NCBI GenBank assembly: GCA_964016885.1
Contig: OZ024743.1
Coordinates: forward strand, 259,222,001-259,286,000
Length of the DNA stretch: 64,000 bases
Reading direction: 5' to 3'
Source: Eledone cirrhosa
Taxonomy: Eukaryota
In this document: positions 1 to 64,000 of the stretch, piece by piece
How the letters are laid out: every line of letters begins with the position of its first letter
Position numbering within the stretch: position 1 is the stretch's first letter
The notes under the pieces: model-generated
What the model was told of the DNA's origin: nothing
Database searches by the model: none
What the model saw: only the letters and a program-made list of their open reading frames with translations
Program-made: the position numbers and the translations under genes

Positions 1-306
1 CCCACTACAACATCATGCTGGTGGGACTCTGTGAGACACGCTAGCAGGTTCCCTTCCGCCAGGTACCCTTCAACCGATCCATTGAAAATTCAGCCCATTG
101 ACACAACCTTCGCTGATCCATCCACCAATGACAACTGTAATTGCCTGCTGCCCCTGTGCCACAACCGTAATCTCTGTATCTCCGACACCTGATTCCTCCA
201 CAAACTAATCCATCACCGGACTTGGTACAGTCCGGACGGGTACACCCAGAAGGTAATCAACCAAATCATCATCTCCCGCCGCTGGAGGTCCTTTGTCACC
301 AACAGA
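1..306 (+). pseudogene. Decayed AP-endonuclease fragment of a LINE (RTE/CR1-like ORF2 N-terminus)
   Basis: Manual translation gives HYNIMLVGLCETR* (3-44) and STNDNCNCLLPLCHNRNLCISDT*FLHKLIHHRTWYSPDGYTQKVINQIIISRRWRSFVTN (121-303). These match the APE motifs L.ETRW and TW.SPDG.T.NQIDHI. Stops and an internal deletion are present. Confidence 0.8.
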
Positions 307-584
307 GGAACTCTGCTCAACAATGCTTGTTTATTTGATTGATTAAATAATTAATCTGTATATCGTCATTTATATTTTCGATTCCATTTCGTTAAAATTG
401 AAACGGATGTAGTAATTGATAAAATGAATTGAAGTATTATCTTTGTTTTTTTTTTACCCAAATTGAATTATGGTGATTATTTTCCATATATGATTAAAAC
501 ATTGGACTTTTACAAATTTGGTAACGAACAAGTGTTATACCCACGTCTATTCATTTTTCTCTCTGTCTGTCTCTCTCCTTCTCT

Positions 585-586
<2 letters not shown>

Positions 587-663
<77 letters not shown>

Positions 664-674
664 TATATATATAT
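587..674. repeat. (CA)n followed by short (TA)n microsatellite
   Basis: Direct reading. Confidence 0.95.
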
Positions 675-744
675 CCAACATAAACACAGGATTGGATTGA
701 ACTAGTTTTTGGAAGAGCGCTAATCATGTAATTATTTGAGGTTG

Positions 745-1048
745 TTGTTGGAACTCTATCACGCCAAGGATGAGCCATCCAGTTGATTCTGTTCATGAAA
801 TTAACGTGCAAAGACCTGAGAATTCCATAGATATGTGCATTTTTAACGTAGTTCTGGGGGGGGGGGGGGAATTCAGTATCACACTGGCCTATGAGACTGG
901 CCTTTCGAATTACAAGTACACGTATCCTTTTCTCCCAGTTGTGTTGACTGAAGCAACGAGAAATAAGGTGTCTTGCTCAATGAGTAAATGCGCTGCCGGG
1001 GATCGAACTCACCACATTACGATAATGAACCGAACACCCTAACCATTT
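745..1048 (-). mobile_element. tRNA-derived SINE, family B (decayed)
   Basis: The minus strand has a tRNA-like head (TGGTTAGGGTG A-box-like, GAGTTCGATCCC B-box) then TTGAGCAAGACAC. The body resembles copies near 15.5k, 40.3k, 47.3k and 48.7k. Confidence 0.7.
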
Positions 1049-2614
1049 ATTTGTAGTGCGTATCTCCTGAAAGGTTTAAACATATCACCCAATCAGAAAT
1101 TAAAATCCATAATTTATTCCTGCTTCACCTAAATGTAAAGTACACCCCTGTTGAAGTATGGAAGTTATAACATTACAAATAATAAAGAATTATCAAAAAT
1201 ACAAAAGAAACAAAAACAAAATACAACAAAAGTCAACCAAATCACACGATGTAAGAATCCCCGAGTAAAAATATCACTGTGGTAAAAAAAAAAAATAATA
1301 ATAAAGAAACGTGTTAACAAAAACCGATTCTCGTTTTGCTAGAAAGGTTAATCTGGTTGTTAATACATGCAATGCCTAGCCAATGTAATATGTACTGATG
1401 TTGTTATTTCCACTAAAAGATTGCCTGTCTTTCTCTTTGGCTGAAGAATATTGCTGGCATTTAAATGGAAGCTGTTTACGTTGAATAAAATACCAAAGAA
1501 AATACCCAGATTGCGATGTAAACAACATTCAAAGCTTTACAACTAGTTAACGTTTGTTTACAACTGTTTTTTATAAAGATCATAACAATGGTGAGATGTT
1601 AAGGTCTATTAAACATACTCTATGGATGATTATATTCCGTCGGAAATAGCATAAACATGTTTCGAATACATTCTAAAAAGAACTAGGATCAGTTTCTAAT
1701 TGAAACTTAAGATATGTTAGATGTAAGTGAAAATAGAGGCATTTATGGAAGCATATACAATATATTTATATATAATAAACATCTATAACTGTGATATGAC
1801 CAATATGTTTCTGTATGATAAACATACACAAGTCTAGCTGTGGATATTTTAATTTGTGATCATGTCGCAACTACTACAATAACAAACCGAGACAGTTGTG
1901 ACATGATCACCGCATAAAATACCCACGGTGAGGCCTATATATGTTTGTTATACATACACATATTGTATATGCTTCTATATACGGCTCTGTTATGAATCTG
2001 TTAGTGTTACTGCTAATTAATACTAGCTCGTCAAGTCTGCATTATATGCAGATAAGCATCCCCTTAAATATACCATTAGCAAAATATATATAAGCTATAT
2101 ATAACATATTTTTAGACAGTACATAGTGTGTATAGGTCATTGAAGATGATTGAAACCCTGAAATACAAATATTTGACGTTTTCATGCGGTGACTGACGTA
2201 GCTGAGACACGACCACAGCCTAAAGCATCTACAGTGAGGTATATGTATATTATTATAATAAACATATTGTATATGATTCCACCTCTATTATGAATCAAGC
2301 TATGTTGCTGTTACTACTAAAAAAGAGAAAATATTTTGCGAAGAATATATTTTAGTCTGTTCACATTATATAAATATATCGCATGAATGATTAAGTGGAA
2401 CGAAACACATTTTAAAGCAAATTAAGATAGATGAAGCTTAAATCTGTTTACATTCACTTGAAAACGGTCAAAGAAGACAGTTGGATTTAACATACCAGAA
2501 GACATTTAACTGATGCTGTATACACACACACACGTATATATATATATATATATATATATATGTAAGTATGTATGTACACGTACATACATATATGTATACA
2601 GACGTACAGTAGCA

Positions 2615-2666
<52 letters not shown>

Positions 2667-2839
2667 CATACACACATGCATACAGGCACACATACATATA
2701 TGCACGCATCAGTTTAGCCGGCGTTTATTATAACGCCGGCCGCTTTGTTCGTTTGTTTGTCAACAAAGCGAACAGCCTGAATTTATGCCATACGGTGTTA
2801 AGGCAACCACGTCACCTTTTTGTTCAACACTGACACAGG

Positions 2840-2884
2840 AACGATGTACTAGTTTCAAGCTTGTTAGCTATCATCAGCACCGTT
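2840..2884 (-). ncRNA. Type I hammerhead ribozyme (array copy 1)
   Basis: Minus strand AACGGTG-CTGATGA-T-AGCT-AACA-AGCT-T-GAAA-CTAG-TA-CATCGTT: 7-bp stem I, intact core, stem II, palindromic minimal stem III (ACUAGU), GUA cleavage triplet. Confidence 0.9.
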
Positions 2885-3118
2885 TACCCATCTGCCAGAT
2901 AGTTGAACGTTCGAAAGTATATACTTTCCTTATGAAAATTAACGGCTGAGCAGCCTAATTTGCATATTGAGTGAGTTAAATCGGTCAGGCATACCGAAAA
3001 CGATAAGTTGAAAAAAATGAAAACGAAATTTCATTTCTCACTCTTAGTATGGCACTTACTTAAATGTAAGTATGTATGTACACGTACATACATATATGTA
3101 TACAGACGTACAGTAGCA

Positions 3119-3164
<46 letters not shown>

Positions 3165-3337
3165 CATACACACATGCATACAGGCACACATACATATATG
3201 CACGCATCAGTTTAGCCGGCGTTTATTATAACGCCGGCCGCTTTGTTCGTTTGTTTGTCAACAAAGCGAACAGCCTGAATTTATGCCATACGGTGTTAAG
3301 GCAACCACGTCACCTTTTTGTTCAACACTGACACAGG

Positions 3338-3382
3338 AACGATGTACTAGTTTCAAGCTTGTTAGCTATCATCAGCACCGTT
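3338..3382 (-). ncRNA. Type I hammerhead ribozyme (array copy 2)
   Basis: Identical to copy 1. Confidence 0.9.
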
Positions 3383-3616
3383 TACCCATCTGCCAGATAG
3401 TTGAACGTTCGAAAGTATATACTTTCCTTATGAAAATTAACGGCTGAGCAGCCTAATTTGCATATTGAGTGAGTTAAATCGGTCAGGCATACCGAAAACG
3501 ATAAGTTGAAAAAAATGAAAACGAAATTTCATTTCTCACTCTTAGTATGGCACTTACTTAAATGTAAGTATGTATGTACACGTACATACATATATGTATA
3601 CAGACGTACAGTAGCA

Positions 3617-3666
<50 letters not shown>

Positions 3667-3839
3667 CATACACACATGCATACAGGCACACATACATATA
3701 TGCACGCATCAGTTTAGCCGGCGTTTATTATAACGCCGGCCGCTTTGTTCGTTTGTTTGTCAACAAAGCGAACAGCCTGAATTTATGCCATACGGTGTTA
3801 AGGCAACCACGTCACCTTTTTGTTCAACACTGACACAGG

Positions 3840-3884
3840 AACGATGTACTAGTTTCAAGCTTGTTAGCTATCATCAGCACCGTT
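3840..3884 (-). ncRNA. Type I hammerhead ribozyme (array copy 3)
   Basis: Identical to copy 1. Confidence 0.9.
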
Positions 3885-4118
3885 TACCCATCTGCCAGAT
3901 AGTTGAACGTTCGAAAGTATATACTTTCCTTATGAAAATTAACGGCTGAGCAGCCTAATTTGCATATTGAGTGAGTTAAATCGGTCAGGCATACCGAAAA
4001 CGATAAGTTGAAAAAAATGAAAACGAAATTTCATTTCTCACTCTTAGTATGGCACTTACTTAAATGTAAGTATGTATGTACACGTACATACATATATGTA
4101 TACAGACGTACAGTAGCA

Positions 4119-4174
<56 letters not shown>

Positions 4175-4347
4175 CATACACACATGCATACAGGCACACA
4201 TACATATATGCACGCATCAGTTTAGCCGGCGTTTATTATAACGCCGGCCGCTTTGTTCGTTTGTTTGTCAACAAAGCGAACAGCCTGAATTTATGCCATA
4301 CGGTGTTAAGGCAACCACGTCACCTTTTTGTTCAACACTGACACAGG

Positions 4348-4392
4348 AACGATGTACTAGTTTCAAGCTTGTTAGCTATCATCAGCACCGTT
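4348..4392 (-). ncRNA. Type I hammerhead ribozyme (array copy 4)
   Basis: Identical to copy 1. Confidence 0.9.
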
Positions 4393-4626
4393 TACCCATC
4401 TGCCAGATAGTTGAACGTTCGAAAGTATATACTTTCCTTATGAAAATTAACGGCTGAGCAGCCTAATTTGCATATTGAGTGAGTTAAATCGGTCAGGCAT
4501 ACCGAAAACGATAAGTTGAAAAAAATGAAAACGAAATTTCATTTCTCACTCTTAGTATGGCACTTACTTAAATGTAAGTATGTATGTACACGTACATACA
4601 TATATGTATACAGACGTACAGTAGCA

Positions 4627-4686
<60 letters not shown>

Positions 4687-4859
4687 CATACACACATGCA
4701 TACAGGCACACATACATATATGCACGCATCAGTTTAGCCGGCGTTTATTATAACGCCGGCCGCTTTGTTCGTTTGTTTGTCAACAAAGCGAACAGCCTGA
4801 ATTTATGCCATACGGTGTTAAGGCAACCACGTCACCTTTTTGTTCAACACTGACACAGG

Positions 4860-4904
4860 AACGATGTACTAGTTTCAAGCTTGTTAGCTATCATCAGCAC
4901 CGTT
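4860..4904 (-). ncRNA. Type I hammerhead ribozyme (array copy 5)
   Basis: Identical to copy 1. Confidence 0.9.
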
Positions 4905-5138
4905 TACCCATCTGCCAGATAGTTGAACGTTCGAAAGTATATACTTTCCTTATGAAAATTAACGGCTGAGCAGCCTAATTTGCATATTGAGTGAGTTAAA
5001 TCGGTCAGGCATACCGAAAACGATAAGTTGAAAAAAATGAAAACGAAATTTCATTTCTCACTCTTAGTATGGCACTTACTTAAATGTAAGTATGTATGTA
5101 CACGTACATACATATATGTATACAGACGTACAGTAGCA

Positions 5139-5186
<48 letters not shown>

Positions 5187-5359
5187 CATACACACATGCA
5201 TACAGGCACACATACATATATGCACGCATCAGTTTAGCCGGCGTTTATTATAACGCCGGCCGCTTTGTTCGTTTGTTTGTCAACAAAGCGAACAGCCTGA
5301 ATTTATGCCATACGGTGTTAAGGCAACCACGTCACCTTTTTGTTCAACACTGACACAGG

Positions 5360-5404
5360 AACGATGTACTAGTTTCAAGCTTGTTAGCTATCATCAGCAC
5401 CGTT
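5360..5404 (-). ncRNA. Type I hammerhead ribozyme (array copy 6)
   Basis: Identical to copy 1. Confidence 0.9.
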
Positions 5405-5638
5405 TACCCATCTGCCAGATAGTTGAACGTTCGAAAGTATATACTTTCCTTATGAAAATTAACGGCTGAGCAGCCTAATTTGCATATTGAGTGAGTTAAA
5501 TCGGTCAGGCATACCGAAAACGATAAGTTGAAAAAAATGAAAACGAAATTTCATTTCTCACTCTTAGTATGGCACTTACTTAAATGTAAGTATGTATGTA
5601 CACGTACATACATATATGTATACAGACGTACAGTAGCA

Positions 5639-5696
<58 letters not shown>

Positions 5697-5869
5697 CATA
5701 CACACATGCATACAGGCACACATACATATATGCACGCATCAGTTTAGCCGGCGTTTATTATAACGCCGGCCGCTTTGTTCGTTTGTTTGTCAACAAAGCG
5801 AACAGCCTGAATTTATGCCATACGGTGTTAAGGCAACCACGTCACCTTTTTGTTCAACACTGACACAGG

Positions 5870-5914
5870 AACGATGTACTAGTTTCAAGCTTGTTAGCTA
5901 TCATCAGCACCGTT
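5870..5914 (-). ncRNA. Type I hammerhead ribozyme (array copy 7)
   Basis: Identical to copy 1. Confidence 0.9.
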
Positions 5915-6148
5915 TACCCATCTGCCAGAAAGTTGAACGTTCGAAAGTATATACTTTCCTTATGAAAATTAACGGCTGAGCAGCCTAATTTGCATATTGA
6001 GTGAGTTAAATCGGTCAGGCATACCGAAAACGATAAGTTGAAAAAAATGAAAACGAAATTTCATTTCTCACTCTTAGTATGGCACTTACTTAAATGTAAG
6101 TATGTATGTACACGTACATACATATATGTATACAGACGTACAGTAGCA

Positions 6149-6202
<54 letters not shown>

Positions 6203-6375
6203 CATACACACATGCATACAGGCACACATACATATATGCACGCATCAGTTTAGCCGGCGTTTATTATAACGCCGGCCGCTTTGTTCGTTTGTTTGTCAAC
6301 AAAGCGAACAGCCTGAATTTATGCCATACGGTGTTAAGGCAACCACGTCACCTTTTTGTTCAACACTGACACAGG

Positions 6376-6420
6376 AACGATGTACTAGTTTCAAGCTTGT
6401 TAGCTATCATCAGCACCGTT
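6376..6420 (-). ncRNA. Type I hammerhead ribozyme (array copy 8)
   Basis: Identical to copy 1. Confidence 0.9.
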
Positions 6421-6654
6421 TACCCATCTGCCAGATAGTTGAACGTTCGAAAGTATATACTTTCCTTATGAAAATTAACGGCTGAGCAGCCTAATTTGCA
6501 TATTGAGTGAGTTAAATCGGTCAGGCATACCGAAAACGATAAGTTGAAAAAAATGAAAACGAAATTTCATTTCTCACTCTTAGTATGGCACTTACTTAAA
6601 TGTAAGTATGTATGTACACGTACATACATATATGTATACAGACGTACAGTAGCA

Positions 6655-6708
<54 letters not shown>

Positions 6709-6872
6709 CATACACACATGCATACAGGCACACATACATATATGCACGCATCATAAATTCAGGCTGTTCGCTTTGTTGACAAACAAACGAACAAAGCGGC
6801 CGGCGTTATAATAAACGCCGGCTAAACTGATGCGTGCATATATGTATGTGTGCCTGTATGCATGTGTGTATG

Positions 6873-6928
<56 letters not shown>

Positions 6929-7081
6929 TGCTACTGTACGTCTGTATACATATATGTATGTACGTGTACATACATACTTACATTTAAGTAAGTGCCATAC
7001 TAAGAGTGAGAAATGAAATTTCGTTTTCATTTTTTTCAACTTATCGTTTTCGGTATGCCTGACCGATTTAACTCACTCAAT

Positions 7082-7129
7082 ATGCAAATTAGGCTGCTCA
7101 GCCGTTAATTTTCATAAGGAAAGTATATA
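7082..7129 (+). promoter_or_regulatory. Candidate octamer + TATA module upstream of the hammerhead (present in every complete array unit)
   Basis: ATGCAAAT at 7082-7089 and TATATA at 7124-7129. The same order and 42-44 nt spacing occur in two other hammerhead families (9658/9701 on +; 59335/59291 on -). Confidence 0.5.
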
Positions 7130-7162
7130 CTTTCGAACGTTCAACTATCTGGCAGATGGGTA

Positions 7163-7207
7163 AACGGTGCTGATGATAGCTAACAAGCTTGAAACTAGTA
7201 CATCGTT
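7163..7207 (+). ncRNA. Type I hammerhead ribozyme (array copy 9)
   Basis: aacggtg ctgatga t agct aaca agct t gaaa ctag ta catcgtt on the plus strand, predicted cleavage between 7200 and 7201. Confidence 0.9.
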
Positions 7208-7380
7208 CCTGTGTCAGTGTTGAACAAAAAGGTGACGTGGTTGCCTTAACACCGTATGGCATAAATTCAGGCTGTTCGCTTTGTTGACAAACAAACGAAC
7301 AAAGCGGCCGGCGTTATAATAAACGCCGGCTAAACTGATGCGTGCATATATGTATGTGTGCCTGTATGCATGTGTGTATG

Positions 7381-7436
<56 letters not shown>

Positions 7437-7670
7437 TGCTACTGTACGTCTGTATACATATATGTATGTACGTGTACATACATACTTACATTTAAGTAAG
7501 TGCCATACTAAGAGTGAGAAATGAAATTTCGTTTTCATTTTTTTCAACTTATCGTTTTCGGTATGCCTGACCGATTTAACTCACTCAATATGCAAATTAG
7601 GCTGCTCAGCCGTTAATTTTCATAAGGAAAGTATATACTTTCGAACGTTCAACTATCTGGCAGATGGGTA

Positions 7671-7715
7671 AACGGTGCTGATGATAGCTAACAAGCTTGA
7701 AACTAGTACATCGTT
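7671..7715 (+). ncRNA. Type I hammerhead ribozyme (array copy 10)
   Basis: Identical to copy 9. Confidence 0.9.
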
Positions 7716-7888
7716 CCTGTGTCAGTGTTGAACAAAAAGGTGACGTGGTTGCCTTAACACCGTATGGCATAAATTCAGGCTGTTCGCTTTGTTGACAAAC
7801 AAACGAACAAAGCGGCCGGCGTTATAATAAACGCCGGCTAAACTGATGCGTGCATATATGTATGTGTGCCTGTATGCATGTGTGTATG

Positions 7889-7948
<60 letters not shown>

Positions 7949-8182
7949 TGCTACTGTACGTCTGTATACATATATGTATGTACGTGTACATACATACTTA
8001 CATTTAAGTAAGTGCCATACTAAGAGTGAGAAATGAAATTTCGTTTTCATTTTTTTCAACTTATCGTTTTCGGTATGCCTGACCGATTTAACTCACTCAA
8101 TATGCAAATTAGGCTGCTCAGCCGTTAATTTTCATAAGGAAAGTATATACTTTCGAACGTTCAACTATCTGGCAGATGGGTA

Positions 8183-8227
8183 AACGGTGCTGATGATAGC
8201 TAACAAGCTTGAAACTAGTACATCGTT
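8183..8227 (+). ncRNA. Type I hammerhead ribozyme (array copy 11)
   Basis: Identical to copy 9. Confidence 0.9.
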
Positions 8228-8400
8228 CCTGTGTCAGTGTTGAACAAAAAGGTGACGTGGTTGCCTTAACACCGTATGGCATAAATTCAGGCTGTTCGCT
8301 TTGTTGACAAACAAACGAACAAAGCGGCCGGCGTTATAATAAACGCCGGCTAAACTGATGCGTGCATATATGTATGTGTGCCTGTATGCATGTGTGTATG

Positions 8401-8454
<54 letters not shown>

Positions 8455-8565
8455 TGCTACTGTACGTCTGTATACATATATGTATGTACGTGTACATACA
8501 TACTTACATTTAAGTAAGTGCCATACTAAGAGTGAGAAATGAAATTTCGTTTTCATTTTTTTCAA

Positions 8566-8618
<53 letters not shown>

Positions 8619-9149
8619 CGTCAGTTAAACGTAAGTAGATTTAAGCGTCGAAACAGCGAAAAATCCATCTCAACGGCTTGGAGATCAGTATCTTTCGTTT
8701 GTCTTTTTATTTTCCAAAATATTTTCGTAAGGTTTGCCCGTTAAAAAATATTTATTTTTTGGCTTTGCCTTGTTTTCGTTCGTTGTCTTCTCTTTGTTAA
8801 TTATCTCAATTTTATTATATACTTGCTGAGGTACCCAGCTTCTACCGGGTAAAATGGTGATAAGAAAAGACCGGTAGAAGAGAAAAGGACTGTTTTTGGA
8901 TACGTTGTTTGGTTTACAGTATGAGGCGAGACCGTTGAGTGTGTGTGTGTGTGACAAAACAAAAACAGTTAAAAATCTTCCAAATACAACAGATTCTTCC
9001 TTTTACCATCCGTGTATAGTATATAAAGATTTTTAGGTGTTCACACCCGCGAACAACCTGCTTATAACTGTCCATATGTAAAAGCCGATTCTCTCATATT
9101 CAATCCTATAACTTTGTGAATCTGACCCGAGCCTTCTTTATATATATAT

Positions 9150-9195
<46 letters not shown>

Positions 9196-9298
9196 AATAT
9201 TTCGTATCTCCAAAGAAATACGGTTTTAGGAAGCCGTAGCTATGCAAACACCGGGGGGCTAATGCTCTCTGGTGATGTCCAGCAGAAGCAAGGGGACA

Positions 9299-9342
9299 AC
9301 CGTCTATGCATTTCAGGTTTAACTGGCCATCGTCAGGACGGT
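9299..9342 (-). ncRNA. Type I hammerhead ribozyme
   Basis: ACCGTC-CTGACGA-TGG-CCAGTTAAA-CCT-GAAA-TGCA-TA-GACGGT: perfect 6-bp stem I, palindromic stem III AUGCAU, weak stem II. Confidence 0.75.
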
Positions 9343-9750
9343 CCCTCCCACCGCTTGCGACTGCTGGACTAGAATACAGGCGAGAATATATAGTTTTCTC
9401 GTCTGTGTAAATGAGGTGATTAATCTCATTTGCATATTAAGCTGCATAAGTTGGTTCAACTTATAATAAAAAAGAAATAGGATTTTGCTTCAAGCATATC
9501 TTTATACAATTTGTATAAATATTTCGTATCTCCAAATAAATACGATTTTAGGAAGCCGTAGCTATGCAAACACCGGGGGCTAACGGCCTCAAGCTATGCT
9601 TGAAGCGAAATCCTATTTCTTTTTTATTATAAGTTCAGCCAAGTTATGCAGCTTAATATGCAAATGAGATTAATCACCTCATTTACACAGACGAGAAAAC
9701 TATATATTCTCACCTGTCTTCTCGTCCAGCAGTCGCAAGCGGTGGGAGGG

Positions 9751-9794
9751 ACCATCCTGACGATGGCCAGTTAAACCTGAAATGCATAGACGGT
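9751..9794 (+). ncRNA. Type I hammerhead ribozyme
   Basis: Inverted partner of 9299-9342 with one stem I mismatch. Confidence 0.7.
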
Positions 9795-10038
9795 CATCCT
9801 CCTTGCTTCTGCTGGACATCACCAGAGGGCGTTAGCCCCCCGGTGTTTGCATAGCTACGGCTCCCTAAATCGGTATTTCTTTGGAGATACGAAATATTTA
9901 TACAAATTGTATAAATCTATGCTTGAAGCGAAATCCTATTTCTTATATATATATATATTTATATAATATAAATATACGCCCACAAAGACACCAAATATAT
10001 TTATGTCAGTGTGTATATATAGATACCCCCCCCCCCCC

Positions 10039-10070
<32 letters not shown>

Positions 10071-10555
10071 GTGTGTATATTAAACCTGGCATGTTAAACA
10101 TGCGACCCTTTAAACGCACATCTGCGGCTCACATAACGGTTTTTACAGCGCGAACATATTTTATCTTCGTAATATAGAATTAAAAAAATAGTTGTAATGT
10201 GTGCAATTGGTTGTCGTGTGTGGCCCTCAGACAACACATATGTGACCCATGTGGCCCTCGGGGGATCATCAGTTTGACATGCCTGATCTAGACTACATTT
10301 TAACCTGCAATCCATGTTTCTTTTCTGGCCCCCCTCATCCCCCCCTCTCTTTCCCTCTGTGAAATTTTAATCTACTATGATTTGGGCTTACATTATACAT
10401 ATATATATATGTTTTTGCATGTCAGTTAGATTCAAACTTACAATGATTATATATATATATATATATATAGTAAGTTATTCCGGGTTCAATCGGAGGTAAC
10501 CACAGTAAGTAAGGTACTCAATACATAGCAGAGTATAACAGTTTTAATATAGATG

Positions 10556-10606
10556 AGATTCTACAGGACTAGAACTGTTTCATTATTTAGAAATCATCAG
10601 GAATCT
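10556..10606 (-). ncRNA. Type I hammerhead ribozyme in a Penelope-LTR-like fragment (10470-10606)
   Basis: AGATTC-CTGATGA-TTT-CTAAAT-AAT-GAAA-CAG-TTCTAGTC-CTG-TA-GAATCT: perfect stem I, 4-bp stem III, GUA. The downstream tail runs into (TA)n at 10449-10469. Confidence 0.75.
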
Positions 10607-11792
10607 GGCGCCCTAGTTGGAGGAATCATAGACGCTAGTGATCCTGTTCTGAAGTTCAATCATGGTCGTTAGTAGTGTTCCCGGTAAACCTTTTCAGTTT
10701 TTTTCTCTATGGGATGTAAAATAAAAACTGAAAAAGATTAGATGTACCTCTTGACAAGGATTGAACCCAAGACCAGGATCTCCACAGTCGCTCGGCCACT
10801 GAGACAGCTACGAAAATCTATTCAAAATTCATACTTATAAACCTACTTTCAAAATTTTCAATACAAAATAATATAGTGTCGTTCATAATGTTATTGATCC
10901 TACTTAAGGTCGACTTCTAAACCATTTGGGTGTTCCATAAACTACATCCTCGTTTTGTTTCTCATCTATCTAGACTATATATTAACCTGTAATCTATGTT
11001 TCGTTTCTGCCGCACCCCATTTCTCCCTCCCACCCACCTCTAACTCTCATTCTCTCTCTCTCTCTCTTTCTATCTTTCTCTCTGTGATATTTGAATCTAC
11101 TATGATTTGTGCCTACCTTACTCGTATATATATGTTTTTGCATGTCAGTTAGATTCAAACTTACAATGATTGGCATTATATATATATTATTTGTTTGTTA
11201 AAATAATGAAATTAATTCAACAGTTAAACACACATAGGAATAATAAGGTTGTTACCAAAGAACCAGAAGATTGACAAGTCGAACCTAAATATGACTATTA
11301 GCTCTAGGAAAACCATGAACGAAACCACATCTTTTTAACTTTGATTATGAAATATGTTTATAATTATTAATAACCATTATACTTTTGTAGCTGTCTTGGC
11401 GGCCTAGTTGGAGGAATCATAAACGGTGGTGATCCTGGTCTGAAGTTCGATCCATGTCGCGAGTAGGGTTTCCGGTAAACCTTTTCAGTTTTTTTCTATG
11501 GGATGTAAAAAATAAAAAGATTAGATGTACCTCTTGACCAGGATTGAACCCAAGACCAGGATTGTTACAGTCTCTGGAACCTAACGCTTGGCCACTGAGT
11601 AAGATATGAAAATTTAATGAAAATTTAATGAAAATTCATATTTATAAACCTACTTTCAATATTTTCAATAGAAAATGATGTGGTGCCGTTCACGTCTTTC
11701 TTAATGTTATTGCTCCTATTTAAGGTCAACTTCTAAATCATTTGGGGTGTTCCATATACTACATCCTCGCATTGTTTCTCATCTATCTAGAC
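10604..11792. repeat. Diverged direct repeat (10604-10975 vs 11398-11792; 10294-10448 vs 10976-11171) containing a minus-strand tRNA-like head
   Basis: Visual alignment. Minus strand at 11530-11603 reads CTCAGTGGCCAAGCG ... GGTTCAATCC (A- and B-box-like). Confidence 0.75.
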
Positions 11793-14524
<2,732 letters not shown>

Positions 14525-14703
14525 TATTAAATTATATGCTATATATCTATATAAAACAAACATATGGCAGCCTCGCTATCAAAGAAAAATATCTTTTCGT
14601 TATGAAAAAATGCTTTTCTCTCTTGCTCTGTGAACAGGTAATATATATTTCAGTAGTCGTTGAGAATACCAGACAGCTGTCTATTTTAATCTTAGTACTA
14701 TTT

Positions 14704-14757
14704 GAATGCATATCACTGATGAGAGATTAACGTATCTTGAAACAGCTGTCAGCATTC
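14704..14757 (+). ncRNA. Type I hammerhead-like motif with interrupted stem I
   Basis: GAATGC-atatca-CTGATGA-GAGAT-TAACGT-ATCTT-GAAA-CAGCTG-TC-a-GCATTC: intact core, 5-bp stem II, palindromic stem III, GUC triplet. Confidence 0.65.
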
Positions 14758-15366
14758 TCAACGGTACTGAGATATCCGTGACAAGTTCACCTCAGCAGGA
14801 ACGTCCCTTAAATCAGCCTACAATGAACTCGGTCACAGAAACATTTCCTACAGTCAGAAGAGGACTTCGTGTGCGGTGTTGGAGAGATGGGAAGCAGGAG
14901 ATATTTTGGAGGAGGGAGGCAGATAAAAGCGATGTCGCCTCTGAAACTCGAGGTCTGGGGAACAAAACCTTCTTGGCTATTGGGATTCCAAGCGTCAGAT
15001 CCTGAGGCCCGAGCACGTCGGTGATCTTGAGACAGTCTCCCAAAAGAAACGGTCAGTCAATATCAGTATTTAGTTAAATCATGAATTGTAGTGAAAGTCT
15101 TAGTTTGTACTTATGTTTGTCGTTAAAATGTATCTTTGTTCAATTTTTAACAACAGTCTGATCATTTTTGTTGCTAAATATTTAATTATAATCTATAAAG
15201 AATACAAAATGAATTGTAAAATGATTTTAGACATGAAAAATGTTATTAATGAAATTATAATTGTTCACAAATAATTTTAAATTGAATCTAAAAATATATA
15301 ATGAAAGAAAGAAAATTGGGATGAAGAGAGAAGTATGAAATGCCAAGTGACGTTGATGTGTGTGTG

Positions 15367-15465
<99 letters not shown>

Positions 15466-15484
15466 TTGTGTGCATGTGTGTGTT

Positions 15485-15745
15485 AGACCTTCGTCGATTG
15501 CGACGAGTGTTGTAGTTGTTGGAACAATAGAACAGTCTGTTCGTAAAATTAAGCTGCAAATTGCTGAGCATTCCACTAGCACGTGTATCTTTAACGTACT
15601 CCTCAGGGATATTCAGTTAGACAAGTGTTTTAGGCAAGGCTGGACTTTCGGATTACAGCTGAATGTACACGAACAATGTAAAATAAAGTATCTTACTCAA
15701 GGATGCAACGTGTCTCCCGGAATCGAACTCGCGACTTCACAAACG
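15485..15745 (-). mobile_element. tRNA-derived SINE, family B (decayed), tail next to (GT)n
   Basis: B-box-like GAGTTCGATTCC and a body similar to 745-1048. Confidence 0.65.
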
Positions 15746-16357
15746 ACGTTAGTTGCAATATAGAGAAATGTTAAATGAAGAGATAATGATTTATTGTAAA
15801 AATGCAAGTGTCTTTTGGGGTTATGAAAATGGAATAGGAAGGGAAAGGCAAAATTTCGAGGGCCACAGAAGAATGGACAGGGGAAGCGGGTGGGTGATGG
15901 GCTCTAAGCCTATGGCGCGGCGGTGTTTGGGCCGCACCCCGCGGACAAAACCTCCAAAGCATCCCGTGGACAGTGGCCAGCGACGCCCGCTGCAACAGCC
16001 ACCACGCCTAGGGGGGCGCCTTCCTCAGACGGGCTGCTGACGTTCCGATCTTGTGGAGGAGCTCGGCAGTGCGGGGTCCAAGTACGCCTCGACGGCGACC
16101 AGTGCAAAGAGAAAACGACCGGACAATCCCCGGTATTTGTTTGTCTCACTGTCTGTGCTTGTTTATGTCCCGGAAGGTGATGATTGCTGTTCAGCTACAG
16201 GCAAGCTTTAATTAAGCAGATTTCTAATTAAAGGCCTTCCAACCTATAATACTCATTCTATTTTTCTTTCCATATATATTATAGCGTGTGATATAAGAGA
16301 GAATTATCTGCTATTTCTAGCTTCTGAGGAATTGCAAAATGTTCTACTTGTCCCTAA

Positions 16358-16715
16358 TGATGATAATGATGATTATAATGATGATGATGATAAATATAAT
16401 GATATAATGATTATGATGCTGATGTTTTTAATAGATGTAATTATGTTAGATGAAATGATGATAGATATAAAGAAGATGATATATGTACTGATCATGAGGA
16501 TAGATGTACTGCTGACGAGGATGATGATGATGATGCTAAATGTACTGCTGATGAGGATGATGGTGATGATAAATGCAATGATGATGACAGAAATAAAGAT
16601 GATGTTGATGATAAATGAAGATGATGATGATGATAATGATGATGTTAAATGCAATGATACTAGATATAATTATGTTAAATATAATGACGATGATAGAGCT
16701 AATGCGGCTGATGAT
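16358..16715. repeat. Degenerate (GAT)n low-complexity tract
   Basis: Direct reading. Confidence 0.9.
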
Positions 16716-16855
16716 ATATATTATTTTAGAAGAGATCTCTGGAAATTTCCTTACCTACATGTTGAACTTTTAGAACAGGTATCTGGAAAATAAAATAAAA
16801 TGTCACATATAGAATTGTAACTACACGAAGGAGAACAACAGTTGAAATGATGATG

Positions 16856-16856
<1 letters not shown>

Positions 16857-16917
<61 letters not shown>
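16857..16917. repeat. (AAT)n microsatellite forming the tail/target of the Tx1 LINE
   Basis: Direct reading, immediately after AATAAA of the minus-strand LINE. Confidence 0.9.
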
Positions 16918-16918
<1 letters not shown>

Positions 16919-17205
16919 TTTCTTTATTGGCCACAAGCGCTGACATCAAGAAAAACATTACAGACGGCACAGGACGGTACGATGTGGGTTTTGTGCGTGT
17001 AAATATTTTTATTATTTATATAAGAAAAGAAAAAAGGACATGAAACATATATATATATAAATAATAAAATGAAAATTGAAACAATGAAAAATTCCCCAAT
17101 AGGGGGAAACCTCCGAGGGTTACTCGTGGCGAAAACCACACAAAAGGCCACGGCAACCCTGACTACCAGGGCAAGCGCCCTCTCTCAAATTTTCCATCTC
17201 TCAAA

Positions 17206-20200
17206 CTACAGACGTATATTCAGAGTGGTCCCGTTCACTCGGACCATTCTCGCTACATTCACCCACCTTTCAACAAACTTGCTAGAAAGCAGCACTTGCC
17301 TCTCCACCCTGATTTTCCTCTTCAAGGGAAACTTGAAAAAGTTAATTAGGGATTCGCTGAAGAGGAAAGTGTTTGTCTTTAACCCTTTTAACCTTGTCCA
17401 CCACACAATCTCTTTCGCCATGGCCACCAGGCAGATGAAAACCGCCTGCCCTTCCTCCTCGAAGGAAGACGGCGAGACCATCTGCACAATGGACTCAGTC
17501 GACAACCGGATCAGTCCCACACGTGACAGCAACTGTTCGACATAGCTCCACAAGTCAGTAATGCTCGGGCACTGAACGAGTGCGTGCACAACGGTTTCGT
17601 CGCTATGCGCGCATCTCGGACAGGCTCGGCTGACGGCACTTCCGTGCAAGTAGAGCTTATCTCGAACCGGAAGCGCTCCCCGGTAGCACTGCCAGGCCAG
17701 GGATTTTTGGAAGTTATCCATAGGCCCCGAGCTGAAAGTTCTCCGGAAGACAGCAAACAGCTGATCTTCTTCGACGCCCAGGATCTCTCCGAGAATGTCG
17801 CCGCTCTTCCCCTCCACCATTCCTCTATAGAACGCCGAGGTGGATGTTCCACCGATACTGGTGCCCAACTGGGAGAGGGCAGTGAGTGCCTGGAGACATT
17901 CCAGTTTCCAAGCGCTATCCCTCGGTCTTTTTCTGACCCAGGACTGGAGCTCCGTCAAGGAGACGAGCTGTGGGAAAACGTGCCTGGCGAACGGCGACCA
18001 CACCCGTTCACCATCAAGGAAGCACCAGAGATGTCGCAGCCTCAGCGCATGTTTGCGCATCATCAGCCATGGTATGCCCGGTCCTCCACGCAACGGGTGT
18101 TGACAGCAGATGGATCGTCTGACCATGGGAGCGCGTCCCTTCCACAAAAAGCGGAAGAGGAGGCGCTCCATTTTGGTGAGAGTTGGGCTGGAGCAAGGAA
18201 AGACGGTGAGGCGGTAGCAGATGACGGATGCGATGTACGCATTCGCCACTTCCGCCCGGCCTTTCAGGAACAGCTTCCTCTCGGCCCATTTCTGGGTGCG
18301 GGAGGCCACCTTCCTCGTCACCTCGTTCCAGTTTTTCTCCATCTGGAGGTCCGGTCCAAACCAGAGCCCGAGCAATTTAACCGGTCCGTCCGTCCAACGC
18401 CCCACTACGCTGTCGGACGGCATGAACTTTCCTCTCCAGGTGCCTAGCTGCAAGCTCACCGACTTTTCCTGGTTTATCTTTGCTGCTGTCAATGCTTCGT
18501 ATTCCTTGAGAGCGGTGCCGAGCATCTGGACGTGTCAGGTGCTCGACACCACCACGGTGACGTCGTCGGCATAAGCCGATTCGGATTTCCCGCATCCTAG
18601 TTCGCGTGAGACGCCCCTCATCGCCTCCAGTTTGTGCATAACGGCTCGAGAGCCAATACGTACAAAAGGGACGAGAGGGGACAACCCTAGCGGACTGAGT
18701 GCATGATGCTAAACGGCTGCGACAGGTGACCGTTCACCCTCACAACTGAGCAGATGTCGCTGTACATCGCAGCAATCCAACCCCTGAAAACGGGCCCGAA
18801 ACCGTCTGCCTCGAGGACCGCCGCCAGGTACCGATGGTCGACCCTATCGAATGCTTTGGATTGATCCAAGTTGATCAGGGCCCCACCTGTGCCAGGTTCC
18901 TTATCCACCATCTCTATGATGTACCGCATGAGGTGGAGGTTGGCGTGTATGGATCTGTCCGGAATGGCGCTTGTCTGCGCCTCTCCCCCAGGCCCTTGAC
19001 GACAAGCGCCAACCTCGTTCCTAACACCTTGGCCAAAATCTTGAACTCTGCGTTTAACAGGGTTATAGGCCTCAAATTGTCGATAAGATCCCCCTTGTTC
19101 GGGTCTTTTCTCAGCAGCGCCATCGCTCCCCGGCTCACAAAACTGGGAATGCTCCTATTCAGCTGCCAGTTGCAGTAGAAGTCTGCCAAGAGGTCACCGA
19201 ACAAGTCTGGCATAAATGCATAAAGCTCGTAGGGCAGACAATCCAAACCTGGCGATTTACCCCTCGTGCAGTTAGCCATCACTTCCCGTATTTCATCGGC
19301 TGTTATTGGCTTTTCGCAACACTGTGCTGCGGTTGTCGAGAGCCGAGGCAGTCCGTCGAGGTATGCACTGAAGTCCATGCCCCGATCCGGACCGCCGCCG
19401 CTCCCGAACAGTTCAGCAAAGTGTTGCTGAAATGCTTAACACATCTGCTCGGGTTCGAGCAACACGCACCCGTTTTGGTCAGACAAAGACTGAATTGTGG
19501 CTTTGTTTACACGTCGCGCCTCTGCCACCCGGGCCCATTGGACGGCTTTTGTCCCCTCGTGTTTCAGAGCACGCGCTCTAGCTCTGACAACACAGCATTC
19601 GTGTTTTGCGTTGAAGAATTGGTCGAGTGCCAATCTCGCCGCAAACACATCGGTTGCGAAGCCTGTCCTAAACGCCTCTTCTAGCTTTCTGACTAGCTCT
19701 CCCTCTACTCTATTTTCCTCTATCACTAGTCCTTTGCTAAACCTAATCGGCTCTACTTTAATTGCCCTTTTCAGGGCGAACCACCACCTGTTGTTGACGA
19801 TCGCTCCCGTCAACCCCCGCTTAACTAATACACTAATCAGGTCTCTGTAGGCTTTGCGCGCCGGGAAAGACGCGTTGAGCTTCCAGTAACCGGGCCCTTG
19901 TCTATGAAGTCTGTCTATGTCGATCTCACAGATCACAAATTTGTGGTCTGTGTAGTCGACTATTTTAAATTGTGGACAACTTATACTAGCCTTATCTAGT
20001 TCTCTGCAGAATACCCTATCGAGATACGATCTGGATGACCCGATGCGGTTTGTCCATGTCCACATTGGCACATTCGGGTGATCCAGTCGATACCTGTCAG
20101 ACAGTTCAAAACGTCTGAGCAGGTTGGTGAGGCTCTTCACCCTCCTCTCCTATCCACTAGCCCCACACAATCCCAGCGTGCATCCAAGATACCGTTCCAG

Positions 20201-20622
20201 TCGCCCACTAACACTAAAGAGCGGGACGTTCCAAGAAAGGTCTCTAGACGCCTGAAGAAATCTGGCCGTCCTGCCTCTGTTGGGGCGTAGACGGCTACTA
20301 TTCTGTAAGCATTGCCTTCGCTGCCGGTCACGTCCAGCACCACCGACTTACCTTCTGGGTCTAGGAAGATGGCCCGTATGGCGAGATCCAAGCCTCTCCG
20401 AAAAAGGACGGCAACCCCTCCCCTCGATCCTAGACGGCTGGGAGATGCGTATACATCGTAGCCGCCGAAGATCGGTGCGAAGGCTTGTGCTTCGGAGATT
20501 CTGGTCTCACTGATGGCCACCACATCTATGTTTAGTGACCTGAGGTCGTTGAGCAGGTGACCCTGCTTCCAAGATGACCCCAGGCCACGTGCATTTATAC
20601 TGCCTTTTCTGAGTACGGCCAT
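17206..20622 (-). pseudogene. LINE ORF2 (AP endonuclease + reverse transcriptase + C-terminal zinc finger), frameshifted
   Basis: SINARGL, ISET, VYAP, GDWN, SYLDR, TDH, PGYWKLN, KSPGLD, RPITLLN, LDQSKAFDRV, AYADD (~18575) and CPRC..DETVVHALVQC, split over at least 5 ORF pieces. Confidence 0.93.
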
Positions 20623-20654
20623 GTTGGATGAGAAATGGGGCAAGTGAGAAAGGG

Positions 20655-22700
20655 TCACTTACCTTGATCGTGTGGTGAAGGGACAGTAGAACCGTCCCTT
20701 TGGCTGGTCATGGGTGTTTCCAAGAGGATGTCAGTGTATATCCTCTTGGTAACTGACCCTCTGAAATCTCCAACTGTGTTGGGGAATTTTTGTTTTAAAG
20801 GTTTGTACTGTTCTATTGAGATTTCAATGATGCTTATGTTTGTCGGGAGAATTCTTGGTGTTGGTGGGGTGTAGTAGTTTTTTTCTGTGATGACTGTGTG
20901 CTGCTTTATGTGTTGTATGAGTTCTTTTTTTGCCATGTTTATGGCTGTGTACTTTTTTGGGGGAGGGCTGATTTTATTGCTGTTTTCTTCTTGTTGTTGT
21001 TTTCTTCTTGTTGTTGTTTTCTTCTTGTTGCTGTTTGGTGTGTGTGTTTTCTTTTGTTTGCGTTGTTTGTGTTTTTGGTGGTGCTGCTGGTGGTATGGTT
21101 GTTGTTGGCGGTGGTGCTTGTGGTGGTGATGGTGATGGTAGTGGTTTTGCTGCAAATTTCCTTGCTGCCTTTACCCCTCTTTGTGTGCCTTCGCTTTTGG
21201 AGGGTGAATCTAAGGGTTTTTTTCTTTTTTCTTTTTGTGGCAGACCATTTGCCACTTCACTCCCGCCTCAAACTCCATTTCGGATTCCGTGGTCTGGGAG
21301 GGGTTTGTGCTCTACGGCTGTTGGTGGTTGTAGAGGAGCCCTCTTCGGCAATTTTGTTGCTGGTGTAGCTACTTCAAATGTAGCTATTGGTGTTGCCGCC
21401 ACTGATGATGCTGCTTTAGTTGTCCGTGGCCTTGGTACGGGTGCCACGGACGTTGCCCTCCTACTCACCGTAGAAGGGGCTTCTGCGTTTGTTGCCTGCT
21501 CTGCTCTGGGTAGCAGCGGACCAGGTATTGGAAGGAGAGGGGCCTTCTTCTTCGCTGTCTTCTGCGGACAAAAGGCCCTGAGGTGACCCTTCGACCCACA
21601 GAGATAACATTTTGGCCGTTTTCCTTTTACGCTTATAGGGAGCTGGAGTCCTTCCTCGATGTCTATGATATCGGGGATAGCGTCGATACATTCCTGGTCA
21701 GTTTGTATAAGCATTTGCATGCCTATACCTGACCAGTTATCTCTCCCTATTTTCTATACTTGCAGCATGGTCGTCCTGTCCTCGATTCCAGCAAGGACAG
21801 ACGCTGCCAGCCAAGGTATGGGCACGTCGGGTGGGACCTGGGTCACTTTGACCCTCACAATTTTCTGCCCGCAGTAGGAGGGCACCAAGACTATCTCCTC
21901 ACTCTTTAGGGTTTCCAAAGAGTGAAACTTCGCTTCCTGGGGGGTGGCGAAAAGTACGTCTACTGTGGCGTACTTTCTGCCTCGGGTGAAGTGGGTTTTG
22001 CGTGCCTTTTGGATATGAGCCTCCGTGGCTCTCTCCACCCGATGTGAGATTTTGCTTACGGTGCGGTAAGTCACCGTCCGTAGCTGCTGGTCCTTGAAAA
22101 AATCGGGTGGAGGTTTCAGGGAGACTCTATTGGCACTTCTTGTCACCATGGCCCTTGCGACTGCCATCTCCTCCTCTGTGACTAACACTGTCACGATATT
22201 TCGGGCGACACCTGCAAAAGAAGTGGTCCCTTTTTCAGCAGCACCACTATTGCTGCCGCTACTGGTCTTACTGGTGGTGCTGAGATCGCTATTACAGGTA
22301 TCGATGTCATTGTTGTTGTTTTCGTTGGTACAGTTGTTGGTGTTGTTGTTGTTGTTTTCGTTGATACTGTTGCTGTTGTTACTGTTATTGTGGCTGTTGT
22401 TCTTATTGTTGTTTTTGTTGATACTGTTACTACTATTATTGTTGTTGTGGCTGTTGTTATTGTTATTGTTATTGTCTTTCTTGACCTTAGTGCTGTTATT
22501 TTTGTTATTGTCGTTCTCGACTTTACCGTTGTTATTTTTGTTGTTGCTGTTGTTATTGATGGTGTTGTTGTTGGTGTTATTGTAGGTGTTGTTTGTGTTA
22601 GAAATATTTGGTAATTTTAAATCTGTAACAATCTTGTTTTCCTTTGTAATATTTTCGTTTATATTTACCTCCGCTGGAACGCTGTCTTGTTGACATGCTG
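20655..22700 (-). pseudogene. LINE ORF1 (gag-like, CCHC knuckle, N/T-rich and Q/H/K-rich low-complexity segments), frameshifted
   Basis: CYLCGSKGHLRAFC in 21268-21720 and an RRM-like VRVKVTQVPPDVP segment. The start position is approximate. Confidence 0.8.
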
Positions 22701-22984
22701 ATAAAGTCTCCTTCTCTCTGTGTTGTCTGACAGCGCTCTCTCTGTTTCTTGTGTTATCGATGTTGAAATTTTTTCAAAAAAATATTTTTACACAAATACG
22801 AATACGACACCCCGTAAAGGGGAGCCGTATATTTACGAGTAAGCCCCTGTATTAGGAGGGTCACTTCTTCTAAACTTTTATCAAATTTAAAACTTGAATA
22901 AAAGGTTTAGAATGGTTGAAAACGAGGTAAAACGTTGAAAAAAATTGGAGGCGATAAGAAGCGAGGCTTCACCAACAATAATAA

Positions 22985-23171
22985 TTGTTTCTATTTTGGG
23001 CACAAGGCCAGCAATTACTCAGTACATTACTGGTACTTTATTTTATCGACCCTGTAAGGATGAAGTGCAAAGTTAACCTCGGCGGGATTTGAACTCAGAT
23101 CGTAAAGGGACGTAACTCTATGCTTCAAAGCATGGTGTCCGACTCTCTACCGATACTGCTAATCCACCGCC
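22985..23171 (-). mobile_element. tRNA-derived SINE, family A (Nin/Deu-like central domain)
   Basis: tRNA-like head with GAGTTCAAATCC, core CTTT(G)C.TTCATCCTT..GGGTCGATAAAATAAAGTACCAGT and (ATT) tail. Confidence 0.85.
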
Positions 23172-23224
23172 CTTTATAACAATAATAATAATAATGATAA
23201 TAATGAGGATAATAATAATAATAT

Positions 23225-24900
23225 ATTTTATTCACTACATAGGGCTTACATTAAGAAGACATTAAAGACAGCACAGGACGGCACAGGCAGGTTCAGTGTG
23301 GGATATTTTTTGTGTAACATAGAATTTATAAGAGAGACAAATTCCCCAAAAGTGGGGGGACTCCGAAGGGTACTCGTGGAGAAATCCTATAAAAAGCCAC
23401 GGTCACCAAGACAGCTAGGGCAAGTGCTCCTCCCAAGTGCTCTAATCTACAGGCGTATATTCAAGGCCGGTCCATTCACTTTGACCATGCTCACCACCTT
23501 TCAACTAGTTGAAAGGCAGTACTTCCCTCTCCACACTGATTTTCCTTTTCAAGTGAAACCTGAAAAATTTAATCAGCCCTTCACTGAAAAGTGTTTTCCA
23601 CTTGACCTCTTTTACCATAGCCACCAGGCAGACAAAAACTGCCTGCCCTTCCTGGCTAATGGAAGGAAGAAGGGCAATCTACCTGGTGGACTCAGCTAAT
23701 GAGGGGATTCTCCCAACAAGTTACAGCTGGTGTTCGACATAAGCTCACAATTCAGCAATGTTCGGACTCTGGACGAATACGTGCAGCAAGTTTTCGTTCC
23801 CTTTGCACATCTCGGACAGCCCAGAATTTTCTGAAAGTTATACATCGGCCTGAACCAAAATCTTCCGGACATGAGTGGCTAGTTGATTTTCGTTGACGCC
23901 TTGATTCTCCCGAACAACATCGTCCTTTTTACCCGCCAGTAACTCCATAGAACGCGAAGGAGGTTTTATTGACCACACTGTCCGATTGGTTCACGGCCGT
24001 GAGCGCTTGGAGACATTCCAGTTTCCAAGCGCTCATTCTCGGTCTTTGCTTGACGGCAACTCTGTCAAGGAGACAAGCTTTAGAAATACGTTCCTAGCAC
24101 ACCTGTTCACCGTCGAGATAAAGCTGGAGATGTAGTAGCCTCAGTGCATATTCGTACATCATCTGTCAGTTTTCCAGGGAGCGAGTATTCGGATAAAATG
24201 GACCGCCTGATCATTGGCACACATCTCTTCCACAAAAAACGAAAGAGCCAATGCTCCAGTACAGTCAGATGTGGGTCAGCTGAGGCCAGCTGCCTTTATG
24301 ATTGTCACCGGGTACCGATGGTCGATCCTATCGAAAGCTTTTGATTCATCAGTGCTGCACAAGGGCCAGGTTCTTTTAGCCCCATAACCTTAACACTAAC
24401 CCTCTATGATGTATCGCAGAAGGCAGAGTTGTCGTGGATGGATCTGTCCGGAATGTTGCATGTTTGCACTCCTCCTACCCGACCACCGAGGACAAGCGGC
24501 AACCGTGTCGCTAAAACCTTGGCCAACATTTTAAACTCCGTGTTTAGCAGTTATGGGCCTATAATTTGTAATAGCAGTGCCCCACCATGGCCTCAGCCAT
24601 TAGCTGGAACATATAATATAGTAATAGAGTATATGGTCACCCCATGTTTGGGTCTTTTTCAGCAGCGTTACCACCATTCGGCTTGCAGAATTGGAAATTC
24701 TCCCGTTCTGCTGCCAGTTGGGGTAGACACCAGCGTTGTCGGTGGTTGTATTGTATAATTTTATTTATTGAGGAAGGAATCCCATGAGGTGAGGTGGCTG
24801 TTGCAGTGTCTGTGTCATTGGCCATTTTCCTCAGCAATACCTTTAGTATTTTATCAGCGAAGTGCAGCTGAAACATACTGTTCAGACTGGTGGGTAAAGT
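23225..24900 (-). mobile_element. Older, internally deleted copy of the Tx1-like LINE (3' UTR and ORF2 remnants)
   Basis: Colinear similarity to 16920-19200 (e.g. gtaccgatggtcgatcctatcgaaagc, aaaccttggccaacattttaaactc). The 3' end joins (AAT)n at 23177-23222. Confidence 0.85.
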
Positions 24901-25262
24901 CTGTCGCGCACCACTCTCCCTTTTGCCGTTGCTTCATTCCTTTTTCTTACTCTTTCTCTTCTCTTCTTTTCTTCTTTTGTTTCCTTATTGCCAAGTATAT
25001 TGCCGTTTGTTTATCACATTTCCTTTGTTCTTTGTAGCAGATTGAACAAGAATTAAGAAATAAATATTTTATCAGCTCTAAATATAATAATTTTAAAATG
25101 GAGGATTAATCAAAGAGTATTTCGCAAACAAACCTATTCAGTTGTTCGCACAGTAATAATTGTATGAAAATGCTCTCATATAGTCATTAATAAAGATTCA
25201 TCTATACAAATCTACTTACAGACTAGAAACATATATAAGAATAAACAAAGATACCCAGATTG

Positions 25263-25295
<33 letters not shown>

Positions 25296-25327
25296 CATAT
25301 ATGTAGGTGTGTATATGTAAGTATTAT

Positions 25328-25409
<82 letters not shown>

Positions 25410-25869
25410 AACCTTTGTGTATTTAGGTGTGAGAAAAGCATACCGATTAATAAGATAAAAATATATTAGACAGAGTGCAAAAATCAGACAGAATTTATAG
25501 GCAGAAGGTCGGAGCTATATTACAAAACTATTGCTCGAGCTGTTCTTCGAATTCTTTTGTTATAAGGATTAATCGTATTACGCTTCCTTTATCTCATAAA
25601 CTATCTTCTGTAAATCACAAAGCTCTATATTTAACAAACTTTATATTGTATTCTCTTAATTTTCTATTATTGTTCCGATTAGACCTGCCAGGTCTTAAAA
25701 CTCATATTCTTATGTCTTATAATTATAATCCAGTTCTTGGGTCGATTCGTCCACATTATCTCTTTCACATCCCTCTTTCTCCCTCACTCTCCCTCTCTCT
25801 CTTTCTCTGGTAGTTTCTCTTTTTCTCTCTCTCTCTCTTTCTCTGGTAGTTTCTCTTTTTCTCTCTCTC

Positions 25870-26046
25870 TCTCTTTCTCTCTCTCGTGGGTTCTTTCTCT
25901 ATATTTCTTTCTCCCTCTACGCTCTGGAAGAAACCAGCTATATTCACACCTGGATAGGTAAAAGGCTGCGCTTGGTCAGAATGCCCGAGACATGCCGTAT
26001 GGCACTACGGTGTCCCTACGACTCCGCCAGGAGTTACGGGTCCATA
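25870..26046 (+). repeat. Dispersed repeat, alternative 3' tail of family A SINEs
   Basis: ccgtatg.cactacggt.ccc.tacgactcc.ccaggagtta is shared with 35560-35715 and 53205-53350. Confidence 0.7.
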
Positions 26047-26079
26047 CATGCATGCAATTATAATTCAATGCGGTGCAAA

Positions 26080-26965
26080 GACAGCGTCACTAGAACGTCG
26101 ACTAGGATGCTGTGCGGTATTCGTCTCGACTCTCTGCGCTCTGAGTTCAATTTCTACCAACGTTAACTTTGCCTTTCATCCTTTCGAGGACCAGTACTGG
26201 GTCGATCCTTTCCCCCTCTCTCTCTCGCTTGCTGTGTTCAGACCTGCAGAAGGATCAACTCCACCAGATTTAAATGCCTATGTCACTCTGTGTATCCCGA
26301 TGGTGTCTCTATGACTTCATTAAGTATTCAAGGCCCATGTACATGGAAATTATAATCTAGCCTCGCTGACTAACGTGTTTTATTCTTCTACCAATTCAAT
26401 ATTTTTCTATATATAGCTTAAAATTTCTATTCTTTCCTCACGTAGTCCGTCCTTGCATATTTACTATTCCTAAGTTTTGTCTATGTAATATTTCTATTCA
26501 TTATATATGTCCTCACATATTTATTATTTCTCAGCTCCATCTATATAATGTTCTTATTCAATATATAAGCAACAAGGATCATGGTTTGGTAGAATCGTTA
26601 CAACGCCGACCAAAATAATTTACGGTATTTAGTTACTGCTATTTATTTTCTCAGTTCAAACTCCAGCGCGGTCAACATTGTGTTGCATCCTTCTGGGGCC
26701 GATGAAATATACATCACTAGAGTTGATATAATCAACAATCCTCTCTTCTGTCCTCAAATCTGCTTATTTTATGCCTAAATTAGGAACCATTATATAAAAG
26801 TGACAATTATGCAGAGTCGTTAGAACGTTGGAGAGAATATATTACTGTATTCATTTTGGCTCTTTAGGCTCTTTACTCCTTGTGTTCAAGTACCATCAAG
26901 TTCAAATTTGCCTTTCATCTTTTCGAGGTCGATAAATTAAGGCCCAAATGAGTACTGGGATCAAT
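26080..26965 (+). mobile_element. Cluster of three decayed family A SINEs (~26080-26205, ~26580-26730, ~26810-26965)
   Basis: Each shows GTTCAA and a degenerate tttgcctttcatc..ggtcgat core. Confidence 0.65.
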
Positions 26966-28055
26966 TCCTCCTCAAAATCTTTTTGTCGCTTGCTCTTCAC
27001 TTTTTATCTGGAAAAATTCGGGCCAATTTTAAATGTTCAGGCCAATTTTAAATGCCCAATATACGCCGTATGTCCTGTATGTCCTGTATTTCTTCGCTTT
27101 TGTATTCGTTTTGCAGCTTCTTGTGAAGTAGAGACGAAGGCGAGATGCAGAAGGCAAGAGGCATCGATAACGTCACAGAGTGTGAAGAAAGGCCTTTCTC
27201 AATTAATTGATTAATAATAAAACTGAAGTGAAACTTATCTGGTAGATGTATTTCTAATTGGCAGTATGACCAACCCAATGAACAACAATTTTCACTTTCT
27301 GCAATATTATAATTACATGGCTTCCTTCAACAATTTCTTCAACAATTCTGCTTAGCTATTCATTGTATGCCGATAGATCAGTTTTGTTTAAAATTCTTGT
27401 TCTTTTAATCTTGTTTCATGTCAATAGATTAAATTCTTTAAAGACTTTTGTTTCTCAGCTTTGACTGTATTATTGTAAAAACATTCTACCTATTATTTTC
27501 CGTGTTAATATGTTACACATATTGTTTATATCTGCTTGCATTTCTTAATTTCCCCAGAATTTTATAAATCATCTTTCTCTGTCATTGTTCACAATGTCGT
27601 TTTTTGATTAAATCTCTTGAATTGTTTTCCATAGAATTGCATTTCATTTCGTGGCGCCTACCTTAAAAACATTCCTTACTATTTTCTCTGTGCACCTCTC
27701 TTTCTGTATATGTTATAATCTCCAGTTCTTTTATTATTTTAATGCTTTCAGTCTTTAGTCTGCAGCTATGTCGGGACACCGCCACAACCTTAATATCGAT
27801 CATATTGATACTAGTATTTGGTTTATTTTGGAATCTGGTACTTATTTTATCGATCTCTTTGTAGAACCACCAAGTTACTGTACACATATGTGTGTGTGCG
27901 TGTGTGTGCGTGTGTGTGTGTGTGTGTGTATAATATATATTTATATATATGTGTATATATATATATATATTAGAAAAAAAGGAAAAGAATAACTTCACTT
28001 GTAGTTCTAAATAATTTGATCTAATTTTATAATATTATAATATTATAATATTATA

Positions 28056-28245
28056 GGGCGGTGGATTGGCAGTATAGGTAGAGGTTCGGACGCCATGCTT
28101 TCCAGCATAGTTACGTCCTATTACGGTCTGAGTTCAAATCCCGTCGAGGTTGACTTTGCCTTTCATCCTTATGGGGTCGATAAAATAAAGTACCAGTAAT
28201 ACACTGGGTAATTGCAGGCCTTGTGCCAAATGTAGAAACAATTAT
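28056..28245 (+). mobile_element. SINE family A
   Basis: Full head-core-tail match to the other copies. Confidence 0.88.
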
Positions 28246-28623
28246 TATATTATGAGTTGGTAGATCTAGTTTTTGTCGGGTGGATTGAAGGGGCCCCCAG
28301 TGCAGACTGCAAGTTGCTGCAGGGAAGTAAGGGGTTTTACGTTGCTTTCAGTTCTGCTTATTACACTGGTCGAAAGAGTTCATCCAGTATTAGGGATATC
28401 CATGGTAGAGGGAATTTCCGGGTGTATCTGCTGGTTTTGCCTTCACTTCTTTACTATATTGGTTACTCCATAGAGCGCTCTATACAGAGGAAGGAGCATA
28501 TATCTTACGGTAAACATTGATGCACTTCAAATCAAGCACTCGACGCATTTTTTCCACATAGGAAAAACAGAGTATAGAGAAAATGCGAAGCAGTTTCAGA
28601 TGTTAATGTTCTTTATTGGTGAT

Positions 28624-28698
28624 GTTGTGATACATATTTCAATGACGACAGTGGCCACACAATTCTGTGTACCCAGTGTCGTGACATCATCAGACAGC
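28624..28698 (-). ncRNA. Type I hammerhead with extended stem II
   Basis: GCTGT-CTGATGA-T-GTCACGACA...TGTCGTCAT-T-GAAA-TATGTA-TC-ACAAC. Confidence 0.7.
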
Positions 28699-29472
28699 TT
28701 CTTATATAATTGCTTATAATTTCTTATATAATTGCTTATAATTGCCTTGGGAATGTAACTCTCATTTTGCATATATGTACCTTTTCTTTGGTTTTGTTTT
28801 GATTCATGTGGTAGAAGAAGATATCAACTAATTATTTACCTAATTACTACGTTTCATACTTAATTTATCTTCTGTTCTACTATATTGTACTATCTTCCAA
28901 TATATTGATAATAATAATAATAATAATAATAATATATATGATAATACATCTGAAGTATCCAATATTGACCCCCTTTTCTAAACTTCTTACTTTAATTTAA
29001 ACCTCTCCTTATTTACTCTTTATAAATAATTATTTTATTTTTTATTCACTTCAATCACGGTTTTAACGTTTAATTTTTAATTTCCACTGTGAAACATATC
29101 TAAAGATAAGTTTATATTCCCAAAGCCATTGTCCAGGCAGAAATTAGGGGTAGTATTAGGGCCTACTAGAACTCTTACTCTGCCATTACTACCTGACTTC
29201 GGCTAGCTGTCACTCGCAGTATAATTTTACAGTGTCATTTACAAACCTGGACGGGGTGGTCGTTTGGTGGAGGGCTTGGGGACATGCCTAGGTTAGTTTT
29301 TGATAAATTTAGTGTGGTGGATGACCACCTTTCGTTTGTGCCTGCGCAGAATTGCTGAGGTGAATTGTTGACCACAGGGGAACGGACAGGCGAACCAAGA
29401 ACACACGTCTTGTCCGTTCCCTCGTTGTTTATGTTTGGATTGCCTTGGGAACGTAACCTTATTATATAAGAA

Positions 29473-29547
29473 GCTGTCTGATGATATCACGACACAGTGT
29501 ACACGGAATCGTGTGGCTACTGTCGTCATTGAAATATGTATCACAAC
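29473..29547 (+). ncRNA. Type I hammerhead with extended stem II
   Basis: gctgt ctgatga t atcacgaca ... tgtcgtcat t gaaa tatgta tc acaac. Confidence 0.7.
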
Positions 29548-29861
29548 ATTACCAATAAAGGACTTTAACATCTGAAACTACTTCGCATTTTCTCATTCTA
29601 AATATACTCCATTTTTCCTATGTGGAGTGATTGATTTGAAGTGCATCAATGTTTACTGTAATATATATATATATACATACTTACATTTATATATATATAT
29701 ATATATGGAGGAAGTTATAGTTCACTTGAAGCATTGTGTAATGAGGTATAAACGTTTGTAGTTGTAAGGCCAAAACAATGCAGGTATGGATATAGAATAT
29801 AAATGCAAATGCAAAAGATATTGTTGACAATTAGTCTTTTACCTTAAATTTATTTAAATAT

Positions 29862-29896
29862 CCTTAATTTTCGAGATAATATCTCTTCTTCGGAGG
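29862..29896 (-). ncRNA. Minimal hammerhead-like motif in the inverted pLTR (U4C variant)
   Basis: CCT-CCGAAGA-A-GAGAT-ATT-ATCTC-GAAAATTA-AGG. Confidence 0.55.
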
Positions 29897-30005
29897 GAAG
29901 TAAAGTGGTTAATCCAGCGTTCTAAATAGCTTGTCAAGTCATGCTGCCAGGAAATGATATAGAGATTCCATTCTATCTCTAATGTCAAAGAGTGAAGGTT
30001 AAAAC

Positions 30006-32415
30006 TTGCACCTACCAACATGCTTCAAATCACCAGGCCTCAAACGATCACTTAGCTACATACAACAATTCTGCTTAAGAAAACTCATACAACACCTACA
30101 CCGCACGCTACAACAACACATACGGACTATTTCGAGCCTTGTTCCACAACTCGCTGTAACCCCAGAACCTCTGCCCAGAATTATCTCCGCCGCTACAGAC
30201 AGGTCATACCACCATCGCCGAGACTACGAGAAAATACGCATAATGCAAACATTTCTCAAACTCAGCGCGGCTAACCGTCTTAACAACAACCCAACTCTAA
30301 GCACCAACAGAGGCGAACAAGACGGTACCAACACCGAACCTAGCGGCGCCCCGACCAACAACACACCTGACGCAAAACACCTCGTCACAGACTTGACAGG
30401 ATCCCTCTCCTGAGAGGAATTAGACCTCCTCAGCCTGGATCCCAAGTTCATATTGAAACAGAGACTGGACGACAAATTATGGCTCGACATAGAAACGAAT
30501 TTCTGTCGGGCCGCCTACCAACTAAAATGGATATCGACTTTCGGCAACACCACGGAATCTAACAAACTCAGATTCCCGATATACCAACTGGATCGCCCAC
30601 TCTGTACACCGCCTGCCAACCGCGAGCTTGAAGAAAAACTCTCGAGGCTAAAAAATTCCGTATTTAACATCTTACGGAAACAGAAGAAAATAGCCCCAAA
30701 CCTCTCCAGTACACAACAACTCGCCCTGAAGAACCTGCGGAATAGGGAACTTATATACTTACCATGCGACAAAGGTAAAGAGTTTTGTGTCATCTCTCAA
30801 GCCACATACAACAACCTAGCCTTTAACACCTAAGCGACAACGAACTATATACAGAGATTCCGGATATGACTGCAGCCCTGATCGAAAAACAGGCCAACTC
30901 TATCTGGTTCGACATCTGTAGGAGAAGACAACTCCCAAATAAAGTTAAACTCAACTACACCACTAGAAATAGCAGACTGCCCACTTTCTATCACCTCATC
31001 AAGACCCACAAGAATAATACTATGACACAAATAAGACCCATCGTCTCTAGCATAGAAGGACCCCTATACAAAATCTCCTGGCTCCTCTCCCAGGTCCTCA
31101 AACCTCTACTCTCCACCTTTCCCGGGCATGTCAGTAGCTCCGATGAAGTCATACGTAGACTACACCAACTCCTGCCAGAACAACTTAAACTAAATAGATA
31201 CGCCTTTGGCCTCGACGTTGTCTCCCTCTACACTACAGTCTCCGCTCATCCAGCTGTCCATTTATTGACGGACTGCGTCGTCGCAGAGGACATCTACTGC
31301 TACGGTCTCCGTATGACGGACATACACCAGTTTTTGTCCTTCACAGCGGACAACACGTACTTCACCTTCCACCACCACCACACATACAGACAGACAACAG
31401 GATTACCCATGGGATCCAGCCTATCGTGCCTGCTGGCCATCACCCATATGAACCAGCTAGAATGCCGAGCCCTCAAAACCTGCCATTCCCATACCTTCTT
31501 CACCCGATATGTAGATGATATACTCATCCTTACATCATCCTGTGAGGAGGCGGATAAAATATACACGACATTTTCCTGCATGGACGCCAGTATAAAGTTC
31601 AGCATGGAACACCCCGATGACCGTGGATCCCTATCCCTACTGGACTTCCAACTCAGGGTAACAGAGGAAGGCAACATCCACACCTGCTTATATAAAAAAG
31701 CCGCCAGCAGGGACCTGTTCGTACATTTCAGACCGGCCCTCCCAGCCGGCGCTAAGTTCGGATACATAAGGAACGAACTACACGTATCCGGAACAAATGC
31801 ACTGACGCAAGAGACAGAGACACACACACCACACGTTTCCTGGAAGTACTCAAACTGAACGGATACCCAACGTCCACCACGAACCGTGCCAGAAAGAACA
31901 GAGGACACCACGCCCGAGGCACTAACACCTGCTTCCTGAAGCTCCCACACTTCAGTGACGAAATAACAACAGCTATCCGCAGAGCTATCAGACGAGAGGG
32001 ACTAGATATCCAACTAGCCCACTCAGGACTTTCTCTACGGGGACAGCTAACCAAAAGACACTCCACCAGACATGACAGCCGCTGCAGGCAAGCCAACTGC
32101 CCCATCAACGACACAGACCTATGCCACCAGGCTTACGTCGTATACAGATTAGAGTGCGACAAATGCAGCAACTTCTACGTAGGTAGCACCACCAGACCAC
32201 TTCACATAAGAATAAAAGAACACCTCAATACTAACGCTTCCTCATTTAAGAAACACCTAGTGAAATGCAAAAACACCGACAAAAATATAACAGTTAGGAT
32301 AGAAAGTAAGGAAAGAAACCTCGGCAATCTTAGAATTAAGGAAGCACTGATTATAGACAAAACACAACCACCAATCAATAATAGACTGGAACTCAACACC
32401 CAATTTATAACTTGA
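30006..32415 (+). pseudogene. Penelope-type reverse transcriptase + GIY-YIG endonuclease, disrupted
   Basis: PCDKG, FYHLIKTHK, IRPIVS, LDVVSLYT, GLPMGSSLS, RYVDD, LDF. Cys-rich linker CRQANCPINDTDLC, then VVYRLECDKCSNFYVGSTTRPLHIRIKEH..KEALII..PPIN. A stop at 30411 and frameshifts are present. Confidence 0.92.
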
Positions 32416-32820
32416 TAGAGCACCTAGCCCCACACACTTTCACCCCCTCTCATACACACGCACACGCACACACACACGCACACACACCCATACACACACA
32501 CGCACGCTTACACCTCCACTTATTCTCTCTCATACACACATACCCACACAAATACCTGATAGAGCATCTAGCCCCCACATTTACGTATAGGAATATCTTC
32601 TCACACTCACACACACACACACACACACAGATACTTACGCCTTCACGTATTCTCCCACACACTTAAGGATACATGTACAAAACCCCTTTTAAAGGGAGAC
32701 TACTCTTTATCCACCTAACCTTCACCTTTTGACATTAGAGATAGAATGGAATCTCTATACCATTTCCTGTCAGCATAACCTGGCAAGCTATTTAGAACGC
32801 TGGATTAACCACTTTACTTC

Positions 32821-32855
32821 CCTCCGAAGAAGAGATATTATCTCGAAAATTAAGG
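32821..32855 (+). ncRNA. Minimal hammerhead-like motif in the 3' pLTR (U4C variant)
   Basis: cct ccgaaga a gagat att atctc gaaaatta agg. PLE pLTRs are known to carry minimal hammerheads. Confidence 0.55.
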
Positions 32856-32963
32856 ATATTTAAATAAATTTAAGGTAAAAGACTAATTGTCAACAATATA
32901 TTTTGCATTTCCATTTATATTCTATATCCATACCTGCATTGTTTTGGCCTTACAACTACAAGC

Positions 32964-32997
<34 letters not shown>

Positions 32998-33002
<5 letters not shown>

Positions 33003-33832
33003 ATAAAAAAATACGCGGACACACGCGAATACATACATATACATGAATATACCCACATATATCTCTGAATTTGTGTGGTGCCAACCTTAACCGTTGTTGT
33101 TCTATGAATAATCGGGACAAAATAATACGAATGGATTAGATTGATTCAATATCAGAGCTATATAATACATTATAAAGAAAGAAGAAACACTAGATATAAT
33201 TAATAATATATACCCTACCTAATTATATCTAGTGTTTCTTCTTTCTTTATAATGTATTATATAGCTCTGATATTGAATCAATCTAATCCATTCGGATTAT
33301 TTTGTCCTGATTATTCATAGAGCAACAACGGTTCAGGTTGGTACCACACAAATTCAGAGATATATGTGGGTATATTCATGTATATGTATATTCGCGTGTA
33401 TCTGTGTATTTCTTTATATTGTTTATAACTCCCTACGGTAGAGTAACCACTGAAGTGTAGTGACTGCTGGATAGTTTTCATTACTCGAACTTCTCGCCAT
33501 CCTAGCCATCTCTTCTACGGCCTTTGACATAGATAGCCCCTCCGCCTTTTGTGGTATTTTTTCTTGGTTAGCTCTGTTTCTTGACACTGTATCACGTGAT
33601 GGACTCCCCCTCCGCCTTTCGGGATTCTATTTTGCGTCCTACGGACGTGTTTTTAAACTCTAAATGAGGTATCGTTTTCATAAGTCGGCTGACCTCACAA
33701 AGATACTACATCTCTGTGATGTAGTGAATTTGCATAGTAGGCCACGAAACTACGTAGTCGATGAGTAATGGAGAAATTTAGGTATGGTATATCTTATTAA
33801 TTATATCTAGTGTTTCTTCTTTCTTTATAATG

Positions 33833-33838
<6 letters not shown>
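32998..33838. mobile_element. Non-autonomous fold-back element between (TA)n tracts, ~580-bp unit, with decayed hammerhead (33709-33763)
   Basis: 32998-33205 is the reverse complement of 33219-33423, and 33219-33262 recurs at 33798-33838. Motif catc-t-CTG.TGA ... CAC-GAAA-CTACGTAG-TC-gatg. Confidence 0.75.
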
Positions 33839-33913
<75 letters not shown>

Positions 33914-33914
<1 letters not shown>

Positions 33915-34013
33915 TTGTTGTCCTAAAAAATGTATATACATTTCAACAGCATTTTATTAAATATTGCCTGTACAGGTAATCAAAGTGTGTATACATTTTT
34001 TTGTGACACTCTG
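33914..34013. mobile_element. Small decayed Tc1/mariner-like MITE
   Basis: Imperfect TIRs tgtcctaaaaaatgtatatac / gtgtatacatttttttgtgacactctg next to TA. Confidence 0.45.
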
Positions 34014-34422
34014 TGCTGCTACAGATCTTGACAGTGTAGTTAATATCCCGCGCTCATGGAATACGGAACGAAACGCCTGTTGAGAAAGGGATACCCTCGT
34101 TCCATATTAGGATACATTACTGACTTGCATATTGCGCAATTGGAGTGTAGCCTTCAGAATCCCAGAAACCAATCGAAGATATTCATGTAATATGTATCAA
34201 TCAGGTCCAGGTTCGTCTTTAACCTGTTTTTACTTTCATTGTTGTGGTGGCTTTTGTAGCAACATGTATCCGGCCGCAATTTTCACGTATTGTTATTACT
34301 CTGAGCTATGATTTATCGATATCCTCTCATTGAGTGCTTTGTACCAGCTTCTGAAGATTGATTTCGAAAAATGCTAATCGCAGCTGCAACTTCGATTTTA
34401 CTCACCATTATTATTATTATTA

Positions 34423-34597
34423 TTGGCAGTATCGGTAGATGGTCAGACGCCATGCTTTGAAGCATAGTTACGTCCCTTTACGATCTGAGTTCAAATCCCG
34501 CCGAGGTTAACATTGCCTTTCATCCTTACGGGGTCGATAAAATAAAGTACCAGTAATGCACTGGGTAATCGCTGGCCTTGTGCCTAAAGTAGAAACA

Positions 34598-34600
<3 letters not shown>
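34423..34600 (+). mobile_element. SINE family A within (ATT)n
   Basis: Full match, ATT repeats on both sides. Confidence 0.88.
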
Positions 34601-34672
<72 letters not shown>

Positions 34673-35310
34673 GTGTGTGTGTGTGCGCGTGTGTGTGTGT
34701 ATATATATATTCACTATAGTTTCCGTCTCCCAAATTTCACTCACAAAGCACTTGTCACCCGAAGGCTCCATAAGCAGACATTTGCTCCAGGTGCCACGTA
34801 TCGAATTCCTTAACCTCACCGTCATATCTGCATGCATCTATCTCATGATTGCTTTTTTCTTTATGAATTTCCTGGTTATATTGTTTTATATGTCCTCTTG
34901 TTTCCTAGTTTCGTTTGAGCGATGATTATATAATGAAATACAAATGTAGGGAAACAACTAACATTATACATGCGAATTTACTTTTGTATATTCTACATAA
35001 TCAGACAAAAACTCACAGCTGGTTTTCTGTAATTTCTGTTTAAACAAATAATCAAATAGCTCTAGCAACTAGTAATCCAGATAGCTTTAGCAACGAATCC
35101 AACAAATAGATATAGCAGAGGTCTCAAACACACGATCCGATTTCACATCCTGGTACAGCATATTTTATGGAGATTTGATTCCGGTGTCTCCAACATAAAT
35201 AAGGTAAAATAAGTATAGATATTGATGAGAGCATAGTTAAACATTTAGCAAGCTGTTAGACGGATGTAATCTCGAATCTCTGTCTTAGAAAATTTACCTT
35301 AGTGTGATGG

Positions 35311-35400
<90 letters not shown>

Positions 35401-35424
35401 ATATATATATATATAACAATATAA

Positions 35425-35462
<38 letters not shown>

Positions 35463-35463
35463 T

Positions 35464-35718
35464 GTTCAAATCCCGCCGAGATCAACTTTGCTTCTTATTC
35501 TTTCGAGGTCGATAAAGAAAGTACCAGTCTAGTACTGGGGTCTATTCTTCCTCTGTATCACTTTGACACTTCCATTCTCTCTATCATTTTCTGGAAGAAA
35601 TCTGCTGTACTGAGGCCTGGAGAGGAGATGGGCTCCGGCAGTTTTAAAATTGCCCTAGAAACGCCGTATGTCAATACGGTACCCCTACGACTCCACCAGG
35701 AGTTATGGACCGTACCAT
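35464..35718 (+). mobile_element. 5'-truncated family A SINE with the alternative 3' tail
   Basis: gttcaaatcccgccgag core followed by the tail shared with 25.9k and 53.2k. Confidence 0.7.
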
Positions 35719-35732
35719 ATATATATATATAT

Positions 35733-35778
<46 letters not shown>

Positions 35779-36579
35779 TATTTCAAGAACAACTAGACGA
35801 ATACAGCGATGCAATTATACAGAGTCTTAGTTTCACGATTGTTAGTAAAGTTGTTATTGTCATATCGGGAAACTCAAACTACTTTAGATACTTTGGAATG
35901 TACATGCCAGTTAGCCATGTGTTTTTGTATTTTACATAATAAAAATATTTAGTTCTATGGTTACATATTGAGGGCTCATTCTTTAATGATTACAATCCCA
36001 CACTCATGCAAAGATGCATCCCCCCCCCACACACATATATATATACATACAAAAATGGAAACAGAGTGAGATATAGAATAGGTGGAGAGGAAAATAAAAT
36101 GGTATAAAGAAAGAAAAAATGTAATTTGTAAAAAGAAAAAAGGATAATTTGAGGAGAGATAAGAGTCGAGGTAACCAGGCATCGCTCATCTGCACTTGTC
36201 TCCCTAATGATTTATTAAAAGAAACTGCAATGAAATTAATATATAAAAGTTGTGGAAGTTTAAATATTTATTGCGAAAATTTATTTCACAGAAGGCTCAA
36301 TAAAATAATCAGTCGATATTTATCTCATAAAAAGATGAAAATTAGTTTTATTGAAAAAAATTGTCCTAATCAGTGTGTCATTAGGTCATTAGGTGGACGT
36401 AGCATGGTCAAATGGTTAAGGTGTTTATTTAGCAATCATTAGATCTCAGATTCGATCTCATTGCGTCATTGGGAATGAAATTGTTTTCGGAGTAATGTTG
36501 TAGCCGAGTGGAACAGAACTTTAAACGAATCTAGCTCTTGAGTGCCTATAGTCGAGTCGAAAATATATCTGATTTAGAC

Positions 36580-36775
36580 ACAAGGCTAGCCTTTTGAGGA
36601 GAAGGAAAGATAAATTATTTCGACACTAGTACTTGACTTGGACTGTATTTTATCCACCTCGGAAATATCAAAGGCAAAATTGACCTGGGCGAGATTTGAA
36701 GACAGAGCGTAAAGAGCCGAGACTAAATGCTACAAAGTATTTTCTTCGACGCTCTTACAGTTCTGCCAGTCAATT
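36580..36775 (-). mobile_element. Decayed family A SINE
   Basis: aaggcaaaattgacctgggcgagatttgaa core on the plus strand. Confidence 0.6.
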
Positions 36776-36882
36776 GCTTATATTCATACAGTCTCTTCAC
36801 TTTATAGCGAATGACAGCAATTATTCTGCCTTTATGCAACTATATTAAATACATTTCTGTCATATGACACAGACAAACGTTC

Positions 36883-36945
<63 letters not shown>

Positions 36946-37088
36946 AAACAATGAAATAAAAAATCAAGTCATTAGAGATATACTTCACTGCTGTGTATAT
37001 ATATATATATGTGAATATGTGAAGTAATTCCGTCGGAAAAGACCACTGGAAACCACTGGTAAATGGAATAATTGCCTTATGTTGTTTA

Positions 37089-37270
37089 ATTGGCAGTATC
37101 GGTAGAGGGTCGGACGCCATGCTTTGACGCATAGAGTTACGGCCCTTGCCATTCTGAGTTCAAATCCCGCCGAGGTTAACTTTGCCTTTCATCCTTATGG
37201 GGTCGATAAAATAAAGTACCAGTAATACACTGGGTAATTGCTGGCCTTGTGCCAAAAGTAGAAACAATTA
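37089..37270 (+). mobile_element. SINE family A
   Basis: Full match. Confidence 0.88.
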
Positions 37271-37759
37271 TATATATATATATATTTACTTCATCTCTCT
37301 CAATGCCATGCCTCGGAAATTACCTGGTTTTCTAACTGCACCCACATCATAATCCTCGACCTTTTAAATAGTGCACACACATAATCAAACACGCAACAAT
37401 AATCAAACACACAACAAGTATACTGATTCACTTACACATATGCATGCTCTGACCGATACACACAAACAATACATATAGACACACAAACACAAATAAACGT
37501 GGTGTATGAACATAGACACAGCTAGATCAAGACGTGGAATAGAGGGACCAAATACATGAGACATCTCATTCGTACACACATACTAGCATCATTGTTAGAC
37601 CTGGGTGCTCTGCCATGACTATGCCATTCACACCACCATGCTAGATTAAATATACTTCTACTCACCTACCAACCTCACCGCTCCCGATAAACTCACACCT
37701 TTTACTTTTTCCGTTTCTTTTCTATTTTATCTTCCAGCCCCCCCCCCCCCCCCTCTCTC

Positions 37760-38171
37760 GGCATACGTCAAAACGGCCGGTCTGAAAAGTGAAACTAATT
37801 TTTGACAGTTACGTACACTCACTCATCTGAATAGATTTGTGTATATATAATCCTGTATAAACTTAGAGATGACTATAATGCAGACACACGCAATTGTATG
37901 GATTTCTTAATATATATATGTGTGGGTGTCTATGTGTGTATATATATATGTGTGTGTGTATGTATATATATATATGTGTGTTTGTATATATATATGTGTG
38001 TATATGTGTCCATATACACACATATATATGTTGTACATGTGTATATACATCTATAAATTTGTGGATGTGTGTAAAAAATATCACGTATTCACAATCCAAA
38101 TTGAAAATAATGACGTACGTAATTGTCAAAAATTAGTTTCACTTTTGAGACCGGCCGTTTTGACGTATGCC
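37760..38171. mobile_element. MITE with ~57-bp TIRs inserted in a (CT)n tract
   Basis: ggcatacgtcaaaacggccggtct.aaaagtgaaactaatttttgaca.ttacgtac and its reverse complement at 38115-38171, with ctctctc on both flanks. Confidence 0.85.
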
Positions 38172-38181
38172 CTCTCTCTCA

Positions 38182-38292
<111 letters not shown>

Positions 38293-38513
38293 AGACGTAA
38301 AATAAGAAAATTTCTTTAAAGAAATAAAAAATTAAAAATGAACTTACTTTTAAAAAAAAATTTTTTAAAGAAATTTTCTTATTTTACGTCTTATATATTA
38401 TTGTTCTGCATTCTCCTGCATTGAACCACCTAGGTACTATGACATAACCTGTGTATTTGCTGGCATTAGCGTACATCTGTACGCTTATGTTAGTAGATAT
38501 ATTAAATTATCTA

Positions 38514-39818
38514 TCTATATATATATATATATATAAAATTAAGTATGTGTGTGTGTGTCTGTGTATTACTTATAGGGGCCTACATCTTACGATCGATTTT
38601 CATGAAACTTTACAGGCTCATAGATTAGTCATCGAGGGAGGGTTGTCTATATATCAGCGTATCGTTTTTTTTATTCCGGGATCATTCTGCAGATAAAAAT
38701 CGATAGGGGGGGGGGGAGGCACTATTTTTAGGTATCGAAAAATAAGATTTTTGGCTCTAGCTCCCACATTTTGCCACCGATTTCGTTCAAATTGTAAAGC
38801 AAAATAGAATTCATCATCGCACACGCTGTAATGCCTTTATATTTTGCATTTGTTGTTCAGGGACGGCGTGGCAGCCGCTTAAATATTCAAAAATACCACT
38901 TTTAGACTCAAATTTCCACCTTTTCGGCTCTAGCTCATACATTAATCAACCTACTTTGTTCACATTTTAGACTACGCTAGATCTGATTATTTCACGTCCT
39001 AAAATGGCTTTACATTTTGGATCTTTTGTTTAGGAACGGTGTGGCAGCCGCTTAAATATTCGAAAATACCACCTTTTCGCTAAAATTTCCGCCTTTTCGG
39101 CTCTAGCTCCCACATTTTTCAACCGATTTCGTTCAAATTCGCAACTTCGGCTCCACCTCACATATAAATTAATTTATTTGGTTCAACTTTTATACTACGA
39201 TAGAACCTATCATTAGCTCCCACATTTTTCAACCGATTTCGTTCAAATTCGAAACTTCGGCTCCACCTCACACATTAATCAATTTATTTGGTTCAACTTT
39301 TATACTACGATAGAATCCATCATTGCACATCTTATAGTAGCTTTACACTTTGCATTTTTTGTTCAGGGACGGCGACCTATCATTAGCTCCCATATTTTTC
39401 AACCGATTTCGTTCAAATTCGAAACTTCGGCTCCACCTCACACATAAATCAATTTATTTGGTTCAACTTTTATACTACGATAGAACCTATCATTGCACAT
39501 CTTATAGATAGTCAAAGGCAAAACGATGGCCACTGACGTCGTCTGAGCTTTTAGTTGTGTATTTGAGAATTCATCGGTTTCCAATCAAGTAACGTGAGGA
39601 AATTTAGCTTAGTGTTAGAGGTCATTACCTCCCTCCCTCAGCATGCCTCTTCATCAGTCACCCGCGTTTCTCAGTGATAGAGGTCATCACCCCCCTCCCC
39701 CGCATGGCCTGTGTGTGGCCATAGATGAGTCATCGAGAAGCAGACGCTAAGATCAACACCTTTTCATCAAAGCAGATATTATTTTACCTACCCAGGCAAC
39801 GCTGGGTACTGCTGCTAG
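38514..39818 (+). mobile_element. Non-autonomous Helitron with internal tandem subrepeats
   Basis: Starts a|TCTATATAT and ends with hairpin acccaggcaacgctgggt plus CTAG|t. Internal repeats tagctcccacatttttcaaccgatttcgttcaaa occur 4-5 times. Confidence 0.8.
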
Positions 39819-40319
39819 TATATATATATATATATATGTATATGTAATATACACATGCAACCCCCATATATATATATATAAATATATATTGTATATATGC
39901 ATATATACATATATATGTACACACACACATATGTGTGTGTGCGTATGTGTGTTTGTAGGATCCACCTGATAATATATTCGTACTCCGACATCCTGTATGT
40001 AAACAATCATTCACACAGAACGCAGAACTTGTATTATAATGCATTCAATTAATTATGAAGCAGTTAGAATTTTGCGTCAGGTCAACGTAACCTAGATACC
40101 TGAGCTGATCAATTTTTGCTGACATTTGATCGGCTAACACTAATTTAGAATGAATCTTTCTTTCAGAGAGAAGACACAGAAGCAATTCTTTGAATCTAAA
40201 CTGAAATACCATACCTGTCTGTACTTATAATGGCTTTTAATCAGTAGTTTTATATCGACCAAAGCATATCCCAAATATAACAACTCTAATAATAGCACCT
40301 AGAATATGCATGTCTTAGT

Positions 40320-40735
40320 AGTTAAGGTGTTAGTCAAACAACATGTTGTGTCTTCGGGCAAGACACATTACGTTGCTCCAGTCCCAGACCATACCAATCT
40401 CTAAACGGGGAGTACCATGAACAAATGTGTCCCAAAATATGGAGATTTTATATAATGAAAGCTATACCTATTTTCACAAGAGAAGACATCTCCCACCCAC
40501 TCCAAAGTGGATGGGAGATCTCCCCGTCCGACGGGGAGAATTAACAGGTCTGCAATCCACTCAGCTGGCGAAAATGAATTAAACCTGTGTCTCGCTGTGT
40601 CACACTGTGTCATGCTGTATAACTGCATGAGATCACATTAAGGCTGTACATGTCTTTGGAATGCTCAGACACTTTCACGGTAATTTATTGAGCATGCTGT
40701 CCTCTTGATTGAACAACTGGAACAGTGATGGGTCC
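40320..40735 (+). mobile_element. SINE family B (decayed)
   Basis: gggcaagacac after a tRNA-like head and tail gaatgctcag..cacggtaattt..gagcatgctgt. Confidence 0.55.
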
Positions 40736-41017
40736 AACACACGATAATAGCACAATGAATGCAAACAGACGTTCATAGTAATTTATAGAACTAAGGACGT
40801 TAGTAATTTTAGCTAAGATAAAGGATTTGAATAAGTTTATTTTTGCTTCATAAAATCCACCATCGTCATTGATTCCTTAACTGCTCAAGGAGTTGTAGAG
40901 ACGCCGTTATAACATGCAGCGTTATTTGACCATTTAGGCTTGGTTGAGCCCATACCTTTCCAGGCTTGAACACAGCTGATGTCTTCTAGAGAGAGAGAGG
41001 GAGAGAGATAGAAAGAG

Positions 41018-41076
<59 letters not shown>

Positions 41077-41741
41077 AAGAGAGAAAAGTTGAGAGCCGGA
41101 ATACATACTGCCAGATCATTCTATCTGACGGCTCTAACGACTGTTAATTTGTAACAAAACACAACCTAACCTTTCTTCTATATTTCTAATTAATATCATA
41201 TCCTATGAACTAAATGTCGGAGTATGCCATATCGATAAAAAAATAATAGTGAAAGAAAGAGTAAAAGTAAAAAAAAAACGAAAGTTGTTTTAAAAGCCTA
41301 TTAGGTGTGAATAGTTTCAACATATTAAGGTGTCATCAGCCACGTGTGTTCCTTCCTTAACCTGAAGCTTTGACATTTGTCACGTGTTTACTAACCTGAT
41401 GGCATTTATCCCACCTCTGGAATGTAAAAATACAATTGTCGGTGGAGTATCAAACAGAGTGGATTGAGAAACATATATTTTGAGCGGCGTAACGCTTGTA
41501 GAACACACACACACACACACACACACCGTTACATACTCATCCAATTCCTTCACAACAAGCACAAAAAAAACACACACACTCACATACATACATAGACGCA
41601 CGTACACACACACACGATTGCATGAGCAAACACACACACACACAGCTACATAAGCACATAGAAACACAAATAAACATATAAAGCGTCTGGAGAGATTGTG
41701 AGCTGAGTTGCTGCGTAATCACATATCGACAAATTTTGATT

Positions 41742-41774
<33 letters not shown>

Positions 41775-41914
41775 GATATACATACAGGAGTGTTTATCTT
41801 AGTTGTTACGTAGTAACTTCCTGATGATAAGCAGATCCTCGCCACCAAAGCACTACACGTCAGTAGTTTATCCCAGGTAGGTGATAATGAGTGACGGAGT
41901 ATTCATTTATCAAA

Positions 41915-42095
41915 TAATTGTTTCTTCTTTTGGCAAAAGGCCAGCAATTATCTCAGTGTATTACTGGTACTTTATTTTATCGACCCCATAAGGATGAAAG
42001 GCAAAGTTAACCTCGGCGAATTTGAACTCAGACCGTAAAGGGGCGTAACTCTGTGCTTCAAAGCATGACGTCCGACCCTCTACCGATGCTGCCAA
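41915..42095 (-). mobile_element. SINE family A
   Basis: Full match. Confidence 0.85.
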
Positions 42096-42349
42096 TAATG
42101 GTATTTTTAGACGGGATTAAATCACCGCAATTGTTTATTGTATTATATATATTTCTGTTACATGCTTATACATGTGACGAATCACCAATGATTGCGATTT
42201 ACGCCTCGTGCAGCCGCTTAAAGCATCCCGTATCTCGGATGGTGTTACTAGCTTTTCGCAGCAATCCACATTCGCCGATAGTCGAAGCTAGAAGTATAGT
42301 CCACTGTTGTCTCCATCCCACCACTTGCTCTGAACATCTGTGCAAAGTG

Positions 42350-42575
42350 CCGCTGGAAAGTCACACACATTTGTTTGGAATTGAACAGCACGCTCTCATC
42401 TCGACCCGTCAACTGGCCCATCGAACAGCTTTCGTTCTTTCGTGTCTTTGAGTGAGTGCCTTAGCTCTGACAATGCAACCTTCGTGTTTCGCATTGAAGA
42501 AATGATCTAGTGCCATTCTCGTTGCTGCTACGTCGGTTGGAATTCCATTCCTAATCGCCTCTTCTAGCTTAGCTA
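42350..42575 (-). mobile_element. Fragment of Tx1-like ORF2
   Basis: Similar to 19440-19690 (gttt.gc.ttgaagaa.tg.tc.agtgcca.tctcg; cgcctcttctagctt). Confidence 0.75.
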
Positions 42576-42646
42576 CTATCCCCCTCTGGTTTCTTTTTCT
42601 ATAACTACATCACACACACACACACTCGCACACAGACACACACACA

Positions 42647-42701
<55 letters not shown>

Positions 42702-43394
42702 CATCTCTACATCTCTCTCTACATACCTTTTTCTCCTCCCATATCTCTCCACCTCTTTCTCCACACCCTTCTCTCCCCACATGTATATCTCTCTCCAAAT
42801 CCCTCTTTCCTCACGTATATCGCTTTCCACGTGTATCTTTCACTTAACTACATCAAATTACATCTGGTATATTTGCCAAAGCAATAGTCCCTAATTCAAT
42901 GTAGCTGACATATCATCAAATCTCAATGTATCAGTCTATCTATTCTGAATGACGTTGTCAATCCCTGCTAAAAACCATCTATACCACCACCACTATCAGT
43001 TAAAATAATTTGTTTCATTATTATTTTTCTTTATGTATTTCAGGAAGTAAAGTTGATGAAGTATTAGAACATAGGCATGGATCGTGTGTTTAAGTACAGT
43101 TTTGGAATTTCGTTGTGTTTCTAATTCGAGCCACTTAATTCCAGGAAACTTAGTTTATCTAGTTGTCGAGAAAATGGAAATGATTTTGCGATGACATGTG
43201 AACAGGCCAAATAAATCGTTGTTAGATGTATGTAAATGGAAAATGTAAAACATTTTGAAACAAGCTATTAGTTATTGTTGCTTCTGATGCCAGTAATCTG
43301 TTTTCTATCTTGTTGATGTAGCTCAGATTGGATATACCTTTCATTAAATGTTTCAGTAACTTTCATTTGCTTGGTTTCGTATCCAATAAAATAA

Positions 43395-43515
43395 ACAGTA
43401 CTCGACCTCGAAAGGTAAAGTTAACCTTGGTGGGATTTGAACTTATAGCGAAAAGTGTTAGAATAAATACCGCAAAACATATTACCTGACGTTCAAACGA
43501 TTCTGCCAATTCACC
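43395..43515 (-). mobile_element. Decayed family A SINE
   Basis: aaagttaaccttggtgggatttgaact ... ctgccaattcaccg. Confidence 0.65.
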
Positions 43516-45364
43516 GTTTGTGTTTTATTGGGCCATACATAAAACATGCTAACACTGAATTGCTTATTAATTTTCATGCAGATGAAATACCTGAACTACA
43601 AGATATCTAAACTTTCTAATAAATATTTGTAAATATTTCTATAGTCACACATTTATAATAGTTCAAATTTATGTAGTTACACTTTGATCATCATTTCGTT
43701 AAATGCTGTTCCATTGAAACATGTCCACATTTGTTTAGTTATTCCCGCTGACTAATATGGATTCCATTTTGCACTCACAGCAATTTTTACATCTAAGTGT
43801 TTTAAGGATCCATGAATTAAAACAACTTATTCATTAGCATAATTCTGTTTCGTTAAAGTGAAGGTACTAGATTAGGTGTTAGATAAAAAATAATTCTTCA
43901 CAAGTTGAAAAGTGAGAAAATGATGAAAATCTATATAAAGAATAACCGTTTCATTTATTTTACCTTTATTATTTAATAGATCTTATATAACATAGGAAAT
44001 ATCTTTAATAATTTCACACTTTAGGCAAACATGAAAATAATATTGAATATTTTGTAAATTCAACACTTCCTGTCGTTTCTAATTAGCAGCGAAGTAAAAC
44101 AATGATTGCAATCTATTTCAACAGAACCCTTCTTTAGCAAATGGAATTTCAAAATGGCCGCATAATGCACCAATGTTACTGTGCTTGTTTCTTTTAAGAA
44201 TATTTAATTTAATTTGGTTTCGTTGCCAACGCTTTCGGTGCAGAAAGATAGATTTTATTGTGCAAGAGTGAAAAACGAAGAAAGAAAAGGAATGCTAAAA
44301 ATTGACTTAAAACAGGAACGCATACATAAGTTTATTCTGTGAACAGCAGCAGAATTAGTCTGCATACATAGAAGCAAACAGATTTCTTACAATGGGAATC
44401 AGCCAAAAATTACTAAAATAAAAAATAAAACTTAAGTAATGAGGAAAGTGAAAAAGACGTGTATGTAAAATAACGATTTTCTAAATCTTAGGCATGTCGC
44501 CACAACATTTTGGAAAGAGAAAATAGAAAAATATCCATTCATGCCTTTAATGCGTACAATATTTTTAAAAAAATTAAAAAAGAAAACGGAAATAGAAAAT
44601 GTAATGGATCTCTTACATAGATCTAAAACTACAGATTGGGAAATATATTGCTTTTTCTCTATATCTTTATCAGATAAATTCAAAAGGTGGACGATCACAT
44701 TGCTACAGTACTGGATAGCAAAGAAGCTGGTGTTTCATACCTTACAATTGTTGCACCTCTAGTTTAGACAGCTTTCATTGATTTCATCTATCATCATGTG
44801 TTCAGCCCCTGACTATCTTCCTTTTTTTAATTTTGGAGGCGGTGATCAACCAGAACCAAATATTGAATATGTCAATTTTATTTTAATACGATAGTGTTTG
44901 GTTTACGGAAGATGGTCTGCTATTTGTAGCCAATTGAGCGACTGTATATAGACCACCTCATTTGTACTTTCGTTAATGTGCCTGTGTCGGTGGCCAAACC
45001 ACATGACTGACAATCATTCACTCCACCTAGCTATAAGTTTCTGTCATAAGAAAATCCTAGTACTATAAAACTGTCATAGTTTAGCGATAGATATGATGCT
45101 TAAACGCTAACTTGTACTTGACACACTGTCGAAAGATAAAGTCAGCAGTGTAGAGCGGCTTGTAACAATTAAATATTTGTAAAACTCCAAACCAAGAACT
45201 TTGCCAACGTTTTGAATAGAAAACTATAATAAAAATGTGACATAAAACAAATGATTTGGCATCTAAACCTAGTGGAGCCCATCTCTTTCCGGATAGAAAC
45301 ACATTAAATTTCTCTTCCAAAGAAATATATAAAGAAGTGGGAAATATATTTATAGTGGGAAAAT

Positions 45365-45520
45365 AGACCCTGTTTTGAACTGGTACTGTATTTATCGAGC
45401 TCAAAAACATGAAAGGCAAAGTTGACCTCGGTGAGATTTGAAATCAGAGTCTAAAGATTTGGAACAAATGCTGCAAAACATTCTATTTGACGGTCTAACG
45501 ATACTGCTGCTTCACTGCCT
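45365..45520 (-). mobile_element. Decayed family A SINE
   Basis: atgaaaggcaaagttgacctcggtgagatttgaa. Confidence 0.7.
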
Positions 45521-46129
45521 AAGATGTTGTTTACACTCGTTTAACGAAATGACACACATTTTAGGGTTCTTCCCTAAAATGTGTGTCTAATTGCTGGAAA
45601 AATCAGCCAAATCTCCTTCAAATCATGCAACCTTACTGTCTTCAACAAGGGACACACCAAATGATATTGTCTTTTATCAGTCCTACACATCGTGGTCAGG
45701 TGGAGAAACAGGTCCATACCCATGTTTTCGTAGTCCAAGGCGTATTTCGTAAGTTCAAGGAAAACACTAATTATTTTACATCAGACAATCTAAAATCTAA
45801 ACCAATTAACAGTAAATTTACATGTACTTTATACAATACACGATGAATTACTTAACTCAAAATATTTATATCTTATTGTGTCGCATTATACAATTATATG
45901 TATGAACCACAAAGTGTTTCTATTGAGATCCACCTCCCTAGAAAGGTTATAAAGGACGTGTTTGTCATAATTGGAAGTCTTTTGATCAGGGCCTACATGA
46001 AACACAATAACAACAATGAGGTACTAACATTTTAAGACATCTGTGTTGGAATTACTTTGTTGTATCAAGTATTAAACATTAATACTCTGAATTGAAATCT
46101 CATTAGATAAAGCTTTGCATTTTTTATTA

Positions 46130-46275
46130 AGTGGGAGCGAAGTGTCAGAATCTTTAGAACATCGAAATCTTTAGAATCTAGGAATTTGCTCCGATTTTCT
46201 ACTCTGCGAGTTCAAATCCCGCTCAGATCGACTTCGCATTTATTCCTTTCGATGTCGATAAATAAAATACCAGAC
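46130..46275 (+). mobile_element. Decayed family A SINE
   Basis: gagttcaaatcccgc...gtcgataaataaaataccag. Confidence 0.6.
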
Positions 46276-46881
46276 CAGGATTGGTTGATTGGCAGAACTA
46301 TTAAAGAGTTTATCGGGTCATTTTGGCGAATCCGATCTGACTATGAGCCCTCTGGGTTCAAATCCCTTCTTTTCCTGCAAACAGTTGTGATCGGCAGATA
46401 GAATCAGCAACGGAAAGACAAATTGAAAAGCATAATTTTCTTGGTTCGATCTGGCAATCAGCCGCTTACCTTTCTTATTTAAAAAAGAATCATCCTTGTC
46501 GACACTTGGGAAATACGTAAGCATTACAACATCTAATTCAAGATGAACAATGTGAAGCCTTATGTCATCGTATGAAATATAGTTGATATTAACATTTACA
46601 GGCTTATCTCACAGAGTTAACATGTTTCTAGGATATTATGTTGCATCTTTAGATATTTGCACTATTACAAGTGTCTATATCAAGTGTTTGAATAAGATTC
46701 TTTTGCAAGTGCACAGAATATTGAACTAGCAAAGTAAATATGGGCATTGCTATCGGAGGTAGAACAACCACCTTGAGAGGAAATTCAAGCCATCGTTTTT
46801 TATTTTCTTTCTTTCTCCTCCTCATTATACACACACTCAGAAACACACACGCTCACCCAAATGCCCTCTTCCTCCACACAT

Positions 46882-46967
<86 letters not shown>

Positions 46968-47269
46968 TTATATATTAAAAGTGACACTTCTGATTATCTC
47001 CCTTTCACCAGTCAAGTTCGTACTATATGTAAATGAACGTCTCCAGCAAATGTTTCATACGCAAAACCATATAGGCTTTAGCGTATTTTTATCTCAGTAG
47101 CAAGTGTATCAATGCCACTGACGGCGGTTAAAAATCCAGAAATGGCTATCTGGAACTCCCATCGCCACTGATCACGGCGTATGATTTTATGGTGAGACTT
47201 TCATATGCTTTTCATAAATTAACATATTGTATTTGCTATCATATATACCTCTAACTTATATATATATAT

Positions 47270-47440
47270 ATACATATACTGTCCTGTCGTGTCATACACC
47301 GTGTCTCGCTGAATCTCCTTGAGAAACATGTTATGGGTACACGTGTCTGGAATGTTCAACGATTTACAGGTTAATTTCACGAGAAGGCAGTTCTGTTCTT
47401 CAAACAATTGGAACACTCGTCGACGAAACCGACACAGGTC
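47270..47440 (+). mobile_element. 3' part of a family B SINE followed by (CA)n
   Basis: Similar to 40590-40735 and 48830-48980. Confidence 0.55.
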
Positions 47441-47525
47441 CAATCCACACACACACACACTTACACACTTACACACACACACAGACACACACAAACACAC
47501 ACAGATACACACGCACACACACGCC

Positions 47526-47607
<82 letters not shown>

Positions 47608-48649
47608 CAAAGATTGAAAGAGAGAGAGAGAGAGATGTAAAAGTAAATGTGATATGAAGTTGTAGAAACTAATGGTAAATATTAGAGTTGAGATTAATAT
47701 AGATGGGAGAAATAGAAGGCATGGACTACATAGAATAGACGTGCGGGAAGTGAGAGAAAGAGGAGAGACGATGGAGGAAGAGAGGGGGGAGGGAGAGAAG
47801 GAGAGTGGAAAGACAAAGAGAGGGTGCAGGGAGATAGGGGGGAGATGGAGAGAGAGAGATAGAGAGAGAGAGATAGAGAGAGAGAAAGAGAGAGGAGGAG
47901 AAACATAGAGAGAGAGAGGGGGGGAAGGAGCGAATAGGGAGACAGATAGAGATAGGTAGAGATAGGTATTTAGAAGGAGAGGTAGGGAGAGTCAACGATG
48001 CGGCAGCCTGATAGAGAAAAGAGGAAAAAAAGGCTAATATAAAGAGGGTTAGGGATCGAAAGAAAGACTAGGCTGGAGTAAAAGTAGAAGAAAGATCTGT
48101 ATAAACAATCCACTTAGATTGTGTCAATACTTTCAGCAAGTTTTATTTAAACAGATATCTCAATTACATAATGTGTAAGTGTGCGCATGTCTTTCATGGT
48201 TTGTGCGTGTGTGAGGAAGAATAGATAGCTTTAACTATCATTTATATATAGGAAATACATGGCTTTTACTTTAGTTTAGTAATTAAGTCTGTTATGTTTA
48301 ATGTCGAATACTTCCATCCAGTCATACTGGCCTAGCATGGTCTAACCCAGATTTTAAAATGAGGAATCTATAGAAATATCGGTCACTCTTCGGCGTTCTT
48401 GGCCCCCAGACCACATACTTACTCACTACTACCTGGGTGGAGTTAGCTACTCTCAGGTGTGAGCCCCGCGAATTAGAATAACTATTCTAACGTGTGTCGC
48501 TCACCATCTTCCAGGGCAACGTTTTCTTCATTCTGTCTACTAGTAGCATGAGGCAACATGCTCATGGAATCCCCCACACTGGGATAACGATCCCGAGTCG
48601 GTCAATTGTAAAACTATTTTCGCCCTAACACCACACCCATCTGTATTTT

Positions 48650-48980
48650 CAGGTTAAGAGGTTTGCTTCGCAATCATAAGATTCCAGGTTCTTGTTCACT
48701 CCATGACATGGCATCTTGTGCTAATCTCGTTTACCATAGCTTCGGGCCGAACAATATCTTGTTAGTGGAATTGAGTAGACGGAAACTGTTTGGAAGTCCA
48801 TCGTTTGTACCTGTAATTCAAAGGGGCAGCCGTTGTCATACACTGTCACGCCGAATTTCTCCCTGTGTTGCAGGTTCAGGTGTCTATGGAATGCTCAGCT
48901 ATATGCACGGTAATTTTATGAGCATGCTGTTTCGTTGATCGAACATTTGAAACACTCGTCCTCGAAACCTACAGAAGTCC
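48650..48980 (+). mobile_element. SINE family B (decayed)
   Basis: ggttaagag..gcttcgcaatcataag head and the shared family B tail. Confidence 0.55.
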
Positions 48981-49649
48981 TTCCAGTGGTGCAGCACACG
49001 ATAGATTCTGCCACTGCGATCACTTTACCTGCTATAAATAGCAACATATTTTCCCTCAAATTAACTTTCTAACATCTCTAAAAATATGTCTTTGGCATTG
49101 GATAATGAAGTCTGTGTTTGTGTGTCTACGCTTGGATCCCGTAATCTAACAGTTCGAGAAACCGAAATCGATGAAGCATTTAAGAAATAAATACTGTGGT
49201 CGAAATGATCGACTATATTGTTCGAAGCTGGTGCCTCAGCATGGGCGCAATCTAATTACTGAAAACAAAACGAAAATAAAAATCACTTCAAAAAAGGAGG
49301 ATAAAATAAAAGTATAAACTAAATTGATTTCGCTATATTTCACTCTTATATTTACGAATGTTATTCTGTAGTTTAGATTTCTTGTATATGGAGGTCAATG
49401 AGCAGACTTTCATGCCCCATTTCTAATCGTTTCACTTCAGTTACGCTAGTAATTGCTTTAAGAAAACAATGAAATATCACCATTTCCATGATCTTTCTCT
49501 TCGAGAAGCTTCGAAGAATTTACTGTCTTATTAGAAAAAAAAAAAAGAAGTAAAATATACATAAAAACTCATTTCGTATTGAAACGTAAACTTTTTGTTA
49601 ATTTAAAACTTAGACAGCTATTTATCATTTATCAACTATATATCACAGT

Positions 49650-49790
49650 ACGTGGCGTAAAGGTTGGTAGTCAGTAGGACCATCGTATACAATATTCTGC
49701 ATTATTCATTTCGGATCTCTGCACTTTGAGTTAAAATTCAGTCGAGGCCAACCTTGTTTTTCATACATTCGAGTCAATAAATACAGCACC
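49650..49790 (+). mobile_element. Decayed family A SINE
   Basis: gagttaaattcagtcgaggccaaccttg..ttcat core. Confidence 0.5.
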
Positions 49791-50014
49791 AATTTAATGG
49801 TAGAGTCGATTCTCCCTCTACATTTATTTCCCACTTCTCTCTCACGCTCTATTGTATCTGTATTGTTATATATGTATGTTATGTGTATGTCTACGTGTGC
49901 ATTTGAATGTACATATTTATCTATGTGTGTATGTATGTATATGTATGTATGTGTATATATATATATATATACATATGTGTGTGTGTGTGTCTTTCTCTGT
50001 CGTCCTCTCTCTCG

Positions 50015-50055
<41 letters not shown>

Positions 50056-50584
50056 CAGATATTCACACACCTACATAAATATAAATATTCAAAATGCACA
50101 CATGGACATACACATAACATACAGATATTTACACATAGATACACGTATATCTACGTATTAATGGTGGTACGAATAGTATTATTTATTAATTTAGAACTAG
50201 TACCTGTATATCTTCGAGAGTGTTTCGGTTGTTGCCTCTGTAGCGGTGCAGTGTTATTAAAAGCCAGAGTTGCGTTAGACATTCTATGAGACTTTATATA
50301 TGGTAGTATTCGTATCATCCGAGTTGTGGTGAGACAGAAGGTGAAAGTTGTCAGTGCTATTCATATTCTTCTCTAAGCTATTATAAGGAATTCTATTGTA
50401 AGTAACGTCCTTGGTGTGAAGGGGCCTTATTAAAGTTGGAATTGGTAACTGGAATATCCGTATTGCTAGTCCCTGGTATATATCAGATTTTCTCTTTGTA
50501 TTCACTTCTATTACGGGATACGTTGTAGTACCAAGTGTTTTCTCTGAAAATCTCATTAACCGATAATTTGGAAATCCTAAATGA

Positions 50585-50716
50585 AATTTCGTAACACTTT
50601 TCCTGAATTTGACGTGCTGTAAATATCATAACAATCCTATTTCTTTTGGGCCGAAAGCCACATTGTGATTTTGTTAAGATCAGGTTTGATTTAATAATAT
50701 TTAGTCTTGAAAGCAC
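50585..50716 (-). pseudogene. RTE-clade LINE reverse transcriptase fragment
   Basis: ILTKSQCGFRPKRNRIVMIFTARQIQEKCYE. Confidence 0.85.
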
Positions 50717-50976
50717 GAGGGATGCTTTATATGTATGTATGTATGTTTTTCTGGTTTTATAATTTCATAAATGTTTGCCAATAGAGAGAATCGGTTTCTA
50801 ACATAGTTACAAGACTCTCTCATTGGAATTTTCACATCAACTAGGTAGATATGTCTGCATGTCTGCATGCATGCATGTGTAGGTATGGATGTTATTGTAT
50901 ACGTGGATGTGGATGTTTTGAGTTATATGTGTGCATGTGTATATGCTTTGTATCTGTATATGTGTATATGCAGTTA

Positions 50977-51620
50977 TTAGATGCAAAATTGTTGGAATGT
51001 TTTACATATTTTTACTGTTCCATTAATGGATTGCACTAGAAATTTCCTAACTAGTTGTGTTCTTTCTGTTCCTGTGAAGCCCAGCTTCTCAGGATTTATA
51101 TTGAGGCAGTTACTAACATATGCCAGTGCCCCAATAATCACAGGCATAAATCTGAAGGCATAATCAGGGTCGAGTATCTGCAGATTTCTCATCAGTTCTG
51201 CATAACTATTCTCCTTTTCGTTAATCTTTGATATTATATTGGCATCTGCTTGCACTACTGTGCTTGCCTACTTTTTCCTGTCCCATATCATTATGTCTGG
51301 TCTGTTATGCCTGCATTTTATTGGTGTTTTTACTGGAATTTTCCACCAGTACTCTTTCATATTATGTATATGTATGTCTTCCACATTGCTGTAGCTTTTA
51401 ATGTGTTTATTATCGGGGTTATCTTTTCTACGGATTACATTGTACAGTGTTTTGGCCACTACATCAGGCCTCATAGGTAGATAGTACCGCGATGACATCT
51501 TTGGACAGCTGCTTATGACATGGGTGACATCTTCGATGTTAATTCTGCAGAGTCTGCACTTGTTATCACATCTAGGTGTTTTGCCTGCATCCCTATCGCG
51601 TTTGTGAATCAGGTATTTCG
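50977..51620 (-). pseudogene. C-terminus of an RLE-type non-LTR element (R4/Dong- or NeSL-like): CCHC knuckle + restriction-like endonuclease
   Basis: CRLCRINIEDVTHVISSCPKM, R.D.VAK, HNRPDIMIWD, EK..SY, PVIIGAL, with a frameshift near 51260. Confidence 0.85.
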
Positions 51621-51652
51621 TGTCTATGTATGTATGTGTGTGTATATCTATA

Positions 51653-51725
<73 letters not shown>

Positions 51726-51896
51726 TTAATTATACTATTTATGGTTATGTAAATACAGAAACCTTATGCAGTTATATGTATTTTTTATACAAACCCTAAA
51801 TAGTGGTAGGCAGTAATGTATTACTACCTTATTACCAGTAAGTTAAGTAGCTCGATGTAAAAACATCAGATGATTTACAGAACAGTTATATGAAAT

Positions 51897-52149
51897 ATAA
51901 GAATCAAAGAACTGTTCAAAACATTATTGTGCTTACAGCTGTTTCCTCCAAACCTCGAAGTGTGTACTGCCACTCTAAATTCTGTAATGAATGTTGACCC
52001 ACAATATTTGCATATGTATCGGTATGTCTCTTGGCTGAAAAGGAGGTCATATAACTGTCCATTCATTAATAAATTGCTCCGAAGAATCCAAACCGCGGTT
52101 TGGAGGAAACAGCTGTAAGCACAATAATGTTTTGAACAGTTCTTTGATT

Positions 52150-52153
<4 letters not shown>
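51897..52153. repeat. Fold-back element with ~58-bp inverted termini, right end in (TA)n
   Basis: ataagaatcaaagaactgttcaaaacattattgtgcttacagctgtttcctccaaacc and its exact reverse complement at ~52097-52153, with an internal ATTTGCAT. Confidence 0.8.
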
Positions 52154-52199
<46 letters not shown>

Positions 52200-52248
52200 C
52201 ATATATATGTATGTATATGTGTATGTATGCACATGCATACATACATAC

Positions 52249-52535
52249 ATGCTTTCAAGACTAAATATTAATATATCAAACCGGATCTTACAGAATCACA
52301 ATATGGTTTTCGGCCCCCAAAAATACGATTGTTATGATATTTACAGCACGTCAAATTCAGGAAGAGTGTTATGAACAACAACAACAGAACATGTATTAGG
52401 TATGTCTGGATTTAACTGGAAGATTCATGTCGAGTTAGGGAGACTGGGGTAAATATTGGTGGTATCATTTCAGAGCCGATCAAAGTAAAAAGTCGTGTTA
52501 AGCAGGGTTATCACATGGTTCCCACTCTGATTTCA
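52249..52535 (+). pseudogene. RTE-clade LINE reverse transcriptase fragment
   Basis: ESQYGFRP, IFTARQIQEECYEQ and SEPIKVKSRVKQG..VPTL across frameshifts. Confidence 0.8.
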
Positions 52536-53036
52536 GTCATTAGACAACGGCCATGCTGTAGTAACCCCTAGATTTAGTCCAATATGTCGACACAAGTTCT
52601 TATGTTTTCAAATTTGGTACTTTTTTTTATCGATCCCGTTTTTTGTCGAATCGCAGAGCATAAAAAGAAAAATGTACACTATCTTTTCCAAGTTTGGATT
52701 CCTCACAATTCCTCTCCTAGTTAAAATATTTCTCCTGGGAGAGAAACACTGATCTACATTGAAGAAATATTTATCATGACATTTATTATGGAATGGTAAA
52801 ATTACAGACTATAAAAACATATAAATACGGATTAAATTTGAATGATCATTATTTATTAATCACTCTCGCAAAGCTTCTTATTGGCTGTAATTAGGTTTCT
52901 CAGATGAGTTTCGTTATTATTCTGTATTAAAGAAGAAAAAAAAAAAGCCACTGCAATTCAACTGTATTCTCGATCTTAGCCAACCAGACATTTTGTAAAT
53001 TATATAACATAGATACCACGTACTTTACTGTGAAAA

Positions 53037-53350
53037 CAAGCGGCGAATTGACAGATTTGTTAGAACCTCAGATAGAAAGCTTTGCCTGTATTTATTCCGG
53101 CTCTCTACCCACAAAGTTCAAATCCGTTTTGCCTTTCTCGAGACCGAGAAAAAGTACCAATATAGTACTGGGGTTGATTCTTCCTCTTTATCGCTTTCTC
53201 ATTTTGTGTCTAACATTCTCTCGCCTTCTCTGGACGAAATCGGCTGTGTTCACACCTGGAAACATGGGCATCATCAGGTTTACAACGCGTTAAGAAACAC
53301 CGTATGTCACTACGGTACCCTTACCGCTCCACCAGGAGTTACGTTTCCAT
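53037..53350 (+). mobile_element. Decayed family A SINE with the alternative 3' tail
   Basis: gttcaaatcc..tttgcctttc..aaaagtacc followed by the shared tail. Confidence 0.65.
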
Positions 53351-53445
53351 TATGATGAAGACGTAGTTCCTGCACAAGACCTGTCTCTTTTAACGGACAC
53401 AAAGTGTTGATTCTGTGATGAGCATGTTGAGACTAGCGTCATAAT

Positions 53446-54577
<1,132 letters not shown>

Positions 54578-54791
54578 TTAAACCCCCACGTATCCACCCC
54601 CACACACACTCGAACCCACCCATCCACACACACACTCACATACATACATACTCACGCGCAGAAGTACATATTCACACACACACACACACATATATGTGTG
54701 TATGTGCGTTTGTGCATGCGATTGTGTAGAATAGTTTTAATAAGCAAGAACGAAGCATATATAACATAAATAACATATATAATATACAGCG

Positions 54792-55376
54792 GTATTAAAT
54801 ATAATTGTTTCTACTTTAGGCACAAGGCCAGCAATTACCCAGTGCATTACTGGTACTTTATTTTATCGACCCGGTAAGGATGAAAAGCAAAGTTAACCTT
54901 GGCGGAATTTGAACTCAGACCGTCAAGGGACATAACTATGCTAGAAAGCATGGCGTCCAACCCTCTACAGATACTGCCAATTCACCGTATTAAATATAAT
55001 TGTTTCTACTTTAGGCACAAGGCCAGCAATTACCCAGTGCATTACTGGTACTTTATTTTATCGACCCGGTAAGGATGAAAAGCAAAGTTAACCTTGGCGG
55101 AATTTGAACTCAGACCGTCAAGGGACATAACTATGCTAGAAAGCATGGCGTCCAACCCTCTACAGATACTGCCAATTCACCGTATTAAATATAATTGTTT
55201 CTACTTTAGGCACAAGGCCAGCAATTACCCAGTGCATTACTGGTACTTTATTTTATCGACTCCGTAAGAATGAAAGGCAAAGTCAACCTCGGCGGGATTT
55301 GAACTCAGATCGTAAAGAGACGTAACTATGCTGGAAAGCATGGCGTCCGACCCTCTACCGATACTGCCAATCCACC
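54792..55376 (-). mobile_element. Three tandem family A SINEs, 195-bp period
   Basis: Units start at 54792, 54987 and 55182. The first two look identical and the third diverges after ~55260. Confidence 0.92.
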
Positions 55377-55419
55377 AATGTGTTGTATATATAAAAAAAA
55401 TGTTTCCCGTCTCTTCCTC

Positions 55420-55590
55420 TTCTTAATTTTCTCTACATTTCTATATTTTTTTACTTCTCATTCTATCTCTTGTTGAAGGATTAGTGTCCGAAACGTTAAT
55501 ACATTTTTTTATATTATGTCGAGCGTTAAACTAATATATATATATATATTCTTGTTCTGTATTACTTGCTATGTTATTTGGTGTTTGCTC
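55420..55590 (+). mobile_element. Penelope pLTR-like fragment with decayed hammerhead (55470-55498)
   Basis: ttgttga-a-gga-ttagtg-tcc-gaaa-cg-tt: stem II, GAAA and palindromic stem III are retained but the core is mutated. Confidence 0.5.
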
Positions 55591-55622
55591 TTTGTGCGCG
55601 CGCACGCGCACACACACACACA

Positions 55623-55679
<57 letters not shown>

Positions 55680-55939
55680 ACGCACCCACACACCTACACA
55701 CCTACACCCCCCCCACACACACATATATATATGGGTGCCTGTGCGTGTGTATATACATAAATATGTATATATGTGTATAAATACAACCTGTCAATTGAAA
55801 GCATCAAGAAATATTTATGAAATTAGAGTTTAAAAAGAAAAATTATAATTGACGTTATTAAATTTGACAGAAGATGCATCGCAATCTACTGTCTCTTTTC
55901 GTCTCTCTCTCTTTACACCCAAATACACCCTCACACATA

Positions 55940-55992
<53 letters not shown>

Positions 55993-55993
<1 letters not shown>

Positions 55994-56091
55994 TAGGGGT
56001 CTTACTGGTTCCTATTACCCACTCTACTACCTCAAGTATTGAGTACTTTGGTGCGTTATGGTCCACCTGGTTCCTTACCACATTTCCTCCG

Positions 56092-56128
<37 letters not shown>

Positions 56129-56297
56129 TATATATATATATATAGGAAAATGTATGACCCCGACGGCAGAGCTCAAGCCGTTTCGACGGCTATTTCTGGA
56201 CGGGGTCATACATTTTCCTATTAGCCACTCTACTACCCTAAGTATTGAGTACTCTGGTACGTTATGGTCCATCTGGTTCCTTACCACAACTCCCTCG

Positions 56298-56300
<3 letters not shown>
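55993..56300. repeat. Direct repeat of ~85 bp (56009-56093 / 56217-56300) with a GC-rich hairpin between them (56153-56211)
   Basis: ccta tta.ccactctactacc..aagtattgagtact.tggt.cgttatggtcca.ctggttccttaccaca occurs twice. tatgacccc...ggggtcata closes the hairpin. Confidence 0.75.
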
Positions 56301-56345
<45 letters not shown>

Positions 56346-56410
56346 AAAAAAGAAGAAATCGAAAATGCAACTGGAGTTTTTTTTATAAAAAATATATATT
56401 TATTTGGTTC

Positions 56411-56446
56411 CTTTACCGGTTTCGCAGTTCTTCTGCTTTTCAAAAG
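56411..56446 (-). ncRNA. Hammerhead-like motif, U3-A8 core variant
   Basis: CTT-TTGAAAA-GCAG-AAGAA-CTGC-GAAA-CCGG-TA-AAG. Confidence 0.6.
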
Positions 56447-58152
56447 TAGAATTGCGATGGAGGGTTTGTGGTTTTTCTTACATCTGGTTGGTGCTCGAAT
56501 GTTACTTCTGTTTTATATGAAAAAAGTGGCTCGAAATGCTAGGTTTTTAGAGAAGTAATTTGGTTGGTTGGTGAATAAGTATAGTAAATTTCGCGCCAGT
56601 TCGCGTTACAAAGTTTTTAATATATTTGCCTTCAAAAAAAGGCAGGTCTCAGTTTGTTTTTTCCTATATGAGTGAAGTTTGGTTGGTTGATGTAGTCACG
56701 TGAATAAGCACATCAGCTTTCGCGCCAGTTTGTGTTTGAATTTCTTTTTATTTAAAACAGGTGGCTCACGGAAGCTTTTTTTTTTTATAAATGTAATTTG
56801 ATTGGTTATAAATGAAATTATGACTATCACGTGAACAAGTACATTAAATTTCGCGCCCGTATTTGGGAATTTATTTTGTAGCCTTTTAGAGAATTTTATG
56901 CCAAACAAAAGATAATGGTCAAGAAAAACGGGATACGGAGAATTGTTCTGGTTCAGTGAATATGGCTGGTGTGCTGGGGTGTCAGAATTCAGACTTTTTA
57001 TTGAAATAAAGAATGTAGAGATATGTATGTTTATTTTTTTGCTGGTGTGTGTGTGTGTGTGTAGGAAGATGATTCTATTAATAGAAATGGGGCGGGGGGG
57101 GGGGGGGGGTGTATGGGTGTTATGTGTGTATGTGTGTGTGTGAGAGTATGGTAAGCATGTTAAGATGAAGAGAATATATATATTTTGTGTGTGTGTGTGT
57201 GTGTGTGTGTGCGTAGGAAAATGATTCCGTCAGTAGAAATGGTGGAGGGAGTTATGTGTGTGTGTTGCGGTTGTGGTTATCATGTTAAGGTGTTAGAGTA
57301 TTAACGTATGTTAAGGTTTATTTAGTTCTGATTTTTATTTTCGAAGTAGAAGGTGGTATGTGTGTGTGCGTATGTATGTGTCTGTTTGGATGGTTAGCAT
57401 GTTATGGTGTTGACATAATGTATATTAAACTATATTTAACGCTGGTCTATATTCAGAAATATAGACCAGCATTAAACATAGTTTAATATACAGTATGTCA
57501 ACACCATAACATGCTAACCATCCAACAGACACACACACACACACACACACATAACACCTATTTTGAAAATAAAAACCATAACTAAATAAACCCTAACATA
57601 CGTTAATAATCTAACACCTTAACATGATAACCCCCCCCATACACACACACCCACACAACTCCCTCCCCCATTTCTACTAACTGAATCATTTTCCTACACA
57701 CACACACAAAATATATATATTCTCTCCATCTTAACATGCTAACCATACTCCCCCACACACACATAACACCCATACACACACACACACACAACTCCCTCCC
57801 CCATTTCTATTAATAGAATCATCTTCCTACACACACATACCCACACACACACAAGAACACAAATAAACATACTTTCTTTATTTCAATAGAAAGTCTGAAT
57901 TCTGACACCCCAGCGCACCAGCCATATTCACTGAACCAGAACAATTCTCCGCATCCCGTTTTTCTTGACCATTATCTTTTGTTTGGCACAAAATTCTCTA
58001 AAAGGCTACAAAATAAATTCCCAAATACGGGCGCGAAATTTAATGTACTTGTTCACGTGACCGTCATAATTTAATTTATAACCAATCAAAATACATTTCA
58101 GCACATCAGTCATACTCAGAACATCTCTCTCCATCCTTTTTTCTTGACCATT

Positions 58153-58331
58153 GGATTGGCAGTATCGGTAGAGGGTCGGACGCCATGCTTTGACGCATAG
58201 TGTTACGGCCCTTGCCATTCTGAGTTCAAATCCCGCTGAGGTTAACTTTGCCTTTCATCCTTACGGGGTCGATAAAATAAAGTACCAGTAATGCACTTGG
58301 TAATTGCTGGCCTTGTACCAAAAATAGAAAC
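58153..58331 (+). mobile_element. SINE family A inserted in the right arm of the palindrome
   Basis: Full match, nearly identical to 37089-37270 and absent from the left arm. Confidence 0.88.
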
Positions 58332-58795
58332 ATTTATCTTTTTTTTGGCACAAAATTCTCTAAATGGCTACAAAAAAATTCCAAAATACGGGGGCGAAAT
58401 TTAATGTACTTGTTCACTTACGTCATAATTTCATTTATAACCAATCGAATTACATTTATAAAAAAAAGCTTTCGTGAACCACCTGTTTTAAGTAAAAAGA
58501 AATTCAAACACAAACTGGCGCGAAAGCTGATGTGCTTATTCACGTGACTGCATCAACCAACCAAACTTCACTCATATATGAAAAAACAACCTGAGCCCCC
58601 CCCCCCTTTTTAAAGGAAAATATAATAAGAACTTTGTAACGCGAACTGGCGCGAAATTTATTATACTTATTCACCAACCAAATTACTTCTCTAAAAACCT
58701 AGCATTTCGAGCCACTTTTTCCCATATACAACAGAAGTAACATTCAAACAGCAACCAGATGTAAGAAAAACCACAAACCCTCCATCACAATTCTA

Positions 58796-58831
58796 CTTTT
58801 GAAAAGCAGAAGAACTGCGAAACCAGTAAAA
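58796..58831 (+). ncRNA. Hammerhead-like motif, U3-A8 core variant (partner copy)
   Basis: ctt ttgaaaa gcag aagaa ctgc gaaa ccag ta aaa, with the stem III palindrome and stem I slightly mutated. Confidence 0.5.
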
Positions 58832-58957
58832 GAACCAAATAAATATATATTTTTTATAAAAAGACTCAAGTTACATTTTCGATTTCATCTTTTTTCCTTA
58901 TACTTTCATTCGTGTAGGACACCTCGCTTTTTTTTTCATTTTGTAAAAAAATCTCAC

Positions 58958-59049
<92 letters not shown>

Positions 59050-59052
<3 letters not shown>

Positions 59053-59367
59053 AATTTAGATTCGGCATAGCTGGATATATACAAATATGTGAATTTCATA
59101 CGGTTTGTGTAATAAATACACATTTTGAAAGCCCAACTATGAATATTGAAAGGCTGACGGCCAGCACCGTCAGTAGATTCCAGCAGAAACAGCAAGGTAT
59201 AACTGTCTACTTGCATTTCGAGCTTCTGACCCTCATTAAGACAGCGCTGCCCCTGCCTTCTGCTGGACCTTGAAACAGGCGAAAATATATAGTTATTTTA
59301 GCCTGTGTGGGTGTGCTGTTTAGCCTCATTTGCATTTGAAACTGTATAAATTGGCTCACAGCACGCA

Positions 59368-59370
<3 letters not shown>
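59050..59370 (-). mobile_element. ~320-bp element related to the 9.2-kb family, between (TA)n tracts, with decayed hammerhead (59203-59244)
   Basis: Shares ccagcagaa..gcaagg, caggcga.aatatatagtt and ctcatttgcat with 9279-9435. Minus strand CTGTC-TTAATGA-GGGT-CAGAA-GCTC-GAAA-TGCAAG-TA-GACAG. Confidence 0.7.
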
Positions 59371-59404
<34 letters not shown>

Positions 59405-59565
59405 CGGCGATGAATTAGTTTTGCGAGGTTTTTTATATGAAATCGTGTGTCGAAACAGATATTGTTATATTTGGGGAGGGTCATATTTGCGTAATATTGC
59501 CAGAATTAATAACAGAACACACTCACTGTTTGGTTGGTTTTCGCTTCTCGCGATATATATATATA

Positions 59566-60041
59566 AAAAATTAGAATTGGACCTCTGAAATAGCAATATA
59601 TATATGGATGTATATATAATGTATTTTGCAATACACTTTATGCTTAATTAAAAGCATTTTGAAGACCGTAAGATATTGTTTTTTAGAGTAGTGACAAATT
59701 CACTTACTTTGATCTCAGCAAACAGAGGAGATAAGCCGACAAGGCCTTGTTTCGCTTTTGTTGAAGCTTATCAAGGCTAACTACTCCCACCTGTCTACCG
59801 AGATCACTGATGTTATATTCTTATAGAATTCTAGTAAATAATCAGGAGCTGATTATACAGAGCTGTTGTTGGTCAAGCAGAAATTAAAAATTAGAACTGG
59901 AGCTCTGAAATAGCAATATATATATGGATGTATATATAATGTATTTTGGAATACACTTTATGCTTAATTAAAAGCATTTTGAAGACCGTAAGCTATTGTT
60001 TACGGTCTTCAAAATGCTTTTAATTAAGCATAAAGTGTATT
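59566..60041 (-). mobile_element. Hammerhead element, ~320-bp unit x1.4 plus a 41-bp inverted arm
   Basis: 59566-59680 recurs at 59886-60000, and 60001-60041 is an inverted copy of part of it. The left end joins (TA)n. Confidence 0.8.
59734..59778 (-). ncRNA. Type I hammerhead, U3-A8 core variant
   Basis: AGCC-TTGATAA-GCTT-CAACAA-AAGC-GAAA-CAAGGCCTTG-TC-GGCT: all three stems pair, palindromic stem III, GUC triplet. Confidence 0.75.
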
Positions 60042-60079
60042 AAAATCCACGAATACCTGTGAACATAACTTAAAACGGT

Positions 60080-60790
60080 GAAGAGAGAAACTAACAGATT
60101 TAGACTTTGTTCATGACGTAGGTTGCCTTGACAACAACTGCACAGAAATGCAAGTTATGACAAATCTCCTGGTTGAAACAGCTAACCACGTTGGATTGAG
60201 AATAAATATATTTAAAAAATTCAAAACGTTGCATGCAATGAAGTATAGGAAGTCTCAGTCACTGGAGTAGAGCTAGAAAAGATTCAATGCTTCACATATT
60301 TCAGTAGATGGGATTACTGAAGCTGACATAAAACAAAGGATAGCCAAAGGTACCTGAGTATTCAAGGTACTCAAACCGATAGGGTATCAAAGAACTTTAC
60401 GCCCCAAACAGAATTGAGATTATTACGGTCAGTTATCATCTCAACAACAACCTGGAAGAGTAACACTGAAACTGAAATGACACCTTTAACTTTCCAACAA
60501 GTATGCCTCCCAAAACTCCTGGGCACGACAAAATCACAAACGAATATGTGCTTCGAAGAGACAATTCTACACCACAGAGTTTTGTCATAAAGAATGTATG
60601 TGGAGGGGTTTGTCCTACGAATGGGAAGGACTGCAACAATATGGTTACCAGCTGGTGGGAAAAGACCAAAGGATTAGACCAAAGAAGAGCTAGAAATCTA
60701 CCCTACAATATAACCTGCCCAGCTGTGGCACCCTTGCTAAGGAAAGAAAACGATGGAAGAGCATAGTGGCCAGTTGTCGTGGGGTTGGAG
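60080..60790 (+). pseudogene. Heavily decayed RTE-like LINE 3' region
   Basis: DFVHDVGCLDNNCTEMQVMTNLLVETANHVGLRIN resembles the FADDI...MQ....L...A..VGL.IN block. The downstream part is degenerate. Confidence 0.65.
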
Positions 60791-61007
60791 GAACCAGATG
60801 ACCAGTTATTAAGCAATCTCTCAGTTAATCTAATTCATCTATCTAGCTTTCTATCTATATTTATTAATTTCTTCTTCTGCTTGTCAGTATTTCGTAGCCT
60901 GTCTCCATTTTTTTCCTTGGTTCTTGCTTAAATATATTCTTTCATTCACGTGATGTCACTTAACATATCTACGATTGTTCAGTTTGACACATGGCAATAT
61001 ATAAACG

Positions 61008-61010
<3 letters not shown>

Positions 61011-61041
<31 letters not shown>

Positions 61042-61449
61042 TGTATGTATGTATGTATGTATGTATGTATGTATGTATGTATGTATGTATGTATGCATGT
61101 ATGTATGTATGTATGTATGTATGTATGTATGTATGCATATATGTATGCATGTATGTATGTATGTATGAATGTATGCATGTATGCATGTATGTATGTATGT
61201 AGGTATGCATGCATGCATGTATATATGTATGGAGGCATGTATGTATGTATGTATGTATGTATGTATGTATGTATGTATGTATGTATGTATATATGTATGT
61301 ATGAATGTATGTGTATGTATGTAGGTATGTATGCTTGTACGTTTGTATATATGTATGTATTCATGTATGAATGTAGATATATGTATTTTGTATGTATGTT
61401 TGTATGTATGTACGAACGTATGTAAGTAGGTATGCATGTATGTATGTAC

Positions 61450-61450
<1 letters not shown>
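61011..61450. repeat. (TATG)n tetranucleotide tract
   Basis: Direct reading. Confidence 0.95.
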
Positions 61451-61497
<47 letters not shown>

Positions 61498-61561
61498 TTA
61501 CGTATAAATGTGTATATATGTGTGTGTCTTATGTTTACACCCCTCTCTCTCTATGTATGTA

Positions 61562-61650
<89 letters not shown>

Positions 61651-61824
61651 ATATACACACATGTATATATTACGATTGTTTCTTCTTTAAATAGGCTATG
61701 TGTGTGATGCTAGGGTGAATTTCCATTCATTAAAGGTCGTGCCTTATGATACGAGCGACGTTATGACATTAATTGCAAATAGCCGTACATATATACCCAG
61801 AAAAAAGCATACACAGAAAAGTGC

Positions 61825-61941
<117 letters not shown>

Positions 61942-62085
61942 CATACAGCTATATATTTGTGTGAGTGTGAAGGTGGTGTAAAAATGTATGCGGTTTACGC
62001 AACGAATCGTAAACGTCTTTGCACAAGTGGACACAGACATACGTATAAAGCTGTGGCCATATATATGTGTCTCAATGTGTGTTTA

Positions 62086-62120
<35 letters not shown>

Positions 62121-63894
62121 CATTCCCATGAAGCGCACAGTTAAATCAGTTTTCTATTTCTATTTCAAATATTTAATCTTCTATTGTGTGAATAACGAGC
62201 GTACAGTCATTAGGCAATGAAATGCATGCAGTGAAGTGTAAGTATAATAGATTAAATAATAAATAGCCTTCATAATGGGCTCTTCTTTCCACTAGCTTAA
62301 TTAGCAATTTAATTACATTTATGCAAAGGAGATTAAATGTATTTGATTGTGTTTAGTTATTAAATCGAAATCACAGAAATTCAGGTAAAATGCTATCACT
62401 ACTTGGGTTTTAGGCACAAAATATTAAACGTTAGTGGGGATTTGAGGATAAACTCGTAAATAAAAACGTGATACTTGAGAAAAGTATTCTATGGTAACAG
62501 CAATAATCCATTGTTATAATCTAAGTAGATTTAAATAAAAGCAATGTATACATACATGTCTAGCGCTAACCATTAATCTAACTAGGTAACCACTTAGTGC
62601 GCAAATCCCAAAGAGGTACATTACTGAACCTTAGCGTATAACATTTTAATTAATTATATTAATTATATAATAATTTCCTGTAAGCCCAGTGAATCGTTAA
62701 GAATCTTTGGAGTGTATCAACGTTGTCGACATATCCGAAGCAGTGGAAATGGTCATAGAGTGTTATGATTTGTCCCATAGGTATAACGTGGGGGAGTGTT
62801 GACGATGTAGTGGGAAATGCCGATTTAATAATGTCAAGAACTTGATCGTTTGCTTACCCAACTGAAATTATTTTATTTCGGAGAGGGGGCACATACTTGC
62901 GAGAGGGGCACATATTGTGTAGCTAACCTAAGGTGATGAATACCCAAGCACCAGCTCCCGGTACACACGTTACAATCAGAGGTGTAACTGTATATAGCTA
63001 ATGCTTTGGTAAAGAAATTAATAATGACAAATTTATTTTATGACCTTATCAGAAGAAGCGGTAGTGCCAATGACATATTTCAGAGTCACTGAGATCAATT
63101 GGAGAAGAAGAGGTAAGCATATTGTTGTCAGATACCCGGGCTGAATGTTTGCAGGGATACAAATACCCTCACAAGCGTAGGTTCGCACATCAATACATAT
63201 CACCACAAACATGGAAAAGAAGTACAGTAAATTAATTACCCTTTTAAAGCAAGAGATATCCATCAAGTTACATTAAGCTCTAAAGGACGTGACTGGCAAA
63301 CGGTGTCCATTTTTGTCTCTCCCATTAAACACACTTTATATAATTCCATTATAGCGTTACAGCTGGCGAAACATTAGCACTGAGATGGTGTTATGCCTAT
63401 ATTCACGAGCATATATATACATAGACAAACAAACACATGCGTGCATATATATATACACACATACATAGACATACCTACATTCACTGATATACACATACAC
63501 ATATTCACACATACACGCATATATACACATATATAAAAACATATACACACGCACAGATAAATATATATTAATATATAAGCCCGTGTGCACAAATATATAC
63601 AAATAAAAATGTAGAAAGACGCAGAAAAATATTTTATCGGTATAAGTACGTAAATATTTGGAGAAGAGCAACAGGGAAAAGAAGGAGAGAGGGAGAGAGA
63701 GGGGAAGTGAAATGAGAGAGAGAGAGGGGTAAGAGAGGGAGAGAAAGAGAATATAATGGGTCCATTAACAAACATAGGACATGATCGAGTTAGCAAGTAC
63801 GGACAGTGTACTGAACAATTTCTTACATAACTTGCCGCTTGACACACGCATCCACACATACATAGTACTACATGTATGTAATAAGCAGATAGCG

Positions 63895-63933
<39 letters not shown>

Positions 63934-64000
63934 TATACACATATATATACACATACATATATATATATATATATACGTATATATATACATACATATATAT

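Follow-up and report, generated by a model that had tools for sequence, protein, structure and literature searches.

A promoter-like module resembling host snRNA promoters precedes the hammerhead ribozyme in several Penelope-type retrozyme families of the octopod Eledone cirrhosa

In the 64,000-nt stretch of the Eledone cirrhosa genome analysed here, referred to throughout as the window, short repeat units of two families (A and B) and a single B-related element near 59 kb carry an octamer (ATGCAAAT) and a TATA box ahead of a hammerhead core. Their features, together with those of an octamer-less relative used as an internal contrast, are the following (a caret marks the transcription start).

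2557..6753, minus strand: left arm of a family A retrozyme, eight tandem units of 498-512 bp, each with the module and a hammerhead
Unit position +412, minus strand: outer end of the family A left arm, in (TA)n
6752..8570, plus strand: right arm of the family A retrozyme, head-to-head with the left, with a 5'-truncated start at +178 and three modules
Unit position +470, plus strand: outer end of the family A right arm, in (TA)n, 58 nt past the end of the other arm, a Penelope-type tail
7024..7036, plus strand: T4-CA-T7 run that could act as a Pol III terminator, lying 46-58 nt ahead of the octamer; copies run through it
7080..7093, plus strand: extended octamer ATATGCAAATTAGG, with motif and orientation as in the host U6, U6atac and MRP promoters
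7098..7101, plus strand: TCAG, 26 nt ahead of TATA, positioned as the conserved TCAG of host U1/U2/U4/U5 promoters; putative PSE-like core
7124..7131, plus strand: TATA box TATATACT, from the window scan
7154, plus strand: transcription start as predicted from the layout of host snRNA genes (TATA+30, C^AG)
7164..7206, plus strand: minimal type I hammerhead, with helix I at 7164-7169/7201-7206, core CTGATGA at 7170-7176, GAAA at 7191-7194, palindrome ACTAGT at 7194-7199 and a predicted cut after 7200
9192..9590, minus strand: family B left arm (unit of about 323 bp), with its octamer at 9435-9428 and its core at 9336; it terminates in (TA)n at the first of the two fixed ends
9591..9945, plus strand: family B right arm; the octamer (9658-9665) is followed by TCAC (9674-9677), TATA (9701-9708), a predicted start at 9731, the core CTGACGA (9757-9763) and a predicted cut after 9788, and the arm terminates in (TA)n at the second of the fixed ends, some 45 nt beyond the first
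59050..59370, minus strand: single B-related element flanked by (TA)n tracts, with its octamer at 59335-59328, TATA at 59291-59284 and the degenerate core TTAATGA at 59239-59233; it has no TCAG
59560..60040, minus strand: relative of the octamer-less family F, without octamer, with ATCAGC 28 nt ahead of TATAAG (59825) and a variant core CTTGATAA near 59775

The window scan places TATA at +42 and the core CTGATGA at +88 from the plus-strand octamer at 7082, TATA at +43 and the core at +99 from the octamer at 9658, and TATA at +44 and the core at +96 from the minus-strand octamer at 59335. An earlier note on this DNA had given octamer-TATA distances of 42, 43 and 44 nt at these sites, with the octamer 88-99 nt ahead of the core and all three modules on the ribozyme-sense strand, and the scan returned exactly these values and orientations. 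The pattern octamer-N25-45-TATATA has 14 matches in the window vs 0.16 in shuffled sequences, namely 11 copies of family A, two of family B and the one 59-kb element; since these are copies of A, plus B and its relative, they represent only two independent units. Outside the motifs, the 59-kb element shows kinship with B in 4/4 segments (z 3.4-6.1), whereas the window A unit does not align with B (z <=1.7), just as the note had judged the 500-bp unit to be unalignable to the other two and those two to be mutually related.

Ribozymes were called from the core motif, GAAA, a palindromic helix III and helix I pairing. A type I hammerhead is present in all 11 full A units of the window, and the helix I pairs differ from family to family. 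The note had placed hammerheads in three families, which holds for the A and B cores but not for the 59-kb element: its core TTAATGA departs from CTGATGA at two positions, its helix III is enlarged, it does not qualify as a type I hammerhead and its ribozyme is probably inactive. Compared with shuffled sequences, folding gave z values of -0.97 for family A, -3.0 for family B and -2.7 for the 59-kb element, the family A hammerhead having a U-U at the base of helix II and folding no better than its shuffles. Among the 150 of 194 matches listed in an Rfam scan of the window there was no hammerhead, only microsatellite-driven miRNA matches. Helix III is a 6-nt palindrome (ACTAGT, ATGCAT), and hammerheads with such short palindromic helices are reported to cut as dimers (PMC4209133). 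By analogy, the ribozymes described here probably cut only as dimers. Because helix III is of this dimer-cutting kind, the trimming of the 5' end proposed in the note would probably need a second hammerhead, and trimming by a lone ribozyme is doubtful.

Family A is a short, non-coding tandem unit dispersed in many arrays, as retrozymes are: units measure 498-512 bp, no ORF of 150 aa occurs at 2.5-10 kb of the window, and the body has 32,427 matches genome-wide. Both window insertions (A and B) are head-to-head with their outer ends in (TA)n, an arrangement found at many loci, and an inverted 5'-truncated copy at the 5' end is found in both families. One hundred A copies were picked by a body word; 33 continue into the next unit, and the remaining 67 comprise 17 that end at +412, 19 that end at +470 in (TA)n and 31 unclassed (positions counted from the octamer of the family A unit). 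In family B the two ends lie about 45 nt apart. Because of their head-to-head arms, two fixed 3' ends and (TA)n targets, we classify the units, from their sequence organisation, as non-autonomous Penelope-like retrozymes, an identity that the note had missed. Penelope-like elements are recognised by an inverted 5'-truncated copy, by a tail that results from two starts of reverse transcription and by (TA)n targets, and EN+ Penelope-like elements with their non-autonomous forms share all three (PMC8557442; PMC11167929); the octopod units differ from the latter in having no ORF and a tail of 45-58 nt vs 30-40. The Penelope and Chlamys elements have an internal promoter overlapping an intron, unlike the octopod units. 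TATATA was considered as a priming site and rejected, the fixed ends mapping elsewhere (+412/+470).

In a small sample with short flanks, an autonomous element carrying the module was found neither at 30 GIY-YIG loci plus 20 longer stretches nor at 30 loci of an abundant (TA)n-ending family; copies of family A or E near candidate autonomous loci look like separate insertions. Several Penelope-like elements were observed alongside. The window itself contains a broken one at 29700-32970 (RVT_1 plus a C-terminal GIY-YIG), whose inverted 5' copy measures 255 nt and whose tail is about 45 nt long; its ends lie in (TA)n, and neither hammerhead nor module was seen in it. An autonomous family (L199, L203, L204, L207, L215) has a CTGAAGA-core hammerhead downstream of its ORF and a TATA at -84/-75, without octamer. 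A further, very abundant family with a divergent GIY-YIG (L343, L386-L415; 53,706 candidates, of which 150 were scored) has several fixed end points in (TA)n, and its outermost tail, judged by eye, also seems to follow family A copies in L379 and L017. This last family is a candidate mobiliser.

At L105:1200-1700, a family E retrozyme arm in inverted orientation is joined head-to-head to a U6atac retrocopy that terminates in (CA)n/(TA)n, as though a single insertion of Penelope type had drawn on two RNAs, one from a retrozyme and one an snRNA; further U6/U6atac retrocopies are likewise embedded in (TA)n (L085, L086, L102, L103). The window also holds a broken LINE with a zinc-knuckle ORF1, AP endonuclease and RT frames (17200-22800, minus strand), and an XRN2 coding sequence without introns for at least 749 codons was met elsewhere (L384:6255-8501). 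In keeping with an octopod genome, an XRN2 frame shows 93% identity to Octopus sinensis and 92% to Argonauta.

Genome-wide (3.0 Gb), the arrangement octamer-TATA-hammerhead core has 21,257 matches vs 10 for the reversed pattern. With the octamer alone turned round there are 78, many of which, by eye, are inversion junctions of the same elements. The positional enrichment of octamer and TATA on which the note had staked its reading is thus real but limited to a subset of hammerhead families. The spacing, described in the note as fixed, is 42-44 in about 95% of the matches, but other values are enriched too: 36-41 (785 matches, control 8) and 45-49 (307 matches, control 7), both counted with a search pattern slightly unlike the main one. 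Together the spacings form two groups, at about 40-44 and at 46-48. Most module matches belong to families A and B, the others to C, D, E, G and several rare families. Groups A, B with the 59-kb element, C, D, E and G keep the motifs; most pairs of their spacers are unalignable, and downstream of the ribozyme A2 weakly resembles E and B (z 3-4).

A hammerhead search blind to the octamer yielded 18,216 matches (control 82), mostly of family F, which has 13,399 copies, a TATA 50 nt ahead of the core, ACCAGT 28 nt ahead of the TATA and no octamer at the module position. Nor was an octamer found at that position in families H, I, J and others near Penelope ORFs; one H-like copy does have it. A module common to all hammerhead elements, as the note implied, is contradicted by these families. 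Another hammerhead family, with a longer helix III (window 10560-10600, minus strand, and L202, L205, L209, L216), has CCAAT and TATAAATA just 34-36 nt ahead of the core and no octamer. Contigs from four sequencing runs of unrecorded kind contained known subfamily variants, none of them in the octamer, TCAG or TATA, and the same comparison with runs from other organisms gave only 0-2 contigs.

The host's own snRNA genes served as the standard of comparison. Promoters were picked by inspection from the U6 loci (12 + 14), of which we used the three distinct ones with an intact gene 5' end and upstream DNA; those left out are tandem duplicates, have a repeat inserted between promoter and gene, or are 5'-damaged copies, and one of six U6atac loci was used for the same reasons. 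The five Pol III genes (three U6, U6atac, MRP) all have an octamer within one mismatch at -76..-78, exact in three, in the context ATG(C/G)(A/T)AAT(T/G)AG, and a TATA at -30. Among 15 distinct Pol II promoters of U1/U2/U4/U5, none has the octamer, 13 have TCAG at -55..-58, and an AATTAA-like element at -88..-91 and a TATA-like box near -30 complete the layout. TCAG at -56 is absent from all five Pol III genes, and none of the 20 host snRNA genes examined combines octamer and TCAG. In insect snRNA promoters the polymerase is set by short lineage-specific motifs and their spacing (PMC1761439).

Over the snRNA loci as a whole (L041-L043, L053-L055, L067-L074, L101, L107, L150-L161), the Pol III layout is octamer at -77 and TATA at -30, the Pol II layout is AATTAA at -89, ATCAGT at -57 and a TATA-like box at -30, and in Pol II genes a AAAATCAGACT-like 3' box that resembles the upstream ATCAGT element follows 10-22 nt after the gene. 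In a tandem U6 array (L047, L052; G000:C19), a repeat of about 190 bp separates the octamer region from the gene in some units and duplicates the flank of the TATA; tandem copies of a comparable unit, 195 bp long, occur at window 54792-55376.

Measured against these genes, the sequence upstream of the ribozyme very probably constitutes a conserved promoter-like module, and the note's idea of an snRNA-like element just 5' of the ribozyme is borne out, as regards a promoter-like module, by the host comparison. The other parallel that the note had drawn, with H2B promoters, fails: of 27 histone promoters with a TATA none has the octamer at the module place and none has TCAG, and an H2B-type octamer promoter was rejected. 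The flank 3' of the octamer is N-A-G in 7/7 element representatives and 5/5 Pol III genes vs 8/33 other octamers, and the octamer with its (T/G)AG flank stands upstream of TATA in the same orientation, as in type 3 Pol III promoters. The Pol III spacing of 46-48 is found only in family D and several rare families, whereas A, B and the 59-kb element have 42-44.

The note had recognised octamer and TATA but missed a third element, TCAG about 26 nt ahead of TATA, which is held more rigidly than the octamer. When 112 distinct module copies were clustered at 78%, 29 clusters resulted, or 28 after a microsatellite-rich chance hit (L037) was dropped. Exact TCAG lies 24-27 nt ahead of TATA in 14 of these 28 clusters vs 0.67 expected, the clusters not being independent (about ten are D and about five A); a relaxed motif, set after looking, is found in 22 of 28 vs 3.6 expected. 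In the main cluster of family A, 34 of 38 copies have exact TCAG, while family B has TCAC, with one mismatch, and the 59-kb element neither form. TCAG stands at 26 nt in A, D, L331 and L343 despite octamer spacings of 42, 47, 48 and 47. Because this distance is constant while the octamer spacing varies, TCAG-TATA is the rigid part, at the distance of host Pol II snRNA genes, along which the octamer slides. The position TATA+30 reads C^AG in A1, A2, B, the 59-kb element and E (cf. C^AG in host U4 and C^A in U1) and T^GT in family D, like host U6. A one-mismatch AATTAA at -89 occurs in 5/28 clusters, and in 4/12 short-spaced clusters, there only in A and the 59-kb element. With a 12-nt matrix built from the host Pol II promoters no element family reached significance (best p 0.07; family E was mis-anchored), and the host 3'-box pattern, which fits just 7/13 host genes, matched none of eight element stretches.

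Since the octamer marks host Pol III and not Pol II snRNA genes, the assignment of a polymerase rests on TCAG and on evidence for read-through, which comes from the copies themselves. Among 100 A copies picked without regard to the promoter, 73 span the octamer (60 exactly) and 53 run past -90; the module does travel inside the copied unit, as the note had supposed of its promoter. Their 5' ends are scattered (five in 61..85, five in 111..130) and do not cluster where start and cut are predicted, and one of the fixed ends (+470) sits 8 nt beyond the T7 run. With a fixed end beyond the run, copies spanning the octamer and no pile-up of 5' ends, the copied RNA must have passed the T-run; this makes a read-through or circular RNA the template and favours Pol II. 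A T-run joined to the cut site was found at most twice vs 32,427 body matches. Circles from T-run-terminated RNA were rejected, since in one of the two matches a copy is 5'-truncated at the cut site and adjoins unrelated DNA, and the other match is ambiguous. The module is thus probably driven by Pol II/SNAPc, and the simplest account is that Pol II starts from a core of snRNA type, helped by a POU site, and reads through.

Alternatively, though we consider it unlikely, the module may be a U6-type Pol III promoter, with most of its transcripts ending at the T6-T7 run just ahead of the next promoter and only the few that read through acting as templates. The host genes marked by octamer plus TATA are those of Pol III (5/5 vs 0/15), the first long T-run in A and B (T6-T7) comes right before the next promoter with no T4 in the body, and D, L331, L341, L343 and L347 keep the host spacing of 47-48, D also starting at T^GT like U6; yet A, B and the 59-kb element are spaced 42-44, TCAG at -56 is missing from every host Pol III gene, T4 depletion is not significant in any of nine bodies (P 0.09-0.88), the +470 end lies beyond the T7 run, and 5' ends do not accumulate at start or cut site. 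A leaky-terminating Pol III, or both polymerases, may be at work, most of all in the 47-spaced families. Family D (L319-L348) is old and dispersed, with one copy per locus, the exact U6 spacing (47), CCATTTCAG, a T^GT start and a T5 run 50-100 nt past the start in the three copies inspected; it is the best candidate for short Pol III hammerhead RNAs.

A less probable alternative is that the pseudo-LTR of a Penelope-like ancestor supplied a standard Pol II TATA promoter and, with it, a POU activator site; the likeness of this promoter to snRNA promoters would be incidental, and it would work without SNAPc. Penelope-like elements are thought to be transcribed from the pLTR (PMC11167929; PMC8557442), another hammerhead family of this genome has CCAAT and TATA, and TCAG is a motif of four letters only. 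Against it stand the fixed TCAG-TATA distance, kept across unalignable groups at the value of host snRNA genes, the octamer position and flanks, which are those of U6/MRP, and the 27 histone promoters, none of which shows either mark. Least probable of all, in our judgement, is that the motifs are not a promoter but descend from a common ancestor and were retained for their role in the RNA, where TATATA would pair with the (TA)n target and pyrimidines plus CAG would form a 3' splice site, with RNA supplied by host read-through: in Drosophila virilis a Penelope intron terminates at helix I, on its 5' side (PMC4209133), B and E have a pyrimidine run ahead of CAG, a 2020 review assumes host read-through (PMC7761336) and the weak A2-E and A2-B likeness suggests remote common ancestry, but insertions end at +412/+470 and not at TATATA, and the three-part match to host snRNA promoter geometry goes unexplained at the RNA level.

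On balance we favour, with fair but not high confidence, the reading that octamer, TATA and often TCAG, at host snRNA distances, make up an snRNA-type promoter, probably for Pol II, that starts about 16-26 nt before the ribozyme core and is copied along with the unit. The octamer would be bound by a POU factor and the TCAG-TATA core by SNAPc/TBP, and transcription, meeting no 3' box, would run into the next unit. Two hammerheads in one transcript could then pair via the palindromic helix III and cut. The cut-to-cut monomer would carry on its 3' side the promoter sequence belonging to the following unit and may form a circle, as has been shown for other animal retrozymes (PMC7229834). A Penelope-like RT-endonuclease would nick (TA)n and prime at two fixed sites, 96 and 38 nt ahead of the octamer, and every head-to-head tandem array laid down in this way would retain a promoter. 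The tandem structure would in this way solve the usual loss of the upstream promoter in retrotransposition. Against this reading stands family F, which spreads well (13,399 copies) and has no octamer.

Animal snRNA promoters combine a PSE or PSEA with a PSEB or TATA, or are of type 3 as in U6 and MRP, and the octopod module has the same motifs and distances as the U1/U2/U4/U5 (TCAG, TATA) and U6/U6atac/MRP (octamer, TATA) genes of its own genome. The retrozymes differ from these genes in that both marks are combined, the 3' box is lacking and the module lies inside a mobile tandem unit. The precedent is found in newts, whose satellite 2 promoter reportedly contains an octamer. An snRNA-type promoter for Pol II is ascribed to satellite 2 (PMC2220036, citing Coats 1994; PMC2114352). 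Like the octopod units, the Notophthalmus/Triturus repeat is tandem, measures a few hundred bp and contains a hammerhead, and its snRNA-type promoter lies within the unit. Unlike it, the octopod units belong to a mollusc, have the octamer just 40-48 nt ahead of TATA, mix host Pol III and Pol II marks, and form many families with Penelope-type ends. The metazoan non-LTR retrozymes (Cervera and de la Pena 2020, PMC7229834; bioRxiv 10.64898/2026.07.22.740005) share the tandem non-coding type I hammerhead, the short palindromic helix III and the link to Penelope-like elements; a conserved promoter-like module sets the octopod units apart. A 2020 review states that retrozymes seem to be without promoters and assumes host read-through (PMC7761336), and the word 'promoter' is not used in the available text of the 2026 preprint linking animal retrozymes to Penelope-like elements (bioRxiv 10.64898/2026.07.22.740005). 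The plant LTR retrozyme NbRZ1 does have a promoter upstream of its hammerhead, for which Pol II was inferred and whose start could be mapped only after the ribozyme had been killed (PMC12029980); it is an LTR element with a type III hammerhead and a promoter that is not snRNA-type. In the full-text literature, outside subscription papers and the supplement of PMC7229834, whose mussel sequences may bear on generality, we found no paper on cephalopod retrozyme or snRNA promoters.

With respect to the source of animal retrozyme transcription, the octopod genome offers a precise, mutable three-motif prediction with start sites, and its natural spacing variants (42 vs 47), together with an octamer-less family as control, make the question directly testable. 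The finding links the isolated result on newt satellite 2 to Penelope-type elements in a mollusc, and the octopod snRNA promoter layout is useful for guide-RNA expression in cephalopods. We tentatively suggest, as a wider and less secure reading, that octopod Penelope-type retrozymes may repeatedly have built or kept a hybrid SNAPc promoter, a Pol III octamer on a Pol II TCAG-TATA core, that no host gene has, carried along by tandem read-through and dimeric hammerheads; the more than 20,000 modules might then act as dispersed POU/SNAPc docking sites, and snRNA-type promoters may drive animal retrozymes generally. Since more than 20,000 copies share with the host snRNA genes these signals and their distances, each unit likely switches on its own transcription, contrary to the view of animal retrozymes as promoter-less.
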